Origin: Turneriella sp.
Lineage (GTDB): Bacteria > Spirochaetota > Leptospiria > Turneriellales > Turneriellaceae
Direction of reading: 5' to 3'
NCBI GenBank assembly: GCA_965279515.1
Contig: CBDIID010000003.1
Coordinates: 4,776,724 to 4,840,723, forward strand
Length of the DNA stretch: 64,000 nucleotides
The translations under genes and the position numbers were made by a program. Below the pieces are notes generated by a model, which saw nothing but the letters and a program-made list of their open reading frames with translations, searched no databases and had not been told where the DNA came from. Shown one piece after another: positions 1 through 64,000 of this stretch; position 1 is the first letter of the stretch, and each line of letters begins with the position of its first letter.

Positions 1-315
1 GCCGTGGGTGATGCTGCCGCCGCGGCTGGCAATCCCTACCTGGTTGCCTATGCACGACCCGGTCGTTTGAACTTTTCGATGCGGGCGAACCTGAAGCAGG
101 CCCAGGGATTACCATCGCGCGGCGCATTCTGGCTAACGCCAGCCAATGCCCGCGATGCCACCCGCCTCAGCGGTTTTGCCGTCTCTGGCGCCTCTGACAA
201 TCTCGTGTTGCGCTGGGGTGACGGCGGGCACGAGCAGGGCAGCTTTGCTTTCGGCGGCTTGCAGGCCTATCAGGAAACCCCAAACGTCAGCGAGCAAAGC
301 CATCCGCTGTTTTAG
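1..315 (+). CDS. 3' end of a hypothetical protein, probably truncated by the window edge
   Basis: Open frame from the window start to TAG at 315, 36 bp before the next ORF; no recognisable motif. Confidence 0.45.
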   Translation, partial: AVGDAAAAAGNPYLVAYARPGRLNFSMRANLKQAQGLPSRGAFWLTPANARDATRLSGFAVSGASDNLVLRWGDGGHEQGSFAFGGLQAYQETPNVSEQSHPLF

Positions 316-351
316 CAAAAGTGAACATTTGTACGCTTTTGTATCGACGGA

Positions 352-2319
352 ATGTCGAAAACTCCGTTTTGGCTAACGATGCGCCATTTGCCCGATGTCT
401 TTGCCGCCTCGGCCCAAAAATTCCCCGGGCAGGGCTTTTATTCCAAAGATTCGCATAAATTCTTCAAGCCGACGCCTTTTTCTTCCTTATACAAGACGGC
501 TTCTGCATTTGCGATCCATCTCATTCAAGGCGGATTAAAACCGGGTGACCGGGTGGCGCTCTTCGGCGATAATTCGGCCGAGTGGCTGATCGCCGACATG
601 GCGATCCAGATGGCGGGGGCGATTGTCGTGCCGCGCGGCTCTGATTCGACGCCGCAGGAACTCGAATTTATCCTGAACCATGCCGAGGCCGGTCTCGTCT
701 TTATCGAACACTGGCGGCTCTATAAGAAGATTGCGCCAGCGCTGAAAAAGCGCGGCGCGAAAGTCTACATTCTCGACGCCGATTTTCCGCAGAAAACGGC
801 GGCCGACGACAAACTCGTCATTTTGCCGGAGCTTCTTAAAACCATCCCAGCGAGTACTGCGACCGACGACAAGCTGCTGGCAGAGCTGCGCGCGCAGATT
901 CTGCCGTCAGATCTCTTCACGATCATATATACCTCAGGTACAACCGGCGAACCCAAGGGTGTGATGCTCTCGCATGCCAACATGATGTACCAGCTGGAGA
1001 TCGCGCCGAAAAACCTCGGCATGTCGCCGGCCGACCGCATCCTGTCGATTCTGCCGGTCTGGCATATCTTCGAGCGCTTTATGCTCTACAGTGTGATCTA
1101 TGCGGGTTCGCATTATTTTTATTCGAACAAAAAAGACCTGATGGAAGATTTTGTCCGCGTGAAACCCACGCTGATGGCTTCGGCGCCGCGGCTGTGGGAG
1201 CAAATTTACCAGAAGCTGCGTGAACGCATCGACAAGACTGAGGCATTTAACCGCGAACTCTTCGATCTCTCTTATGGCATCAAACAGCGGCTGCACCGCG
1301 CTGAAAATATTGTCAACGGGCAGAGTGCCGAAACCAAAGAGCAGGGCTTCGTGGCGGGCATCGTTGAGTCTTTCACAGCGGGGCTGACAGCGCTCGGGCT
1401 TAAAGCCCCCGATGGTTATATGGATTCGATCTTTCTCGTGCGCGTGCGCGCGATGCTGGGCGGCGAGCTGCGCGGTACCATCTCGGGCGGCGGCGCGTTG
1501 CCGATCCATATCGACGAATTTTTTAACGCCATCGGCATCCCCGTGTACGAAGGTTATGGCATGACCGAATGTTCTCCGCTGATTTCGATGCGTGTGCCGG
1601 GGAAGGTCATTACCGGCACCGTCGGCTTCGTGCCTGAAAAGACAGTGGTCGAAATCCGCGGCGACGACGGTGTGCGCATTTTGCCTGCGGGTGAACCCGG
1701 TGTGATCTTCGTTAAGGGGCCCGGCGTGATGAAGGGCTATTATAAAAACGGTGATGCGACGCTCAAGGTTTTAAAAGATGGTTGGATGAACACCGGCGAT
1801 ATCGGTGTCTTCACGAAGAGCGGCCAGCTCGCGATCCGCGGTCGCGCGAAAGATACCATCGTGCTGCGCTCGGGCGAGAATCTAGAGCCCGTGCCGATTG
1901 AAACCCTGCTCGCGCAGCATCCGCTCATTGAGCAGGCCGTCGTCGTGGGGCAGGACCAGAAGAATCTAGGCGTACTCATCTGGCCGGAATATGACAAGCT
2001 CATCGATGCGGGTTATGATGTGAAGGAATTCGATTTAAAAAATGATCTCAACACCATGCCCGCACTCATTGCGATCTTCAAAGAAATCACCAGCGACCTC
2101 ATTAAAGAAGAAAACGGTTTCAAAGGCTTTGAGCGTATCAGCCACGTGCGTTTTCTGCCCGCGAAACTCATGGTCGGCGAAGAGCTCACGGCGCTGATGA
2201 AGATCAAACGCAATGTCGTGCATCAAAAATACGCGCCGCTGATCGAAGGGATGTTTAAGGAGTCGGCACGGACCTCCCTGTCCGCCGACTCCACGGTACC
2301 TCCTGTACCCATGGATTAA
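352..2319 (+). CDS. Long-chain fatty acid-CoA ligase (AMP-binding, FadD-like)
   Basis: YTSGTTGEPKG P-loop, YEGYGMTE, NTGDIG and GRAKDTIVLRSGENLEP motifs. Confidence 0.92.
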   Translation: MSKTPFWLTMRHLPDVFAASAQKFPGQGFYSKDSHKFFKPTPFSSLYKTASAFAIHLIQGGLKPGDRVALFGDNSAEWLIADMAIQMAGAIVVPRGSDSTPQELEFILNHAEAGLVFIEHWRLYKKIAPALKKRGAKVYILDADFPQKTAADDKLVILPELLKTIPASTATDDKLLAELRAQILPSDLFTIIYTSGTTGEPKGVMLSHANMMYQLEIAPKNLGMSPADRILSILPVWHIFERFMLYSVIYAGSHYFYSNKKDLMEDFVRVKPTLMASAPRLWEQIYQKLRERIDKTEAFNRELFDLSYGIKQRLHRAENIVNGQSAETKEQGFVAGIVESFTAGLTALGLKAPDGYMDSIFLVRVRAMLGGELRGTISGGGALPIHIDEFFNAIGIPVYEGYGMTECSPLISMRVPGKVITGTVGFVPEKTVVEIRGDDGVRILPAGEPGVIFVKGPGVMKGYYKNGDATLKVLKDGWMNTGDIGVFTKSGQLAIRGRAKDTIVLRSGENLEPVPIETLLAQHPLIEQAVVVGQDQKNLGVLIWPEYDKLIDAGYDVKEFDLKNDLNTMPALIAIFKEITSDLIKEENGFKGFERISHVRFLPAKLMVGEELTALMKIKRNVVHQKYAPLIEGMFKESARTSLSADSTVPPVPMD

Positions 2320-2321
2320 AT

Positions 2322-3314
2322 ATGACAACTCAGACAAGACCCGTTTCAGGCGAAAAAATCCTCATCACGACCCCCGACCACTGGAAGATTGCGCTCTACC
2401 GTTACCTGCCGGAGAAAATCACGCGCAAACACCCGGTGCTACTGCTGCACGGCATCGCCTCAAACCACAAGGTCTGGGATTTCGGCGTGCCCGAATTCAG
2501 TTTTGCCCAACACCTCGTCGGCCTGGGGTATGCGGTCTATTCGATGGACCTGCGCGGCCGCGGCGGCAGCGACGGCCCGCATACGGGACGCGGCAAGCAG
2601 TGGTCGGTCGACGATTACCTGCTCTGCGATCTGCCGGCGGCGACAGAATATATCATCGCCCAGCACGGTGTAGAGAAACTGCACTGGGTGGGGCACAGCA
2701 TGGGGGGTATCCTCGGTTTTTTCTACCAGATTCGCCACAAGGCTGCAAACCTGCAGAGTTTCACTACTTTTGCTTCGGCGCTGAACTATACCTATTCGAC
2801 GATCAACCACTTTCGCTCATGGCTCGACTATATCAGCGCGATGCAGTATTTTCCCGTGAACCGGTTCTGGCGGCCGATGCAGGCGCTCGCTGGCTTCAAT
2901 ACTGTCTGGAACCGTTTCCTTTGGAATCCCGAAAATATGCGCAGCGATATCGGGCAGAAGATTATCGGCGAGATGATCGAGCCGATTGCTGTCAACGAGT
3001 GGAACCAGATTAAGCTAATCTCTGCCGCCGAAGGCATGCCCCGGCTCTCCGGTGGTTTTCCGCACCTGGCGGATGACCGGCGTATCCAGGTGCCGGTGCT
3101 GATGCTGGCGGGTGACCGCGACTGGCTGTGCGCGCTCGATGGCGTCGAATGGACGATGGACGAGCTGCCCTGCGAGAAAAAACTCATCGTCTTCGGCAAG
3201 GAATACGGCAGCGCCACGAACTACGGCCATATGGATCTCGTCTGTGGGCTCCATGCGCCGCGTGAGGTCTGGCCGAAGGCGACGCAGTGGCTTGAGAAGC
3301 GGGACAACGCCTGA
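2322..3314 (+). CDS. Alpha/beta-fold hydrolase (lipase/esterase, PhaC-like fold)
   Basis: LLLHG oxyanion motif, GHSMGG nucleophile elbow, C-terminal YGHMDL catalytic His. Confidence 0.85.
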
Positions 3315-3315
3315 C

Positions 3316-3693
3316 ATGCCGAAAAAGACCACGCCAGCCGAGAAAAAGCCGCGCATTTTCGCAATGTCTTTTGCGAGTGTCTATCCTCTCTACATCCAAA
3401 AAGCCGAAAAGAAAGGTCGCACCAAAGCGGAAGTCGATAAAATTATCTTTTGGCTCACCGGATACGACGCAAAAGGTTTGCAGAAATGCCTGAAAGAGGC
3501 TGTCAATTTCGAAGACTTTTTCGCGAGGGCTCCCCGTATCAACAAAAATGTTTTGCTCATCACCGGCGTTGTTTGCGGTGTAAGGGTAGAAGAAGTCGAA
3601 GACAAGCTGATGCAGAAGATCCGTTATCTCGACAAGCTGATCGATGAACTCGCCCGCGGCAAGGCGATGGAAAAGATTCTACGCGAGCCCTAA
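3316..3693 (+). CDS. DUF2200 family protein
   Basis: ATG at 3316 directly after the upstream [51 protein letters not shown] signature. Confidence 0.85.
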
Positions 3694-3759
3694 GCTCCGG
3701 TAGTTCAGCGAATTTCGCGTTTCGCCGCGTTTCCATAATCCACCGCGGCTTGCCGACGC

Positions 3760-4854
3760 ATGGATTTTTTCGACCGCGATATCAATACCTTTTTCGGGAC
3801 ATTGCAGAAGACCAACCGCGAGCGGAAGCTTGAAACGGCTGCCCCTGACAGCGTCGATCTTTGTTCCAATGACTATCTCTGCCTGTCGCAGCATGCAGAG
3901 CTCATCGCCGCCCTCAAAGAGGGTATCGATAAATACGGTGCCGGTTCAACCGCGAGCCGCCTGATCCGCGGCCACCGCGACGTCTTCGCCGCGCTCGAGC
4001 AAAAATTTGCGGCCTGGGTCGGCGCCGAGACGGCGCTGTTCTTTGCCAACGGCTATGCCGCGAATGTGGGGGCAATTTCTGCGATCTGTGATTCATCCTA
4101 CGACTGCTTTGTCGATCGTCTCGCTCACGCGTCGCTGCTCGATGGCATACGGCTTTCGGGTGCCCGCAAAGTCTATTTCAGGCATAACGATGCAGCGCAT
4201 TTGGAAGAGCAACTCGCAAAAAGCACCGCGAAGAAAAAAATCATCATCACCGAATCTCTCTTCAGTATGGACGGCGACCGCGCGCCTTTGGCTGAAATCG
4301 CTGCGCTCAAAGAAAAATACCGCGCCTTGCTCTATGTCGACGATGCGCATGCGATCGGTGTCTATGGTGACAAGGGCAGGGGGCTTGCGGGCGCAGAATG
4401 TGATTTTCGTATGGCAACTCTCGGCAAGGCGCTGGGGCTTGAAGGTGCTTTTATTGCAACCGGCGCTGCCGCACGAAAGTTTTTCATGCATAGCGCGCGC
4501 ACTTTTGTGTTCTCCACAGCGCCCTTACCGGCAATCGCGCACGCGGGCTTAACCGCGCTTGATCTTGTACAGAATATGGCTTCCGAGCGAAGCCATATTT
4601 CGGCTCTTGCCGAGAGCCTGCGCACCGGCGTGAAAGCCGCAGGCCGCTCCACGGGTACATCCGACTCGCATATCATACCCGTGCTCTGCAGCTCAGAAGC
4701 CGAAGCGCTTCAGCTGGCACAGAAGATGCAGGATGCGAAACTACACATTAAGGCGATAAGGCCGCCGACAGTCAAAGAGTCGCGGCTGCGCATTTCACTC
4801 AATGCCGGCATCGATGAAAAGATCATCGAACGCATTTTGGCGATTCTGGCATAA
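3760..4854 (+). CDS. bioF: 8-amino-7-oxononanoate synthase
   Basis: CSNDYL, GAGSTASRL, HASL, FSMDGD, DDAHA, TLGKA (PLP Lys), IRPPTV; next to bioD/A/B. Confidence 0.93.
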   Translation: MDFFDRDINTFFGTLQKTNRERKLETAAPDSVDLCSNDYLCLSQHAELIAALKEGIDKYGAGSTASRLIRGHRDVFAALEQKFAAWVGAETALFFANGYAANVGAISAICDSSYDCFVDRLAHASLLDGIRLSGARKVYFRHNDAAHLEEQLAKSTAKKKIIITESLFSMDGDRAPLAEIAALKEKYRALLYVDDAHAIGVYGDKGRGLAGAECDFRMATLGKALGLEGAFIATGAAARKFFMHSARTFVFSTAPLPAIAHAGLTALDLVQNMASERSHISALAESLRTGVKAAGRSTGTSDSHIIPVLCSSEAEALQLAQKMQDAKLHIKAIRPPTVKESRLRISLNAGIDEKIIERILAILA

Positions 4855-4856
4855 CC

Positions 4857-5516
4857 ATGGCAATCTTCATCACGGGTACAGGTACCGATGTCGGTAAAAC
4901 TCTGTGCTCGGCGCTCATCATGACATGTTACGGCCGCGAGCTGAATCTGCAATATTTCAAACCCGTGCAAACGGGCGATGCCAGCGACCGTGAAATCGTC
5001 GCGAGGCTCACAGGTCTGAATGATTCCTATTTCCGCCCCGAAGAGTATCGGCTGAAGCTCGCCGCTTCTCCGCATTTTGCGGCAGAATCAGAAGGCATCA
5101 CCATTGAAACCGGGGTTTTGGCTGCGAGCCTCAAGGCAACAGCGGGGCAGGGCACGGTTCTCGAATTGGCGGGTGGGCTTATGGTTCCACTGTCGCGCTA
5201 TTATACAAATTTAGATTTAATGCGCTCGGTGGGATTTCCCGCGTTGCTGGTCGCTGCAACGGGGCTGGGTACAATTAACCACACCGTGCTGTCTTGGCAG
5301 GCACTGCAGGCTGCCGGCATCCGCTGTCCCGGAATCTTTTTCGTTGGTGCGGAAAATTTTCTCCGCGCCGATAATGTGCGCACCATCATCGAAATGACAG
5401 GGGCCGCAAATCTCGGGCAGTTCTTGTTGCCCGAAAAAAAACTTTCACCAGCAGAATTTCAGGAGCTCGCGCGCGGGTTTGATACTGCAGGCAAGGTGAA
5501 GGCGGTTTTTTCATGA
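4857..5516 (+). CDS. bioD: Dethiobiotin synthase
   Basis: FITGTGTDVGKT P-loop, FKPVQTG, ASPH, ELAGG, LGTINHT. Confidence 0.95.
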   Translation: MAIFITGTGTDVGKTLCSALIMTCYGRELNLQYFKPVQTGDASDREIVARLTGLNDSYFRPEEYRLKLAASPHFAAESEGITIETGVLAASLKATAGQGTVLELAGGLMVPLSRYYTNLDLMRSVGFPALLVAATGLGTINHTVLSWQALQAAGIRCPGIFFVGAENFLRADNVRTIIEMTGAANLGQFLLPEKKLSPAEFQELARGFDTAGKVKAVFS

Positions 5517-6784
5517 TCTGGCATCCCTTTACACCACAGCAAAACGCCGATGAACCCCTCAAGATCATCCGCGGCAAAGGCGAGTTTCTCTATGGTGCCG
5601 ACGGCAGGGAATATATCGACGCCATTGCCTCATGGTGGACCGCTATCCACGGCCATAACCATCGGCATATCGTTCAGCGTATCAAAACCCAGCTGGATGT
5701 ATTGGACCATGTCATGCTGGGCGGCTTTACACATGAACCGGCCCTGCAGCTTGCCGAAAAGCTTCTCGCTTTAACCAACGGTGACTTCCACAAAATTTTC
5801 TATTCCGACAATGGTTCGACCGCTGTAGAGATTATGCTGAAGCTCGCTGTGCAGTACTGGCATAACCTGGGCAAACCGCAAAAGAACACGTTTATCAAGT
5901 TCGACGTCAATTACCATGGTGACACGATCGGGGCGATGAGTACTGGCGGTGATTCGGTTTTTAACCGTATCTTCGCAGCATTGATGTTCCGAAACCAAAG
6001 TTTTCCTTATCCCACAGAAGGCGCCACAGCCGATGCGATCCTCTCGGATCTCGACCAGTACCTTGCGGAAAATCACAACACAGTTGCCGGCATCATTCTC
6101 GAACCGCTGATTGCCGCCGCCGGGGGCATGGTCTTCCAGAGTGCTCAAACCCTAGACAAGATTGCCGGCATAGCAAAGCGGCATCATGTACTCTTGCTGC
6201 TCGACGAGGTTTTTACGGGAATGGGGCGTACGGGAGCGATGTTCGCCTATCAAAAGGCAATAGTTAAACCCGATATGATCGCCCTCGCGAAGGGACTTAC
6301 AGGTGGCGTGCTGCCGCTCGCCGCGACCTTAGTGACGAAAGAGATCCATGCGGCATTTCTTTCGGAGGAGCCCGCGAAAACATTCTACCACGGCCATACG
6401 ATGACGGGCAACCCCCCCGGCTGTGCGGCGGCGCTGGCATCGCTCGAAATATTTGGTGCTGAAAACACCCTGGCTGCCGTGAAGCGGCTGGAGGAAAAAA
6501 TGTCGGCTTATGGGCAAGATCTCATGCGGCGTTTCCCCGAAAAAATCACGGCGGCGCGCAGCTGCGGTGCGGTCAGCGCTGTGAACCTGATTTCCCGGGA
6601 AGAAAAGCCCGGCTATGTCTTTTCGGCGGCAAAGGCGATACGCAGAGAGGCCCTGGCAGAGGGGGTAATCCTACGCCCGCTGGGTGATGTAATCTACGTG
6701 ACACCGCCTTACAATATTTCGGATGCTGCGCTCGAAAAAGTTTTTGCGGTGATCGCCCGAATTCTGGAAAAACATGAAGTCTGA
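5513..6784 (+). CDS. bioA: Adenosylmethionine-8-amino-7-oxononanoate transaminase
   Basis: [49 protein letters not shown]. Confidence 0.95.
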
Positions 6785-7829
6785 AGCAGCCAGTGTAATC
6801 GATAAAATTGAAGCGTTAAATATACTTACCGGCAAGACGCCGCTGTATCTAGCCCTGTCGCGCGCCGCGGAGCTCCGGGAGAAATATTTCGGCAAAACGG
6901 TGCGCATCCATATTCTCGATAACATTAAAAACGGCCGCTGCGCAGAGGATTGCGGTTATTGCGCACAACGCAAAGACGCGCATTCAGGCATCGCCGACTA
7001 TCCGCTGAAAAGCGACGAAGAGATTTTTGCCGATGCGCTGCAGGCAAAACAAAACGGCGCCTATCGCTTCTGTATGGTGACTTCAGGTACAGGTCCCTCC
7101 AAAAACGCTACCGAGCGTCTCGCCGGGGTTATCCGCCGCATTTCAGAGGAGCTGGGAATGCGCGTCTGCCTGTCAGCCGGCCTTCTCGACGGCGAAAAGG
7201 CAGATGTCCTCGCGCGTGCGGGTCTCGACCGCTATAACCACAACCTCAATACTTCAGAGAGCCATTATCCGCAGATCTGTACAACACACACCTACGCAGA
7301 AAGAAAACAGACACTGGCGGCCCTGAACGGTGCCGGTGTCGGCCTGTGCTCGGGTGTGATTGTCGGCATGGGCGAAACTGCGCAGGATCTTGTGGATGCG
7401 GCCTTTGCGCTGAAAGATTTTCGCGTGATTTCCATACCGGTGAATTTTTTTATCCCGGTACCGGGCCATGCAGTTCAGAACGCCGCGCCGCTGACTCCCG
7501 AATTTTGCCTGCGTTCGCTGATCGTCTTTCGTCTCATCCATCCTGATTCAGAAATACGCATCGCTGCGGGCCGCGAGGGTCATCTCAGGGGATTACAATC
7601 TACAGCGCTCATGGCAGCAAATTCGCTGTTCGCGTCGGGATATCTCAATGTGAAGGGATCGAATATCGCAGAGACAATGGCGATGATCCGCGACGCAGGT
7701 TATGAACCGGAAATGGAAGCGGGCACGGTACCCTCAGCAGAGGAGTTGTCGCTGGCTGACCTGCCGGCAAAAGGCACATTGTATTCGCCGGATAATTTTC
7801 CCGAACTGCTTAAATTCCGGAAAGTTTAG
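6774..7829 (+). CDS. bioB: Biotin synthase (radical SAM)
   Basis: [11 protein letters not shown]xxxCxxC motif, [25 protein letters not shown]. Confidence 0.95.
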
Positions 7830-7831
7830 CT

Positions 7832-8968
7832 CTAGCGAACGGATTTCAAGACTTTCGCGAATTTTTCGAGATCTGTGTCGGCAAAATTCAGGTGCGGCGA
7901 GAAACGGATGTTGCCCTCGCGGAAAGCGCAGACGACACCCGATTTCATGAGCGCCGCGTGCAGCTGCGTCATGTCGCCGTCACGCCTTCCCGAGACAATG
8001 GCCGTCTGGTCGGCGCCAAAACCATCGCGGAGCAGGGTAAAGCTGTTTTCGCGTAAAATGGCGCCGAGCTTGTCGGCTAAATGAAAGAGCCGCGCCTGCA
8101 CTGCAGTAAAGCCGATTGTGTCGAGAAAACGCAGCGAGCTCTCCAGGAAAATCCAGTTCATATAAGGCGCAGTCGACAGCATGAAACGTTCGACGCTCTC
8201 TTTATAATCTTCGCGGTGCGGCAGGTAAACCTCGTCGTTCTTGACGGAAGAGGTGCCGGCGACGCGGATATCCAGCTTTTTCAGGAAGCTATCTGCCACA
8301 TAGAGGCCGCCTGAACCCAAAGGGCCCAGCAGCCATTTCCAGCACGAGAAAGCCATCGCATCGACCCCCAGCGCTTTGACGTCGATTTCGACATGTCCCG
8401 CGCCCTGCGCGGCATCGAGAATAAACGCCACGCCCCGGCTTTTGAGTAACCTGCCGATGGCAGCCAGGTCAAACTTCATACCGGTCAGCCAGTCGACCGC
8501 CGACAGCGACATCACGCGCACATTGGTTGTGAGCTCGGCCTTGATATTTTCGAGAAATTCCGCGTTGGATGTCCCCGGTGAAACAAAGCCGATTTCCACG
8601 CCGAGGCGTTTCAGCTGCAGGAAAGGATAGACATTGCTGGGGTATTCGCGTTCGACGAGCAGAATTTTATCGCCGCGCTCGAGCGGCAGGCTCTGCGCGA
8701 TAAAGGTCATGCCTTCGGCTGTATTGGCGAGCAGCGCATATTCATGCGCCTCGCCGCCCAAAAGTTTGGCGAAATAATTCTGAATATTGCGCTTGGTCTG
8801 GCCATGCGGTTTTAGGGTCTGCAGTACACCCGCCTGGGAAAAGGCATCGAGGTAACCTTTGAGTTCATCTGCTGAAGTTTTGGGCGGTACGCTGACACCA
8901 CAGTTATTGAGCCACACGAGATCGTCGCGCAGGTCAAATTTTTTACGGACTTCCTGGAAATCTGTCAT
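7832..8968 (-). CDS. Aminotransferase class V PLP enzyme (cysteine desulfurase/lyase-like)
   Basis: NTAEG, EYPSN, LDAAQGAG, SCWKWLLGP PLP-Lys motif, IRFSPH. Confidence 0.85.
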   Translation of the reverse strand: MTDFQEVRKKFDLRDDLVWLNNCGVSVPPKTSADELKGYLDAFSQAGVLQTLKPHGQTKRNIQNYFAKLLGGEAHEYALLANTAEGMTFIAQSLPLERGDKILLVEREYPSNVYPFLQLKRLGVEIGFVSPGTSNAEFLENIKAELTTNVRVMSLSAVDWLTGMKFDLAAIGRLLKSRGVAFILDAAQGAGHVEIDVKALGVDAMAFSCWKWLLGPLGSGGLYVADSFLKKLDIRVAGTSSVKNDEVYLPHREDYKESVERFMLSTAPYMNWIFLESSLRFLDTIGFTAVQARLFHLADKLGAILRENSFTLLRDGFGADQTAIVSGRRDGDMTQLHAALMKSGVVCAFREGNIRFSPHLNFADTDLEKFAKVLKSVR

Positions 8969-9003
8969 ATAATAGCAGCGGGTTTTATGCGCTGCTCAGG
9001 CTG

Positions 9004-9753
9004 TCACTTGGGTTTAGCTTTTTTCGCTTTGGCTTTTTTGCGCTTCGCGGCCGGCTTCTTCGCCGCCTTGGCTTCGGGCTTTAGTTTCATGCCCTGTATC
9101 AGGTATATGAGTCCCTTGAGTTTTTGCGCCTTGAGTCTCTCGGCAAGGCCCAGGACTTCTTTTTCACCCAGAAAGTGTATGAGTTCGAGAACGTTTTTCG
9201 ACCCAACGCTTTTGATCAGCGATGAGAGATGCTCCACACTGTCAGCTTTGATGAGGCTACGTAGGAAATCCACCTTGAGGCGGGTTGCCAGCGGCGCCAG
9301 CTCGGCCATCGGTACTTTTTTCACGAGGCCGACGAGATTATCGGTCGGCAGATCGCGCGCGAGCACCAGAGCACGCTCAGGGCCTGTGGCCGTCAAAAGT
9401 TCGAGCATGCGCCCGACGCCGATACCCTGGATAATGCGCACGAGGCGGGTACTTTCAAGGTGGCTGAGAAAGAGCACGATATTATCGACTTCCACGCTGT
9501 TGAGCAGCGCGATCGAATCTTCGGCAGAGAGCGCATTCATGAGCGCGACGAGCGCTTCGACTTCGCTGCGCTTGACGATGGCCGCAACGGTGCGCACCGA
9601 AGAGTGGCGCAACACGCTGAGAATCTTTTGGTGTTCAATATTGCGGGAGAGATAGGTGAGTTTATCGCCGGGCATCGTCGACAACAGTACGATGACCTTG
9701 CCGGGGCCCAGCACGGTCAGGTATTCGAGACCTTTGGCGAGTTCAGAGGCCAT
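9004..9753 (-). CDS. Hypothetical helical-repeat protein with Lys/Ala-rich C-terminal tail
   Basis: Roughly 12-residue amphipathic Leu/Val repeats; tail KPEAKAAKKPAAKRKKAKAKKAKPK. Confidence 0.7.
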   Translation of the reverse strand: MASELAKGLEYLTVLGPGKVIVLLSTMPGDKLTYLSRNIEHQKILSVLRHSSVRTVAAIVKRSEVEALVALMNALSAEDSIALLNSVEVDNIVLFLSHLESTRLVRIIQGIGVGRMLELLTATGPERALVLARDLPTDNLVGLVKKVPMAELAPLATRLKVDFLRSLIKADSVEHLSSLIKSVGSKNVLELIHFLGEKEVLGLAERLKAQKLKGLIYLIQGMKLKPEAKAAKKPAAKRKKAKAKKAKPK

Positions 9754-9810
9754 GTGACATAAGGTTCAGGCGAAACAGGGCGAAAAGGCGAACCCGTATG
9801 CGGGCTCAAA

Positions 9811-9839
9811 GCCCGCTGCGGCATTTCACCGAAGCGGGC
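9811..9839 (-). terminator. Putative hairpin terminator/processing stem downstream of tRNA-Asp
   Basis: GCCCGCT...AGCGGGC stem followed by TTT on the minus strand, a few nt after the tRNA 3' end. Confidence 0.45.
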
Positions 9840-9844
9840 CAGTG

Positions 9845-9918
9845 CGGGGTTGGCGGGACTCGAACCCGTGACCTTCCACGTGACAGGCGGATGCTCTAAC
9901 CAACTGAGCTACAACCCC
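9845..9918 (-). tRNA. tRNA-Asp (anticodon GTC), CCA not encoded
   Basis: Reverse complement GGGGTTG-TAGCTCAGTTGGTTAGAGC-ATCCGC-CTGTCAC-GTGGA-AGGTC-ACGGGTTCGAGTCCCGC-CAACCCC-G folds as a cloverleaf. Confidence 0.96.
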
Positions 9919-9931
9919 AAAAAATCCAATA

Positions 9932-9991
9932 AGGCGTATGCTCTAACCAACTGCGACCCATACGGGTCTCCGTCTTCGGAGCTACAACCCC
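9932..9991 (-). repeat. Partial duplicate of the tRNA-Asp 5' half with a 26-nt palindromic insert
   Basis: aggcgtatgctctaaccaactg (9932-9953) + insert (9954-9979) + agctacaacccc (9980-9991) matches tRNA 9885-9918 with one mismatch apart from the insert. Confidence 0.85.
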
Positions 9992-10058
9992 ATTAAAAAA
10001 TGGTGTGGCAAAATGTGGATTTGAGACAAGGTGTCTATGAAAAGTCGCAAGGAAAGTA

Positions 10059-10079
10059 CCCGGGCGAAAGCCGCCCGGG
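10059..10079 (-). terminator. Putative terminator hairpin
   Basis: CCCGGGCG/CGCCCGGG 8-bp stem 11 nt after the stop of 10091-10567; weak U tract (TACTTT). Confidence 0.45.
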
Positions 10080-10090
10080 AAGCGTTAGGA

Positions 10091-10567
10091 TTATTGGATG
10101 GGTTTGATGCCGGTCAAAATACGCACGAGAGCCTTGTGGTGCTTCTTCGCGCCTTCTTCAGAGATAATGCCGAATACCATGAGAACCTTGCCCGTGGGTG
10201 TCTTGATCAGCATAACGCCGACTTCCACCGGATGGCCTTCGACGGTGCCCTTGCCGTCGACGCTATGCGCTTGCATGCCGTTTACGGTCAGGTCTTCCCC
10301 GGCGCCGTGCGTCAGGTTCTGCACCATTTTATTCAGCTCGCCGTCGAGTGCGCTCATTGCCGCTTCGACACTGTCACCACCCATGACAATAAAGCTGAGG
10401 CTGGCGAGACCGTCCTTGGTTTCCGCGTGCAAAGAATGATCGTCCCCTGAAACTTTCCAGTTACCGGGAATGTCGACCACTACGCCTGAATCCGCGTGCG
10501 GGTATTTTTTAGCCGAAAGGGTGCCGGCCGCGATAAGTACAACAGCTAGAATTAAAAGTTTTTTCAT
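10091..10567 (-). CDS. Secreted hypothetical protein (possibly PsbP/DcrB-like beta fold)
   Basis: Signal peptide MKKLLILAVVLIAAGTLSA; GGAGG RBS upstream; xPxxW motif (IPGNW). Confidence 0.75.
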   Translation of the reverse strand: MKKLLILAVVLIAAGTLSAKKYPHADSGVVVDIPGNWKVSGDDHSLHAETKDGLASLSFIVMGGDSVEAAMSALDGELNKMVQNLTHGAGEDLTVNGMQAHSVDGKGTVEGHPVEVGVMLIKTPTGKVLMVFGIISEEGAKKHHKALVRILTGIKPIQ

Positions 10568-10734
10568 ATTTTCCTCCGAAATTTTTTTGGAGTTGGACTG
10601 TCTTCAGGCAAGCATGGTGCGTCAATAGGTATACCTTGCACGGCTGTTACAGCGCACGGGATGTTCATCCTATACGACTGACGAAGCCACAGCGATAACT
10701 ATTGACGTCGCGCATGGTTCCGGTTTGTAAAGCC

Positions 10735-11349
10735 ATGCCCGATGTGCTGCATGAATCCAAACTGTATTTCAATTCCCGCCTGGCCGATTGTATGCCATCG
10801 CCGCATCTGCACAGCGAGCAGATCAAGGTTTATAACCAATACATCGCCGTCTTAAACAATTCAACGAGCCCCGAAGATTACCGGCAAAAACTCGGGCCGC
10901 TCGCGAGCATGTTTGCCGTCGCGCGCGCCGAGCAGGTGGATAAATATTTGAACCTGATGCGGCTCTACCAGAAGCTGGGAAATCCCGATAAGCTTAAGGC
11001 CGCGAAACTGCGTTATGACACCGCCGTCGCCGCACAGAACCATGGTGATCTCGTGAACCTCATGAGCACCGCGCAGACGAGCGCTGCTGATATCGAAGCC
11101 GGCGGGCACCAGAAACTGAGCCTGGCTGTGACGCTGATCCAATGCCTGCTTGTATACATGACTGAACCCGAAGCGCCTGACAAAAAGGGCTCGCTCGCAG
11201 GAATTCTGACAACTTACACCGATCTTCTCAAGCTCGACCCGACTTTTAAATGGGAGTCGTATAAAGAAACGCCGTATTCTTATATCGTATTTTTCGATGC
11301 GGAGCGCATGGCGCAGTTAGGCGAGGTCTTCATGGAGGCGACGGCATGA
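10735..11349 (+). CDS. Hypothetical protein
   Basis: Helical ORF with ATG at 10735 downstream of a TTGACG box; no motif recognised. Confidence 0.7.
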   Translation: MPDVLHESKLYFNSRLADCMPSPHLHSEQIKVYNQYIAVLNNSTSPEDYRQKLGPLASMFAVARAEQVDKYLNLMRLYQKLGNPDKLKAAKLRYDTAVAAQNHGDLVNLMSTAQTSAADIEAGGHQKLSLAVTLIQCLLVYMTEPEAPDKKGSLAGILTTYTDLLKLDPTFKWESYKETPYSYIVFFDAERMAQLGEVFMEATA

Positions 11350-11376
11350 GAGCACATCCTGTGCGCCGTCGCCCCG

Positions 11377-12453
11377 GTGCATCCTGCACCACGGGGCGTA
11401 AGGCCTAACATGGACGAAGGCAGCCGCGGCATGCTTGACAGCTACAAGTCGGGCATCGACAACTATGTAAAAAAACTCGGGGCGGATCACCCCAAGATCC
11501 AGGAGCTGTTGGCGTGCTTCAAGGACTTCGAAGCCCTGGGCGAAAAATCCGGCGATTTCGCGGGTTTCCACGCCGCCGCCAGCGCAGAGAATTTTTATGG
11601 CAAACTCACGAACCTGATGACCGAAGCGGCGATGGCGCAGCCTGCGGGCGGCGCTGCAGCCGAACCCACTGCCGCCCAGGCGGCGCAGGGGTACCATGCA
11701 GCCTACGCCGCTATTTTGCCCGAGGTCAAGGCCGGGCCGACCGGTAAGGTCTATGAGCGTATTTTTCAGATCGAGAAAGAGAGCGACAGCGCCTTACAGT
11801 TCATGCGCAGGCTCGCCGAGGAACATTTGCTCGTCGATATCTCGCGCATTCAGCTCATCGCCGAATTTAAGCGCGCCCATGAGCTCATGCGCGATGCTGC
11901 GAAAACTTCGGGCGGCGGTGGTGTTTCGCTGCCGGCGAGCGAAGCTTATTTCAACGCCACGCAAAAGTCGATGTCCGAGGCGAAGAGCATCACCCAGGTC
12001 GAATACCTCATGGTAGCGCGTGCCGAAATCGCCCAACTGGCGACGCTCTGGGATATGGGGTTTTGCAATGCGCTTTACCATCACCTAGCTTCTGAAGTCT
12101 CCGGGTATATGCTCGATACTTCAGAAGAGCAGCGCCAACGTGTGGAGAAAACATACCGCTATGTCGGCGCGTGGTGGGGTGTTGATTGGGACGAGCTCCA
12201 TAAAATCGAGCGCGTCTGGGATTTCTTCACCGTGACGCTGTGGCCGGCACTCAGAAAAGATTGGGAGCCCAAGGGTATTCCCAACGCCGAAGCGATGCGC
12301 GATTACCTGAAGACCTATCTCGACAAGGCGATGAAGGATAAACCCCCGCTTCAGCGCAATAGCCAGAACAAGTTTGCGCTATTTTGGGGCAACAATGTGC
12401 CTCTCGAAAAGGTCCATCAAACCCTGCTGCATCCGCCGGATTTACTTCGGTGA
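11377..12453 (+). CDS. Hypothetical protein
   Basis: 358-aa mostly helical ORF co-oriented with its neighbours; start uncertain (11377 or 11410). Confidence 0.72.
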   Translation: MHPAPRGVRPNMDEGSRGMLDSYKSGIDNYVKKLGADHPKIQELLACFKDFEALGEKSGDFAGFHAAASAENFYGKLTNLMTEAAMAQPAGGAAAEPTAAQAAQGYHAAYAAILPEVKAGPTGKVYERIFQIEKESDSALQFMRRLAEEHLLVDISRIQLIAEFKRAHELMRDAAKTSGGGGVSLPASEAYFNATQKSMSEAKSITQVEYLMVARAEIAQLATLWDMGFCNALYHHLASEVSGYMLDTSEEQRQRVEKTYRYVGAWWGVDWDELHKIERVWDFFTVTLWPALRKDWEPKGIPNAEAMRDYLKTYLDKAMKDKPPLQRNSQNKFALFWGNNVPLEKVHQTLLHPPDLLR

Positions 12454-12491
12454 AGTCCTTGACGGGCGCAATCCAAGGTGGACTTTGCAGC

Positions 12492-13013
12492 ATGAAGTTA
12501 CGCGACCTGATTATTCCCGTCGGCCTCATTTTGGCCGTAGCGGCGACCCGGCTGATTCCCCACCCACCGAATTTTACCCCGGTGATGAGCGTCGCGCTTT
12601 TCGGTTCTGCGGTACTCGCGAACCGCTACCTCGGTATTGCCGTTGCCATCGCTGCGATGGCAATTTCAAATCTCATTTTGGGCGGGCATTCGACCTGGAC
12701 CTTTGTCTATGGCGCTATGATCCTCACTGGCATTCTCGGTTTTACGCTGCGTGAAAAACGCTCTATCCCGCGTATTCTGGTCGTCACCCTCACAGGCAGC
12801 ATCGTGTTTTTCCTGATTTCAAACCTGGGTGTTTTTATCATGCAAGACCTGTATCCGAAAACAGCTTCCGGCCTCGTTGCCTGTTATACCATGGCTTTGC
12901 CGTTTTTCAAGAATACGTTAGCGGGGGATTTCCTCTTTACCGGCGTCCTGTTTTCGCTGCACTACCTGCTCACGCGCCGCTCTGAACAGAACCGCCTCGC
13001 CAACGCGGCTTGA
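12492..13013 (+). CDS. DUF6580-family putative transport protein (ECF S-component-like)
   Basis: RLIPHPPNFTPV N-terminal motif, FFLISN, GL.ACY.MALPFF.NT; multi-TM; GGTGG RBS upstream of ATG 12492. Confidence 0.8.
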   Translation: MKLRDLIIPVGLILAVAATRLIPHPPNFTPVMSVALFGSAVLANRYLGIAVAIAAMAISNLILGGHSTWTFVYGAMILTGILGFTLREKRSIPRILVVTLTGSIVFFLISNLGVFIMQDLYPKTASGLVACYTMALPFFKNTLAGDFLFTGVLFSLHYLLTRRSEQNRLANAA

Positions 13014-14050
13014 TCCCGGTCCGCCGAGCGCTCACTTTTATTTTAGCGCAGCAACGCGCTAAAACCGCGCTACCTATTGCCATACGCAGCGAGAAAATTG
13101 CCGTCGGCAAGAAAACGCATAACGCCGATATCTACACACCTGCAAAGGCAGAACTCAATCCCATCATCTTTCTGCACGGCATGTCGCCGCTGGGTATTGC
13201 CGACCCCCGGCAGGTGATTGCGGTACGCGCGCTCGCGGCCACAGGGTTTACCGTCATCTGTCCTGAACTGCCTGAGATCCAGGACCTGAAAATTACCGCC
13301 ACGAGTATCGACTCCTTCGCGAAGGTTGTGGCGGCCATTCTCGCCGATAAGAGACTTTGCCCGCAGGGCAGGGCGGCATTGTTTGCCCCGTCGTTTTCCG
13401 GGGCGATCTGCCTCAAGGTTGCATCCCTGGCAAATATCAGCGAGCGTATTTCCTCGGTCTGCGCCCTGGGGTCGCTTGCCCATGTGCGTGACAGCATGGA
13501 ATATCTCTTTCTTTCCGATGACGCCGATACCTATGCGCGATATATCGTGCTCTCCAACTATTTGCCGCTCGTCAAAAAATACCAGCCGCTTGCACCGGTC
13601 TTCGACGCCCTCGCGCGCGATAACTGGAACCAGAGCGCGGCGAGAAATCCCCGCCTCACGGGTTATACCCCGACAGACAATGCGGCGAAAGCGCTCAAAA
13701 AGCTCACCCCAAAAAACCGCGCCCGCGCGCAGGCACTGAAAGACGATGTGGCCTACCGCAGGGAAGTCTTTGCGGAGCTCACACCCTACATGGAAACAGA
13801 ACTTCAGGCCTATGATATCGTCGCGGTCGCAGAAAATATTCTCGCGCCGACCTTGCTCATGCATGGTTTATCTGACAATGTCATTCCGGCCCAGGAGTCA
13901 ATGGGCCTTGCGCCGCACCTCAAGCGCGTGCGCCTCGTCGTCTCGCCGTTTTTGGGCCATGCCGATACCGCTGTCTCACTAAGACTGATCGGCGACGTCT
14001 GGCGGCTCATTTCAGGCTTCGCGTATTTCTTCAGGCACGCCGCACGTTGA
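13010..14050 (+). CDS. Alpha/beta hydrolase
   Basis: FLHG, APSFSG elbow variant, MHG.SDNVIP, GH motif; TTG start overlapping the upstream stop. Confidence 0.7.
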   Translation: MIPVRRALTFILAQQRAKTALPIAIRSEKIAVGKKTHNADIYTPAKAELNPIIFLHGMSPLGIADPRQVIAVRALAATGFTVICPELPEIQDLKITATSIDSFAKVVAAILADKRLCPQGRAALFAPSFSGAICLKVASLANISERISSVCALGSLAHVRDSMEYLFLSDDADTYARYIVLSNYLPLVKKYQPLAPVFDALARDNWNQSAARNPRLTGYTPTDNAAKALKKLTPKNRARAQALKDDVAYRREVFAELTPYMETELQAYDIVAVAENILAPTLLMHGLSDNVIPAQESMGLAPHLKRVRLVVSPFLGHADTAVSLRLIGDVWRLISGFAYFFRHAAR

Positions 14051-15468
14051 TCGCCTCCCTCGAACATGTCACGGTGGCGCGGGGTGGAAAGCCCGTGCTC
14101 AGCGATATCAGCTTTAGCCTGAATGCGGGCGACCGGGTTTTTATCGGCGGTGAAAACGGCGCGGGTAAAAGTTCACTCCTGCTGCTGCTTGCGGGCCGGC
14201 TGCACCCCTATAATAACGCCGGCACGCGGCGCTATGCGTGGGATGGCCTGCAGGGCGAAGATTTTCGCCAGAGCCGCAAACATATTGCCCTCGTGAGCCG
14301 CGAAGAGCAGAACCGTTTGCTGGGCATACACAGGCACAGCAGCGTGCGCGAATTTCTCACCGGCCACCTCGAAGGGCAGGATTTCCTCTACCGCGACAGC
14401 TTGCCCACCGATGACGAGCGCATGGGGCGCCTGATCGAAAAATTTGGTCTCACGCATCTCGCTGAGCGGCACCTTAAAACTCTGTCATTAGGCGAGATGC
14501 GGCTCTGCCTCATCGCCCGCGCCGACCTGTTCGCACGCAAACTTTATCTGTTAGACGAAGTGTTCAGCAGCCTTTCAGCCGCCGTCGCCGGGCGCGTGGC
14601 CGAGTGGATCACACGTCTGCCCCCCGAGGCTGCCGTTGTGCTTACGGGCCATGACGCGGATCGTATGGCTGATTTTTCATATACCGGGCGGTATATGGTT
14701 CGGGATGGGCAAATTTTCAGATCGGAAGCCGAAAAACCGGCATCAAAAAAGGCATCTTCCACTACCACTGTTGCATCCCACATAGTTAATGAAAGTGTGC
14801 TGATTGAATGTAAAGACGCCGATTTCTACCACGATTTTACCCGAATTTTTGCCAAACTGTCGTTTGGGTTACATACGGGTGACCGCGTGCTTCTCACCGG
14901 CCCCAACGGTTCGGGGAAGACAACGCTGCTGCGCATCATGCACGGGGACTTCTACCCGGCCTGGCAGCAGGGGTCGCTGACCTTTCTGGGCACACTGGCA
15001 CACGAACAAAAGGCAGAGCTCTGGGCCAGGGCGCAGTTCATGGCCGCGGCACACTTTACCTATTATCCCGCAGGCATGACAGTCAGGGAAGTGTTGGCAT
15101 CGCGTTATTCGGGCTCGATCTATAGTTACGACGAAACATTGCCCGTCGAAGCGAATGGCGTGCTGGAAAGTTTTAACCTCGCCGCTTTTCTCTCTCGTCG
15201 TTTTGCGGACCTTTCCGAAGGTGAAAAGACGCGCGTGCTGATTGCCCGGGCATTCCTGAAAGCAGCGCCGCTCTATCTCATCGATGAGGGGTTCATTGCG
15301 CTCAGCGAACGTTATTTTGCTGCGGCTGTTGGGTATCTGAACACGCTACGCGCAGAGGCGACGATTGTCATCGCCGCGAACGAACGGGTAGGCGAGTTAA
15401 AGCGGCAGCTCAGCTTTTCGCTGGCAGAGTGGCGGCTTGGGTCCGGTCGCTTAACCACGCATCTTTAG
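14047..15468 (+). CDS. ABC ATP-binding protein with two NBDs (ModF-like)
   Basis: Walker A GENGAGKS and GPNGSGKT; signatures LSLGE and LSEGE; Walker B LLDE and LIDE. Confidence 0.85.
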   Translation: MIASLEHVTVARGGKPVLSDISFSLNAGDRVFIGGENGAGKSSLLLLLAGRLHPYNNAGTRRYAWDGLQGEDFRQSRKHIALVSREEQNRLLGIHRHSSVREFLTGHLEGQDFLYRDSLPTDDERMGRLIEKFGLTHLAERHLKTLSLGEMRLCLIARADLFARKLYLLDEVFSSLSAAVAGRVAEWITRLPPEAAVVLTGHDADRMADFSYTGRYMVRDGQIFRSEAEKPASKKASSTTTVASHIVNESVLIECKDADFYHDFTRIFAKLSFGLHTGDRVLLTGPNGSGKTTLLRIMHGDFYPAWQQGSLTFLGTLAHEQKAELWARAQFMAAAHFTYYPAGMTVREVLASRYSGSIYSYDETLPVEANGVLESFNLAAFLSRRFADLSEGEKTRVLIARAFLKAAPLYLIDEGFIALSERYFAAAVGYLNTLRAEATIVIAANERVGELKRQLSFSLAEWRLGSGRLTTHL

Positions 15469-17095
15469 AGCGCTTCGAGTATACATAACGTTCGAGCTTG
15501 GCTTCTTTGATGCCGGCAATCTTCAGGAAAATAAAACCATCCAAACTGTCGTTGAAATCTTTGTCGATGCCGAAGTCAAAGAAGTTCACGCCGCCTTCAT
15601 CGCAGAGCTCGGTGTATTGTTTGTAGAGCGTCGGTACTGCATAACCATAGTGTTTGAGGTTCTGTTTGAGTTCTTTAAAGGCCTGCTTGTAATCGGCACT
15701 CTGCAAAACATTGGCAATCTTCGCTTCGGCACCTTTATGGAAGCTGAAGCGGTGTTTGGCCCTGACCGGGGAATTTTCGGCGCCGAACCACTTACGGTAG
15801 AAGTACACCAGGAGCTCGCGCGCTTCGGCGGAATACGACGCGCTGACCGATACCGGCCCGAAGAGGTAGTTGTATTGCGGTCGCGCGGCAAGAAAAGCGC
15901 CAATGCCGTGCCAGAGATAGTCGAGCGCCTGGCTGTTCCAGTAGGCGGGCTGCACAAAACTGCGGCCGAGCTCGAGCGCCTCGGGCAGATATTTTTCAAA
16001 TTCTTCTGTATAACGGAACAGCGTTGAGGTATAAAATCCAGAAGTGCCGCGTTTTGCATAAACCTCGTCACCTGCCGCGAGGCGGTAGGCGCCGACGACT
16101 TCCAGCGCCTTCGGGTCCCAGAGCACGATGTGCAGATAATAGGCGTCGAATTCATCGAGATCGATCTTGCGCCCGGTGCCTTCGCCGACTTTGCGGAATG
16201 TCAGTTCGCGCAGGCGACCGATTTCGCGCATGAGTGCGGGGGCCGCCTCAAAGCGCACGAGCAGGATTTTAATCTTATCGTCGGTCTCGCCCAAAACCTC
16301 GGCGGCGTTGATGTCGTTGAGAATAAGCTTTTTGTCGGTCGGATGCACTATGTTCTTAGTCGTTTTAAACGTCCCAGCCTTACCACGGCCGATGAGATAA
16401 ACGTGTTTTCTGAGGAGTTTCGCCGCCGCGCCCGATTTGATGCCTTTCAACGATTCGGGCAGAATCGGATGAGAAATGCTGATGTTGATCGCGCGGTGGC
16501 GCTGGCTGATGAGCTCAGAGTCGAGAGCGATATCGCTGTAGAGGCCGGCGACGGCCGTCCAGAAATAGTGTGAGAGCCGGTTTTTTGCGGCGACAAAGAT
16601 CGGCAGCAGGGGGACATCCCAATGTGTCGCCATCTGCACGACGGACTTATGCCATTCACCATCGGTGATCTGGCTAATACCCCAGTGGCGGGTTTTAGCG
16701 GGGAATACGATGACGGCTTTTTCAGCCAAGAGCGCGCGGTGGATGTTGCGCACCACGCCAAAACTATTGTTGCGGTCGTTGCGGATCACTTGCGCGTCTG
16801 CCGGCAGATATTCGGTGAGGTTGTCGGCGACGATGACGACGTCTTTGCGGATTTCGGCGACGACGGTGTAGAGTACGATGAGGTCGACGAAGGCGAGGGG
16901 ATGGTTCGCCGCGATGATCAGTCGCCCCTGCGCGGGGATGCGCTCGCGGTCGCGCAGGCTCAAAACGATTTTTAGATCGATTTCATCGCGGATTTGCTCA
17001 GCGATCGTTGCGAAATCGCTTTTCTCGCCTTTGATGCGGCTACTCCGGAGCTTTTGGAAGGCTTCCGAGTAGATGAGTTTTTGCAGTTTTATCAT
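15410..17095 (-). CDS. Bifunctional acyltransferase (PlsC-type N-domain + GNAT C-domain), OlsF-like / putative hemolysin
   Basis: ANHP..FVD and VFP acyltransferase motifs; EIGRLRELTFRKVGEGTG..DLDEFD, VGAYRL, LELGRSFV, LWHGIG, LFGPVS. Confidence 0.85.
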   Translation of the reverse strand: MIKLQKLIYSEAFQKLRSSRIKGEKSDFATIAEQIRDEIDLKIVLSLRDRERIPAQGRLIIAANHPLAFVDLIVLYTVVAEIRKDVVIVADNLTEYLPADAQVIRNDRNNSFGVVRNIHRALLAEKAVIVFPAKTRHWGISQITDGEWHKSVVQMATHWDVPLLPIFVAAKNRLSHYFWTAVAGLYSDIALDSELISQRHRAINISISHPILPESLKGIKSGAAAKLLRKHVYLIGRGKAGTFKTTKNIVHPTDKKLILNDINAAEVLGETDDKIKILLVRFEAAPALMREIGRLRELTFRKVGEGTGRKIDLDEFDAYYLHIVLWDPKALEVVGAYRLAAGDEVYAKRGTSGFYTSTLFRYTEEFEKYLPEALELGRSFVQPAYWNSQALDYLWHGIGAFLAARPQYNYLFGPVSVSASYSAEARELLVYFYRKWFGAENSPVRAKHRFSFHKGAEAKIANVLQSADYKQAFKELKQNLKHYGYAVPTLYKQYTELCDEGGVNFFDFGIDKDFNDSLDGFIFLKIAGIKEAKLERYVYSKRSKDAWLSDRTQAATLPAKS

Positions 17096-17101
17096 AATTC
17101 T

Positions 17102-17125
17102 ATATTTAGTCAATTGACTAAATAT
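17102..17125. promoter_or_regulatory. Perfect 24-bp palindrome, probable operator
   Basis: ATATTTAGTCAATTGACTAAATAT is its own reverse complement; 6 bp from the olsF-like ATG. Confidence 0.7.
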
Positions 17126-17235
17126 GGTCAAGGGGTCAAGCTGAAATGGCGCCTTACACTGGGGATGCCGGCGTATTTCAAGGCGGGAGTGAGAAAATTG
17201 CCCAGTTTTCTGGTATTTCATAGGTAGAGGCTTTT

Positions 17236-17796
17236 ATGAAAAACATCACTCCCCAACACTGTCACAAGACATCTGTTTCGTTGCCGCATATGTCCTACCG
17301 CAGGCTCAGCGCGGCGCGCAAAATTTTTGCCCGCAATGGCATCGTCTATTCCGATCAGGAAATCTACCGCCGTCTGTTTAAGCACTATCTCAAAAATTGG
17401 CGCGGGCGCGGCCGCAAAACCAACGGTTTGCGTCGCTACAACGCCGATGGCAAATTGTATGAGATTCACCCTCTCTATATTAACCAGGTCTTATATGCCT
17501 TGCTGTGGCAACGCGCATTGCACTCCGGTGAATCCGTGTCGCGTATGTTAGATGTAGCGATTCGTGTATATCTGCCGCGCCTATTGGAAGAATTGTTGTG
17601 CCAATCATCGCCAGGCATGAAGCTCACCCGTAATGCGACCTATTGGGATCTACGATATGCGCGTCGGATTCATCAATACGCCGACTTCTTCATTAACTAC
17701 CGATGCAAAACAGAGAAAAATGATGCAGCAGGACTCGAATATTCACAAAGTGCAAAAATTTTCTTCAAAGCAGATATCTTGAGGGTAAGAATATAG
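17236..17796 (+). CDS. Basic hypothetical protein (possibly DUF1564-like)
   Basis: GAGG RBS; Arg/Lys-rich, ...SVSRMLDVAIR helix; family call is tentative. Confidence 0.6.
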   Translation: MKNITPQHCHKTSVSLPHMSYRRLSAARKIFARNGIVYSDQEIYRRLFKHYLKNWRGRGRKTNGLRRYNADGKLYEIHPLYINQVLYALLWQRALHSGESVSRMLDVAIRVYLPRLLEELLCQSSPGMKLTRNATYWDLRYARRIHQYADFFINYRCKTEKNDAAGLEYSQSAKIFFKADILRVRI

Positions 17797-17799
17797 CAT

Positions 17800-18798
17800 T
17801 TATAAGCGAATAGACTTCAAGAATTCACGCCGCGGCGCGCGTTTGGCGTAAAGATGAACGAAATCCCACAGCAAGGCCCGGTGCGCCTTGAGATAGGCCT
17901 TGCGGCTTTCGCGCGGCGGGTTAAATATCGCCTCGCGGTTAAAAAGCCGGCGCGGGCTTTTGCGGATTTCTTGCCAGGTGCCGACCTCGAGCGTGAAGGG
18001 CAAAAACAGCGATTTTTTATTCTGCTGTGTGCGTTCGAATTCGATGAGCGCCGCGTCCCAGAGATCGCCGTGGGTTTGGTAACTCAGCGCCATGGGCTCG
18101 ATGCGGTAGAGCCCATGATTCGAGCGAAGGCGTGCGGCTATTTTAAGAAAAGCCTGTTCCTGGAACACCGCCTTTTTGCTGTACGAGTATGGCCACCAGA
18201 AAAAATTCTCAGAACCATAACCCGAGTGGATGTCCAGGGCGAGGTGCACCTTTTTGCGCCGGCGGAGAAACTCCTGGTGCAGAAAACGGAAGAGCGCGCG
18301 TGTCTCGCGTTCCTTGGTATGCCCGCGGAAATAGGGCAGCGCGCCAGTGAGTTTGTGCCCGCCAAAAAAGGGGAGCGCCCTTTCAGCCTCGACGCCCGAA
18401 TTGCGGTTGAGGTCAATCCCCCTTGCGTTGGAACGCGTGACGCCGGCTACACCCGCCGGGTTGAGAATCGGTATCGAGTAGATGCCGAATTTGCCTGCCA
18501 GCAGGTCAGGCGAATAATGGCGTCCCTTGACATCAATCAGCCGGCTTAAGATGTCGAGATGTATGCGGATGCCGATGGTTTCGAGGCCATGGACGCCCGA
18601 GACGATGAGCGGCGCGTGTTTTTTGAACGCCGACTTTTTGCCGATTTCGAGCAGGTAGACCGGCCAGCGCTGGCCGTTTTTGGAAGGCGATGAATAGTCC
18701 ATCTGGCGGATACGAATGAGCCCGTCGGATTTTTTCACGAGGCGAAAAATGCGCCGTTGCCAGCGCTCGAAGCGCAGGATTTCATCCGTGGTTTTCAT
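17800..18798 (-). CDS. M14 zinc carboxypeptidase-family protein (DUF2817-like)
   Basis: GVHGLE (HxxE), RSNARGIDLNRN, LDIHSG, FTLE. Confidence 0.85.
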   Translation of the reverse strand: MKTTDEILRFERWQRRIFRLVKKSDGLIRIRQMDYSSPSKNGQRWPVYLLEIGKKSAFKKHAPLIVSGVHGLETIGIRIHLDILSRLIDVKGRHYSPDLLAGKFGIYSIPILNPAGVAGVTRSNARGIDLNRNSGVEAERALPFFGGHKLTGALPYFRGHTKERETRALFRFLHQEFLRRRKKVHLALDIHSGYGSENFFWWPYSYSKKAVFQEQAFLKIAARLRSNHGLYRIEPMALSYQTHGDLWDAALIEFERTQQNKKSLFLPFTLEVGTWQEIRKSPRRLFNREAIFNPPRESRKAYLKAHRALLWDFVHLYAKRAPRREFLKSIRL

Positions 18799-18925
18799 AC
18801 CCGACCGGAGAAAACGGTGGCGGTGACACTTCGTCAATTAACGAAATATTGTGGATGAGATGTCCCGGAGTCGATAATATAGCAGGTGGGCAGGCTGTGT
18901 CGGTTTCTGTAAGCAGCAAGTAACG

Positions 18926-21211
18926 ATGCGTCGGTTATTCCTGCCCGGTTTCTATTTAATCTCGAACCTGATTTCGTACGGCGCATCGGCGGCTTCGAGC
19001 GCACTCTATGCCGGTATTCTCACATTTGTCTTCATTCTCTATTATAGCTACGCGATCAAACTGCCTGCAATCACCGAACTCATTATTGTCGTGGGCTCAG
19101 CCGCGGGACTCACGACCGTGATCCACGGTATCTGGTTCGGGATATTTCACAAAGTACACTTCTCGGGCCTTACTGGTCCCATGCGGCTGATGAACCGGGC
19201 GATCGTGCGCGGACCTACCTGGTTCAAGGTAGACATCCGGCAGAATTTAAACGCCGACGAATACCGCATGCTGCACCGCAAGCTCTGCTACCTGCCGCGT
19301 GAGAATGCCATGATGTCGGTGGCGATGGTGCTGGTCATCGTCTCGGCGGTGACGTTTTACCTTATCCGCTGGCAGAATTATCCCTTCATTAACCTGATCC
19401 AGGTCGAGGTGATGGCGCTCATCGCCGGTTTTATCCATGCGGGGTTTACCGCGGTTATCACCGAGCTCGTCACGGGTGAGATGCGCACGCGCGTGAAACA
19501 GATCATGTATGAAAAGAAGGTTGAGTTCAGCGAGATCGCGCTCTCGACGGTGCGCTCCAAAATTCTGTTTTTCATTTTGATCATGATCGCAACGCTCTTT
19601 ATCTCGAACTTCATGGTCTATCATAACGTTGAGTTTCCCGTGATGATCCGTTTCTCGATCTTTGCAATCTTTGTCGCGGCGACCATGGCTTACATGCTGT
19701 TCTCGATCGTGCTGCAGTCGCTGCGCGAGATCGAAGCGACATCCAAGAGTATCAAAGAAGGCAAGGATGCCATGCTTTTCCCCCAGGCACTCGACGAAGA
19801 GTTTATCAACGTTGCGACGGGGCTCAACACTGCGACGACGACAATCCGCGACTACCAGGCCAACCTCGAGCGCAAGGTCGAAGAGCGCACGCTGGAGCTA
19901 ACGAAGGCAAATGACTCCCTCAACGCCAAAGACAAACTCATCCAGATGGAACTCGATTTCGCCTCCGAGATCCAAAAAGGAATCATTCCCGCGCGCATCG
20001 AAGAGTGGAACGGCCTGAGATTTTTCGGCTACTATAAACCGATGGAAAAAGTCTCGGGCGACTACTACGATGTTTTTCCCGCGCATGGTAACCGGCTGGG
20101 TGTGCTGATGGCTGACGTTTCGGGTCATGGTGTGCCTGCGGCGCTCATCACGACGATGGCAAAGGTGGCGTTTGCGCGTGCCGCGCAGAACACGCACTCG
20201 CCGGCGCAAACCTTCCGCGAGGTCAACGACCAGCTATTGCAGATCGTCACCACGCAGGATTATCTCACAGCGTTTTACCTGACGATTGACGAGACGCACC
20301 ACTTCTATTTCGGCAATGCCTCGCACCAGCACGCGAAGATTGTGCGCACGCATGGCGGCGTCAGGGTCGGCGTGGGTGCAGAAGCCGGGTCGGCGGCCGG
20401 GCCGCAGGGTGAGGTGGATAATCCGCTCATCGAATCGCTCGATACCGACGGCCTTTTTGTCGGCGCGATGGAAGAGGCGAGCGACAGCTATGGAGAAAAA
20501 GAAGGCAGGCTGTTTGCCGGCGACCGCCTCTTCCTCTACACCGACGGCCTCATCGAGATTCGCAACAAAGACGAGCAGGAATTCGGCAACGAGCGCTTCG
20601 ATGCCTTACTCATTGCGGCGAAGGATTTACCCGGCGACAAGGCGGTGCAATTCATTATCGACGAGGTTTTTCGTTTTGCCGAAGGTTGCCATCCCAACGA
20701 TGACATTTCGATTCTCATGGCGGAAGTGAACCGTGAGTATTCGAAATTTCTGCAGATCGCTGCGCGCGCTTACCAGAAAATAGAGCAGGGTGATAAGCAG
20801 GGTGGTGCGCGCCTTCTCGATGAAGCAATTAAACTCTATAGTAAAAACCTGCTTTCGCTGAAGACAGCGGGGGCGCTAAATTTTGATCTCGGGCGCATCG
20901 AAACGGCCGAGCGTTATTTTCGCGCCTATGCCGATATGAGTCGCCAGAACGCAGAGGTGTTTTTTTACCTGAGTTCGATTGCGATTATCAAAGCCAATTT
21001 CGAACTCGCGGAAGAATATGCGCGCGAGGCGATTAACCTGCGGTCGAACTATGCCCTGGCATTTAACAACCTCGCGATTTCATGCCTGAACCTCGGCAAG
21101 TTTGCCCTGGCGCGTTTTGCGATCGATAAGGCCCTGTCTTTTGAGCCGGAAAATGAAGAAATAAAGAAGAACTCCGCCCGGTTGGAGGAAATCCTGCACA
21201 AAAATCAGTAG
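18926..21211 (+). CDS. Membrane-bound SpoIIE/RsbU PP2C phosphatase with C-terminal TPRs
   Basis: Multi-TM N-terminus, LERKVEERT coiled coil, VSGDYYD, ADVSGHG, YTDGLIE, DDISIL, TPR helices. Confidence 0.9.
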   Translation: MRRLFLPGFYLISNLISYGASAASSALYAGILTFVFILYYSYAIKLPAITELIIVVGSAAGLTTVIHGIWFGIFHKVHFSGLTGPMRLMNRAIVRGPTWFKVDIRQNLNADEYRMLHRKLCYLPRENAMMSVAMVLVIVSAVTFYLIRWQNYPFINLIQVEVMALIAGFIHAGFTAVITELVTGEMRTRVKQIMYEKKVEFSEIALSTVRSKILFFILIMIATLFISNFMVYHNVEFPVMIRFSIFAIFVAATMAYMLFSIVLQSLREIEATSKSIKEGKDAMLFPQALDEEFINVATGLNTATTTIRDYQANLERKVEERTLELTKANDSLNAKDKLIQMELDFASEIQKGIIPARIEEWNGLRFFGYYKPMEKVSGDYYDVFPAHGNRLGVLMADVSGHGVPAALITTMAKVAFARAAQNTHSPAQTFREVNDQLLQIVTTQDYLTAFYLTIDETHHFYFGNASHQHAKIVRTHGGVRVGVGAEAGSAAGPQGEVDNPLIESLDTDGLFVGAMEEASDSYGEKEGRLFAGDRLFLYTDGLIEIRNKDEQEFGNERFDALLIAAKDLPGDKAVQFIIDEVFRFAEGCHPNDDISILMAEVNREYSKFLQIAARAYQKIEQGDKQGGARLLDEAIKLYSKNLLSLKTAGALNFDLGRIETAERYFRAYADMSRQNAEVFFYLSSIAIIKANFELAEEYAREAINLRSNYALAFNNLAISCLNLGKFALARFAIDKALSFEPENEEIKKNSARLEEILHKNQ

Positions 21212-21227
21212 CCGTCTTAACGGGGCC

Positions 21228-22736
21228 ATGCGTATTAGCAATATGCTTCGAATGGGTTCCCTTTTGTTCATTTTGCTGGTGTTTTTAGGGGGTGAAGGCC
21301 TTCTTGCCGCACGTAAGTTTGCCCTCATTGTGGGTTCCAACTACAAGGGCTCTGAAATCAGCCCGCTCAACCTCTGCGAAAAAGACGCCGAGGTGATGAA
21401 ACAATCGATCGTCAATACGGGCAATTTTGAAGCGGCGAATGTCAAGGTGCTTCTGGGCGCCCAGGTCACGCGCGAAAATGTGCGTTCGTCGATTGTCGAC
21501 TGGCTGGGCAGCCAGGTGCGCGAAGGCGACCAGGTATTTTTCTTTTTCGCCGGCCACGGCCAGTTTTTCCGCGATCCCGCCGCGAAAAACGGCATGCGCA
21601 ATTATATCATCATGTTCCAGCGCCCGCACGTTTCTGACGACGAGCTTTCAGAATGGTTTGGTAAACTCAAGACCAAAAAAGCCGTGATCATTCTCGATTG
21701 CTGCTTCTCGGGCGGTATTGCCAAGAAGGGTGCGGCGACGCGCGGCGCGGGTAAAGTGCCGATTCCAGAGGGGCAGGACTATGCCGTGCTGCAGGATATG
21801 GAAGGCGTGCATTTCCAGAACAAGGTCGTTATCTCTTCGGCCGACGATAACGAGACGGCGATTGAAATCGGTAAACCGATCGAACACGGCATTTTCACGT
21901 ATTTTTTCAGTAAGGCAATTTTAGAGGCGGATTTAAACGGCGATAAGAGTATTACCGCATACGAAGCCTTCTACAAGGCCCGCAATGAAACGACCAAACT
22001 CGCGCTGAAGGCCAACCACAAGCAGGTGCCGCAGATTTCAGGCGATGCTTCGGGTTTCCTTTTCGTCGCTGCGGCGGTTGTGCCACCTGCGCCTGAGCCG
22101 GTGCTGCCACCGGTGCCGATTCCACCGCCTGACCCGGTTGTGCCACCGGTAACGCCTGAAGAGCCGCAGAACCCGACGAACAAAAAGACGGGCACGCTCA
22201 TCATCAAGACAACCTACAAGCAGGAGCAGATTTCCGGCGGCGTAACGATCTATATCGACCAGAACGAATTCCCGTTCAGTACCCAATACGTCGATTTCGG
22301 CGCGTGGGGTAAAACGGCGCAGTTCACGCTGACGAAGATTCCCAGCGGTGTGCACAATGTCACCGTCAAAGCCCCGGGGTATCCCGATCAGGTGATTAAA
22401 ACCGGCATCGAACCCAACGGCACGACGACCGAAACAATTACCTGCGGCCTCGCAGGCAAGGGCGCGATTGCGGGTAAGGTTTACCTCGAGAATTTCGACA
22501 CGGGCGCCGAGGGTTTTATTGTCTTCATCAAGCCGCTGCCGAACTTCAAACAGCCTACAGCGACCAGCCGCAAAGACGGTAGTTTCGCTTTCACCGAAGT
22601 GAAACCAGGCCGTTATACTGTTTTCTTACGCGGCTCTTCGAAGGCCCTGATCAAACAATACGATCAGGAGATTAACGTCGAGGCCGACAAGATCACCAAT
22701 CTCGACATTGTGCTGAGAAATATTTTTGCGAAATAA
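21228..22736 (+). CDS. Exported caspase-family (C14) peptidase with Pro-rich linker and beta-sandwich (PEGA/carboxypeptidase-regulatory-like) domains
   Basis: ALIVG, FFFAGHG catalytic His, ILDCCFSG catalytic Cys, HGIFT, QVPQ; signal peptide. Confidence 0.88.
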   Translation: MRISNMLRMGSLLFILLVFLGGEGLLAARKFALIVGSNYKGSEISPLNLCEKDAEVMKQSIVNTGNFEAANVKVLLGAQVTRENVRSSIVDWLGSQVREGDQVFFFFAGHGQFFRDPAAKNGMRNYIIMFQRPHVSDDELSEWFGKLKTKKAVIILDCCFSGGIAKKGAATRGAGKVPIPEGQDYAVLQDMEGVHFQNKVVISSADDNETAIEIGKPIEHGIFTYFFSKAILEADLNGDKSITAYEAFYKARNETTKLALKANHKQVPQISGDASGFLFVAAAVVPPAPEPVLPPVPIPPPDPVVPPVTPEEPQNPTNKKTGTLIIKTTYKQEQISGGVTIYIDQNEFPFSTQYVDFGAWGKTAQFTLTKIPSGVHNVTVKAPGYPDQVIKTGIEPNGTTTETITCGLAGKGAIAGKVYLENFDTGAEGFIVFIKPLPNFKQPTATSRKDGSFAFTEVKPGRYTVFLRGSSKALIKQYDQEINVEADKITNLDIVLRNIFAK

Positions 22737-22739
22737 CGG

Positions 22740-23201
22740 CTAGACTTCGTTCTCGTCTTTTTCGTAGTCAATCGATTCGCTGGCCGAGTCGCCCACGACG
22801 ATAAAGTCGATCTGGTCGATGACTTCGTTTTCAAAGGCGATTTTCAGGCGGTATTCGCCTTCTTCGAGCTGTTTATAGTGGTCGATCAGCATGCCCTGGC
22901 CGTCGACGATCGTGCGGTTTCTGAGGTCGATCTCCTGGTAGCCTAAGGTTTTCTTTTGCAGGGATATACCGTAGAACCTGCCGCTCTTGACCGCCCAGGG
23001 CCGGTAGGCATACCACAAGACATCGTCGCGTTCGAAAATCGGCTTTGTCGAGGGTTTTACGAAGCGCTGCGGTTTAAAGAAATGCTGCTCGAGCACCGGC
23101 AAATTACTGTGGTCGGCGACTGTGAAGGCGAACTGGCCCCTGCCTTTGAAGAAATTACAGCCGCCCGCAGACAGGGCGACCAATAACAGTATGCGGCGCA
23201 T
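22740..23201 (-). CDS. Putative lipoprotein
   Basis: MRRILLLVALSAGGC lipobox-like signal. Confidence 0.7.
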   Translation of the reverse strand: MRRILLLVALSAGGCNFFKGRGQFAFTVADHSNLPVLEQHFFKPQRFVKPSTKPIFERDDVLWYAYRPWAVKSGRFYGISLQKKTLGYQEIDLRNRTIVDGQGMLIDHYKQLEEGEYRLKIAFENEVIDQIDFIVVGDSASESIDYEKDENEV

Positions 23202-23217
23202 ACTGTTATTCTCGGAT

Positions 23218-24159
23218 TTATTTCTCTACTGCTAAATAGCCCTGGCCATCTTTAACGATGCCGGGCGCCGAAACCGACGGCCAGTCGAGGGTATGGCCGC
23301 GCTGTGAGTACACGGCACGCAGGGTAAAATGTTTGATATCCTTCATAAATAGCGGCAGCTTAACGCGGCCATTCTTAGCCCATGAGTCTTTATGGATTTC
23401 AATGAGGGGATAGGGGAGAGCCACTGAGCCGCCGCCGTTTTTATGCGCCGCGAAGCCGGGTTTATAGAGGTGCACCGTCGGTATGTTCTTGGTCAGTTTC
23501 AGCTTATTCGCCATTTCGGCGGAGCTGACGTCGGTGAAGGCCAGCGAAAGAATGGTCCTCGTGCCAAACTGGCCCCGGTTGACGATTTCGATGAGGCTCT
23601 CTTCGCCCGCCACGGAAAATGTTTCTATAAACGGGAAAATTTCGTCGCTGACGAAAGGAATCCAGCGTAAACCATTGAAACGGTAATTCGTTTTGCCCAG
23701 GCTCAATAACTCATCGTGGGGTTTCTCTTCGGTCTTCGAGATCTTAACAGTCGCCGTATCGGCCATCTTCGGCGTGAATTCCTGCATGAAGTCTTTCGTG
23801 TCGAAGAGATTAAGGGTCTTTTCAGCGGCACCGAATGTTACCAGGATCTGTGATTTTTTGTTACCCGTGCCGATAAAGAAAACTTTCGGGTCGCTTAATA
23901 CCTGCGGCCACTCATGCTGGCGCAGCAGGGCATAGGCCTTCTCCGCGGGAGTGAATACGGCGAGGCGCGTCTTCTGCCCGGCCTCAAAAAGCGTGACATC
24001 TTCGAACGACGCGCTGTCGTCGAGCTGGTATTTTTTCTGGACCAGGATCTTTTCGACCTTCGTACCGGTGAGCTGCTCGATTTCGGCCTTAGAGACGTGG
24101 GGATTTCTTTTACAGCCAAAAGCCAGAATACAGAGGAGGGCGAATGTCCATTTTGCCAT
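23218..24159 (-). CDS. Putative lipoprotein
   Basis: MAKWTFALLCILAFGC lipobox-like signal from ATG 24159. Confidence 0.7.
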   Translation of the reverse strand: MAKWTFALLCILAFGCKRNPHVSKAEIEQLTGTKVEKILVQKKYQLDDSASFEDVTLFEAGQKTRLAVFTPAEKAYALLRQHEWPQVLSDPKVFFIGTGNKKSQILVTFGAAEKTLNLFDTKDFMQEFTPKMADTATVKISKTEEKPHDELLSLGKTNYRFNGLRWIPFVSDEIFPFIETFSVAGEESLIEIVNRGQFGTRTILSLAFTDVSSAEMANKLKLTKNIPTVHLYKPGFAAHKNGGGSVALPYPLIEIHKDSWAKNGRVKLPLFMKDIKHFTLRAVYSQRGHTLDWPSVSAPGIVKDGQGYLAVEK

Positions 24160-24250
24160 AAAACCCCAACCATTCGCCGCGATACGGCGCAAAGCCGAAG
24201 TTGGCAAAAGGTTCGGCTTGACGTTGCAAAGGCGAGCCGTAGTCAGAGAC

Positions 24251-26908
24251 ATGCGGCGTTTAGCGGTCCTGGCGGCGGTACTTCTCTGTGGAGCCGCTCT
24301 GTCGGCCGCCGAAGAAAAAACCTATCCGGTTCAGGTCATCGATACCGGCAACACGCTGGAAACTGTATCGCTCGGCAACGACGCAAAAACCCCGGAAAAA
24401 TATACCTGGTTCGCCAGCGACAAGCCCGTCGATCCGATGAAACTTTCATCGCAGATGCTGAAGGGTGACAAACGTAAAGATGTCTGTCCCGAAGATTTTA
24501 AGCCCGTGCATATGCCGGAAAACCTCCTGAAGTATTTCGGCAAGAAACCGGAGAAATCCGTAATCTGGTATTACAAAGCCTTCATCGCGCCGTCGAACCC
24601 GCGCGCAACGCTGGCGATCCGCCTGGGTAAAATCAACGATACCGACGAAGTGTACCTGAACGGCGTTGTCATCGGTAAGACCGGCGATGGAGCACGCAAG
24701 AATGACCACGCGTGGGATAAAGTGCGCATCTACGACATTCCCGTGGTGCTACTGAAACCACTCGAGAAAAATGTACTGCTGGTGCGTGTCGACGTCTATT
24801 TTGACAACGAATTCGGCCTGACACGCGACCGCGCCGAAATCGGCGACAGCGCCAAGATGAACCGCGAGCTCATTGCAGCAGATATAATAGTTCTGGTTTT
24901 TCTCGCCTGTTACCTCACCTTCGGCGCCTATTTTCTTTTTCTTTTTATCCGCCGCCCGCAAGAGAAGCCATACCTGCTGTTCTTTATCTTTATTCTCTGC
25001 CTTGTCATTTACCAGTTGCTGCAGACGCAGGTGAAATATTATTTATCCGCAGATTTTATCTTTCTAAAGCGGATTGAATACATTGCACTGCTTTTTATCG
25101 CCCCGGCTTTTTATTTTTATCTCCGCGAATTTTTCCGCCTGAGCGAAACCCGGTTTTTCCGTTACGTGCATTGGGCGATGCTGGCAATGCTGGCGCTCAA
25201 CGCTGTCGTGCTTGCCACGGTTTTTCTCAGTACCGACGTCACGGTCTGGGCGCGGTACAATGAAATCCTGAACGTCAATATTTCCATGCGCATCTTTTTG
25301 CTGGTCAGCGCGGTGATTGTCGGCTACAAAATCTTTAAAAAAGACAAAGACGCGCGGATCATCATGGTCGGCCTTCTGTTTCTGATCGCCACCTTTGTCG
25401 TTGATAACCTCGTCTACCAGGGCATCCTGAATATCCCGCGGATCAGCGGCTATGTCATCTTCATGTTCCTGATGTCCCTCGCCTTTATTCTCGCCAACCA
25501 GTTTGTGCGTGTGCACAACCAGGTGGAAGATTTAAACCGCAATCTCGAACTCAAGGTTGAGGAGCGTACCCGCGAGCTGCAGCAGACGCTGCAACGCGTG
25601 CAAGACCTGAAATCGCAGCAAGACGGAGATTATTTTCTCACCTCGCTGCTCATTGAGCCGCTTTCTGCCAACCGCGTGGCCAGTGAGCGGACGAAGGTGG
25701 AGTTCTTTCTTAAGGAAAAGAAGGAATTCTCGTTTAGGCGCTGGAGCCGCGACATTGGCGGCGATATCTGCGTGGCCCACACGGTCGACCTGCGCGGCCG
25801 CAAGTTCACCGTCGCGCTCAACGCCGACGCGATGGGTAAATCGATGCAGGGGGCGGGCGGGGCGCTGGTTATGGGCTCGGTTTTCGCAAGTATCATCGAG
25901 CGCACGAAGAGCGCGACGAACGGTCGTGACGTGGCGCCCGAAACCTGGCTGCGCAGTGCCTTTTTCGAACTCAACCGCGTCTTCGAGAGTTTTGACGGCT
26001 CTATGCTTATTTCGATCGTGCTGACGGCGATCGACGATGAGGCGGGCGTCATGTATTACATCAACGCCGAGCATCCATGGACGATCCTGTTTCGCGATAA
26101 CAAGGCGTCTTTTACGGATGAAGAGTTTGCGCTGCGAAAGCTCGGCACGCTGGGCGTCAATGAGAACGTGCAGGTGAAGGTATTCTATCTCGAAGACAAC
26201 GATGTGGTGATCATGGGCTCAGACGGTCGCGACGATCTGATTCTGGGGATCGACCACGAGGGTCAGCGCATTATCAACGAAGATGAGACCCTGATTCTGC
26301 GCCATGTGGAACGGGCCGGTGCAGATCTACCCCGCCTCGTCGAAGAGCTGGCGAAAACCGGGGATTTAAGCGACGACCTTTCCTTTATCCGCATTCAGTA
26401 TTCAGCCCCAGCGGCGCGGCGGCCGCCGATTCGCCTTGCCGAGTCGCAGGCGATAGAGAATTTCAAAACCGATCTCAAAGAACGCGTCAAACCCCTGACG
26501 CTCGGTGAGATGGATGCGATTCTCGAAAAACACCGCGACAACACCACCGAGATGCACCATGCGATCCGCTGGCTGTTCCAGATTAAACAGTATGCGAAGG
26601 GTGCAGAATGGGCCGAGAGGTTTGTGCAGATGTACCCGATGGAATCGGAATTTCTTTACCTCGCCGGGTTCGGTTACAAACTTTCAGGCGAATATACCAA
26701 GGGCCTCGATTTTGCCGAGCGCCTGTTCGGGCGTACGGTTAACCATGAAAAAAATCTCGTGAACCTGACGGACTTACAGCTGATTGCCCGGCAGGCGGCC
26801 GAGGCAGAACTATCGCTGGGAATCCTCATGAAACTCTATCCCCACAACGAGAAAATCCCGCGCCTGAGACAGGCACTACAAGAGCTGCAGGCGAAGCAGT
26901 CGGCATGA
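24251..26908 (+). CDS. Sensor PP2C phosphatase: periplasmic sugar-binding jelly-roll + 7TM + SpoIIE + TPR-like tail
   Basis: Signal peptide MRRLAVLAAV; WYYK..LGKINDTDEVYLNG jelly-roll; 7 TM; IGGD, ADAMGKS, GSDG, DDLS. Confidence 0.85.
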   Translation: MRRLAVLAAVLLCGAALSAAEEKTYPVQVIDTGNTLETVSLGNDAKTPEKYTWFASDKPVDPMKLSSQMLKGDKRKDVCPEDFKPVHMPENLLKYFGKKPEKSVIWYYKAFIAPSNPRATLAIRLGKINDTDEVYLNGVVIGKTGDGARKNDHAWDKVRIYDIPVVLLKPLEKNVLLVRVDVYFDNEFGLTRDRAEIGDSAKMNRELIAADIIVLVFLACYLTFGAYFLFLFIRRPQEKPYLLFFIFILCLVIYQLLQTQVKYYLSADFIFLKRIEYIALLFIAPAFYFYLREFFRLSETRFFRYVHWAMLAMLALNAVVLATVFLSTDVTVWARYNEILNVNISMRIFLLVSAVIVGYKIFKKDKDARIIMVGLLFLIATFVVDNLVYQGILNIPRISGYVIFMFLMSLAFILANQFVRVHNQVEDLNRNLELKVEERTRELQQTLQRVQDLKSQQDGDYFLTSLLIEPLSANRVASERTKVEFFLKEKKEFSFRRWSRDIGGDICVAHTVDLRGRKFTVALNADAMGKSMQGAGGALVMGSVFASIIERTKSATNGRDVAPETWLRSAFFELNRVFESFDGSMLISIVLTAIDDEAGVMYYINAEHPWTILFRDNKASFTDEEFALRKLGTLGVNENVQVKVFYLEDNDVVIMGSDGRDDLILGIDHEGQRIINEDETLILRHVERAGADLPRLVEELAKTGDLSDDLSFIRIQYSAPAARRPPIRLAESQAIENFKTDLKERVKPLTLGEMDAILEKHRDNTTEMHHAIRWLFQIKQYAKGAEWAERFVQMYPMESEFLYLAGFGYKLSGEYTKGLDFAERLFGRTVNHEKNLVNLTDLQLIARQAAEAELSLGILMKLYPHNEKIPRLRQALQELQAKQSA

Positions 26909-27834
26909 GCTGGAAAAAACAATCGATCCTTTCCGCCGGACAGTTCACTCCGGCCGATCTCGGAGAAATTCTGGATCTCTCGCAGCGCATAGAAACCGCG
27001 CTGAAAACAAAGCGCAACCTGAAGCTGCTCGATGATTTTATTCTTGCGACGCTGTTCTTTGAGCCGTCAACACGCACCCGCCTGTCATTCGAAGCGGCGA
27101 TGCACCGGCTGGGCGGCCGCGTGATTTCGACCGTCGGCGTTCAGTTCTCTTCGCTCGCAAAGGGTGAGACGCTCTTCGACACGCTGAAAATGGTCGAATC
27201 GTACAGCGACATCTGCGCGATACGCCATTCGGTTGAGGGTGCCTCATCGCTGGCGGCGCAGAGCATCAAGATACCCGTCATCAATGCCGGTGACGGGGCA
27301 GGGGAGCATCCCACCCAGGGCCTGCTCGATCTCTATACGATCAGCCAGCGTGGTTTCCTGGGGCGTGACAAGTTCCGGATTGCCTTCGTCGGTGACATCA
27401 AGTTCGGCCGTACGATCCATTCACTCGTGCAGTTGCTGTCGCATTTTGGCGCCGAAATGGTGTTTATTGCCCCCGATGAACTGCAGTTGCCTGATAAATA
27501 TAAAAAACAACTCGATGCCGCGAAGATTTCTTACACGCAGACGAGTGACATTGCGGCGCTGAAGGATGTCCACGTCGGCTACATCACGCGCATCCAGGAA
27601 GAACGTTTTACCGACCACCGCGAGTACGAAAAATTCAAGGATGCGTATGTCGTCGACCTCGAGCTGGTGCAAACATGCCGTAAGGATCTTGCGATCATGC
27701 ACCCGCTACCGCGTCTCAGCGAAGTCGCCACCGATCTCGACAACCACCCTGCGGCGGCTTATTTCGAACAGGCAAACAACGGACTCTACGTGCGCATGGC
27801 ACTGATCTTAGGTCTTCTGGATATCAGTCTTTAG
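26905..27834 (+). CDS. pyrB: Aspartate carbamoyltransferase catalytic subunit
   Basis: FFEPSTRTRLSFE, KGETL, INAGDGAGEHPTQ, RIQEER, HPLPR. Confidence 0.96.
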   Translation: MSWKKQSILSAGQFTPADLGEILDLSQRIETALKTKRNLKLLDDFILATLFFEPSTRTRLSFEAAMHRLGGRVISTVGVQFSSLAKGETLFDTLKMVESYSDICAIRHSVEGASSLAAQSIKIPVINAGDGAGEHPTQGLLDLYTISQRGFLGRDKFRIAFVGDIKFGRTIHSLVQLLSHFGAEMVFIAPDELQLPDKYKKQLDAAKISYTQTSDIAALKDVHVGYITRIQEERFTDHREYEKFKDAYVVDLELVQTCRKDLAIMHPLPRLSEVATDLDNHPAAAYFEQANNGLYVRMALILGLLDISL

Positions 27835-29170
27835 GATTTTCGAAACGCGTCAGCACAGAGTATCCGTGCTCGGCAAATAACCCTTCTGCTTTCGACATGA
27901 GCGTAATGGCATCTTTGCCGGCTTCAAGCCCCGCGCGCGTCAGGCGTTGCCAGGTGACGCGCCGGTAGAAAGAATACACGCTCACACCCGATGTGAAACG
28001 CGCACCGCCGGCTGTCGGCAAGATGTGGTTCGTGCCGGAATAATAGTCCCCGGCGGCGACGGGCGCATAATCGCCGACGAAAATACTCCCCGCTGCCCTG
28101 ATGGCATCGAGAATTTTTTCATTTTCTGCCGTCTGTATTTCAAGATGCTCGGGCGCGTATTTATTCGAAATTTCGACGGCTTCAGCGAGTGTGTCAACGA
28201 GCAGCACACGGCCGTTGCGGCGGATTGCCTCGAGGGTGATTTTTTTGCGCCGTTCGTCGTCGTCCCTTTTTTCGAGCGAATGGATAATTTCCGCGCCGAC
28301 GGCGTCAGCCAGCTTACGCGATGTCGTCAGCAAGATTGCCTGTGCATTTTCGTCGTGCTCGGCCTGCGCCATGAGGTCATGCGCGACGTAGCGTGCGTTG
28401 GCCGTGTCGTCGGCAATGATGACAACTTCGCTGGGGCCGGCGAACGAGTCGATGCCGCAGAGGTTCTCACCTGCGGCATGTGTTTTTGCTGCTGACACGT
28501 AAATATTGCCCGGGCCGAATATAAAATCCACGGGTTCGATACCGAGTTCAGGTACACCGTATGCCGCCGCGAAGATCGCCTGTGCGCCACCGGCCTGCAA
28601 AATACGCGTTGCACCCGCGACATGAGCCATCGCCAGCACAATATCGGCGACGCGTTTGTTTTCGGGATCGGGCGGCGTCATGAGCAGGATATCCCCCACG
28701 CCGGCAATGCGAGCGGGCAGGATGCCCATGAGGACAGTCGAAGGGTAAAGCGCCTTACCGCCGGGCACATAGAGCGCCACACGGTCGAAGGGAATGAATT
28801 TTACGCCAAGCGTATTGCCACGGATTTCTGTTTCAAAGCCGGTCTGCTTTTGTTTTTCATGGAAGGCGGTGATATTTTTTGCCGCTTCCTGAAACGCGGC
28901 GAGCGTATCTGCTTGCCCGGCCAAAACACGTTCGTAGGCGGCTTTGAGATCATCAGGCCCCAGAACCAGCTTCTCGGGCGAAAAACCGTCAAATTCGTTG
29001 CCGGCATTTTTGAGCGCCTCTGCTGCATTCTTGCGGAAGGCGGCGCTCAGGGGCTCGATGACCTTGTTTTTTACGGAACTGAGGTCGAGACCGCTGTGCG
29101 AGAACAGGGCTTTATGGTCGGCGGCAGAAAGATCACTGTAACGGTCAATTCGCAGCAGCTTTTCAGACAC
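27824..29170 (-). CDS. hisD: Histidinol dehydrogenase
   Basis: YVPGG, GGAQAI, GPGN, IDSFAGPSE, QAEHD, APEHLE, GDY.SGTNHILPT. Confidence 0.95.
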   Translation of the reverse strand: MSEKLLRIDRYSDLSAADHKALFSHSGLDLSSVKNKVIEPLSAAFRKNAAEALKNAGNEFDGFSPEKLVLGPDDLKAAYERVLAGQADTLAAFQEAAKNITAFHEKQKQTGFETEIRGNTLGVKFIPFDRVALYVPGGKALYPSTVLMGILPARIAGVGDILLMTPPDPENKRVADIVLAMAHVAGATRILQAGGAQAIFAAAYGVPELGIEPVDFIFGPGNIYVSAAKTHAAGENLCGIDSFAGPSEVVIIADDTANARYVAHDLMAQAEHDENAQAILLTTSRKLADAVGAEIIHSLEKRDDDERRKKITLEAIRRNGRVLLVDTLAEAVEISNKYAPEHLEIQTAENEKILDAIRAAGSIFVGDYAPVAAGDYYSGTNHILPTAGGARFTSGVSVYSFYRRVTWQRLTRAGLEAGKDAITLMSKAEGLFAEHGYSVLTRFENPKD

Positions 29171-30263
29171 TGGTGCTTAGCCTTGCCGAAACGTCATAGA
29201 CGGAGATGGGTTCGAAAATTTCTACCTCGCGCGACTTGCCGCGGATTTTTTCCTGCAGTTTAATGCGCCGGCATTCGACGGCATTTTTTACGAGGTCCTG
29301 TGTTTTGCCGTCGATCAGGATATTTGTTTTGGTAACTTTATTGAGTGCTTCCAGCCGGCTGGCGACGTTGACGACGTCGCCCAGCACCGTGTATTCGAGG
29401 CGGCGGAAAGAACCGACCGTGCCGGAGAAAACATTGCCCGTCGCGATGCCGATACCGAAGCCGATATCGTCTGTGAGATAGGGGGGCTTTACCTGATTGA
29501 AAAGTACCATCGATTCCTTGATCGCCATCGCGCAGGTCACCGCATTCAGCGCATCGTTGCCCTGGCTTAACGGCGCGCCGAACGTCGCCATGATTGCGTC
29601 GCCGATGAACTTATTCACGGAACCGTTGTGTGAAAAGATCAAGTCCATAAGATCGGTGAAAAGGATGTTCAGCACCTCCGCTACGTTTGCGGGTTCAAGC
29701 TTCTCGGAAAGTGCGGTGAAATTACGGATGTCGAAAAACATGACTGAGGCCGGAACGATTTCCGGCTGCATCATGGAACCCGAATCCGTGATCTTCTGGA
29801 TCACGTCGTCGGAAAAATACTGCGCCATGATTTTGGATTGCGCTTCGAGACGGTCGTTGGCTTCACGCAGTTTAATGCGTTCGCTCTGCCGGTCGAGCCA
29901 GAGTTTTGCTTTGAGGGTAATTTCGGCATGCCGCAGCGGCTTGATGAGTACTTCGTCGGCTTCTTTTACCAGCGCAAGCACCGAGGTATCTTCCGTTACG
30001 TCCGCGGTCATCATCAGGATGGGCATCGCCGCATGCCTTTTGTCCGAGCGCATGAAATCGAGCACGTCGAGACCCGAGATATCGGGCAGGTAGATGTCTA
30101 TGAAGGCAAGGTCATATTGCCTGGCGGCGAGGGCATCGAGCGAGCTTCTGCCGTCCATGAAGTACTCCACGACGTAGTTCTGCTGTTCCAGCAGGGATTT
30201 GAGTATCTCGCCCTGGACTTCGTCGTCTTCGATCAGTAATATGCGTGCACCGCGGCTCTGCAT
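29163..30263 (-). CDS. Response regulator (REC) fused to class III adenylate/guanylate cyclase
   Basis: ILLIEDD..DIYLP..KP receiver; FFDIRNFT, KFIGDAIMA, YTVLGDVVNVASRLE cyclase. Confidence 0.92.
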   Translation of the reverse strand: MQSRGARILLIEDDEVQGEILKSLLEQQNYVVEYFMDGRSSLDALAARQYDLAFIDIYLPDISGLDVLDFMRSDKRHAAMPILMMTADVTEDTSVLALVKEADEVLIKPLRHAEITLKAKLWLDRQSERIKLREANDRLEAQSKIMAQYFSDDVIQKITDSGSMMQPEIVPASVMFFDIRNFTALSEKLEPANVAEVLNILFTDLMDLIFSHNGSVNKFIGDAIMATFGAPLSQGNDALNAVTCAMAIKESMVLFNQVKPPYLTDDIGFGIGIATGNVFSGTVGSFRRLEYTVLGDVVNVASRLEALNKVTKTNILIDGKTQDLVKNAVECRRIKLQEKIRGKSREVEIFEPISVYDVSARLSTSV

Positions 30264-30295
30264 CCACCGTCAATGGCGGATTCATTTTCACCGGG

Positions 30296-30598
30296 TCAAA
30301 TATATGTCAGGGACTCGAAGTCTTTGTCGATGAGTGAGCGGTTCACGTTCTGAATCGCCACACGGTAGGCGATGTACATGTTCTGCGAGCAGAGATTGCG
30401 GTAGCGCACGAGGTCGAAGCCGTAAATCTGCGAGCGGAAGTAATTACCCGTGTTCATTTTCTCACGCATGTCGCGGCTGCAGAACCCCAAGGCGTCGTCG
30501 AGTACGGCAAAACCCTCGGGTTGCAGAAATTCATTGCGGTGAACGAATACGCCCTCGCGCTGCATGGCGATAAGCATTTTTACGCGGTATTGTTGCAT
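30296..30598 (-). CDS. Small hypothetical protein
   Basis: About 100-aa ORF co-oriented between gspG and the cyclase gene. Confidence 0.55.
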   Translation of the reverse strand: MQQYRVKMLIAMQREGVFVHRNEFLQPEGFAVLDDALGFCSRDMREKMNTGNYFRSQIYGFDLVRYRNLCSQNMYIAYRVAIQNVNRSLIDKDFESLTYI

Positions 30599-30687
30599 GG
30601 TGCCCAGGGCACCGAAACGAGGGCGGCATGTTATGCCGCCGACCATCGGGCCGACCTTTTATGATCGGCCGCGTGGTTGGTCGAACT

Positions 30688-31125
30688 TTACTTGTCGAGA
30701 ATGGTGTTCAGGTCAATATCGGCGTCGTCTTTTTCTCCGCCTTCTTTACCGTCGGCGCCCATACTCATGATTTTAGCCTGGCTGCCTTCGAGACTGTACT
30801 TGAACTTATTTTTCCACGGATCCAGCAGGTAACGTTTATCCATGTATGGCCCGCCCCAGCCTTCGAGGCCTGGTGGCTGCGTCACGAGGGCATCCAAACC
30901 CTCTTCGTTTGTGGGATTACGCCCGAACTTATTCTTGAATTCGAACAGCGCAAATTGGATTTTGCCATACGTCACTTTCATTTCAACTTCGGCCTTTGCC
31001 CGGCCGGCTTTGTCGTCTTTGAGTACCACGAGCAGAACTCCCATGAGTCCGCCCAAAATCACGAGTACTACCATGAGTTCGATCAGAGTAAACCCGCGTC
31101 TTTTTCTCAGCTTTAGTATCTTCAT
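30688..31125 (-). CDS. gspG: Type II secretion major pseudopilin
   Basis: RRG/FTLIELMVV prepilin cleavage motif; EEGLDALV, W.GPY, DPW, GADGKEGG..DADI. Confidence 0.9.
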   Translation of the reverse strand: MKILKLRKRRGFTLIELMVVLVILGGLMGVLLVVLKDDKAGRAKAEVEMKVTYGKIQFALFEFKNKFGRNPTNEEGLDALVTQPPGLEGWGGPYMDKRYLLDPWKNKFKYSLEGSQAKIMSMGADGKEGGEKDDADIDLNTILDK

Positions 31126-31203
31126 ACATCCGCCTGAGACAGCTTGGCTTTGGTGACAAGTATAAAATGCTTTGCTTTGCGGGTAAAATATCAATTCTAA
31201 CCT

Positions 31204-32565
31204 ATGCGTAAGGCCCTCGGCAGTCTCTTCGCGCTGATTATCAGCGCGTTTATCATTTCGACAATTGTGTCATTTTTTATGCGGGAGGGCTTTGAAAATC
31301 TGCCCGTCAAATCTTCCTCGACCCCGGTAAAACTGACGCGGCGCATGCAAGAGACGACCTTCACAGTTTCGACGGAATACGTCTCGCGCTACGATTATAA
31401 CTGGCTGGCAGAAAAACTGCAGATCCTGAAAGATAAGAATGGCCGCCGTATTCTGCCCGTGCCGGTAAATTTTTATCAGGGCAATAACCTGACCCACGCG
31501 GAATATCCCTTTGCCGGCCTCGACATGGTCGACGGGGATTGCAACCTGCGGACAGAAAAGATCGCCGCCACCCGGCAGTATTTTAAATCGCTGCAGGTAT
31601 CGGGCGGCGAAAACAAAAAAGTCGGCCTCCACCTCGCTTCTTTTCGCGCCATTCCCGAAGGCGTGACGCTGCATTATACCGACACCGCGCCGCGCGCTGC
31701 AAAATGCCTTGCTGCGCAAATTGTCGCGCTCGGCGAAATCTCCTTCTTACAAGATTCCGTTAGCCTCGTGCTGCCAGCCTACCAGGCACTGCGGGTTAAC
31801 CTCGCGCCGGGCGAGCGCAAACAGCTCATCGAGAACGCCGGGCGCAACATCGCGGCCGCCATTGCCGAGGCCTATAAGAAAAACCCCGCGCAGCAGGTGC
31901 GTATCATCCTCACGAATGCAATCCCCTACGCCGCAGCGCAGAGCCTGCCCTTCAGCGAACTCGCCGGCCAGTTCGTGGGATTAACCCCCGATGAACTGGC
32001 CTCGGTCAAAGCTGTGGCCCTGGCAGCGGGCGGCTCTCCCGATCTCGACAAGCGCATAGAATTTGGCCTCGATACCTCGGTCGTCTGGCAGCTCTGGCAA
32101 ACTCCGAAAGTGCCTTATTTTAAAGACGCCTCGGGCGAGCCATTGCTCTATGAAGATATGGTATTGTCGCTGCGCCGTTCGCTCGCCGACATCGACGCAG
32201 CGGGCGTCATCCAGAACCGCAAGCTCAAGGCCATCTATGCTTCTTATGCGCGCGATAACGACGAGAAAAAGAAGTGGGGCGAGAGCATCAACCTGCCATA
32301 CCAGCGCTCGAGCGGCGAGCGCCTGATGAAACTGCAGGTACAAATGCTGCTCGACATCTATGATTTCTCGGCGGTCGGCCTCGAGAGCGAAACCTATGTC
32401 GCCTTAGAGATGCCGTCGCGGCAAAAATTCCCACTGCTGCACGCCACCATTCGCCCGCTGGCGCGTAAGCTTGGCTTCGATGAGAAAAAAGACGGCTCTG
32501 ATATTTCAGAAATCGAAAACTCCCTGCTGCTGATGCGCACTGCGATGGCACAGGCCGGCAAGTAG
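31204..32565 (+). CDS. Membrane-anchored hypothetical protein
   Basis: N-terminal TM/signal segment, 453-aa ORF; no motif recognised. Confidence 0.7.
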   Translation: MRKALGSLFALIISAFIISTIVSFFMREGFENLPVKSSSTPVKLTRRMQETTFTVSTEYVSRYDYNWLAEKLQILKDKNGRRILPVPVNFYQGNNLTHAEYPFAGLDMVDGDCNLRTEKIAATRQYFKSLQVSGGENKKVGLHLASFRAIPEGVTLHYTDTAPRAAKCLAAQIVALGEISFLQDSVSLVLPAYQALRVNLAPGERKQLIENAGRNIAAAIAEAYKKNPAQQVRIILTNAIPYAAAQSLPFSELAGQFVGLTPDELASVKAVALAAGGSPDLDKRIEFGLDTSVVWQLWQTPKVPYFKDASGEPLLYEDMVLSLRRSLADIDAAGVIQNRKLKAIYASYARDNDEKKKWGESINLPYQRSSGERLMKLQVQMLLDIYDFSAVGLESETYVALEMPSRQKFPLLHATIRPLARKLGFDEKKDGSDISEIENSLLLMRTAMAQAGK

Positions 32566-32569
32566 CCCG

Positions 32570-32959
32570 GTGGCGGGTTTACCCGTGCTGCATCCTTATA
32601 CCGCTCTCGTCTGGGGCATGGGGATCTCCCTCGTGCTGTTTTTTGCAGCGTATTTTCAGCGCACGCGCAACAACCGCCTGCACCGGATGCTGGCGATCGG
32701 CGGCGTTGTTTTTAACCTCGTCAGCAGCGTCTACCTCGTCTACATGGTTCGGATCGTCGGTGTTGAAATGGCCGCGCGTTTTCCGGCAGCCGTTGTCATC
32801 ACACACCGCCTGTTTGCGACCGCCATGGCCCTGACGATGCTGGCAATGCTTTATACGGGCATCCGCCGCAGCCGCAACGCGCATATTGCCCTGCACCGCA
32901 TCTTTTTACCGGGTTACACGCTGACTTATATTTCCGGATTGGTGATTTTTCACGGATGA
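32570..32959 (+). CDS. Small 4-TM membrane protein with conserved His residues (DUF420-like)
   Basis: Hydrophobic helices with LHR, THR, HIALH; overlaps the next ATG. Confidence 0.65.
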   Translation: MAGLPVLHPYTALVWGMGISLVLFFAAYFQRTRNNRLHRMLAIGGVVFNLVSSVYLVYMVRIVGVEMAARFPAAVVITHRLFATAMALTMLAMLYTGIRRSRNAHIALHRIFLPGYTLTYISGLVIFHG

Positions 32960-33840
32960 GCACCCCAGATTATATCGTCGGCGACGATGCACAAAAAAAG
33001 CACCTGACAGAGATCCAAAGCAAAAAGGCGGCGGATGTCAGCGTAGACGACCTCAAATTCCTTTCTAACAGAATCCGGCAGAATGCCGTAGAAATGGTGT
33101 TCCGCGCGAATTCCGGGCATCCGGGCGGCCCCCTGGGTCTTGCTGACATCTATGCCTACCTCTATTTTAAAGTCATGAAACTCGAAGGCTCCGACCGCGA
33201 CCGCCTGCTGATCAGCAACGGCCACGTCTGCGCGGTGCGTTACAGCGCGATGGCGATCCGCGGCCAGTTGGGTGAGGGCGAGCTTGCCACATTCCGCCGT
33301 GTCGGTTCGCGCCTGCAGGGGCATCCCTCGACGAAATTTTTTCCCCTGGTCGAAAACTCGAGTGGCTCGCTGGGGCAGGGCCTGGCCAATGCCAGTGGCC
33401 TCGCCCTAGGCTTACGCTTTCAGAAAAACCCGGGCCGCGTGTTCCTGGGCATGTCTGACGGCGAATGCCAGGAAGGCATGACGTGGGAAGCAGCGATGGC
33501 CGCGGCGCATAACAAGCTCACGAACATCCATCCCTTTCTCGATTTCAACAATATCCAGATCGACGGCAAGGTCGAAAAGGTCATGGGTATCGAGCCGCTC
33601 GACAAAAAATTTGCGGGCTTTGGCTGGCTGGTCCGCGTCGCCGACGGCCACGATTTCGGCGCGATCGCCGAGGCCTTCGACTGGTCGCTAAAAAACGAAG
33701 GCGCGCCGAAAATTATACTCTTCAAAACCGTGCTCGGCAAGGGCGTTTCTTTTATGGAAAACAACCCTGACTGGCATGGCTCTCCGCCGAACCAAAAGGA
33801 CCGCGACGCGGCGATGGCAGAGCTTGCGAAAGCAGGCTGA
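32956..33840 (+). CDS. Transketolase N-terminal (TPP-binding) subunit
   Basis: SGHPGG, RDR...SNGH, LQGHP, SGSLGQG, SDGE..EG TPP motif, WHG. Confidence 0.93.
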   Translation: MSTPDYIVGDDAQKKHLTEIQSKKAADVSVDDLKFLSNRIRQNAVEMVFRANSGHPGGPLGLADIYAYLYFKVMKLEGSDRDRLLISNGHVCAVRYSAMAIRGQLGEGELATFRRVGSRLQGHPSTKFFPLVENSSGSLGQGLANASGLALGLRFQKNPGRVFLGMSDGECQEGMTWEAAMAAAHNKLTNIHPFLDFNNIQIDGKVEKVMGIEPLDKKFAGFGWLVRVADGHDFGAIAEAFDWSLKNEGAPKIILFKTVLGKGVSFMENNPDWHGSPPNQKDRDAAMAELAKAG

Positions 33841-33994
33841 GCCCTCCGAGGGCCACGAATTTTTCTCCGGACGCCGTTTGGCGATAATCAAGGCCGCTGC
33901 GCTTGTGGAAGCGATTCCACGGGGGCGGGAAACATTGCATCGCATTTTACCGGGGCTGCTGGCTAAGGAGTCAGGGGGCGGAGCGGTCGCCCGA

Positions 33995-34019
33995 GCAGCG
34001 CGTAAAATTTGCTGTCTGC
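33995..34019 (-). repeat. Degenerate attC-like junction end (junction 4)
   Basis: gcagcgcgtaaaatttgctgtctgc matches 34852-34876 at 21/25; the GTT core is mutated to GCT. Confidence 0.6.
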
Positions 34020-34090
34020 TACGGTCACGAAGGACCTTGAGAAAATTGAGAATATTGTCTTTCGCGCTTCAGTCGAGACGCTGCCCTTTT

Positions 34091-34636
34091 TCAGAGCTTG
34101 TGAACCATTACATGACGCCTTGTTCCTGCCATCCTCAGAAATTTAAACTTTGCCTTTGCAAAAGTTTGCTTAAAACCCATAAACCTATAACTGGGTGAAC
34201 TTGGTTCGACGGGATAAGCCTCTAAGAATTTTGCACCGTTGCTTTTGGCATATTTCTTAGCATGGTGTACCAGGATATCCACATATCCACGATCTCTATA
34301 CTCTTTCTTTATGAAGAAGCATGCAATGGACCAAGTAGGTGTCAAGCTCTCATCACCACCAAGGCGTTCATATGTATCCCTCGGTGCAATGGAGCACCAT
34401 GCGACTGGTTTAGCATCTACATAGCCAAGCAAGCCGATCGGTATCCCGGCCTGAACGCGTTTTCTTATGAATTTCTTGCGGTTCGGGGACGTATTTTTCT
34501 TGAGCTCCTCTTTGGTCATTCTCCAGGCCATGCACCAGCAATAGCTGGGTGCCCCTTTTGAACGAAACAGAGCATCGAAATCGGCCCACGTTGAGGAATC
34601 TACTGCTTTGACAGCGAGTGGCTGAACAACGGACAT
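34091..34636 (-). CDS. GNAT-family acetyltransferase (cassette-like)
   Basis: CWC..WR, GLLGY...PVAWCS, WSIACFF, R.RG, LEAYP, GF motifs; AT-richer than its flanks. Confidence 0.85.
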   Translation of the reverse strand: MSVVQPLAVKAVDSSTWADFDALFRSKGAPSYCWCMAWRMTKEELKKNTSPNRKKFIRKRVQAGIPIGLLGYVDAKPVAWCSIAPRDTYERLGGDESLTPTWSIACFFIKKEYRDRGYVDILVHHAKKYAKSNGAKFLEAYPVEPSSPSYRFMGFKQTFAKAKFKFLRMAGTRRHVMVHKL

Positions 34637-34765
34637 AATTTTTGCCTAAATTTCCAGAAACTTGCGGGAAATCTTTTTTCGGTCACTTAGTTTATCCAAA
34701 GAAGTGCCCTATTAGGATTAGTTCGGCGGCATGGCAGCCGCCGAGTAGCATTGCGCAACCATGAG

Positions 34766-34874
34766 CGCCAACGTGGATTTGACGCTGGTGTCATTTTTTC
34801 AATCTGGAAAGCCGATTTGCGTCAAGAAACGTGGTCGTAGCGAGTCGCGGCGCAGCGCTTAAAATTTGTTAGCT
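34766..34874 (-). mobile_element. attC-like recombination site, 109 bp (junction 3)
   Basis: Minus strand AGCTAAC (contains the upstream gene's TAA)...GTTGGCG; inner arms TTTAAGCGCTG/CAGCGTCAAA pair with one extrahelical base. Confidence 0.7.
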
Positions 34875-35528
34875 GCCGTATTTTTTTCGTTTTTTGAGAC
34901 TTTTGGGCATGCGTGCCCAAAGTACGGTTTGTCGAATCAGGCTTTCTGCGCTGCCTTTTGAATCAGCGGTGCTGCCAACAATTGAAGCTGGTAAGAATCT
35001 GAACCCTGGGCCTAAATCCGTGTGATTGGTAGTACTGATCTCCAAAGTGTTACCGCCTTCATCGGATATTAGCTCAATATTCGTGACTTGCTTTAGGGGT
35101 AATGTAGTTGATCGACCTTTCCTAACTACATAAAGATTGTCAGCATCTAAGAAGACATCTGGGATATCTTTATGCCTTCGAAGAAAAATTACGAAGGCAA
35201 AAATCGTGATAATGACAAAGGCGCCGGAGGCTAAATTAATCCCTTGGTGCCATACAATGTTCGCGCTTACCAAAACTAAAATTACCGTCATAATCGGGAT
35301 AAAGAAACTCCGCTGAAAAGCGCTCGCGCTCGACGAAACCCGAAGTCGGTTTTTTAGCGGCAAGTCCTGAGTAAGAGCCCACTTCTTGAGTGCCGTTAGG
35401 ACCATAGCGTGTCTCTTGGGCAATCGGCTGGGGTCGATTTGCTCGGCTAATTCTTGTAGCTCCGGTTGAGTTTTAGTCTCTAAATAAGCCCAATACTCGA
35501 TATCGGTATCAATTTTTCTTAAAGCCAT
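34869..35528 (-). CDS. Hypothetical 2-TM membrane protein (cassette-like)
   Basis: Two hydrophobic helices plus a PH-like beta region; ATG about 20 nt after a GTT core; stop lies in the R''-like box. Confidence 0.7.
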   Translation of the reverse strand: MALRKIDTDIEYWAYLETKTQPELQELAEQIDPSRLPKRHAMVLTALKKWALTQDLPLKNRLRVSSSASAFQRSFFIPIMTVILVLVSANIVWHQGINLASGAFVIITIFAFVIFLRRHKDIPDVFLDADNLYVVRKGRSTTLPLKQVTNIELISDEGGNTLEISTTNHTDLGPGFRFLPASIVGSTADSKGSAESLIRQTVLWARMPKSLKKRKKYGS

Positions 35529-35542
35529 ATTAAAAATATGTC

Positions 35543-35816
35543 AGCCAACGTGGAACTTATCTGGGGTTGAGTGACGCTTCGTTCAACTTTGTGTTCTGTA
35601 AAGCCATTTTGCGTCACTCAATCTGCCCGGAGCGCCTCTGAAGGCAGAGACTCGCCTACGGCTCGTCGCGCGGCAAAGCACAAAACAAGCGTCCCGCTTG
35701 TGCTTTGTCCGCGATCTTTGGCGCGTAGGGCCGGGCATGCGCGACCCGTCTTCGGGTCTCTGCCTTCAGAGGAGCCACGGCACCGCAGCGAGCGCAGCAG
35801 GTAAATTTTGTTAGGC
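35543..35816 (-). mobile_element. Long attC-like site with nested palindromes, 274 bp (junction 2)
   Basis: Minus strand GCCTAAC...GTTGGCT; inner arms TTACCTG/CAGATAA; internal perfect stems 35567-35577/35611-35621 and 35635-35651/35756-35772. Confidence 0.7.
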
Positions 35817-35840
35817 GCAGTTTTTCTTGGCCACCATGGC

Positions 35841-36026
35841 TCAATTTAAAGCAGATTTGGCTTTAACAGGGGTTGCATATTTAAATTTCAAGCCGTATTG
35901 TTTCTCGATGGTCTTCACAAATTCAGCATTATCTTGCTCAAGCTTAGCAAAATCATAATCAGCCAGTTTCGTGATTTGCCGGATTGTTTCGTGCTTAGTC
36001 TGTATAATCACATCATCTTTCTGCAT
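35841..36026 (-). CDS. Small protein, putative partner/antitoxin of the PIN protein
   Basis: GGAGG RBS inside the end of the PIN gene; MQKDDVII..KHE.I; 61 aa. Confidence 0.65.
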   Translation of the reverse strand: MQKDDVIIQTKHETIRQITKLADYDFAKLEQDNAEFVKTIEKQYGLKFKYATPVKAKSALN

Positions 36027-36028
36027 AT

Positions 36029-36496
36029 TCACCCTCCGTTCTCGAACAGCTCTAATGGGGATATTATACCCGGGGTTGTCAAACCCAATTTAGCGTTTAT
36101 CCGCGAGATATGTATGCGTTTGTTTACGTTCACCAAATGGCTGAAATTCCATGAGAGTAGGTAATCAAATTCGTAAAATGACGCATAAGCCAGATGGATT
36201 GCGTCGCCGCCTTCTTCCTGCGGCATCAAATAATTCTCTACGTAAATCTTGGCAATTTCTTCAATTCGGCTGTGGGGCGTTAATAGCTTTAAAGTTGCGG
36301 CTTCAGCTAGAATTCGATCTTTTCGAGGATAGTTTCCAACCCCCAACTCTCGGATAATTTCAGGAGAAATATAACAATCGAATTTTGGCCTTTGGTCAAG
36401 CCACCATAGCTTTGTCTGCTTGATGAGATAATTCAAATCAGGTCGTTCATCATGCAGATAGCTCAGAATCGTTGAGTCAAGATAAACTGTTTTCAT
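36029..36496 (-). CDS. PIN-domain (VapC-like) ribonuclease
   Basis: VYLDSTILS, S.EI..EL, DAIHLA.A, LLSWNFSH PIN acidic motif pattern. Confidence 0.88.
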   Translation of the reverse strand: MKTVYLDSTILSYLHDERPDLNYLIKQTKLWWLDQRPKFDCYISPEIIRELGVGNYPRKDRILAEAATLKLLTPHSRIEEIAKIYVENYLMPQEEGGDAIHLAYASFYEFDYLLSWNFSHLVNVNKRIHISRINAKLGLTTPGIISPLELFENGG

Positions 36497-36611
36497 TAGA
36501 ATTGGGAGCAGCCTTCCTACTTGCGAAAAATATCCATGAAACAGGCGGCCAAGAAAAATTGCGCCTAACACCTATTACCTGAAAAACTGTGCCGTCGTTC
36601 CCCGACACCTT

Positions 36612-36780
36612 ACTAAATCGCAAAGATGCCATCCATGGCAGCGATTTAGTCCGTAGCCTCATGCTACCTGGAAACCACAAGGACGACCTCCTGTCGGTGG
36701 TTTCTCAGTGACCTCCTGTCACCTGACAAATCCGCAAAGATGGCCTCCTGCCAGCGGATTTGTGCGTAACATCCTGTTAC
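36612..36780 (-). repeat. Three tandem double-hairpin units with GGA loops
   Basis: Units 36612-36667, 36671-36722 and 36726-36780, each a bulged long hairpin plus a 5-bp hairpin. Confidence 0.85.
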
Positions 36781-37697
36781 CGCACAATAATCCGAAAAAT
36801 AAATGGCACGATTAGCATGCCGTTCTCTAATAGCTCTTTCGGCGGTGGGCCGAAGTCGTGTGCCGCGTAGAGCGCCTCGATGCAAGAGCGGTCCAGGGAT
36901 TGAAATCCTAATGAGGAAACGAGCTTCGCGTCGCGCACTACACCCTGGTCATCGAGCAGAAACTGGATGTAGATGTCCTGGCTCGGGAATGTAGCGAAGC
37001 GGGTATAACCAGACGCATGCCCCATGCGGTGGTAAGAATCGCCGAAAGTCGGGTAGGGGTCGCCGCCCGGCGGCGCCCAGACATTCTGGATCTTATTCAC
37101 CATCGAGCGGAAATAACTGTAATGCGCATAACGCGCCGTCGGTATCGCAGGCCGGCCGGCATAGTCCCACGACAGGGCGAAATCGTTCCGCCAGCGGTAA
37201 TACGCCGGTATGCGCATACGCTCTGTCGGAGTCTGTGGTTCGGCCTGCTGTTTTTCCGCGATGGTAATCCGCGTTCGGCCTTCTTTGGATGTCAGAATCT
37301 TTGCGTATTTTTTCGCCGAGACGATGCGCGCCTGCACGCTTTGTTTTTGCCCCGGCGAGAGGACATAGTCATTGGAGATCGACTCAAAACCCTTTTCTTT
37401 CGTGAGGTCGCCGCGTGCTTCAGAGTCTTTGTCAGACAGGAATTTCACTGTAGAGCGTTTCTTCTTTTTCTCAATGTAGGTGTTTTCGAGCAGCGCCCGG
37501 ATAATCTGGTCGCCGCTGACCTGGCTCTTTTCAGATTCGCCGAAAATGAGGTTCCTGAGGTCGAGCTCGAGGTAGAGGCTCAGCAGTATGCAGAGCGAGA
37601 GCAGCGCGGAGAAAAAACGCGCAAATGCGGCGTCAGAAATCCGCTTCGACGGGGTCGAATTTACCGCGTTTTCGGATGATGCTTTCGCGAAGGTCAT
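36777..37697 (-). CDS. TonB/TolA C-terminal domain membrane protein
   Basis: N-terminal TM; YF..M..KI...W, F.LD..G.V....L.SS.G...LD..C..AL....FGPPP. Confidence 0.75.
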   Translation of the reverse strand: MTFAKASSENAVNSTPSKRISDAAFARFFSALLSLCILLSLYLELDLRNLIFGESEKSQVSGDQIIRALLENTYIEKKKKRSTVKFLSDKDSEARGDLTKEKGFESISNDYVLSPGQKQSVQARIVSAKKYAKILTSKEGRTRITIAEKQQAEPQTPTERMRIPAYYRWRNDFALSWDYAGRPAIPTARYAHYSYFRSMVNKIQNVWAPPGGDPYPTFGDSYHRMGHASGYTRFATFPSQDIYIQFLLDDQGVVRDAKLVSSLGFQSLDRSCIEALYAAHDFGPPPKELLENGMLIVPFIFRIIVR

Positions 37698-38445
37698 TTA
37701 TAGCCTTATCAACGCCTGTGCCAGCCCGCTTCAGGTGCAGGTCGACGAGGGTGAGGGCTGTCGTATAGTCATTTACGGCCGCCGTTACCCTTGCACAATT
37801 TAATAAATATCGCGGGAGGCGGCTTTTTTGCCAGTCAACCTTGGTACAGAGCTTGGCCGCCGACTTGCCGTCCTTAAGTTCCAGGGCATAGAGCCTCAGC
37901 AGAAAATATTCGGTCTCTTCGTCGCCGGCATGCGTTTCGAGGTAAGCCGTCACAACTTCGCGTGCACGGTCTTTTTCCTTGAGTTGCAGGTAGATCTGCG
38001 CCATACGCCGCAGCGTCACGCCGTCGACGGTGCGCATCGCGCCGGAAATTTTGGACAGGTTTTGCAGCGTCTCGTCCCGGTCTTTGCGTTTGGAGCTGAT
38101 TTCGGCAATACGCACAAGCGCGCGCACGCGGTATTTTTCCTTGAGGTCACCCTGTTGTACCGCCTGTTTCAGCATGGTGAGCGCGATGTCTTCGGTGATC
38201 TGTTCTTCAGAGAGCAGCATGCCTTTGCCGTAAAGCGCAAGGGCTTCCTGCGCATTGCTCCTCAGCGCGCGGTCGAAGAGTTCCAGTGCAGAGGTCTGTT
38301 TGCCCTGTTCGAGGCGGAGCAGGCCCTCTTCGGAGAGGGCGCGCGCGCGGCCGCAGCCGCTGCACACGATTAAACAGAGGGCGAGGACGGGCGCCAGGGC
38401 GCCAAGGCCAGTTTTTCTTTTTCCAATGCCGGGATCGTCGATCAC
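37633..38445 (-). CDS. TPR-repeat putative lipoprotein
   Basis: Hydrophobic signal ending in SGC; A..ALYGKG TPR helices. Confidence 0.7.
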   Translation of the reverse strand: MIDDPGIGKRKTGLGALAPVLALCLIVCSGCGRARALSEEGLLRLEQGKQTSALELFDRALRSNAQEALALYGKGMLLSEEQITEDIALTMLKQAVQQGDLKEKYRVRALVRIAEISSKRKDRDETLQNLSKISGAMRTVDGVTLRRMAQIYLQLKEKDRAREVVTAYLETHAGDEETEYFLLRLYALELKDGKSAAKLCTKVDWQKSRLPRYLLNCARVTAAVNDYTTALTLVDLHLKRAGTGVDKAINDLRESIIRKRGKFDPVEADF

Positions 38446-39389
38446 TTCTTAGGCATCAGGTTGGGCATGCCGGCCTTGTCGACCAGATCTTCAATACGCG
38501 GGAAGAGAGCGTCCACCTTAGACTTTGTCACCGTCAATGGCTGGGCTGTATCAGTGGATTTTACGATGAATTCCTGTTCTTTGGTCGGGCCGAAAAATTC
38601 GACTTCTTTGACTATTCCCGCTGTGAGCGAAATTTTGATCTTTCCGTAAGAGGCAGGCAGCGTGGCTTCCTTGAAGAATTTTGCACCGCTCAGATCAGAA
38701 ATATCAGCCAGGTAAGTGGTGATCCGTGCCTTATCGGTTGCGCGTGCGGGATCCAGCGTCAGCACGCCTTTCTCGTCTGCTTTAAGGGTAAATTTTTCCT
38801 TACCCTCAACCTGGATTTCCTTGATGTTTTCCTTGGCAATGCGCAATATCGCGTGATCGCGGTAGAGATCGAATTCCTGGTTCCAGTCACCCTTGAGAAA
38901 ACCCTTCACGGCAAAAACCGCGCTTTCGTCGGCCAGGCGTATGAAGCTGGCATTGCCTGATCCGGAGAACTTACCCAAAGAAGCTTGCGCTATCTTCTCG
39001 CCGTTTTCCCCTTCGAGCACGATCTGGAAATCCTGGTCGCGCACCTCATATTCGCCCTGCTTTTCCTTATTGGAAGAAACTTCCTGGTAGCGGCGCGCCT
39101 CGAAGATGTTCTTGAGTCCGGTTTCGACTTTACCGGTGTCGGCGCGTTGCACTCCCGATGTACCGGGCTGCTCGAGCGACCAGCCTTCGGTTGTGCGTGT
39201 GAAAATGCGCTTGTTTGCGCCGTCAGTTGTCGTGACCTTCTTTACACGTTCGCTGCGGCCCTTGAGCAGCGGTTTGGATTTTTCATAGCTGCTCTCAAAG
39301 AGCAGAAAGGGATCGTTGACCAGAAAACCCAGGATGAAGGTAACGCCGACGATGGCGGCAAGTATTGTGTTTCGTTTCTCTCTCGGCAT
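38442..39389 (-). CDS. DUF4340-domain protein (Gld-type ABC accessory)
   Basis: N-terminal TM; W....AD..V...L, LGK..YVR-like and RD motifs; position after the GldG-like gene. Confidence 0.75.
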   Translation of the reverse strand: MPREKRNTILAAIVGVTFILGFLVNDPFLLFESSYEKSKPLLKGRSERVKKVTTTDGANKRIFTRTTEGWSLEQPGTSGVQRADTGKVETGLKNIFEARRYQEVSSNKEKQGEYEVRDQDFQIVLEGENGEKIAQASLGKFSGSGNASFIRLADESAVFAVKGFLKGDWNQEFDLYRDHAILRIAKENIKEIQVEGKEKFTLKADEKGVLTLDPARATDKARITTYLADISDLSGAKFFKEATLPASYGKIKISLTAGIVKEVEFFGPTKEQEFIVKSTDTAQPLTVTKSKVDALFPRIEDLVDKAGMPNLMPKK

Positions 39390-39396
39390 ATTAACC

Positions 39397-41055
39397 TCAG
39401 GCTTCCTTAGGAGCGAGATTTTTGCGCCGTGTCAGGCGATACGCTCCGAGAATGAGTATAGTGAGCAATGGGATAGCAAAGGCGAGCAGGGTATAAATCT
39501 TACGCTCACCTTCTGTGACAAGTTTCGTCTTGATACGTGGCGCGGATTTTTTCCTCAGCTCGACTAAATCTTCGTTGCCATGCATGACATCGATCGCAGA
39601 GAAGAACAGTTTAATGTTTTCATCGAGCAACGGAACTCCCGTCATTTCGCTGAGGATAAACATCATATTGCTGAGTGCGTAGGGAGTGCCCACGACAAGA
39701 ATGCGGCTGTCTTTTTCAGCCGCCTTAAGATAGGTCTTGGGTGCGTCTTTCGGTAAATCTTTACCGTCTGCAAACTGGCTCTGGAAACGCCCGCTGACCA
39801 TGACGGCGAGATTGTAAGAACCTGTGTTCTGCTTAGGCGCAGCCAGCATCTCTTCCATTTTACCCGGGTCGAGAAAAGCGAAGTTGGCCTGCGCCCAGGA
39901 GTCATTGGTCGATTTCGCGAGGACATCCACCTTGAATTTGCCGGCACCTTCACCCGGAGGCAGGAGCGCGGGGTTGGTTTTGATACTGCTGACATAGGGC
40001 AGGATCAGCGCCGCATTGCCTTTCGACGCCAGATTTTCCTGGCTCATATTGTCTTTGGGAACCACAACCCATGGTGGGTAGGGTGACTTGCTCATCTGGA
40101 ATTGATTTACCGGCTGCACGAAGGGCACAAAAAAGTTCGGCTTCGGTTCATTCACCATATCGCCGGCGAGCTCGATGCCGTATTTTTTCAGGAATTCGCC
40201 CAGGTCGGGATTTCCCGGCGATGCCATAAACTGCTGGCCGAAGTTGACTTCCATGCCCGATGACGCAACGATCAGGTTTCCGCCACGCATGATAAATTGG
40301 TCGAGCCGGAACTTATCCATGGCCTCGAGCTTGCCTGGCTGCACGACCACGAGCGTCGAGACCTCAACGGGAATATCGGCCGTAGAGGTGTTGACCTCTG
40401 CCAGCTCGCCGTAAAACGATGCGATTTTTTCCGCGAAGATAGACACCGATGTCGGATTGCGTTCTTTTTTCTGGTTAAAAGCGCCGTGCCCGCCCAGCAA
40501 TGCGACTTTTTTCTCATTGGGTTTGACCATTTTGAAAAGTTTTGCCGTGAGCTGGTTTTCGAGGTCGTGCTGCTCATAGAGACCGATAATGTTGTTCAGC
40601 GCTTCTGATTTCGTGCCGTAAGAGATTGCGAGACCGAAATAGATGCTCTGCGCCTGCGCTTTTTTAGAGCCGGCCACACGCATGTCGAGTTGCTGTACGT
40701 GCAGGTCCTGTGCCCGGGTTTGCGCCGACTTATCGTTGTCGGGGTCGAGCACCGTCAGTTTCATACGGCCGCGCGAGCTGTTGACGTATTCCTGTACGAA
40801 ATCGCGCACTTTACGTGAAACGAGCACAGCTTCGTCGGGCAAGTCGTTTGAAACGAAGAGTTCGATCGTCGCCTTTTCAGGCAGGTTACGCAGCAGGTTC
40901 TTCGAAGTGCTTGAAATACGCATCGCGCCGGTCGAAGAGAGGTCAAAGCGCACGAAGGCGCCATAACTTAGCCAGCTGAACGCAAAAAACAGCGCCACGC
41001 TCAGTATCGTGGTCGCGCGCCGTGAAGCGAGAAACAGTTTGATATTTTCCATCAA
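39397..41055 (-). CDS. GldG-family ABC auxiliary component
   Basis: RFDLS...S..S..LL..L, Y.GL.I.YG, GHG, LDQFIMRGG, two terminal TMs. Confidence 0.85.
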   Translation of the reverse strand: MMENIKLFLASRRATTILSVALFFAFSWLSYGAFVRFDLSSTGAMRISSTSKNLLRNLPEKATIELFVSNDLPDEAVLVSRKVRDFVQEYVNSSRGRMKLTVLDPDNDKSAQTRAQDLHVQQLDMRVAGSKKAQAQSIYFGLAISYGTKSEALNNIIGLYEQHDLENQLTAKLFKMVKPNEKKVALLGGHGAFNQKKERNPTSVSIFAEKIASFYGELAEVNTSTADIPVEVSTLVVVQPGKLEAMDKFRLDQFIMRGGNLIVASSGMEVNFGQQFMASPGNPDLGEFLKKYGIELAGDMVNEPKPNFFVPFVQPVNQFQMSKSPYPPWVVVPKDNMSQENLASKGNAALILPYVSSIKTNPALLPPGEGAGKFKVDVLAKSTNDSWAQANFAFLDPGKMEEMLAAPKQNTGSYNLAVMVSGRFQSQFADGKDLPKDAPKTYLKAAEKDSRILVVGTPYALSNMMFILSEMTGVPLLDENIKLFFSAIDVMHGNEDLVELRKKSAPRIKTKLVTEGERKIYTLLAFAIPLLTILILGAYRLTRRKNLAPKEA

Positions 41056-41801
41056 TGGCCTCGTCTGAAATTTTGAATGCTGATCTTATTCAGGAATAAG
41101 AACAATGCAGAGAATGAAATATAATAGAGGATGTCGCGCGTATCTAAAAGGCCGGAAGAAAGCGAGTCGGCATGCCATGACACCGAGAGAAATCCCAGCA
41201 ATTCTTTAAACGGCCCGAAGAATTGCAGCACAGGCTGGTAGCCGAGCAGGTAGATAAAAAGGCAGGCGAGAAAGCTCAGCAGAAACGCAGTGATCTGGTC
41301 GCGCGTCAGCCACGAGATATAAAGGCCGAGCGCGATATACGCCGACCCTGAAAGCCACGCGCCGAGGTATGAGCCGATCAGTACCATAATGTCGGGTGAG
41401 GCGATGAAGAGTGCAATGAGCGGCAACACCATGGTTGTGGCGAGGGCAATGCCTAAGAAAATCAGCGCCGAGAAGTATTTACCCAGGATCAGTTCGAGTT
41501 CGTTAAAGGGCAGTGTCAGCAGTAGCTCCACGGTGCCGCTGCGGCGCTCTTCGGCCCACAGGCGCATCGTGATGACCGGAATAAAAGCCAGGTAAATCAG
41601 CTTCAGCATGTCGAACAGGCCCTGCAGCGAGTAACCGCGGTCGAAGAAGCGTGTTATAAAGAAGAAAAGAAAATTCACGAGGATGACGAAGATCCCCAGG
41701 AAGATATAGCCGATCGGCGTATTAAAATAATTCGCCAGTTCGCGGCGGTAGATGGTTTTGATATTTTTCCAGTCGATGTCGATTTTCTTCAGGATATCCA
41801 T
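41052..41801 (-). CDS. ABC-2 permease (GldF-like)
   Basis: REL..YF.TP.GY, P.ITMR.WAEERRSGT.ELLLT.P, LGKY, QI.AF. Confidence 0.9.
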   Translation of the reverse strand: MDILKKIDIDWKNIKTIYRRELANYFNTPIGYIFLGIFVILVNFLFFFITRFFDRGYSLQGLFDMLKLIYLAFIPVITMRLWAEERRSGTVELLLTLPFNELELILGKYFSALIFLGIALATTMVLPLIALFIASPDIMVLIGSYLGAWLSGSAYIALGLYISWLTRDQITAFLLSFLACLFIYLLGYQPVLQFFGPFKELLGFLSVSWHADSLSSGLLDTRDILYYISFSALFLFLNKISIQNFRRGH

Positions 41802-41813
41802 AGTTACTCCGGA

Positions 41814-42746
41814 TCAGTTGGCTTTCATCGTCAGGCGTGCGAACACGTCTTCGATACTCTGTTTTTGCATGAAAAGTTCGCGCAGCGTCCATTTTTCTAC
41901 CACGCAGAGTTGAAACAGTTTTTCATTGAAACCGGCGAGGGTTTCTGCGGTGAAGCGGGTCTCGGCGTCGGAAGAGGATGCCAGCTGTACGCTTTCACCC
42001 GGACCGATGAGGGACTGGATCTTACCGAGCGAGGCTGCCTGGTTGCCCTTGAGAGCGAATTCCCAGGTCTCGCGCCCTTCTTTCATGCGCTGTATTTTCT
42101 CCAGCTTCTCATCGAGCACGATGCGGCCGTCGGCGATAATGATCGCCCGCTCGCAGGTATCTTCAACTTCTTTCAGGATATGTGTGCTGAGGATAATGGT
42201 TTTCTCTTTCGAGAGCTCGCGGATTAGCTGGCGGATCTCATGGATCTGGTTGGGGTCGAGACCCGATGTCGGTTCGTCGAGAATTAACACCTGGGGATCG
42301 TGGAGCAATGCCGCCGCGAGGCCGACGCGCTGTTTATAACCTTTCGAAAGGTGCATGATGGGCGAATAAAGGTACTTGCCTAGGTCTGTAACTTTGACTG
42401 CCTTTGCAATTCCCTTTTCGGCCGCCGATTTTTCCATATCGCGGCTTTCGGCGATGAACTCCAGGAATTCAGAAACCAGCATATCGGGATACGAACTGGC
42501 GCTTTCAGGCAGATAGCCGATCAGCGCCTGAACTTCTTTGCGGTTTTTTTGTACATCGTGCCCGCCCACGGTCGCAGTGCCACCTGTGGGTTCATAGAAA
42601 CCGGTGAGCATCCGCATCGTTGTGGTCTTGCCCGCGCCGTTGGGCCCCAACAGGGCTACAACCTCACCTTTACCGATGGAAAAGCTGATTTGTTTGACCG
42701 CTTCATAGGTACCAAAGTTTTTCTTTAAGGCCGAAACTGAAATCAT
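41814..42746 (-). CDS. ABC ATP-binding protein (GldA-like)
   Basis: GPNGAGKTT, LSKGYKQRVGLA, ILDEPTSGLDP, STH. Confidence 0.92.
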   Translation of the reverse strand: MISVSALKKNFGTYEAVKQISFSIGKGEVVALLGPNGAGKTTTMRMLTGFYEPTGGTATVGGHDVQKNRKEVQALIGYLPESASSYPDMLVSEFLEFIAESRDMEKSAAEKGIAKAVKVTDLGKYLYSPIMHLSKGYKQRVGLAAALLHDPQVLILDEPTSGLDPNQIHEIRQLIRELSKEKTIILSTHILKEVEDTCERAIIIADGRIVLDEKLEKIQRMKEGRETWEFALKGNQAASLGKIQSLIGPGESVQLASSSDAETRFTAETLAGFNEKLFQLCVVEKWTLRELFMQKQSIEDVFARLTMKAN

Positions 42747-42879
42747 GGGCCCTGAGATTAAAACCAAAACTCCCGCGTCAAGCGCAAAGCAGCGCTGTGG
42801 ATGCCCAGTCGTCGCGAAGCATTGACGCCCTCTCTGAAATACCGGTTTCGACTAAGGCCTTAGGCCCGGGATAGCTCGT

Positions 42880-45591
42880 TTGTATAAGACTTTTCGTTTC
42901 ATCAAAACCTCTTGGATACCCGTGACCGCGGTTGTCACTGCCGTGGCGCTGGGACTCGCCACGCACAAGAACCTCTACGCCCAGGCGGAGCGCTACCTCG
43001 GCAAAAAAATCAAAAAGATCGAGTTTAAGGGTAACGTTCACGTATCGCGCGATACGCTCTACCAGGATATCGTGCAGATGAAAGAGGGACAGACGCTGAC
43101 GCTGCCTCTTCTGAACGGTGATATTAAGGCAGTCTTTGGCGAGGGTTCGTTTTCCTATGCCCGCGTCGAGGGTGAAGATTTAGACGGCGGTGTCGCTATT
43201 ACCTTCCATGTCCAGGAAAGGCCGCGGGTAAAAGATATCACCTTTCTCGGGCTCGATGAACTGTCAGCCACCGACGTACAACAGGCGATTCCGCTCAAGG
43301 AAGACGACGTCTTTACAGAGCGTAAGATTGCTGATTCGATCCAGCGTGTGTTGGGCAAATACCGCGAAAAAGGCCTTTTTAACGCCAGCATCCGTGTGCG
43401 CAAAAGCGAAATCGATCCCAAGAAAAATACCATCAATATCACCTTTGTCATCGACGAAGGCGAACACATCAAAATCGCTAAAATTAACCTTTTGGGTGTA
43501 ACGAAAGCCGACCCCGAAGATGTGCTGGCGGTTATGGAACTCGAAGAAGACGGCTTTATCGCCGACGGTACGTTCAAGAACGAAACTTTTGAGAAAGATA
43601 AAAACTCCATTTTGGATTTCTACAAGAACCAGGGCTTTCTCGACGTTGAGCTCGAAGACGCCCGTTACGATTACCGCTGGAAAAACCCCAAAACCCAGGA
43701 AGAACGCGTTATCGTCGTTACCTACAAGGTCAAAGAGGGTGATCAGTATTTCTACAACGGCTATGATCTTGCCTGGGATGAGCGTTTCCTGAACCCCACC
43801 ACAAAAAAACAGCTCTTTTCCCGCGATAAGGTCGAAGAATTCTTTGAATACACGACCTCCGATGTTGGCCAGGTGCTCGATAACGGCAAGTTCACGCGTG
43901 ACCGTGGCATTGTGAACTACCTCTATTCACAGGAAGGTTATATTTATGCGCGGGTGCAGCCTGAGCGCACCATCATTTCGCTGACTAAAGAGGGAATTGA
44001 AGAGAAAAAAAACTCCCCGCAGCAGAAAGAATCGGAAAAAGACGGCAAGGACTACTACAATCTCAAGAAGCTGACAAGGATACTCGAGAATAACCCGGAA
44101 CTCAAGGGGAGAAAATTCGTTCATACGAAGTTTGTCGTGGCCGAAGGCGACAAAGGTTTTATTGAGAATATTATCGTCAAAGGGAATAAGAAGACCCTCG
44201 ACAAGGTCATCCGCCGCGAACTCATCATCCACGAAGGTGAGCTGTTTAATTCAGAGTTGGTTCAGCGTTCGCGCGAACGCGTGCACAACCTGCAGTTCTT
44301 TAAAGAAGTGAACGTCGATGCCCGTCCGGGTTCGAGCGAAGGCAAAATGAACCTTGTCATCGACGTTGAAGAGCAGCCAACAGGAACTATTTCCCTGGGT
44401 GGTGGTTACGGTACCAACACCGGTTTTTCTATTTTCACTGAAGTCGCTGAAAACAACCTCAATGGTACGGGGCAGCGCGTTTCAGGCCGCGTCGAATTTG
44501 GTCCTTTGCGGACCGCCCTCGAAGCGTCGTGGACTGAGCCATGGTTATTTGATAAGCCCTGGTCGCTGACGCTCTCTGCGTTCTATATCCGCCGGCGGGT
44601 GCTTTCAGGTTCGATTAACATCGCAACCAACGACGAATCGGCGACGTATGACCTCGACACACTGGGGTTCACTGTCGGTATTGGCCACCGCTTCTGGGTG
44701 AACTGGGGCCACTACCATCGTTATACGCCGCAGCTTTCCATCGCCGGCAATGCCTCGAGTATGGTGGATGACCCGGTCTTTCTATTGGTACAGCGCGGCT
44801 GGCAGGTGAAGAACACGATTACCAACGGTATCTTCTATGATAACCGCGATAACATCTTTAACACCACGCGGGGTATGCGCCTTGAATTCTCGCATGATTT
44901 TGTCGGTAATGTTCTCGGCGGGCAAGACCACTTCATGCGATATTATCCCCAGGTGGATTACTTCTGGTGGTTGATGGACTTCACGTTCTTTAACCTGATC
45001 CGTAAAAACGTTCTGCGCCGCTGGCGCATTGTACAGGAAATCCGCGGGTCGGCGACCTTCACACAGCCGACCAAGCCGGTGTGGACAAGCCAGCAAAATG
45101 CGGATAACCCCTATGTAGAAATTCAGGACCGACTCTATATCGGCGGTTATGAAAGTCTCAGGGGCTGGACGCTGTTCGACTCCTTTTATGGAGATACGCT
45201 TGCCGGGCAAACATGGCGGCAGGGTGGTAGCCACCGGATTCTCTTCGGCAGTGAAATCCGTATTCCCGTCGAACCCTCGCTTTTTTGGCTAGTGCTCTTC
45301 TTCGACGCCGGTGCGCTTTACCAGAATTCGAGCGAGTACGCATTCTCTTCTACGACAGCGCAGGCCACGATACAGGCTTACAGTGATGCAGAGCTCAGCA
45401 AGCGTACATTTGCCCTGAGTTATTTCCGTTACAGCTGGGGTTTTGGTTTCCGTCTGCAGATTCCGATTCTGCCACTGCGTATTTATCTGGCCCAGCGCCT
45501 CTTGTGGGATGATAATCTGGGTTGGTTCAAAAACCACCCGCAACAACAGGGCTTTGAATTTGTGTTCGGTATCGGCGACCGCCGCTTTTAA
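42880..45591 (+). CDS. bamA: Outer membrane protein assembly factor BamA
   Basis: Five POTRA-like repeats, VEEQPTG barrel start, NL.GTGQ, LRGW (VRGF-like), C-terminal Phe. Confidence 0.93.
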   Translation: MYKTFRFIKTSWIPVTAVVTAVALGLATHKNLYAQAERYLGKKIKKIEFKGNVHVSRDTLYQDIVQMKEGQTLTLPLLNGDIKAVFGEGSFSYARVEGEDLDGGVAITFHVQERPRVKDITFLGLDELSATDVQQAIPLKEDDVFTERKIADSIQRVLGKYREKGLFNASIRVRKSEIDPKKNTINITFVIDEGEHIKIAKINLLGVTKADPEDVLAVMELEEDGFIADGTFKNETFEKDKNSILDFYKNQGFLDVELEDARYDYRWKNPKTQEERVIVVTYKVKEGDQYFYNGYDLAWDERFLNPTTKKQLFSRDKVEEFFEYTTSDVGQVLDNGKFTRDRGIVNYLYSQEGYIYARVQPERTIISLTKEGIEEKKNSPQQKESEKDGKDYYNLKKLTRILENNPELKGRKFVHTKFVVAEGDKGFIENIIVKGNKKTLDKVIRRELIIHEGELFNSELVQRSRERVHNLQFFKEVNVDARPGSSEGKMNLVIDVEEQPTGTISLGGGYGTNTGFSIFTEVAENNLNGTGQRVSGRVEFGPLRTALEASWTEPWLFDKPWSLTLSAFYIRRRVLSGSINIATNDESATYDLDTLGFTVGIGHRFWVNWGHYHRYTPQLSIAGNASSMVDDPVFLLVQRGWQVKNTITNGIFYDNRDNIFNTTRGMRLEFSHDFVGNVLGGQDHFMRYYPQVDYFWWLMDFTFFNLIRKNVLRRWRIVQEIRGSATFTQPTKPVWTSQQNADNPYVEIQDRLYIGGYESLRGWTLFDSFYGDTLAGQTWRQGGSHRILFGSEIRIPVEPSLFWLVLFFDAGALYQNSSEYAFSSTTAQATIQAYSDAELSKRTFALSYFRYSWGFGFRLQIPILPLRIYLAQRLLWDDNLGWFKNHPQQQGFEFVFGIGDRRF

Positions 45592-45596
45592 GGCGT

Positions 45597-46478
45597 ATGC
45601 CCGCGCGACTCGTTCTGCTGGCGCGTGAAGACCTGACGGAGATACTCCGCCAAATCAACGATGCGGTAAATGCCGGCTGGTCGCCTGAAAAAGAAGCACT
45701 ATTGGGCCAGGTTGTCTCGCTCGAAAACCGTTCGTTCCAGAAGCTGGTATTGCCGGTCGCGTGTGACGAAACGCGCCTGCGCGATGCGGTTTTAGGCGTT
45801 GGCGAGGCGCTTGCGGCCTATGCAATCTTACCCGGAGAAAACCGTAATATACGCCTTGCTGTTTTTGACACGGACTCCACCTTCATCAACCAGGAAGTGA
45901 TCGATGAAATTGCCGCCTATGCGGGCGTCAAAAAAGAAGTCGCTGAAATTACCGAGCGCGCCATGTTGGGTGAACTCGATTTTAACGAGGCGCTGCGCGA
46001 GCGTGTGCGGTTGCTCAAAGACCTATCTGAATCCGTGCTGCCTGAAATCCGGCGCACCAAACTTTCTTTTACGCGCGGGGCGAAAGAGTTCAGCGAGTGG
46101 CTGCACCGCAAAGGTGCGGCGACGTATCTGCTCTCCGGCGGCTTTTCTTTTTTTACCTCTGCATTCCGCCAGGAACTCGGTCTCACGGGCCAATTCGCGA
46201 ATGAACTGGAAATTGTTGACGGGCGCCTGACGGGCAAGACCTTAGGCCCCATCGTGAACCGCGAACGCAAGGCCCTATTGCTGAAAGAACTCGCGCTGAA
46301 GCATGGCGTCAATCTCGCCGAAACGATTGCCGTGGGCGACGGGGCCAACGACATCGATATGGCAAAAGCCAGCGGACTGGGGATTGCCTTCTGTGCAAAG
46401 CCTGCGCTCCTCAGGGAAACTTTTGCCGCGGTCTTTGAACGCGACCTGCGCCTGATTGAGCACCTCATACATCCCTGA
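45597..46478 (+). CDS. serB: Phosphoserine phosphatase (HAD)
   Basis: FDTDST, EVIDE, ITERAM.GELDF, SGGF, GDGAND, AKP. Confidence 0.92.
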   Translation: MPARLVLLAREDLTEILRQINDAVNAGWSPEKEALLGQVVSLENRSFQKLVLPVACDETRLRDAVLGVGEALAAYAILPGENRNIRLAVFDTDSTFINQEVIDEIAAYAGVKKEVAEITERAMLGELDFNEALRERVRLLKDLSESVLPEIRRTKLSFTRGAKEFSEWLHRKGAATYLLSGGFSFFTSAFRQELGLTGQFANELEIVDGRLTGKTLGPIVNRERKALLLKELALKHGVNLAETIAVGDGANDIDMAKASGLGIAFCAKPALLRETFAAVFERDLRLIEHLIHP

Positions 46479-48259
46479 TGACCAACCTCAGGCCGCTTTT
46501 TGACAAAAATGCGGCGGCGTTCACAGCGCGGCACCGCCTTGTTGGCTCTCCGGATTTTGGCGCCCTATGGCAGGCATTAACTGAGGCAGAACTTCAGGCG
46601 CTGGCCGAAGGTGTCGAAAAGGGCAGGTGGCTATGCAAGGGAAAGCTCCTGCACTCGGAACGCGACCCCCGGCGCGAGGCAACGCGGGCCGCCGAATCGT
46701 ATGCCGCCGCGCAGGCTTTAATCTGTATATCGGCAGGCGCGGGATATCTCTTCGCCGCATTACCGGCAGGGGTCAGAAAGGTTTTGCTGATCGAAAGCGA
46801 TCCCTTTTGCCTGGCTGCGTTTTTTCTTTCGGGTGAATTCCTCACATTCCACGGCGAGCTGACGCTTTTTGCCGACCCTTTAACGCGCGCTGATGCGCTC
46901 GAAGAAATTCTGCCGTGGCTACAGGGAAAAAATCTCAAACGCACACTGATTTACTGCCATGCGGCGATGCTGCAGATTGACAAGCCGCGCCTGACGCGCA
47001 CGTATGAGCGCGTCGTGCAGCTCTTTGAAAAACGCAGCGTCAACCAGGCGACGATTGTGAAATTCCAGCAGCTCTGGAACAAAAATATTTTTCTCAACCG
47101 TCGCGCGATTGCCGCAGGCGGTACGATGAAATCCATATGGGAGGGAAATCCGCCCGAAGCCATTGTGCTTGCGGGTGCAGGCCCGTCGCTGGGGGCATCG
47201 CTGCCAGATCTCAAACAATACCGCAACCGCTTTGTTCTCTTTGCTGCCGATACGGCGCTCATACCCCTCAGCAAAGCGGGCATCCAGCCGGATTTCGTCT
47301 TTTCTGCCGACCCGCAATGGCTGAACCATTATTTTGCCCAAACCAGTGCGGCGGCGCATTCTGTCTGGGTGATGGACCCCGTTGTTTGTCCCGCGATACC
47401 GCGGCATGCGCAGGGCCTCGGGGCGACGGTGCTGTTCTGGAACAATGTTTTCCTCGCCGACGTGCATTTTCGCAGCGAAGATCGCGGTGATGTCGCGCAT
47501 GGCGGCTCGGTATCGACGAATGCATTTGATGTCGCGATGCACTGGCTGAGGCGGCGTGACGCGACGGACACGGGAAAACTCATTCTCGTCGGGCAAGATC
47601 TCTCGTTCAGCAACCGCCAGGCGCATACCAAGGGCGCTGTGCTTGAGGCGCAGGTCTATGCGCATGCAACGCGGCTGCGCACCATGGAGCAGCACAATTA
47701 CCGGCAGATGACGGCGATGCCGGTGCTCTGGCAGCGGGGTATCAGGCAGGAAAAGGTGAGGACGAACGGCAAGCTCAGGATCTTCCACGACTGGTTTGAG
47801 GCGCGCGCTGCGGAGTGCGATAAGGAAAAAATCCGGCTCATCAATGCGACTGTCGACGGTGCCTACCTCAACGGCTTTGAACATCTTTCACTCGGCGATG
47901 CGCTTGCGTCGGTTCCCAACGGGGATTTCCACTTTGCCCCAAAGCCACAGTTTCCCAGGCCAGAGATTCATGGCAATGCGGATTTACTTTCCCGGCTCGA
48001 ACGGATACAGAAAATCATGGCTGAAAATGCGAAGTGGGCCGCAGTGCACAATCCCGATTCCGCGACCGTTGAACGGCTCAACCGCAATGATGCCGAATTC
48101 AAAAACCTGGGTTTTGCCAAAGAAATCGTGGCACTCAACGCGCAGGCATTAATCCTGAAAATCACCGAACAGGGTGATGAGGTCGATGCGCCGGAGTTTT
48201 ACCGGGCGATGGCACGTGCCGCGCGGGCGATCCGTCACTGGGCGGGCAAGGTCTTTTAG
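46478..48259 (+). CDS. Motility-associated factor (Maf_flag10/DUF115) glycosyltransferase-like protein
   Basis: AGAGPSL, ADTA..L...I.PDF, DP, GGSV, ILVGQDL, INAT. Confidence 0.85.
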   Translation: MTNLRPLFDKNAAAFTARHRLVGSPDFGALWQALTEAELQALAEGVEKGRWLCKGKLLHSERDPRREATRAAESYAAAQALICISAGAGYLFAALPAGVRKVLLIESDPFCLAAFFLSGEFLTFHGELTLFADPLTRADALEEILPWLQGKNLKRTLIYCHAAMLQIDKPRLTRTYERVVQLFEKRSVNQATIVKFQQLWNKNIFLNRRAIAAGGTMKSIWEGNPPEAIVLAGAGPSLGASLPDLKQYRNRFVLFAADTALIPLSKAGIQPDFVFSADPQWLNHYFAQTSAAAHSVWVMDPVVCPAIPRHAQGLGATVLFWNNVFLADVHFRSEDRGDVAHGGSVSTNAFDVAMHWLRRRDATDTGKLILVGQDLSFSNRQAHTKGAVLEAQVYAHATRLRTMEQHNYRQMTAMPVLWQRGIRQEKVRTNGKLRIFHDWFEARAAECDKEKIRLINATVDGAYLNGFEHLSLGDALASVPNGDFHFAPKPQFPRPEIHGNADLLSRLERIQKIMAENAKWAAVHNPDSATVERLNRNDAEFKNLGFAKEIVALNAQALILKITEQGDEVDAPEFYRAMARAARAIRHWAGKVF

Positions 48260-48285
48260 ACCAGCAGTTTCCTGAAAGGAAACTG

Positions 48286-49836
48286 TTAGATCTTCAACTT
48301 CAAATATTTTGCCGAATGCCGCCGCGTCTTGGTGAGGAGTGCCGCGTTCTTTTCGAGCGATTTGCCATAGGTCGGAATCATATGTTTGAGCTTCTTTTGC
48401 CACGCCGCCGACTTCATATTGGTTTCAAAACACCGGGCGAGAATATCGATCGCTATCGCTACCGACGTCGAAGCGCCGGGGGATGCGCCCAAGAGAGCAA
48501 CCAGCGAGCTGTCATGGGCGGCGATAATTTCTGTGCCGAATTCAAGCACGCCGCCTTCTTCTTCATCGGCACGTATGACCTGGACGCGCTGACCGGCGAC
48601 CAAGAGTTCCCAGTCTTCGTTCTTTGCCGTCGGCATAAATTCGCGCAGCGCATTCATGCGCTCGTTATGAGACTGGCTCGCCTGTTGTATCAGGTATTTG
48701 GTCAGTGAAATGTTGTGAAGTCCTGCCGCAATCATCGGGATGAGATTTTTGAATTCGAGGGACTTCATGAGGTCGAGATAAGAGCCCTTTTTCAGGAATT
48801 TTGTAGAGAAGCCGGCGTAGGGGCCGAACAGGAGTTCCTTTTTACCGTCGATATAACGCGTATCGAGGTGAGGCACCGACATGGGCGGGGTGCCGCCCGA
48901 TGCCCTGCCATAAACTTTCGCCTCATGGCGTTCGATGATGTCCCTGTTCTTGCAGCGCAGCCATTGCCCGCTGACGGGAAAGCCGCCGTAGCCCTCGGCT
49001 TCCTCAATATCAGATTTTTCGAGCAGCGGCAGCGCGCCACCTCCGGCTCCGATGAAGACGAAGTTTGAATCGACGTGGAATTTTTTCTTTTTCTTCAGGT
49101 TGACGACCGTCATATTCCATTGCCCGTTTTTATCGCGGTGCAGGTCGCGGACTTCGTGGTTGTAATAGACCGTGATCCCGGCGCGGTTGTCGAGATAATC
49201 GAACAGGCTGCGAGTCAGGTTGCCGAAATTGACGTCGGTACCGTAATCGACCCGTGTCGCCGCGATCTTTTGTTTGGCGTCCCGGCCGTCCATAATCAAA
49301 GGCGCCCACTTTTTGATATCCTCAGCATTTGTGGTGAATTTCATACCCTTGAAAAGCGGACTCTTGGTAAGGCCGGCATGGCGTTTTTTCAAAAACGCCG
49401 CGTTTTCATCACCCCAGACAAAACTGATGTGCGGCACCTGGCGGATGAACTTTTCCGGCGACTGGAGATAACCCTTATGCGCGAGATGCGCCCAGAACTG
49501 TTTTGAGACTTCGAACTGCGATGCGATTTTCATCGCCTTGGAACAATCGACGACGCCTTTTTTCTTTTCCGGAGTATAATTGAGTTCGCAGAACGCCGAA
49601 TGCCCGGTGCCGGCGTTGTTCCAGGCGTCGGAGCTTTCACGCGCCGCTTCGCCGAGACGCTCGAAGACAGCGATTGTCAGGCCCGGCTCGAGCTCTTTGA
49701 GCATCATCGCCAGCGTAGCGCTCATAATTCCGGCGCCGATCAGTACAATATCGGGCGTCTCACGGATATCATACCATTCTTTGTTTTCTGAAGCCATACG
49801 CGTCAGATTTTCTTTCTTCTTCTTACCAAATATCAT
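48286..49836 (-). CDS. mqo: Malate:quinone oxidoreductase
   Basis: LIGAGIMSATL, ESS.AWNNAGTGHSA.CELNYT, PPMSVPHLDTR, AGQRVQVI, LLGASPGAST; ATGA overlap with the upstream stop. Confidence 0.96.
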   Translation of the reverse strand: MIFGKKKKENLTRMASENKEWYDIRETPDIVLIGAGIMSATLAMMLKELEPGLTIAVFERLGEAARESSDAWNNAGTGHSAFCELNYTPEKKKGVVDCSKAMKIASQFEVSKQFWAHLAHKGYLQSPEKFIRQVPHISFVWGDENAAFLKKRHAGLTKSPLFKGMKFTTNAEDIKKWAPLIMDGRDAKQKIAATRVDYGTDVNFGNLTRSLFDYLDNRAGITVYYNHEVRDLHRDKNGQWNMTVVNLKKKKKFHVDSNFVFIGAGGGALPLLEKSDIEEAEGYGGFPVSGQWLRCKNRDIIERHEAKVYGRASGGTPPMSVPHLDTRYIDGKKELLFGPYAGFSTKFLKKGSYLDLMKSLEFKNLIPMIAAGLHNISLTKYLIQQASQSHNERMNALREFMPTAKNEDWELLVAGQRVQVIRADEEEGGVLEFGTEIIAAHDSSLVALLGASPGASTSVAIAIDILARCFETNMKSAAWQKKLKHMIPTYGKSLEKNAALLTKTRRHSAKYLKLKI

Positions 49837-51404
49837 TGCGGAATTTTTTTCGTCAGGATTACCTGGTTGCCTTTTTCATTGAAGGTTACCGTGTCGAAGA
49901 CATTGCGTGTCATGATGATACCGCGGCCGTGTTCCAGCATGGCGAGGTAGGGGTCTGTTTTAGCCCGGTCGAGAAAGGTATGGTGATCAAACCCGTCACC
50001 CTCATCAGTGACGCGGAACATCAGTGCGCGGCCGTTGATGAGATAATCGACAAACACGCGCCGGGCAGCATATTTCTGCTCTTTCTGGCGCGCCAGCAGA
50101 AACTCCATATAGTCAGATTTTTCAATGGCGCGCGACTTTTCGTCAAAGGTGATGCCGAGATTGCCATGCTCGATGGCGTTGACGAGAATTTCCCGGAAAC
50201 AGATTCTGATTGTGTTAACCACGGCAGTGGTAAAATAACGCGTCAGGCGTTCGGTGAGTTTTTGACTCAGGATCTCAGCATGTGTGACGTTGTTAGATAT
50301 GACATAGCGGCCCTTTTCCTTGTCGAGAAAGCGCTGTGAGATATCCTGTTCGATGCGCGATATCTTGCCGATGAGCTCGGCCGCATCGGCGACGTCGGGT
50401 TTTTGCAGCGTGATCTGCACATCGACGGGTTCATACATGTGCTTTTTGCGCAGTGACGTACGGAAGCCTACCAGCTTTTTGCCTTCGGCAAAGGCACGCA
50501 TATGTTCGCGCACGATACCGCGGTTGAGATTCGGGTCACCCTCGAGACCGTCGGGGATGAAATCATACAGCTTCTCGCCGATCATCTCTTCAGGGTTAAA
50601 ACCGAGCAGCGTACGCGCGGTCTGGTTCATACTCAGGATCTCGCCGGCCTCGTTCATCTGGAATATCATGTCGCTCGAGTCGTCGACCAGGTGGCGGTAC
50701 TTGGCTTCGGCCATCTCAAGCTTGGGTATGGTTTCGTTCAAGAGGCCCTGTGTGTGATTTTTCTCGTGGGCGAGCAAACGCTCCGTCAGGTGCACCTGTT
50801 TCCAGTTATAGACCGAGTAGATAAAGAGCAGGCCAAAGGCGACGAACCAGCAAAGATAGCCGCCGATTTCCGCTATGTCGGGAGGAATAGGGTAGAGCGG
50901 CGTGATATATTTGTAAGAAGCCAGTGAAGCCACAATCCCCAGCATCATCACCAGCGTATGAAAGAGGACATCCCCCCATCTGCCGAATTCGTAGATGATA
51001 AAGACAACCGGCAATACACTGAACAGAATCAGGTGAATATGCACCCTCTCGCCGAGATAGACGGCGAGCAGAACACAGTACGCCGTATAAGAAATTGTGC
51101 TCAGGTAAGTGACACGGAAAGAACCCGTGCGGTTTTTGTACCAGGTAATGAGGCCGATGAAAAGGGGAAACGCGGTATTGGCGATCGCGAAGGGCAGAAA
51201 ATAACTGATATAGCGGTTAAAATCCTGCCGCAGCAGAAAAAACAAGATCACAAGTTCGACGATGACGAGAAAGGCGTTGGCGAGAAAATTCAGCGAGAGC
51301 AAAAGGTTGAGAACACGATTGAGCTTGATCTCTGTGGGCGTGGAAAAATGCCGCTGCCCCGAGGTCAGATAATTTTCCCACAACGCCGCGGTGCGCTTCA
51401 ACAT
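49833..51404 (-). CDS. Membrane PAS-domain protein with RsbW/SpoIIAB-like ATPase (HATPase_c_2) domain
   Basis: Multi-TM N-terminus; YR.LVD...D PAS; E...NAIEHGN, TDEGDGFD, GRGI; no HisKA H-box seen. Confidence 0.82.
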   Translation of the reverse strand: MLKRTAALWENYLTSGQRHFSTPTEIKLNRVLNLLLSLNFLANAFLVIVELVILFFLLRQDFNRYISYFLPFAIANTAFPLFIGLITWYKNRTGSFRVTYLSTISYTAYCVLLAVYLGERVHIHLILFSVLPVVFIIYEFGRWGDVLFHTLVMMLGIVASLASYKYITPLYPIPPDIAEIGGYLCWFVAFGLLFIYSVYNWKQVHLTERLLAHEKNHTQGLLNETIPKLEMAEAKYRHLVDDSSDMIFQMNEAGEILSMNQTARTLLGFNPEEMIGEKLYDFIPDGLEGDPNLNRGIVREHMRAFAEGKKLVGFRTSLRKKHMYEPVDVQITLQKPDVADAAELIGKISRIEQDISQRFLDKEKGRYVISNNVTHAEILSQKLTERLTRYFTTAVVNTIRICFREILVNAIEHGNLGITFDEKSRAIEKSDYMEFLLARQKEQKYAARRVFVDYLINGRALMFRVTDEGDGFDHHTFLDRAKTDPYLAMLEHGRGIIMTRNVFDTVTFNEKGNQVILTKKIPQ

Positions 51405-51525
51405 GGCCTTAACCGCCGTCACGGCACAGCGAACCAGTGCATCGTAAAGGAGATTGCGCGGCAACGGCGCATTTGCCCGCCGGTCTTTGACTTGACCGCG
51501 CGGCCGGAAAAACAAAACACAAAAA

Positions 51526-53073
51526 ATGTCGACGAAGAACGAGTGGGGTAGCCGCCTCGGAATTATTCTGGCGGTGACCGGTTCTGCCGTTGGCCTCGGT
51601 AACTTCCTGCGCTTTCCCGGGCTCGCCGCCAAGTACGGCGGTGGCACGTTCATGATTCCCTACGTGACCGCATTTCTGCTGCTGGGTTTACCGATCGCTT
51701 ACATCGAATGGGCAATTGCGCGTTACGGTGGCACGCGCGGCTTCCACAGCGCTCCCGGCATCTTCCGCGTGCTCTGGTCGCATAAAGCCGCGCCTTATCT
51801 GGGGGTGCTCGGGCTCATTGTGCCTGTGGGAATCTACATGTATTACGTTTTCATCGAAGCCTGGTGTCTCTATTATGCATGGGGATTCATCACCGGGGCA
51901 CTCAATCTCGGCACCGACGTCGCGGCATACAAAGGCTTTTTCGAGAGTTTTACCGGTTCGGGGGGGAACGGTAGCTTATTCCATGGTTTTTCTCCCGCGC
52001 TGATTTCACTCCTCATCTGCTACGTGTTTAATTTCTTCTTTGTTTACCGCGGCATTGCCGGTATCGAACGTATCAGCCGCTGGGGCATGCCAATTCTGCT
52101 CGTGATCGCCCTCATTGTGCTTGTACGTGTCATGACTTTGGGCACTCCCAACCCGGCATTTCCCGAACGTAACGTCGTCAACGGCCTGGGGCATTTGTGG
52201 AATCCACCGCAGCAGGGTATTCTCACTTCGCTCGCCAATGCGCAGCTGTGGATGGACGCTGCGGGGCAGATCTTTTTTTCCCTCTCTGTTGGCTTCGGCG
52301 TGATCATTAACTACGCCAGTTACCTGAATAAAAAAGACGACATCATGCTATCGGCGACTACGGCTGCAGCGGGCAATGAATTTGCCGAAGTCGCACTCGG
52401 GGGGCTCATCACTGTGCCAGCAGCATTTGTTTTTCTCGGCGCGGCTGGCATCGGCGGTACCTTCGGCCTGGGCTTTGTCTCTTTGCCCGCGGTTTTTGCG
52501 CACATGCCCTTAGGCCAGGTCTTCGGCGCTTTATGGTTTTTCCTGCTGTTCATCGCCGCGATCACCAGTTCGGTTTCGATGATCCAGCCGGGTATAGCCT
52601 TTCTCGAAGAGGGGCTCAATCTCGACCGCAGAAAAAGTTCGGCGGTTCTGCTGCTCATTACCCTGGGGGGATCTCTCTTTGTGGCCTATTATTCTGCCGG
52701 GCTCGAAGCATTGGATACCATGGACTTCTGGGCGGGAACCTTCTTTATATTCGTGCTGGCGCTTTTCCAGGTGATTGTCGCGGGCTGGCTGTTCGGCGTC
52801 GAAAACGTGCTCGCCGAAGCGGCGCAGGGGTCGCGTATGCGGATTCCCAAAATTTTGCCATTCCTTATCAAGTATGTCTGCCCGGCTTTTCTCGGCACGG
52901 TGTTTGTTTTCTGGTGCATACAGAAATTGCCTGAGCAATGGACAAAGATGCAGACCAACCCCGTGACACAGTTTACGGTGATTTTTCTGGTTGCGGCGCT
53001 GGCGCTCTTCCTGGTTTTCACACATTTTGCCGTGCGTAACTGGCAGAAACGTAAAGCGGGGGTACCCGTATGA
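51526..53073 (+). CDS. Sodium-dependent transporter (NSS/SNF family)
   Basis: W.SRLG.ILA..GSAVGLGN.LRFP, GGG.F.IPY, QIFFSLS.GFG, AAITSS. Confidence 0.93.
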   Translation: MSTKNEWGSRLGIILAVTGSAVGLGNFLRFPGLAAKYGGGTFMIPYVTAFLLLGLPIAYIEWAIARYGGTRGFHSAPGIFRVLWSHKAAPYLGVLGLIVPVGIYMYYVFIEAWCLYYAWGFITGALNLGTDVAAYKGFFESFTGSGGNGSLFHGFSPALISLLICYVFNFFFVYRGIAGIERISRWGMPILLVIALIVLVRVMTLGTPNPAFPERNVVNGLGHLWNPPQQGILTSLANAQLWMDAAGQIFFSLSVGFGVIINYASYLNKKDDIMLSATTAAAGNEFAEVALGGLITVPAAFVFLGAAGIGGTFGLGFVSLPAVFAHMPLGQVFGALWFFLLFIAAITSSVSMIQPGIAFLEEGLNLDRRKSSAVLLLITLGGSLFVAYYSAGLEALDTMDFWAGTFFIFVLALFQVIVAGWLFGVENVLAEAAQGSRMRIPKILPFLIKYVCPAFLGTVFVFWCIQKLPEQWTKMQTNPVTQFTVIFLVAALALFLVFTHFAVRNWQKRKAGVPV

Positions 53074-53168
53074 CCACCGCGGGCTGGATTGTCATGGCCT
53101 TATCCGTGACCTCGGTAACCGTGTTTTTCTTTTACAGCCTCTACCTGGCGCTGCGAAAAGACCGGTAG
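53070..53168 (+). CDS. 32-aa single-TM protein, MetS-like small subunit of the NSS transporter
   Basis: ATGA overlap with the transporter stop; MTTAGWIVMALSVTSVTVFFFYSLYLALRKDR; below the ORF-track cutoff. Confidence 0.75.
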   Translation: MTTAGWIVMALSVTSVTVFFFYSLYLALRKDR

Positions 53169-53217
53169 TTGAAATATCAGATGCCTTTGAATGGTTGGTA
53201 AAATTTAGCGGCAGAAG

Positions 53218-53979
53218 TTAGTCACCCGCAACGTTATATCTTTTTGCAAATTTGCTTTTCTCAACTACTGAAATAGTGCCAAAGAACGCGCCGGTGAAAC
53301 AGGTATTTCGCGAGGAAATAAAGAAATTTCTGTTTAGATACTTGGCCAGGGTCTCAAGATAATGAATGGACTGACCATCCATCGCAAACTCAGCAGGGAC
53401 CTGAATCAGTGCAGCATGCATTTTTGTATTGCCCGAAAAATCTCTTAGAATAGCTTCTTTTATTTGCTCGAGTGGGTCTTTGCCAGGGCATCCGAAAAGA
53501 AAAATCTGTATCTCTGTCCCGATTGTTTTGCATTCGACCTTAAAAGGCATGCTGGCTTTAGAAAACAGCATTTCATTCGTCAACGTAAGCGCATCCTTGA
53601 TCTTTTCCATCAAGTGTTGTAATGTTGCCGGTTTTGCGATGTAACCAATCGCGCCGAGTGCATTAGCCTTGAGAACCGATTCCCGGTCTTTGGAGCCAGT
53701 CAGCATTAACACGGGTGGCATTTTTATTTTTTGCTTATTTGCCTTCTCCAGAAGTGTAAAACCGTCAAGCTTGGGCATATTGATGTCGCAAAGCATTAAG
53801 TCAAAATGCCCCTCGCCGAGCAGATCCAGGGCGAGTTGGCCATTTTCAGCATGGTGCAGGATGAAATTGAAGCGCTGTAATGCGGCCAAAATGAATCTTA
53901 CGTATTGTTCATCATCGTCAACAATTAATATATGATATATTTTTAGTTTGCTGCTGTCGGGCATCTGCGCGCATGACAT
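53218..53979 (-). CDS. Response regulator (REC + unknown C-terminal domain)
   Basis: ILIVDDD, CDINMP, MLT, GYIAKP; AT-richer than its flanks; start uncertain. Confidence 0.85.
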   Translation of the reverse strand: MSCAQMPDSSKLKIYHILIVDDDEQYVRFILAALQRFNFILHHAENGQLALDLLGEGHFDLMLCDINMPKLDGFTLLEKANKQKIKMPPVLMLTGSKDRESVLKANALGAIGYIAKPATLQHLMEKIKDALTLTNEMLFSKASMPFKVECKTIGTEIQIFLFGCPGKDPLEQIKEAILRDFSGNTKMHAALIQVPAEFAMDGQSIHYLETLAKYLNRNFFISSRNTCFTGAFFGTISVVEKSKFAKRYNVAGD

Positions 53980-54125
53980 AGAATCTTCCCTGTTTTTCAA
54001 CAACATCTTGAAACGGAAAAGCCGCTTTTCGGTGAGCGAGTTCAGCTTCAACATCCGATTTACGCCGTTTCGCGCCCTTTTATTTATGTACGCGAAGCAG
54101 CCTTGAATCCCGTTTCTCATTATCC

Positions 54126-55439
54126 ATGGTGAAAAAATCCGCATTCCTGAGACTCTTCATCTTCACAGCTTTGCTGTACTCCGGTGCCGTTTTCTCCGCC
54201 GCTCCGCGGCGGCGCCTCATTATCTGGTCGATCGATGGTTTCGCCGCTGGCTATCTCACGAATCCCGATTTCCAGAAAAGCGCCGTCTGGCAGCGGTTAC
54301 TCCGGCGCGGCAAGGTTTTCGCACCTGTGGAAACCACGATCCCGGCGGTGACCTATCCCGCGCACACGGCCATGGTGACAGGCGTTGATACCGCAATGCA
54401 CCGCCTGCATTCAAACCATCCGGTTGACCCCTTTAATCTCTCCAAAGACGGCTGGACATGGTATAGCGAAGACATCCATGCAAAGCCGCTCTGGGATTTC
54501 GCCCGCGAGCAGGGCAAATCGGTCGCCAACATCATGTGGCCCGTCACGATGCTGGGCACGGGCCGGATCAAATACCATATTCCGCAATTCGACCGCGCGA
54601 GGGGGCCCGAAGAGCTGAAACTCATGCGTGCGATATCGACACCGGGGCTGCACCGTGAAGTCGAAGCACATACCCAGGTGCAGCTCAATGAACATTCGGG
54701 CGATGCCGAGCGTATCCGCGCGGGCAAATATATCTGGAAAACAAAAAGGCCCGACCTGATGTTGCTCTATAATCCGGGACTCGATACCCTGGAGCATGGG
54801 AACGGTGCGTATTCCGCCGCCGCGCTCGCGCACCTGGAATTTTTAGGGGCAGAGATTGAGTTATTCCTGAAAGAACAGGGGAAACTTCGCGCGCGCGACC
54901 GCACCGCTGTGCTGATTGTCTCAGACCATGGTTTCATGACGTTTCACGGCAAATGCCATCCCAACGCGATTCTAAAGAATATGGGCTACATCGATGCGGC
55001 AAAACAACGCTGGCAGTATGCCTTCGACACTGCGGGTGGTGTGGCGCGGCTGGTCGCCAATAACAATGCGCCGGCTTTCAGAAAGCAGGAATTCGGCGAT
55101 ATCTTAACGCAGAATTGTCCCGATATCGAGCTGGTTGCGGCTGGGCATGAGGACTTTGCCCGTTTGAAATCCCGTTACGATGCGAAAGCCCAGGTCTTTT
55201 TGGTGGGTCGCGCCAATGTGCTCATGAGCGCTTCAGCGAATAAAGAGATCTACAACGCCGAAGCCACGGGGCATACGCATGGCTTTTTGCCCGACCGTCC
55301 CGATATGCATACGCTGGCGATCGCTTTTACTCCCGACCGCAGAAGCCCCGTCAAAATCACACAAACGAAGGATACCTTTCGCTTCGCCTGTTCATGGCTG
55401 AAGCTGAAGTGCCCGGCCCGAAAGCGCGTGGCTCAGTGA
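54126..55439 (+). CDS. Exported alkaline phosphatase-superfamily / nucleotide pyrophosphatase-phosphodiesterase
   Basis: Signal peptide; SIDGF, P.VTYPAH..MVTG, D..EH, VSDHG, HGF. Confidence 0.88.
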   Translation: MVKKSAFLRLFIFTALLYSGAVFSAAPRRRLIIWSIDGFAAGYLTNPDFQKSAVWQRLLRRGKVFAPVETTIPAVTYPAHTAMVTGVDTAMHRLHSNHPVDPFNLSKDGWTWYSEDIHAKPLWDFAREQGKSVANIMWPVTMLGTGRIKYHIPQFDRARGPEELKLMRAISTPGLHREVEAHTQVQLNEHSGDAERIRAGKYIWKTKRPDLMLLYNPGLDTLEHGNGAYSAAALAHLEFLGAEIELFLKEQGKLRARDRTAVLIVSDHGFMTFHGKCHPNAILKNMGYIDAAKQRWQYAFDTAGGVARLVANNNAPAFRKQEFGDILTQNCPDIELVAAGHEDFARLKSRYDAKAQVFLVGRANVLMSASANKEIYNAEATGHTHGFLPDRPDMHTLAIAFTPDRRSPVKITQTKDTFRFACSWLKLKCPARKRVAQ

Positions 55440-55603
55440 AAAAGCCGCCCGAAAACCGGAAACGCTGAATTTTGCCCGTTACCGGGCAAAATCACGCAAA
55501 ACGCTCAGCTGATCAGGCGAATTCACGGCTTTTTTAGGCGCCCGGTGGGACATAATAAAAAATGTATCAAAATAAAAATTCGATCCGTCGAAAATCAAAT
55601 ATA

Positions 55604-56497
55604 ATGGCCGCCAAACGTAACTTCGTCAGCAACTTCAAGGAATACCTGAGTCTGGAGCGGGGGCTCTCTGAGAACAGTATATTCTCTTATATCTCTGACG
55701 TCCACAAACTCGAAAAATTTCTGACGAAGGAAAAGAAGCAGCTACAGTCCGGCTCGCAAAAAGATATCACGAACTTCCTGCGCGAAGAGTCACGCAAGAA
55801 GCTTTCGAGCCGCACGCGCGCCCGGGTTGTGGCTTCGCTGCGCCAGTTCTATGGTTATCTCGAAAACCGCAAGCTGATCGAAACCAACCCGATGCAGATG
55901 ATCGAGGCGCCGAAGATCGAAAAGGCGCTGCCAGATTTTCTCACGCAGGATGAAATTCGTAAATTATTCTCTGTTTTCCGCGAAGAGAGTTTGCTCGAGC
56001 TGCGCGACAAGACGATGTTCGAATTTTTGTATTCTGCCGGCCTGCGTATTTCCGAAGCCTGCACACTGCTTCTGCCCGACGTCGACCGCGAGAACCAGGT
56101 TCTGACCATCAAAGGCAAGGGCGGCCGCGAGCGCCTTGTGCCCTATGGTGAAGTTGCATCCCGTTTGCTCGACCACTATATGGACAAGGCGCGCAATGAA
56201 ATTCTCAACCAGTATGAATCCGAATTCGTCTTTGTTTCGAAAAAGGGCGGGGCACTTTCGCGCAAGAGTGCATGGCGCTTGCTCAAACGCTACATGAAGC
56301 GCGCCGGCATCGGCCGCAATATCACGCCGCACACGCTGCGCCATTCTTTCGCCACCCACCTTCTGCAAAACAAGGCGGATCTCCGCTCTGTGCAGGAACT
56401 TTTGGGCCACATGGATATTGCCACGACACAGATCTATACCCATCTCGCGAACAACGAACTCAAGAAGACCCACGAAGAATTTCACACCCGGAGCTAA
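55604..56497 (+). CDS. xerD: Tyrosine recombinase XerD
   Basis: ERGLSENS..SY.SD SAM-like N-domain; LRD..M.E.LY..GLRISE, GKG..ERLVP, PHTLRHSFATHLL, VQELLGH..I.TTQIYTH. Confidence 0.88.
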   Translation: MAAKRNFVSNFKEYLSLERGLSENSIFSYISDVHKLEKFLTKEKKQLQSGSQKDITNFLREESRKKLSSRTRARVVASLRQFYGYLENRKLIETNPMQMIEAPKIEKALPDFLTQDEIRKLFSVFREESLLELRDKTMFEFLYSAGLRISEACTLLLPDVDRENQVLTIKGKGGRERLVPYGEVASRLLDHYMDKARNEILNQYESEFVFVSKKGGALSRKSAWRLLKRYMKRAGIGRNITPHTLRHSFATHLLQNKADLRSVQELLGHMDIATTQIYTHLANNELKKTHEEFHTRS

Positions 56498-58008
56498 GCC
56501 GCCATTTGCTGCTTGTTCTCGACCATTTTGCGCACAAAATGATAATGCATCGCCTCGCGTATGCACAGCTCATTGACCGCCACGCCGTCAAAATCGGCGA
56601 CTGATTTCGCCACCCTCAGCACATTCAGCCAGGAACGCATTGTCAGCCGTTCACTGGCAGCATAGCGTTCGAAGATTCGTGTCGGGTTCAGCTGGGCAAA
56701 CAGGTTGTAGAGTGTAGCAGCCTCCATTTCGTTATTCAAGAGCCCGTTGTTGTCGCGGCGCGAAAGTGCGCGCGCTGCGGCGATACGCGCAGATAGTTCA
56801 GCGGTGGTGAATTGTGTCTGTGCGTCATGGGTCTCGGGTAAATCGTTCAGGTTGAGTTCGATCGAGATGCGGTCGAGAAAAGGCCCGACAATTTTCGAGA
56901 ATTGCGAGAGGCTGGTGCGCGACGGACAGCCACACTTCAGCTCGCGTGAAAATAATTTGCCGCAGCGGCACGGGTTTGCCGCGGCGATGAGCTGAAAATC
57001 CGCGGGGTAGGTGACATGGCCACGCGCCCGTGCGATCGAAATCTTTTTTTCTTCCAGTGGTTCCCTGAGGCTCTGCAATGCCTCGTTGCGGAACTCGGGC
57101 AATTCATCGAGAAAGAGTGTGCCCGTATGCGCGAGGCTGATTTCACCCGGCTTCGCTGTAGTGCTGCCACCGACGAGGGCCGGGGTCGATGTCGTATGGT
57201 GCGGCGAGCGAAACGGACGTGTGCGTATCAGTTCACCTTCGGTGAGCCCTGCGATCGAATAGATCTGCGTGGCTTCAGCCGCCTCGTCGAAAGTCAGCGG
57301 GGGTAATAGGTGGCGGTAGGCACGCGCGAGTAAACTTTTTCCCGAACCGGGAGATCCCACCATGAGCACATGGTGCCTGCCGACGGCGGCGATGGCCAGC
57401 GCGCGTTTTGCCGAACCCAGGCCGAAGATCTGTTCGACAGAAATTTCAGGCTGGATGATATCGGGTTCATAGAGATGCCCTTCGCGGGGCTCGATGCCAC
57501 CCTGCGTGAAAGCGGGCAGTTCACGCAAGGATGCCAGCGAGAACACTTCGATGCTTTTAGGCGCGGTGACGCCACGCGTCTCCGATTCGGGAATGATAAG
57601 GCGGCTGACGGCGGGCTGCGATGCCGCAAAAATGGCTGCAGCAGCAATGCCGCGCGCGGGCCCCAGCGAGCCGTCGAGTGACAGAGCGCCCAGAAGCGCG
57701 GTATTCTGGAACGCTGCCTGCGGCAACTGGCCTGAAGCCACAAGTACGGCGGCCGCCATCGCCGCTTCCATGAGCCCGCCTTCTTTGGGCGTGTCATTGG
57801 GTGAGAGGTTGATGACAATATTCTTTACCGGAAAATGAAAACCGGCGTTGGTGATGGCCGAGCGAATACGGTCACGGCTTTCGCGCACAGCATGGTCGGG
57901 CAGGCCGACAATGGTGAGATTGGGTAAGCCTTGCAGTATATCCGCCTCGACGGTGATGAGGGTTGAGTTAAAGCCGGGTCTGCCGGCCGTTAAGATTTTT
58001 GCGATCAT
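56494..58008 (-). CDS. comM: YifB/ComM Mg-chelatase-like AAA ATPase
   Basis: VGLPD.AV.ES..R, INLSP, GSPGSGKS, RPFRSPHH, PGEISLAH.G.LFLDE, A.NPC.CG. Confidence 0.9.
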   Translation of the reverse strand: MIAKILTAGRPGFNSTLITVEADILQGLPNLTIVGLPDHAVRESRDRIRSAITNAGFHFPVKNIVINLSPNDTPKEGGLMEAAMAAAVLVASGQLPQAAFQNTALLGALSLDGSLGPARGIAAAAIFAASQPAVSRLIIPESETRGVTAPKSIEVFSLASLRELPAFTQGGIEPREGHLYEPDIIQPEISVEQIFGLGSAKRALAIAAVGRHHVLMVGSPGSGKSLLARAYRHLLPPLTFDEAAEATQIYSIAGLTEGELIRTRPFRSPHHTTSTPALVGGSTTAKPGEISLAHTGTLFLDELPEFRNEALQSLREPLEEKKISIARARGHVTYPADFQLIAAANPCRCGKLFSRELKCGCPSRTSLSQFSKIVGPFLDRISIELNLNDLPETHDAQTQFTTAELSARIAAARALSRRDNNGLLNNEMEAATLYNLFAQLNPTRIFERYAASERLTMRSWLNVLRVAKSVADFDGVAVNELCIREAMHYHFVRKMVENKQQMAA

Positions 58009-58051
58009 ATTAGTTTCCTATTTATTAAATACCCAAAAATGCCGGTTTTTT

Positions 58052-58080
58052 CTCACGCCCCGGAAAAAATCCGCTATACT
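58052..58080 (+). promoter_or_regulatory. Putative sigma70 promoter of acnD
   Basis: CTCACG-N17-TATACT, 74 bp upstream of the ATG. Confidence 0.45.
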
Positions 58081-58154
58081 TGTAGCGGACGGGGCAGGGA
58101 AATCGGTTCCCGATTCGGTTCTCACCCTGTCTGACTTTCGGGAAATGCACATTT

Positions 58155-60773
58155 ATGCAGGAATCGATAAATACAAAATACCGTAAGCCGCTACCCGGCA
58201 CGAAGCTCGACTATTTCGATGCGCGTGCGGCCGTGAATGAAATTGAGCCTGGCGCATACGAAAAGCTTCCCTATACTTCACGCCTCTTCGCCGAGAATCT
58301 CGTGCGCAAGTGCGACCCGGCTCTGATCACCGATGCCCTCAAACAACTCATCTACCGCAAGCGCGATCTGGACTTCCCCTGGTATCCCGCGCGCGTCGTC
58401 TCGCATGACATTTTAGGCCAAACTGCGCTTGTTGACCTCGCTGGTCTGCGCGATGCAATTGCCCAAAAAGGCGGAGATCCCTCGAAGGTGAACCCTGTCG
58501 TACCGACGCAGCTGATCGTCGACCACTCCCTCGCCGTCGAACACGCGGGTTTTGAAAAAGACGCGTTTGCGAAGAACCGTGCAATTGAAGACCGCCGCAA
58601 CGATGATCGCTTCCACTTCATTAACTGGACGGCGAAGGCATTCGAAAACGTCGACATCATCCAGCCCGGCAACGGCATTATGCACCAGATCAACCTCGAG
58701 AAGATGTCGCCGGTCGTGCACGCGCAAAATGGTGTGGCGTTCCCCGACACGATGGTCGGTACAGACAGCCACACGCCGCATGTCGATGCGCTCGGAGTAC
58801 TCGCGGTGGGAGTCGGCGGTCTCGAAGCTGAGAGTGTTATGCTGGGTCATCCATCCTACCTGCGCCTGCCCGATATCATTGGGGTCGAACTGACTGGTAA
58901 ACCCCAGCCTGGCATTACCGCGACCGACCTTGTGCTTTACCTCACCGAATTCTTAAGGAAAGAAAAGGTTGTTTCAGCTCACGTCGAGTTCTATGGCGAA
59001 GGTGTGCCGCACATGACCTTGGGCGACCGCGCGACGATATCGAACATGACGCCCGAATACGGTGCGACTGCCGCGATGTTCTTCATCGACAAACAGACGA
59101 TCGACTATCTCAAGCTCACAGGCCGCGACGACGAGCAGGTGAAGCTGGTCGAAACCTATGCGAAAGAAGCGGGCTTTTGGGCGGATAGCCTGAAGACCGC
59201 GGAATATGAGCGCGTATTGAAATTTGACCTCTCGACGGTGAAGCGCACTCTTGCCGGTCCCTCGAACCCGCACAAACGCCTGACGACGACTGACCTCGCC
59301 GAGCGCGGCGTTTCGGGTAAGTGGGATGATGTTCCGGGCCAGATGCCTGACGGCGCCGTAATCATTGCCGCGATCACAAGCTGTACGAATACTTCAAACC
59401 CCCGCAACGTCGTTGCCGCGGGCCTCATTGCGCGCAACGCCAATGCGAAGGGACTTACCCGCAAACCGTGGGTAAAATCTTCACTCGCGCCTGGGTCTAA
59501 AGTGGTGCAGCTCTATCTCGAAGATTCGAAACTTTTGCCCGAGCTCGAGAAGCTCGGCTTCGGCATCGTCGCCTTTGCCTGCACGACCTGCAACGGCATG
59601 AGCGGCGCGCTGGACCCGAAAATCGAGAAAGAAATTTTGGACCGCGATCTCTATGCAACCGCTGTGCTTTCCGGAAACCGGAACTTTGACGGCCGTATTC
59701 ACCCGCGTGCAAAGCAGGCTTTTCTCGCCTCACCGCCGCTCGTTGTGGCGTACGCAATCGCGGGAACAATCCGCTTTGATATCGAAAAAGATATTCTCGG
59801 CAATGACGCGCAGGGCAACCCTGTGCGCCTCAAGGACATTTGGCCCACAGATGAAGAAATTGACGCGATTGTAGCAAAGAGCGTTAAACCCGAGCAGTTC
59901 CGCAGTATATACGACCCGATGTTCAATACGAAAACCGACCGCAGCCAGAAGATCAGTCCCCTCTATGACTGGCGCCCGCAAACCACCTACATCCGCCGCC
60001 CGCCGTATTGGGACACGGAAGGTGTCGGCGCACTCGCTGCGTACCCGCGCACTCTGAAGAATCTGCGGCCGCTTGCAGTTCTCGGTGACAATATTACAAC
60101 CGACCACCTTTCACCATCAAACGCGATCGAACTGAACAGCGCTGCGGGAGAATATCTCGCGAAGATGGGTTTACCCGAAGAGGATTTTAACTCTTACGCA
60201 ACGCACCGCGGCGATCATTTGACCGCGCAGCGTGCAACGTTCGCGAATCCCAAACTTTTTAACGAGATGGTGCTCGATGACAAGGGTGCTGTGAAACAAG
60301 GCTCACTTGCCCGCGTCGAGCCCGAAGGCAAGGTCATGCGCATGTGGGAGGCGATTGAAACCTATATGAACCGCCACCAGCCGCTCATCATTATTGCCGG
60401 CGCCGACTACGGCCAGGGCTCGTCGCGCGACTGGGCCGCAAAAGGCGTGCGCCTCGCAGGCGTCGAAGTCATCGTCGCCGAAGGTTTTGAGCGCATCCAC
60501 CGCACCAACCTCGTCGGTATGGGAGTGCTCCCCCTCGAATTCAAGGCCGGTGAAAACCGCAATACCTATAAGATTGACGGCACGGAAGTTTATGCGGTCG
60601 AAGGCAAAATTTCACCGCGTGCGACGCTGACTGTTGTCATTACACGCAAGAACGGTGAGACGGCGAAAATTCCCGTTACTTGCCGTCTCGATACGGCTGA
60701 CGAAGTTGCGGTCTATGAGGCGGGCGGTATTCTGCAGCGTTTTGCGAATAACTTTCTGCAAAAGGGCGCTTAG
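58155..60773 (+). CDS. acnD: Fe/S-dependent 2-methylisocitrate dehydratase
   Basis: NT.YRK.LPG, DFPWYPARVV.HDILGQTALVDLAGLRD, SCTNTSNPRN, CTTCNGMSG; prpF nearby. Confidence 0.95.
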   Translation: MQESINTKYRKPLPGTKLDYFDARAAVNEIEPGAYEKLPYTSRLFAENLVRKCDPALITDALKQLIYRKRDLDFPWYPARVVSHDILGQTALVDLAGLRDAIAQKGGDPSKVNPVVPTQLIVDHSLAVEHAGFEKDAFAKNRAIEDRRNDDRFHFINWTAKAFENVDIIQPGNGIMHQINLEKMSPVVHAQNGVAFPDTMVGTDSHTPHVDALGVLAVGVGGLEAESVMLGHPSYLRLPDIIGVELTGKPQPGITATDLVLYLTEFLRKEKVVSAHVEFYGEGVPHMTLGDRATISNMTPEYGATAAMFFIDKQTIDYLKLTGRDDEQVKLVETYAKEAGFWADSLKTAEYERVLKFDLSTVKRTLAGPSNPHKRLTTTDLAERGVSGKWDDVPGQMPDGAVIIAAITSCTNTSNPRNVVAAGLIARNANAKGLTRKPWVKSSLAPGSKVVQLYLEDSKLLPELEKLGFGIVAFACTTCNGMSGALDPKIEKEILDRDLYATAVLSGNRNFDGRIHPRAKQAFLASPPLVVAYAIAGTIRFDIEKDILGNDAQGNPVRLKDIWPTDEEIDAIVAKSVKPEQFRSIYDPMFNTKTDRSQKISPLYDWRPQTTYIRRPPYWDTEGVGALAAYPRTLKNLRPLAVLGDNITTDHLSPSNAIELNSAAGEYLAKMGLPEEDFNSYATHRGDHLTAQRATFANPKLFNEMVLDDKGAVKQGSLARVEPEGKVMRMWEAIETYMNRHQPLIIIAGADYGQGSSRDWAAKGVRLAGVEVIVAEGFERIHRTNLVGMGVLPLEFKAGENRNTYKIDGTEVYAVEGKISPRATLTVVITRKNGETAKIPVTCRLDTADEVAVYEAGGILQRFANNFLQKGA

Positions 60774-60783
60774 CCCCACGTCA

Positions 60784-61284
60784 TTGAAAGCCAAGGCGAT
60801 CGACTACAGCAAAACCCTTCGTGTCAGCCAGTCGGCAAAGCATGGCCGTGGCGTGTATGCGACGGAGCAGATTCCGAAGGGCGTCCGCGTCATCGAGTAT
60901 GTCGGCAAGCGCGTTTCGGTTAAAGACAGTGATGCGATCGGCGAGCAGCAGATGCGCGTCGGAAAAAAGGGCGGCGGCCATGTTTACCTCTTCACACTGA
61001 ACAGCCGGTACGACATCGATGGCAACGTTGCCTGGAATAAGGCGCGCCTCATCAATCACTCCTGTGATCCGAATTGCGAAGTCAATATCATCCAGGGCCG
61101 CATCTGGGTGCTTGCGAAACGCGCGATTGCCGCGGATGAAGAGCTTACCTATGACTATGGTTTCAACATGGATTCATGGCAAGACCATGTCTGCCTGTGC
61201 GGCACCTCGAAATGCCAGGGTTATATTGTATCTGCCTCGCGGCGGGGCGCCCTGGCGCGCGTGCTGAAAACCGCGCGGCGTTAA
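60784..61284 (+). CDS. SET-domain protein-lysine methyltransferase with post-SET cysteines
   Basis: HGRGVYA, IEYVG, RLINHSCDPN, ELTYDY, CLCGTSKC; TTG start inferred. Confidence 0.9.
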   Translation: MKAKAIDYSKTLRVSQSAKHGRGVYATEQIPKGVRVIEYVGKRVSVKDSDAIGEQQMRVGKKGGGHVYLFTLNSRYDIDGNVAWNKARLINHSCDPNCEVNIIQGRIWVLAKRAIAADEELTYDYGFNMDSWQDHVCLCGTSKCQGYIVSASRRGALARVLKTARR

Positions 61285-61286
61285 TC

Positions 61287-61526
61287 CTAATTCTTGTTCA
61301 AAATATGGAAAATCTGATCTTTTAACGATAAACGTTTTCTTTTCAGTTCTTCCATATGTATGTCGGTCTGTAAGCTGCCCGCTTGCTCTTCCTTCTCAAT
61401 TTCATGGGTCAGGGCGCTGTGTTCATCTGCCAGTTTCTGGAAATGCCGGTCTGAGGTTTTCAGGCTGATGATTTTTTCACGGTATTCGGGAAATTCCTGG
61501 TGCAGGTCGTGGTGTTTTTCTGTCAT
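61287..61526 (-). CDS. YdcH/DUF465 family coiled-coil protein
   Basis: EFPEY..I..LK..D.HF..L..H..L..I, LK..RL.LKDQI. Confidence 0.85.
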   Translation of the reverse strand: MTEKHHDLHQEFPEYREKIISLKTSDRHFQKLADEHSALTHEIEKEEQAGSLQTDIHMEELKRKRLSLKDQIFHILNKN

Positions 61527-61649
61527 GATAGCCGCTTAAAAAGCAGCACCGGGCAGGTAAAGAAGAATAAGGGATGTATATATCTTTAAATGGCGTTTTC
61601 AGGGTGCTATTTCCCTTTTCGGCATGTCAAAATTCCCCGACCTGAACCT

Positions 61650-62828
61650 ATGAGCAGCGCACCCCAGATCAAAATCCCGGCCACGTATATGCGTGGTGGC
61701 ACAAGCAAAGGCGTCTTCTTTCGCCTGCAGGATCTACCTGCGTCGGCGCAAACGCCGGGTAAGGCGCGCGATGCTCTGCTCTTGCGCGTGATTGGCAGCC
61801 CTGACCCGTATGGCAAGCAGACCGACGGCATGGGTGGGGCGACATCGAGTACCTCAAAGACTGTTATTGTTTCTAAAAGCATCCAGCCCGATCATGATGT
61901 GGATTACCTCTTCGGCCAGGTCGCGATCGACAAGGCCTTCGTTGACTGGAGCGGTAACTGCGGTAATTTAAGCGCAGCCGTCGGCCCGTTCGCCATCAGC
62001 GGCGGTCTTGTTGCGGCGGATCGTATCCCGAAAAACGGTTTGGCGACGATACGCATCTGGCAGGCAAACATAAAGAAGACAATCATCGCGCACGTGCCGA
62101 TGACCAACGGCGAAGTCCAGGAAACCGGCGATTTCGAACTCGACGGAGTCACGTTTCCCGCGGCAGAAGTGCAGCTCGAATTTATGGAGCCGGCGGATGG
62201 CGAAGGCGCGATGTTCCCTACGGGCAATGTCGTCGATGAGCTCGATGTGCCCGGTGTCGGCAAGTTCAAGGCGACGATGATCAACGCGGGAATTCCCACT
62301 ATTTTTCTGAATGCCGAAGATATCGGCTATAAAGGTACCGAATTGCAGGGCGATATCAACAATGATGAGAAGGCCCTTGCGAAATTTGAAACCATTCGCG
62401 CCTATGGTGCGATCAAAATGGGATTAATCAAGAATATCGCAGAAGCGGCGTCACGCCAGCATACGCCGAAGGTCGCCTTTGTGGGTAAACCCGCCGACTA
62501 TGGCGCTTCGAGTGGCAAAAAAGTCGCGGCCTCTGAAATCGATCTCAATGTTCGTGCTCTGTCGATGGGTAAACTGCACCATGCGATGATGGGCACCTGC
62601 GCGGTGGCGATTGGTACTGCAGCTGCGGTGCCAGGTACACTCGTCAATCTCGCAGCAGGCGGTAAGGATCGCGAAGTTGTTAACTTTGGCCATCCTTCCG
62701 GGACACTGCGCGTTGGTGCCAAAGCTGCCAACAAAGCGGGTGAGTGGGTTGTGGAAAAAGCGATCATGAGCCGCAGTGCCCGCGTGCTGATGGAAGGTTT
62801 TGTTCGCGTGCCGGGAGATGCGTTTTAA
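61650..62828 (+). CDS. prpF: 2-methylaconitate cis-trans isomerase
   Basis: IPATYMRGGTSKG, GSPDPY.KQ.DGMGG, DWSGNCGN, SMGKLHHA, RSARVLMEG. Confidence 0.96.
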   Translation: MSSAPQIKIPATYMRGGTSKGVFFRLQDLPASAQTPGKARDALLLRVIGSPDPYGKQTDGMGGATSSTSKTVIVSKSIQPDHDVDYLFGQVAIDKAFVDWSGNCGNLSAAVGPFAISGGLVAADRIPKNGLATIRIWQANIKKTIIAHVPMTNGEVQETGDFELDGVTFPAAEVQLEFMEPADGEGAMFPTGNVVDELDVPGVGKFKATMINAGIPTIFLNAEDIGYKGTELQGDINNDEKALAKFETIRAYGAIKMGLIKNIAEAASRQHTPKVAFVGKPADYGASSGKKVAASEIDLNVRALSMGKLHHAMMGTCAVAIGTAAAVPGTLVNLAAGGKDREVVNFGHPSGTLRVGAKAANKAGEWVVEKAIMSRSARVLMEGFVRVPGDAF

Positions 62829-63535
62829 GGCGGCGAAGTCGCGAAACAATAGACGCGCGCCATCGTGTTGCACGCAACTGAGACACTAAATTCCCAATTT
62901 GTGGTCGTCGCTGCTAGATCACCGGCATTCACCACCGTCGCGTCGGCTGTTGACCAGTCACCGGGGCATGAATTCGTGTAGCCGCCCAGAGTCGTGGAAC
63001 CCGTCCAGACGTTTCCAGACGCGATATCTACTTTTTGTTCCGTGAATTTAATCGGGTTTTGTAGCGCGGTGCTAAAGGATGCTGCGGTATGCGTACTAAA
63101 AATCACGGCATCGCGCGTATTGTACCAGGGTGTCGGGATGTTTGTCGTACAGCCGACGGGATATCCAATGGAACGGCAGGGTGGGTTGTAGGCAGGCGCG
63201 CCGGCTATTCCCAGGAAAGCTTTGAATTCATGCGCGCTGTGCTTGCGCAAGTTATTTGCCGCCGCGGCTTTGGTGCAGGCACAGTCGACCTTGGCAAGGC
63301 CGGTCTTTGAATTACATTCGGCATACGGTTGTGTTGCCATATCACCTGTAGTTTGCCATGAACTGACAAATGCGTAGAAACGATCCGTAAACGTTTCACC
63401 AGCGACCCCGGGATTTTCTAATTTATTCACCAGTTCATAGTTATTGCAGCGCTGCAGGCCAGTGAGCATGGGGAGCAGAAATACCACCCGGGCTAAAACC
63501 AGGGAGATACCCGAAACAACGCTACGCTTTCTCAT
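62825..63535 (-). CDS. Putative lipoprotein with endostatin-like (DUF1554/Len-like) domain
   Basis: Signal ending in Cys; FV.....G, D..C, FKAFL, VWTG, C..W, C....YC pattern. Confidence 0.65.
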   Translation of the reverse strand: MRKRSVVSGISLVLARVVFLLPMLTGLQRCNNYELVNKLENPGVAGETFTDRFYAFVSSWQTTGDMATQPYAECNSKTGLAKVDCACTKAAAANNLRKHSAHEFKAFLGIAGAPAYNPPCRSIGYPVGCTTNIPTPWYNTRDAVIFSTHTAASFSTALQNPIKFTEQKVDIASGNVWTGSTTLGGYTNSCPGDWSTADATVVNAGDLAATTTNWEFSVSVACNTMARVYCFATSPP

Positions 63536-63661
63536 TGTTAAACCGTCGCTGGCTCGGCATTGAATGCATTGTCAAATAACTTATCTTGCGGGTTGTCCGT
63601 TGCGCGTAAGCCGGTAAGCAGTAATCACTTTACAGGCACAGGAATGGGCAGGGGATAGAAC

Positions 63662-64000
63662 ATGTCTCAGGAATATCAAGGCTCTTGCCTCTGCGGAACG
63701 GTGAAGTATAATGTCAAAGGCCCGTTCATCCGCTTCTTCTTTTGCCATTGCTCGCGCTGCCGGCGCTCGACGGGGTCTGAGCATGCCGCGAACATTTTCA
63801 CTCGTAACGGCAATGTGACTTTTATCGCGGGCGAAGATAAGATCAAACGTTTTGATTTGCCCGAAGCCGCACAGTATTCGCGCTGCTTCTGTACCGAGTG
63901 CGGAGCCCCGGTACCCTACACCAGCCGCGACGGCAAGGTACAGGTGGTGCCTGCAGGTTCTATCCCCAAATTTGCTGACCGCAAGGTCGATGCCAATGTA
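63662..64000 (+). CDS. GFA (glutathione-dependent formaldehyde-activating) family protein, truncated by the window end
   Basis: MSQEYQGSCLCG..CHCSRCRR.TG..R.FC..CG Zn-Cys pattern; absent from the ORF track because it has no stop in the window. Confidence 0.85.
   Translation, partial: MSQEYQGSCLCGTVKYNVKGPFIRFFFCHCSRCRRSTGSEHAANIFTRNGNVTFIAGEDKIKRFDLPEAAQYSRCFCTECGAPVPYTSRDGKVQVVPAGSIPKFADRKVDANV

Follow-up and report, generated by a model that had tools for sequence, protein, structure and literature searches.

Among the closest described counterparts of the locus reported here are the sedentary chromosomal integrons of the Vibrio type (IntIA, 2a3v), with which it shares long one-way arrays of small, mostly unknown genes, many of them toxin-antitoxin genes. 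As in a Vibrio-type superintegron, one site stands after each cargo and the sites are uniform within a genome; the crossover likewise appears to fall at G|TT (a cassette starts TT... and ends ...G), each cassette has ends complementary to one another and, where the layout is intact, a divergent recombinase gene lies alongside with a simple site. The differences are in the sites, which are 205–218 bp long here, have a branched tip and possess an 18-bp end stem with a fixed G:T, and in the enzyme, which has about 40 residues fewer than IntI between patch II and box II. Classical attC sites are far shorter than 205–218 bp, and the IntI-specific segment, near patch III, is the part that IntI uses on attC. 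Xer enzymes are known from chromosome dimer resolution at short dif sites and not from work on cassette arrays, Xer/dif mobile modules have short dif-like sites with XerC and XerD arms around each module, and REP elements are short extragenic palindromes spread by a Y1 transposase (RAYT). For CALINs, clusters of two or more attC sites detected with the attC covariance model that lack an integron integrase in the vicinity, the discussion of origins in Cury et al. 2016 (PMC4889954) names secondary-site insertion or rearrangement as possible. The supplement table of that census enters NA for complete integron, In0 and CALIN in the row of its sole Turneriella genome, which fits the suggestion of an earlier note, made on this DNA from its letters alone, that standard models may miss such sites.

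We analysed a stretch of 64,000 nucleotides of Turneriella sp. DNA (the window) that contains a small island of cassette-like units. We consider it likely that this island is a three-unit satellite of two large arrays in the same genome, planted via an attI-like core and served in trans by an Xer/XerA-like recombinase. The observation made in the earlier note is confirmed as a whole, and its interpretation as a cassette array is supported.

A three-unit island between transketolase and TonB-like genes

The island, probably a worn three-unit outpost of a very large integron-like cassette system, occupies 2.9 kb (33841–36776) between convergent transketolase and TonB-like genes and is AT-richer than its surroundings (GC 0.40–0.50 within, 0.54–0.62 beyond). 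It has four minus-strand ORFs, of which three are given in Table 1 and the fourth, at 36029–36571, includes the PIN-like reading frame; read on the minus strand, each unit consists of one cargo followed by its repeat, and the minus-strand orientation is the one described in the earlier note. The flanking genes are direct neighbours in all 12 same-genus genomes that have both, and the island is missing from every one of them, the gap being about 10–215 bp in 11 relatives and 851 bp in one. Gene content at this spot is therefore not fixed among relatives; fixed content would have spoken against cassettes. The stretch at 36600–36776 was considered as a further cassette junction and rejected, since relatives carry its small hairpins at the same spot. 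The tyrosine recombinase gene nearest to the island is XerD, at 55562–56497.

Table 1. Features of the island, its flanks and the candidate recombinase gene (window coordinates unless preceded by C3)
Feature	Position	Strand	Basis or remark
Transketolase-N gene	32956-33840	+	ORF list
J1, fragment of 41 nt from the right end (R''/L'' side) of the family repeat, distal end of mini-array	33979-34019	-	nhmmer: model positions 181-221 only
GNAT acetyltransferase ORF, 181 aa, cargo of unit 3	34091-34636	-	PF00583, 1.2e-7
J2, attC-like site of 2-TM unit, AAC to GTT, 101 nt, two deletions, decayed L stem	34770-34870	-	nhmmer
219-aa ORF of unit 2 ('2-TM protein' of the earlier note), no family	34869-35528	-	ORF list
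5' end box of 2-TM unit, inverted repeat of 34868-34885	35532-35549	-	16/18 positions pair, plus-strand G:T at position 11
J3, attC-like site of PIN-like unit, AAC to GTT, 266 nt, full-length family member	35547-35812	-	nhmmer: model 1-222, 175 bits
63-aa ORF, 4-base overlap with end of PIN-like ORF	35841-36032	-	ORF list
PIN-like (VapC-like) ORF, 156 aa from internal ATG, cargo of unit 1	36029-36499	-	ESM Atlas features
5' end box of PIN-like unit, 23-bp inverted repeat of 35810-35832	36547-36569	-	22 Watson-Crick pairs and plus-strand G:T at position 11
attI-like core immediately before first unit, TTTCAGGTAATAGGT on minus strand, then GTT directly	36570-36584	-	AATAGRY|GTT design
Small REP-like hairpins, native to the intergenic spot, outside the cassette system	36600-36776	.	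Similar hairpins in this gene interval of G002, G006, G010, G011
TonB_C protein gene	36777-37697	-	ORF list
366-aa Xer/XerA-like recombinase gene	C3:2926093-2927193		1.9 Mb away from island

The GNAT assignment stands, with AAC(6')-type NCBIfam matches that are weak and far under their cut-offs. The 219-aa ORF, whose stop codon lies inside the GTTAGC box of J2, gave only sub-threshold matches in Pfam and found no homologue among 19 further genomes from the family. For the cargo of unit 1, proposed to be a PIN protein, a search of Pfam and NCBIfam gave no match, and the one line of support is a lead from language-model features (ESM Atlas) to VapC/PIN clusters with a score of 0.97; homologues at 29–33% identity lie inside the arrays of three relatives (G000, G002 and G011). 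The 63-aa ORF, which has no family match in Pfam or NCBIfam, is possibly the partner in a toxin-antitoxin pair, as the overlap of the two ORFs would suggest.

The words shared by the junctions are present as written in the earlier note; GCAGCNNNTAAAWTTTG occurs three times in the window (33995, 34852 and 35794), compared with 0 in 100 shuffles, and 98 times in the genome. Two of the three junctions are members of one repeat family, while the third, J1, is only a fragment, has GCT where the family has GTT, fails to pair with the 5' box of the GNAT unit and runs out into non-family sequence without a recombination end, which fits rearrangement or decay better than clean insertion. J2 matches the repeat model at positions 6–115 (57 bits) and 190–222, with 15 and about 74 model positions absent; about half its length is gone and its fold z-score is near 0, and about 40 genomic copies match it at 85–91%. 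J3 has two insertions (31 and 28 nt) that form an extra palindromic arm; folded as single-stranded DNA, it gives z-scores of -4.9 for the minus and -6.6 for the plus strand. Both sites lie outside the usual family length, so that the site length of about 110–275 bp first estimated was that of atypical members. The L-like arms had also been described as wobbling on one strand only; this does not hold, as each strand of J3 contains one G:T and J2 has two non-wobble mismatches, and the strand-specific G:T lies in the cassette-end stem instead. The pairing of a unit's own two ends, claimed for two of the three units, is real and longer than had been stated (23 bp; 16/18), while the ends of the GNAT unit are unpaired (10/24).

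Only the PIN-like unit combines an intact end stem with a full site; with J2 half lost and J1 lacking a recombining end, the outpost is probably decaying. We regard the island as probably a satellite in decay, belonging to an integron-like but non-classical system whose movement we infer.

The strongest rival to this reading, to which we attach a distinctly smaller but real likelihood, is that the island is an inert relic, a piece of array that was moved by IS-mediated or illegitimate recombination, decayed and became immobile, its attI-like core being a chance likeness or a worn site end. The state of J1, the loss of about 90 model positions from J2, the mismatches in both L stems and the unpaired GNAT unit are all consistent with a relic. 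So are the distance in this genome between the arrays and the recombinase gene, and the 1335-bp IS found in at least seven array cargos, which also truncates the first repeat of array 1 and indicates that the arrays are being rearranged. Against a relic, AATAGRY stands directly before the first cassette box at four of the five locatable array starts, that in the window among them, and the PIN-like unit still has a full-length site and a perfect end stem of 23 bp that bears the G:T mark. Moreover, the ORF list for window positions 30000–41000 shows no IS, part of these ORFs having been covered by the scan for transposase families.

Recombinase candidate and attI-like cores

The array had been called integrase-less, and the lack of any integrase had been named as an argument against a cassette system. 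As far as IntI is concerned the description stands: the best match to TIGR02249 in this genome reaches 93 bits against a cut-off of 265, and none of 41 genomes (this one and 40 relatives) exceeds the cut-off, their best matches being 93–120 bits. It does not stand for recombinases in general, as the genome encodes four tyrosine recombinases, namely XerD, an XerC-like protein, a 301-aa orphan (C3:2781225–2782130) and the 366-aa Xer/XerA-like candidate. In each of the six relatives fetched, a gene of the 366-aa type lies 0.4–1.6 kb from an array and divergent to it, with an attI-like core, which is the integron arrangement at the array head; in G029, from a different family of the order, such a gene stands beside an array whose own repeats measure 212 nt. 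The gene of the present genome has lost both neighbours and adjoins neither an array nor an attI core, and the link therefore rests on the relatives, which are kin and not independent.

The 366-aa recombinase has its best family match in NF040815 (196 bits here, 222 bits in G002) and its best solved relative in 4a8e (E 5e-33). The array-side protein matches TIGR02249 with 161 bits in two pieces, skipping model positions 180–239, and has 23 residues where IntI4 (2a3v) has 64; patch II and box II are 76 residues apart in the array-side recombinase and 116 in seven true IntI, the IntI-specific segment of an integron integrase thus being absent. This spacing is the same as in Xer/XerA (archaeal XerA 4a8e, bacterial XerD 1a0p; NF040815), from which the array-side clade differs by about 95 additional N-terminal residues that match no family and by its position next to arrays. 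Treponema-type integrons belong to the same phylum and follow the same cassette-array principle, but they have a true IntI, which falls in a clade separate from the array-side recombinases in a quick tree. To our knowledge, there is no precedent for an enzyme without the IntI-specific segment serving cassette arrays.

A conserved core, CAGGGAATA-R-A-C/A|GTT, lies between the recombinase gene and the array in relatives, and related species diverge exactly after its GTT (identity is 91% upstream and 55% downstream between G002 and G011, and 85% and 55% between G005 and G007). The AATAGRY|GTT design is common to the core in the window, the recombinase-side cores of relatives, the ends of large arrays and other satellites; at the ends of both large arrays of this genome, attI-like cores stand alone without a recombinase gene.

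It could be argued that the sites are used by a different enzyme, be it the 301-aa orphan, the host XerC/XerD, a Y1 (HUH) transposase or a large serine recombinase. We regard this as improbable. The genome does have such proteins, including one large serine recombinase and a single Y1_Tnp gene at C3:2616152, far from the arrays, and its 366-aa gene is the one that is remote from them here; however, among the relatives fetched and in G029 only the 366-aa type is found beside arrays, matches resembling the 301-aa gene (putative orthologues in G011 and G003) are far from arrays or on another contig, and the conserved core lies in the upstream region of the 366-aa gene. An Xer/dif-type module was also considered and rejected, the sites being long, in one direction and one per cargo.

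We hold it very unlikely that the island is a remnant of a classical integron that lost its IntI gene and whose enzyme was nothing unusual. With two sites and a site fragment within 2 kb and no integrase nearby it resembles a CALIN, and the layout, the G|TT crossover, the cassette-end pairing and the types of cargo are integron-like. Its sites, however, are not classical attC and its partner enzyme is not IntI, and the TIGR02249 search that gave nothing above cut-off here recovers full-length IntI within the phylum (29 of 301 genomes), matched end to end at 335–508 bits. Furthermore, the arrays are genus-wide, and it is the Xer-like gene that adjoins them in all six relatives fetched.

Repeat family, cassette ends and proposed strand use

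The repeat model has 154 matches in the genome, most of them in two arrays, one with 76 copies and the other with 52. Variable ORFs are flanked by such copies about 150 times here, and 11 of 13 same-genus genomes have copies as well, contrary to the absence of further junctions that would have weakened the cassette reading. The repeats run in one direction, one per cargo, with a length of 205–218 bp in 87 of the 89 copies measured, and an imperfect palindromic site boxed by AAC and GTT follows each cargo, as in integrons. Duplicated cassettes carry along the repeat downstream of the minus-strand unit, with identity that starts at AAC and breaks within AACGT. Among five clean duplicate pairs the left repeat is 94–99% identical in all, while the right repeat is 70–77% identical in four and 92% in one (background 76%); two pairs with IS-bearing cargo show no such contrast (81 vs 80%; 35 vs 76%). 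Units bounded inside AACGT correspond to G|TT on the minus strand, and these ends point to a crossover at G|TT, with a resolution of a few bases, in agreement with the orientation and crossover first proposed.

Variable boxes such as GTTGTCT, GTTGGGC and GTTAGGC were found at 112 cassettes and pair across the cargo, not across the repeat. All seven variable bases of a cassette's own ends pair in 80 cassettes, six in 22 and five or fewer in 10, compared with means of 3.9 both for boxes flanking the same repeat and for random pairs; two of the three island units obey this rule. Paired in this way, the ends make a stem of 18 bp, and 84 of 85 unique pairs have a plus-strand G:T at position 11; this G:T is possible on the plus strand only and would become a C-A mismatch in the sense transcript of minus-strand ORFs. 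The repeat itself is predicted to fold into an R stem, a loop, an L stem and a branched tip. Across the family the L stem is almost entirely Watson-Crick, with covariation in at least five variants, and an unequal internal loop, GTGG versus TT, is present in 87 of 113 copies. Integrons recombine the folded bottom strand, which extrahelical bases mark; here the plus (bottom) strand folds better (118 of 130 unique copies, mean 3.45 kcal/mol), and no equivalent of the classical extrahelical bases is shown.

We give almost no credence to the idea that the repeats are REP/MITE-like selfish elements or structured RNA elements (terminators, small RNAs), for although they are strongly structured and intergenic and an ORF-less 176-bp unit makes up the entire cargo in 11 instances and opens IS-bearing cargos in two more, their boxes pair across the cargo, duplicated units end sharply at AACGT, related species diverge at the core GTT, the G:T mark would be lost in the sense transcript of minus-strand ORFs and 20 kb of array contained no Rfam matches. 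A REP/RAYT system was likewise rejected, as units duplicate as cargo plus site and Y1_Tnp is far off.

Under the satellite reading, the island was probably planted by site-specific recombination at the attI-like core, and the Xer/XerA-like tyrosine recombinase 1.9 Mb away would serve it in trans. The single-stranded plus (bottom) strand would fold into the R stem, the GTGG/TT internal loop, the 10-bp covarying L stem and the branched tip, and the recombinase would cut at AA|C. Strand exchange with another site could then excise the unit as a circle, and strand exchange with an AATAGRY|GTT core could insert it, the G:T marking the strand used. The contigs of public runs yielded no clean joint, and neither circles nor excisions or insertions were observed. 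More broadly, we see an even chance that this is a second kind of integron, in which an Xer/XerA-type recombinase without the IntI segment would serve arrays of more than 100 cassettes with 210-bp branched sites, strand choice would be set by one G:T in the 18-bp end stem, and outposts would be seeded at AATAGRY|GTT cores such as that in the transketolase/TonB-like interval.

The cargo of the arrays resembles that of chromosomal integrons. Of 89 ORFs, 55 have no Pfam match and 18 are of toxin-antitoxin types; the GC content of the cargo is 0.43 compared with 0.53 for the genome, and, as a point against the satellite reading, in 37 of 95 cargos the longest ORF lies on the opposite strand.

The island and its neighbours

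The island between the transketolase and TonB-like genes comprises 2936 bases, with a GC content of 0.40-0.50 against 0.54-0.62 outside it. Its three units (GNAT, 2-TM and PIN-like), each a cargo with its repeat, and its three repeat-family junctions, J1 to J3, are listed in the table together with the related features elsewhere in the genome. The junction words quoted in the earlier note are present in the window as claimed, and GCAGCNNNTAAAWTTTG occurs there in three copies, while 0 of 100 shuffles contain any. J2 taken alone folds no better than shuffled sequence. Neither the PIN-like ORF nor the 63-aa ORF has a Pfam or NCBIfam match, and the likeness of the former to VapC/PIN clusters was detected by language-model features only (score 0.97). 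No homologue of the 2-TM protein was found among 19 genomes of the family.

Comparison of the transketolase-TonB interval in relatives, as proposed earlier, revealed no island in any of the 12 genomes with both flanking genes. Of the 13 same-genus genomes, 12 carry the TonB-like gene (completeness is 77% in the genome that lacks a match), and in each of these the transketolase gene is its neighbour. The gap between the two measures 851 bp in one genome and about 10-215 bp in the other 11, where it often holds a single hairpin. The empty state of the site in every relative examined makes the insertion datable, so the window adds a dated insertion to what the large arrays show.

Features of the island, its flanks and the related cassette system (window positions unless contig C3 of the same genome is named)
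Feature	Position	Strand	Remarks
Transketolase N-terminal subunit gene	32956-33840	+	PF00456, 8e-47
J1	33979-34019	-	last 41 positions of repeat only; GCT replaces GTT
GNAT acetyltransferase ORF	34091-34636	-	
J2	34770-34870	-	repeat-family member with two deletions
219-aa protein (2-TM)	34869-35528	-	without family
J3	35547-35812	-	full repeat-family member with two insertions
63-aa ORF	35841-36032	-	
PIN-like ORF	36029-36571	-	156-180 aa
attI-like core	36570-36584		TTTCAGGTAATAGGT directly before GTT
TonB_C protein gene	36777-37697	-	
XerD	55562-56497		TIGR02225, 349 bits, over cut-off
Array 1	C3:90769-169924		76 repeats, single direction
366-aa recombinase	C3:2926093-2927193		
Array 2	C3:3734375-3804595		52 repeats, single direction

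Cassette arrays and their folded sites

The earlier note called for a search for further junction copies in the genome, and these proved abundant: GCAGCNNNTAAAWTTTG has 98 copies genome-wide, and a repeat profile built from 89 copies matches 154 places, 2 of them in the window. Outside arrays 1 and 2 the repeats form small clusters and solitary fragments. Repeat length is 205-218 bp in 87 of 89 measured copies, the 126 intervening stretches have a median length of 701 bp, and GC content is 0.43 in cargo and 0.57 in repeats (genome, 0.53). Among 89 array ORFs, 55 lack a Pfam match and 18 are of toxin-antitoxin types; such cargo agrees with that of chromosomal integrons. An Rfam search of a 20-kb array stretch, with E values up to 0.1 admitted, gave no match. 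The longest ORF runs opposite to the unit direction in 37 of 95 cargos of these arrays, and many of these opposite-strand ORFs are toxin-antitoxin genes (BrnT, RelB, DUF5615, PIN).

The layout proposed for the minus strand, cargo first and then repeat, is borne out by duplicated cargos. In five clean pairs the left repeat (in plus coordinates) is 94-99% identical, and the right repeat 70-77% identical in four and 92% in one, against a background of 76%. A recurrent 176-bp cargo behaves similarly over 55 pairs (left 91% vs right 77%), and two pairs with cargo bearing an insertion sequence show no left/right contrast. The identity of the left repeats implies that the unit is a cargo plus the repeat next on the minus strand. 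The identity of duplicates sets in at AAC and breaks off within AACGT, where the repeat has its left end; on the minus strand this corresponds to a position between G and TT. The 176-bp cargo lacks an ORF and is found in 11 whole-cargo copies and 2 at the start of cargos bearing an insertion sequence, with 90-100% identity (for example C3:111124-111299 and C3:3735937-3736112; their left-hand repeats are alike, mean 91%).

Cassette ends also pair across the cargo. Both ends could be located in 112 cassettes; of these, 80 are complementary at 7/7 of the variable bases beside GTT and AAC and 22 at 6/7, while boxes flanking one and the same repeat agree as random pairs do (mean 3.9 for both). The pairing extends to 18 bp. 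At position 11 of this stem, 84 of 85 unique pairs have a G facing T on the plus strand, where the minus strand would have C facing A. In the window, the ends of the PIN-like unit pair over 23 bp and those of the 2-TM unit at 16 of 18 positions, both with the G:T at position 11; the ends of the GNAT unit do not pair.

Since subfamilies differ, the consensus fold of one 130-copy alignment was uninformative, and site structure was taken from single folds and fixed stems instead. Folded as single-stranded DNA, single copies comprise four elements: an outer stem, a loop with unequal sides (GTGG facing TT in 87 of 113 copies), a stem of 10 bp conserved via at least five compensating variants, and a branched tip. 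Of 130 unique copies, 118 fold more stably as the plus strand, which has 3.3 G:T pairs against 1.3 on the minus strand; these counts overstate independence because the copies are related. The more specific proposal of one-sided wobbles in the L arms fails for J2 and J3.

A 1335-bp insertion sequence is present in at least seven array cargos (98.5-100% identity), its end always about 8 bp ahead of the next repeat, and it seems to aim at cassette sites. A further copy, with a 426-aa transposase ORF with rve and HTH domains, truncates the first repeat of array 1 (C3:89395-90675).

An array-side recombinase distinct from IntI

The IntI-type integrase that the earlier note suggested looking for did not emerge: no protein of this genome exceeded the cut-off (best 93 bits vs 265), nor did any in 40 relatives, while among 301 genomes of the phylum the same search recovered 29 with a full-length IntI. 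The genome encodes four tyrosine recombinases, XerD, an XerC-like protein, a 301-aa orphan and a 366-aa protein. Only one of them, XerD, is encoded in the window; it is of the ordinary housekeeping type, 19 kb away from the island. The 366-aa type is divergent to an array, 0.4-1.6 kb off, in 6 of 6 relatives examined (one copy is broken), and in G029, a genome of another family, it adjoins that family's own 212-nt repeats. Three genomes (G034, G035 and G039) have no array beside the gene of the recombinase relative, and G025 has 600-bp tandem units at a contig end. In G011, four weak, shortened repeat copies near the recombinase gene, spaced by about 460 bp (C1:3456707-3458280), look like a tandem of one small unit.

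The best family of the 366-aa protein is the XerA-like NF040815 (196 bits here, 222 in G002). It has 23 residues where IntI4 (2a3v) has 64, and its patch II-box II spacing is 76 residues, against 116 in seven true IntI, 81 in XerD and 82 in the XerC-like protein. A quick tree separates the array-side proteins from the IntI clade and places them with metagenomic relatives and with small Xer-like proteins of candidate phyla; it gives no firm branching among IntI, the Leptospira group and the array-side clade. A search of genome contigs returned relatives of 30-47% from many phyla and none of this genus, and is uninformative on arrays because its patterns are common to all Xer-like enzymes.

Integron searches limit the length of the site. 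Cury et al. 2016 (PMC4889954) define integrons by IntI and demand its special segment in the search; their census enters its one Turneriella genome as NA for complete integron, In0 and CALIN. In the literature searched, no publication joins Turneriella with integrons, and none of the titles and abstracts listed describes an integron-like system of this kind with a tyrosine recombinase. This genus maintains cassette stores that equal integrons in size and design and lack an enzyme with the IntI segment. If so, gene capture of the integron kind extends beyond what censuses record, there is another way than the IntI segment to read a folded site, and the origin of integrons from Xer-like enzymes opens to test.

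Candidate landing site and probable history of the island

Five relatives have a common core, CAGGGAATA-R-A-C/A, in the interval from the recombinase gene to the first cassette; GTT and a cassette box come next. The identity of G002 to G011 is 91% in the 150 nt upstream of the core's GTT and drops to 55% downstream; for G005 and G007 the values over 60 nt are 85% and 55%. AATAG-R-Y stands just ahead of the first cassette box in 4 of 5 locatable array starts, the window included. In this genome the recombinase gene retains its upstream TAGAACA direct repeats and has lost core and array. Arrays 1 and 2 each have at the head an attI-like core standing alone, without a recombinase gene. Of 42 genomic matches to the attI-like pattern at 2 or fewer changes, the two located at array ends are the only meaningful ones. 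In six genomes (C3:2927150-2927260 here; G002, G003, G005, G007 and G011) the array-side recombinase gene is immediately preceded by two direct TAGAACA copies with 4-5 bases between them, which could be an operator or accessory binding site.

The island is a satellite of this integron-like system. Its head resembles a landing core, its first unit is intact and its tail is a truncated site; the most likely history is that it inserted at such a core and then decayed, and the main rival is that a plain rearrangement brought it here. The window offers a candidate minimal landing site. We infer the movement, the strand used and the role of the enzyme. Contigs of four public sequencing runs were compared with the window for rearrangement joints, and a joint from 34018 to 34767, with a short side of 21 letters and unknown letters between, appeared in two runs of one study; it was rejected as an excision because another array copy may yield it. 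Further repeat copies account for the remaining joints and loose ends.

The small hairpins of 36600-36776 also occur in this gap of relatives and are native to the intergenic spot. They are of the type CAAATCCGC...GCGGATTTG beside GACATCCTGTCACC, at the same spot in four relatives, and possibly form a REP/RAYT pair with the only Y1 (HUH) transposase gene of the genome (C3:2616152-2616472).

Follow-up and report, generated by a model that had tools for sequence, protein, structure and literature searches.

The closest described relatives of the locus analysed here are the TwoAYGGAY motif, the REP/BIME repeats and the Rickettsia palindromic elements. The main text of Li et al. (bioRxiv 10.64898/2026.09.22.753630) presents TwoAYGGAY as a pair of hairpins that share a stem and whose copy number varies strongly, in Pseudomonadota with an extension, 5' GMTBT repeats and divergent doublets. 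It sets aside 1,693 of 16,086 matches that lie in coding sequence, leaves the link between mobility and regulation unresolved and does not mention target sites, integrons or spirochetes; the supplements may list spirochete matches. Binding of CsrA to TwoAYGGAY was proposed by Gardner and Eldai, who report a poorly conserved outer stem (PMC4333381). CsrA recognises the consensus CANGGANG, paired sites about 20 nt apart suit its dimer, and sRNAs of the CsrB type anti-correlate with FliW (PMC4894983). Models of excision, insertion and rolling-circle-like amplification have been put forward for BIMEs (PMC3333891). Non-GTAG inverted repeats around transposases have been described (Di Nocera 2013, PMC3733652; Quentin 2018, PMC6006769), and the accessible portions of these two papers do not name the loop described below for such enzymes. 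A literature search found no description of the element reported here.

The stretch of DNA analysed, called the window, is 64 kb long and lies on the 4.84-Mb contig C3 (CBDIID010000003.1) of the Turneriella genome G000. It carries an array of three double-hairpin units with a start-to-start spacing of 55-58 (Table 1). Their arms, bulges and loops had been listed in an earlier reading of the letters without database searches (the sequence-only reading) and were all found in place when the sequence was re-read, as was GGA in five of the six minus-strand loops, the sixth being ATGAG. Folding of the minus strand gives the six predicted hairpins as RNA (z = -4.35, centroid structure) and a stable fold as DNA (z = -8.95), with none of 200 shuffled sequences as stable in either case. 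The array occupies the 3' end of the TonB-domain gene, the final gene of an operon with gldA/F/G-like ABC, DUF4340 and TPR genes. The last short hairpin includes the tonB stop codon (36777-36779), which places part of the array in coding sequence. The terminator-like hairpin that follows the array is a weak call, with three sites found against 1.4 +/- 1.1 in shuffles. A consensus scan detects no sigma-70-like promoter on the minus strand at the array. An Rfam search of window positions 33000-39000 returns one chance match and none to the Csr/Rsm clan. The imperfect repeat next to unit 3 reads as a duplicated target, and the same pattern is seen at the orthologous locus in two relatives (L013 and L018). 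Elsewhere in the window, the copy at 2256..2311 keeps the frame of a 647-codon ORF, close to its 3' end.

Table 1. Features of the window, in window positions; R1 is the covariance model of the repeat unit.
Feature	Position	Strand	Description
Single unbulged hairpin, same loop type (variant loop)	34723..34744	-	Start of third cassette
attC-like site ending first cassette	35546..35816	-	Neighbour
attI-like site opening small integron-type cassette array	36563..36581	-	CAG.TAATAG..|GTT motif; neighbour outside the element
Terminator-like hairpin with T-rich tail	36589..36608	-	Directly after the array
Unit 1	36612..36667	-	Long bulged hairpin 36612-36650, short hairpin 36653-36667; R1 38.4 bits
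Unit 2	36671..36722	-	Long bulged hairpin 36671-36704, short hairpin 36708-36722; R1 43.4 bits
Unit 3	36726..36783	-	Long bulged hairpin 36726-36763, short hairpin 36766-36780; R1 33.7 bits
Imperfect direct repeat of unit-3 long arm (36726-36735)	36784..36794	+	Equals tonB coding 3' end
TonB C-terminal-domain protein gene	36777..37697	-	TIGR01352 27.2 bits, cut-off 27.1
Another unit copy	2256..2311	-	R1 match C3:4778979-4779034; GGA strand antisense
Another unit copy	11334..11392	-	Operon junction, overlaps stop codon; GGA strand antisense

The three units form a tandem head-to-tail array of a dispersed repeat rather than a single-locus sRNA. The loop core C[AC]TCC(N)TG sits within a stem of at least six pairs at 66 of its 2329 sites in G000, against 0-12 for nine altered cores. 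The genome search for copies called for by the sequence-only reading proved productive: a strict descriptor of the whole unit finds 57 copies, against none for each of five permuted loops, and the covariance model R1, built from 18 strict copies, gives 92 matches at E<=0.05 among 150 candidates scored. The union of both sets holds 96 copies, 86 of which were parsed and are the basis of the counts below. Five tandem arrays, including that of the window, are present in G000. All 13 other genomes of the genus have R1 matches, 27-88 each, which are lower bounds with 133 candidates scored per genome. Beyond the genus, in a survey of 41 genomes, R1 gives 3-4 weak matches in two of six family members, 1-2 in four of 14 order members and none in seven other members of the class. 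The exact double-hairpin pattern is found in 13 stretches of the genome collection, all titled Turneriella, Leptospiraceae or Spirochaetes, and the strict pattern has no match in viral contigs.

In its 54-58 bp the element holds two hairpins, first a short one and then a long one interrupted by a 5-nt bulge. Each ends in a C-A(N)GGA(T/G)-G loop, and the spacing from loop to loop is about 26 nt (25-27 in 83 of 86 copies). GGA is present in 150 of 172 loops, exactly AYGGAY in 45, and 65 loops have five bases. The bulge, held by the sequence-only reading to be conserved, is there as a 5-mer but is only purine-rich, with AAAGA in 14 of 86 copies. Stems differ strongly between copies (mean identity 0.40, median to the nearest neighbour 0.71), while 95% of cells are paired and 15 of 17 pairs show double changes in 82 distinct model-aligned copies; covariation among them is 0.80 against 0.18 when shuffled and at most 0.12 when slid, in an alignment fitted to the model. 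The pairing kept despite stem change, as noted from the window units, indeed indicates constraint on structure but does not necessarily imply an RNA function for the host. Near-identical dispersed copies are scarce, with a neighbour at >=0.9 stem identity for four of 86, which would be unlike a recently active family. Stem mismatches on the GGA strand are G.A 27 times against 2 and G.T 22 times against 8, identifying the GGA strand as the folding strand; mutational bias could contribute to this excess. Flank complementarity of 68 single units gives no sign of a basal stem (3.67 against 3.51 +/- 0.12, 100 of 1000 shuffles being as high), and no position upstream of the arm exceeds 57% conservation in the 86 copies. 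A conserved foot was not found on either side of these copies (GTAG in 3 and 2, GGAG in 3 and 7), and a CGTC tag is seen on the 5' side of 12.

The element is mobile, as evidenced by its many dispersed copies, by filled and empty orthologous sites, by end repeats and by changes in copy number. At the tonB end, six of nine relatives have no unit and three have units of other sequence and number. A related-strain contig (run X2) joins 36725 to 36784 and lacks exactly the 58 bases of unit 3, in a joint that rests on one contig of depth 3.8 and 85% likeness and in which four bases fit both sides. Of 13 cobB loci 12 could be parsed, and site 1 is filled in three, shortened in three and empty in six, site 2 filled in four and empty in eight. 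The ispA unit is found in G000 only, nine other loci being empty and two having a few extra residues (12 of 13 parsed), whereas thiC has one filled, one degraded and eight loci without unit (10 of 12 parsed). Across five genomes the adenylate cyclase gene carries 0, 0, 1, ~2.5 and ~2.5 units. Among 27 loci derived from the 30 best matches in genome G001, six are clean inserts of 54/57 bp absent in G000 and eight are shared with it; the rest are absent with rough alignment, unclear or unplaced. Many insertions have a direct repeat of 5-14 bp at their ends, one copy overlapping the start of the long arm and the other the 3' arm of the short hairpin. Among 68 single units, 15 reach an end-repeat score of at least 7, compared with 2% of cross pairs; none of 2000 permutations reaches the observed mean. 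End repeats are lacking at some clean inserts (none in L116, only 2 nt in L130). At thiC, 8 of 10 positions of the internal linker are those of the duplicated target read in reverse complement. A uniform X-X'-X triplication of the target was considered and rejected, as it fits some sites only.

Fourteen comparisons of orthologous copies give 134 pairs unchanged, 45 changed on both sides and still pairing, 16 changed on one side and one unpaired on both. When two doubtful pairings (L125, L128) are removed, 124 pairs are unchanged, 30 compensated and 14 one-sided. Degraded copies were left out and one further pair was unparsed, so that these counts lean towards pairing. The compensated changes point either to in situ selection for the fold or to copying between the arms. 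Arm sequences are shared between unrelated loci and with other genomes, showing that the arms are not purely made from the target.

By the gene calls made in this analysis, which are not curated, 41 of the 86 copies fall within ORFs, while co-directional gene pairs flank 30, divergent pairs 10 and convergent pairs 5; some of the inside calls near N-termini may reflect mis-set starts. There is no strand bias in co-directional gaps, where 14 copies have the GGA strand in sense and 16 in antisense orientation, and the orientation relative to the replichore is 46 against 40. Of the 41 copies within ORFs, 30 are oriented with the GGA strand as sense (p = 0.004). Stop codons were rejected as the cause, the open frames being 206 and 201 for the two strands, and the sense excess in spite of equal frames hints at a filter at the RNA or protein level. 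Orthologs confirm in-frame residence in cobB, thiC, ispA and the adenylate cyclase gene, with about 18-19 residues added per copy. Inspection by eye of the ORFs flanking 45 units called outside genes revealed no evident frameshifting insertion. In the RNase P protein gene (L034:496-612), two and a half units spaced at 60 bp continue the reading frame and lengthen the C-terminus of the protein.

The array adjoins a small integron-type cassette array, and single unbulged hairpins with the same loop type are found within such cassettes. At least 116 uniform attC-like sites of ~208 bp occur in three regions of G000 (C3:93000-170700, C3:3734000-3805400 and window 33900-36581). The attI-like motif of Table 1 heads all three arrays, with TTGACA ~35 bases upstream in the two large ones, and no integrase gene lies beside any of the three heads. 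The single hairpins stand at the cassette start in 28 of 30 cassettes with inverted genes and in 3 of 52 with direct genes (p = 3e-16), counts that include some duplicate cassettes. Hairpins at both ends are seen in 16 of the 30, and the genes have the GGA strand as their sense strand. This association is accounted for by neither model of the element. Many inverted-gene cassettes encode toxin-antitoxin-like pairs, and gene-less cassettes of ~188 bp are repeated in both large arrays (G000:C3:3735721-3782063 and 111117-155724). The first cassette of the window (35841-36571, minus strand) has two small low-GC ORFs without Pfam or NCBIfam match, and the complementarity between its two ends extends ~23 bases past the core sites.

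The integron integrase model TIGR02249 finds nothing over its cut-off in G000. It finds nothing at E<=1e-30 in the 14 genus genomes or in the controls, which makes the genus-wide blank uninformative. A 366-residue tyrosine recombinase, remote from the arrays (L006:1219-2319, minus strand; G000:C3:2926093-2927193), scores 161 with the integron-integrase model against a cut-off of 265 and apparently has no IntI insertion. Its relatives are found in 11 of 13 genus genomes, with an attC next to the gene in L311 and an attI-like site in L319, and it is a candidate for the cassette integrase. The two other contigs of G000 have repeated structures: C2 consists of three repeats of a 6,626-bp mobilisable plasmid, which carries a restriction-modification pair and one hairpin with the loop type of the element, and C1, which carries parAB, repeats with a period of 23,474 bp.

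A possible enzymatic partner is suggested by another phylum. An Acidobacteriota RAYT gene (L328; NF047646 96.6 bits, cut-off 80) is flanked on both sides by inverted double hairpins with the loop of the element, in a genome where csrA was not found. Among the best 80 of its 540 relatives, which are close kin mostly from Pyrinomonadaceae/Blastocatellia, 71 have both flanks available: 21 carry hairpins on both sides, nine on one side and 41 on neither, while three permuted loops give 0 of 80. The CA(N)GGA(T/G)G loop is thus common to the element and to REP-like hairpins at 30 of 71 RAYT loci, which points to mobilisation as single-stranded DNA. The hairpins of this clade (L328:1490-2270, L476-L555) are GGAG-footed, have CATCC(N)TG loops and are single or double.

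Within the host lineage, the search for a RAYT gene that the sequence-only reading had suggested found no cognate in G000, where neither the RAYT query nor NF047646 gives a match; the query gives one weak match in the 13 other genus genomes. The RAYT model detects 20 loci in 34 genomes of the order, none flanked by the element, one hairpin lying ~450 bases off (L564). None of 23 Y1 loci of the genus is flanked by the element either, with one weak R1 match. The only Y1 gene of G000, which is IS200-like, was rejected as cognate as it carries its own, different hairpins. This gene (L001:1458-1900, G000:C3:2616100-2617250) is flanked by hairpins with a AATTAATT loop, present in six copies in G000, one of them inside the neighbouring ATPase ORF, and found also in L276 and L285; they form a second, small REP-like family. 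The element would then be an orphan without cognate enzyme, as the CGTC REPs are.

We favour, as the probable full explanation, an array of a non-autonomous mobile element moved through folded single-stranded DNA by an HUH nuclease acting in trans. That the units belong to a dispersed mobile repeat is highly probable. The HUH route, which draws on the loop common to another phylum and on the amplification models for BIMEs, is about evenly balanced, and a circular monomer is doubtful though conceivable. The folded strand would be cut and rejoined by a Y1/RAYT-type nuclease that reads the loop and the shape, not the stem sequence. Since the linker that separates the two hairpins pairs with the end repeat, an end-joined monomer could close as a small dumbbell circle. 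The circle would insert where the target offers 5-14 nt of likeness, and tandem amplification could follow along the lines of the BIME models. If one arm is copied onto the other after insertion, or if the fold is under selection, pairing would be restored with stems that differ in every copy, and transcripts of the GGA strand may bind CsrA as a side effect. IS200/IS605 elements are not known to duplicate their target on insertion, and template switching can turn quasi-palindromes into perfect ones.

Other explanations put CsrA first. The sequence-only reading saw in the window a sponge-like RNA derived from a 3' UTR, or a CsrA-responsive leader, specific to the stretch that separates the tonB operon from the cassette array. 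This agrees with the six hairpins, GGA being present in five of them, that the sense strand of the operon carries ahead of a terminator-like site, and with related units at the same gene end in three of nine relatives. The proposed search recovered csrA and fliW as adjacent genes in G000. The loops of array and element fit the CsrA consensus (PMC4894983), and CsrA binding to sense-strand copies, those of the window included, is a plausible, putative property. The sponge reading is weakened by fliW adjoining csrA and by the missing Csr/Rsm match. A dedicated sponge at the tonB locus does not fit with a locus empty in six of nine relatives, with a unit number that differs in a related strain, with one of five tandem arrays in a family of about 90 copies or with a minus strand without sigma-70-like promoter, and we consider it very unlikely. 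The many copies in both orientations, which the sequence-only reading had itself named as speaking for a REP family, make its alternative of a REP-like element the better reading. Mobility is nevertheless compatible with a domesticated module that spreads and whose copies are kept since two GGA loops bind one CsrA dimer, giving control of mRNAs or a dispersed CsrA sink; the difference lies in what maintains the fold. The prevalence of GGA in loops fitting the consensus (PMC4894983), the presence of csrA, the compensated changes in orthologous copies, the sense excess inside ORFs, the sense-strand hairpins after the stop of inverted cassette genes and the earlier proposal for TwoAYGGAY (PMC4333381) all agree with this. 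More than half of the co-directional intergenic copies are antisense, however, copies are decayed or absent at orthologous sites, the pairing counts include only copies still folding, and the same loop flanks RAYT genes. Copies are also multiple where csrA was not found: csrA is present in two of five other genomes chosen for bearing the double hairpin, and the three without detected csrA (MAGs, completeness not given) have 5, 8 and 12 double-hairpin matches against 0 for the reversed pattern. Domestication by CsrA is possible but rather unlikely as the reason for the fold.

Two further explanations concern the way in which copies are made. In one, the donor would give only loops and bulge, the arms being fresh reverse copies of the target produced by template switching or snap-back, which would account for the different stems of every copy. 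The long arm at ispA equals eight bases of ancestral coding sequence, the thiC linker resembles the reverse complement of its duplicated target, the unit 3 arm is like the tonB gene end, and likeness of arm A to the right flank and of the short arm to the left flank exceeds that in 1000 of 1000 shuffles. Yet recurrence of arms at unrelated loci and in other genomes implies that they are at least partly inherited from the donor, the overlap of arm and repeat varies from 1 to 10 bases, and microhomology-guided insertion yields the same pattern, so that synthesis templated by the target seems improbable. The other explanation, a small structured or circular RNA that is reverse-transcribed and inserted, takes support from mismatches favouring G.U/G.A on the GGA strand, the sense excess in ORFs and the dumbbell geometry. 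The mismatches fit single-stranded DNA or mutational bias as well, intergenic copies have no sense bias, reverse transcriptases are found in only 6 of 14 genus genomes and are of mixed types, and the single one of G000 is defence-like; such a retro-element is very unlikely. The G000 enzyme (L101:775-2310, minus strand) has 511 residues, scores below all named cut-offs (best Drt4, 57 bits) and lies within a low-GC defence-like island.

The preferred explanation by single-stranded DNA mobilisation can be extended across phyla in a reading that is tentative and rather unlikely as a whole. The GGA double hairpin would be a recognition module of HUH-mobilised DNA, with its minimal form in this genus: a single-stranded DNA dumbbell of 54-58 nt in which only two loops and the bulge are fixed and the stems are partly rewritten from the target. 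It would put paired CsrA-type sites and peptides of 18-19 residues into core enzymes, and the same hairpin, which marks inverted cassettes, may help make them. If so, the TwoAYGGAY 'RNAs' would be mobile single-stranded DNA ends first and CsrA ligands second. The element and the RAYT clade provide a concrete substrate and enzyme for testing, and the element offers a way to separate recognition of single-stranded DNA from CsrA binding. Through it, core proteins of a free-living bacterium also gain new peptide segments. Perfect covariation is commonly taken to prove that an RNA is functional, yet here a mobile repeat may be its origin.

The element resembles the CsrB/CsrC/RsmX/Y/Z RNAs in its several GGA-loop hairpins fitting CANGGANG and in paired sites suited to a CsrA dimer. 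It differs from these sRNAs by being dispersed in both orientations, at unconserved positions, without Rfam match and in a host that has FliW; in place of a single conserved locus with promoter, six of nine orthologous loci are empty and no promoter-like site is seen. With TwoAYGGAY (RF01731; Weinberg 2010, PMC2864571) it shares two sequential hairpins, short then long, with C-G-closed GGA loops, a variable and multiple copy number and a loop spacing of 26-27 nt, as in gammaproteobacterial loci of which two pass the Rfam cut-off. Correspondence to a double hairpin with AYGGAY loops is loose. The element has 54-58 bp against about 170, no basal stem enclosing both hairpins, A(N)GGA(U/G) loops, a 5-nt bulge and head-to-tail arrays instead of divergent doublets. 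Its host is a spirochete, about half of its copies are in ORFs, and filled and empty sites and end repeats are shown here. RF01731 reaches at best 24.4 bits in G000 against a cut-off of 43 (one match, 150 candidates scored) and has no match in window positions 33000-39000 or in four loci of the genus. A looser double-hairpin pattern is found in at least 123 stretches, and most of the 80 listed keep the same loop spacing. Hosts among the matches listed are Xanthomonadaceae, Pseudomonas, Acinetobacter, Thalassolituus, clostridia, Caldithrix and Acidobacteriota, and the hairpins stand there at the tip of larger palindromes. Of 16 such loci compared with RF01731, two pass the cut-off and five more match below it.

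REP/BIME repeats with RAYT (TnpA-REP) and TIRtrons (Di Nocera 2013, PMC3733652; Ton-Hoang 2012, PMC3333891) are likewise small multi-copy non-coding hairpin repeats, and the tandem arrays of strain-variable number are common to both, as is the loop with hairpins around the L328 RAYT clade. The element has no GTAG-type tag, no flanked transposase gene in G000 and no GGAG foot as found in that clade, and it has end repeats and half of its copies inside genes. BIME copies at one locus are well conserved (PMC3333891), whereas the tandem copies of the element differ widely. Insertion in frame in conserved genes, with ~18-19 residues added, recalls the Rickettsia palindromic elements and the intragenic CGTC/GTAG REPs, and for CGTC REPs, too, no dedicated transposase is known (PMC3733652). 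The element departs from them by lacking the CGTC tag, by stems not conserved in sequence, by its double hairpin with GGA loops and by its free-living host. It works like a non-autonomous element of REP/BIME type with RPE-like intragenic copies and a TwoAYGGAY core, while falling outside each class by the defining tests. TwoAYGGAY, REP/BIME and RPE were known before; new here is a minimal form of 54-58 bp, a stripped-down relative of TwoAYGGAY, for which filled and empty sites, end repeats and in-frame insertions give direct evidence of mobility and whose loop also flanks a RAYT clade.
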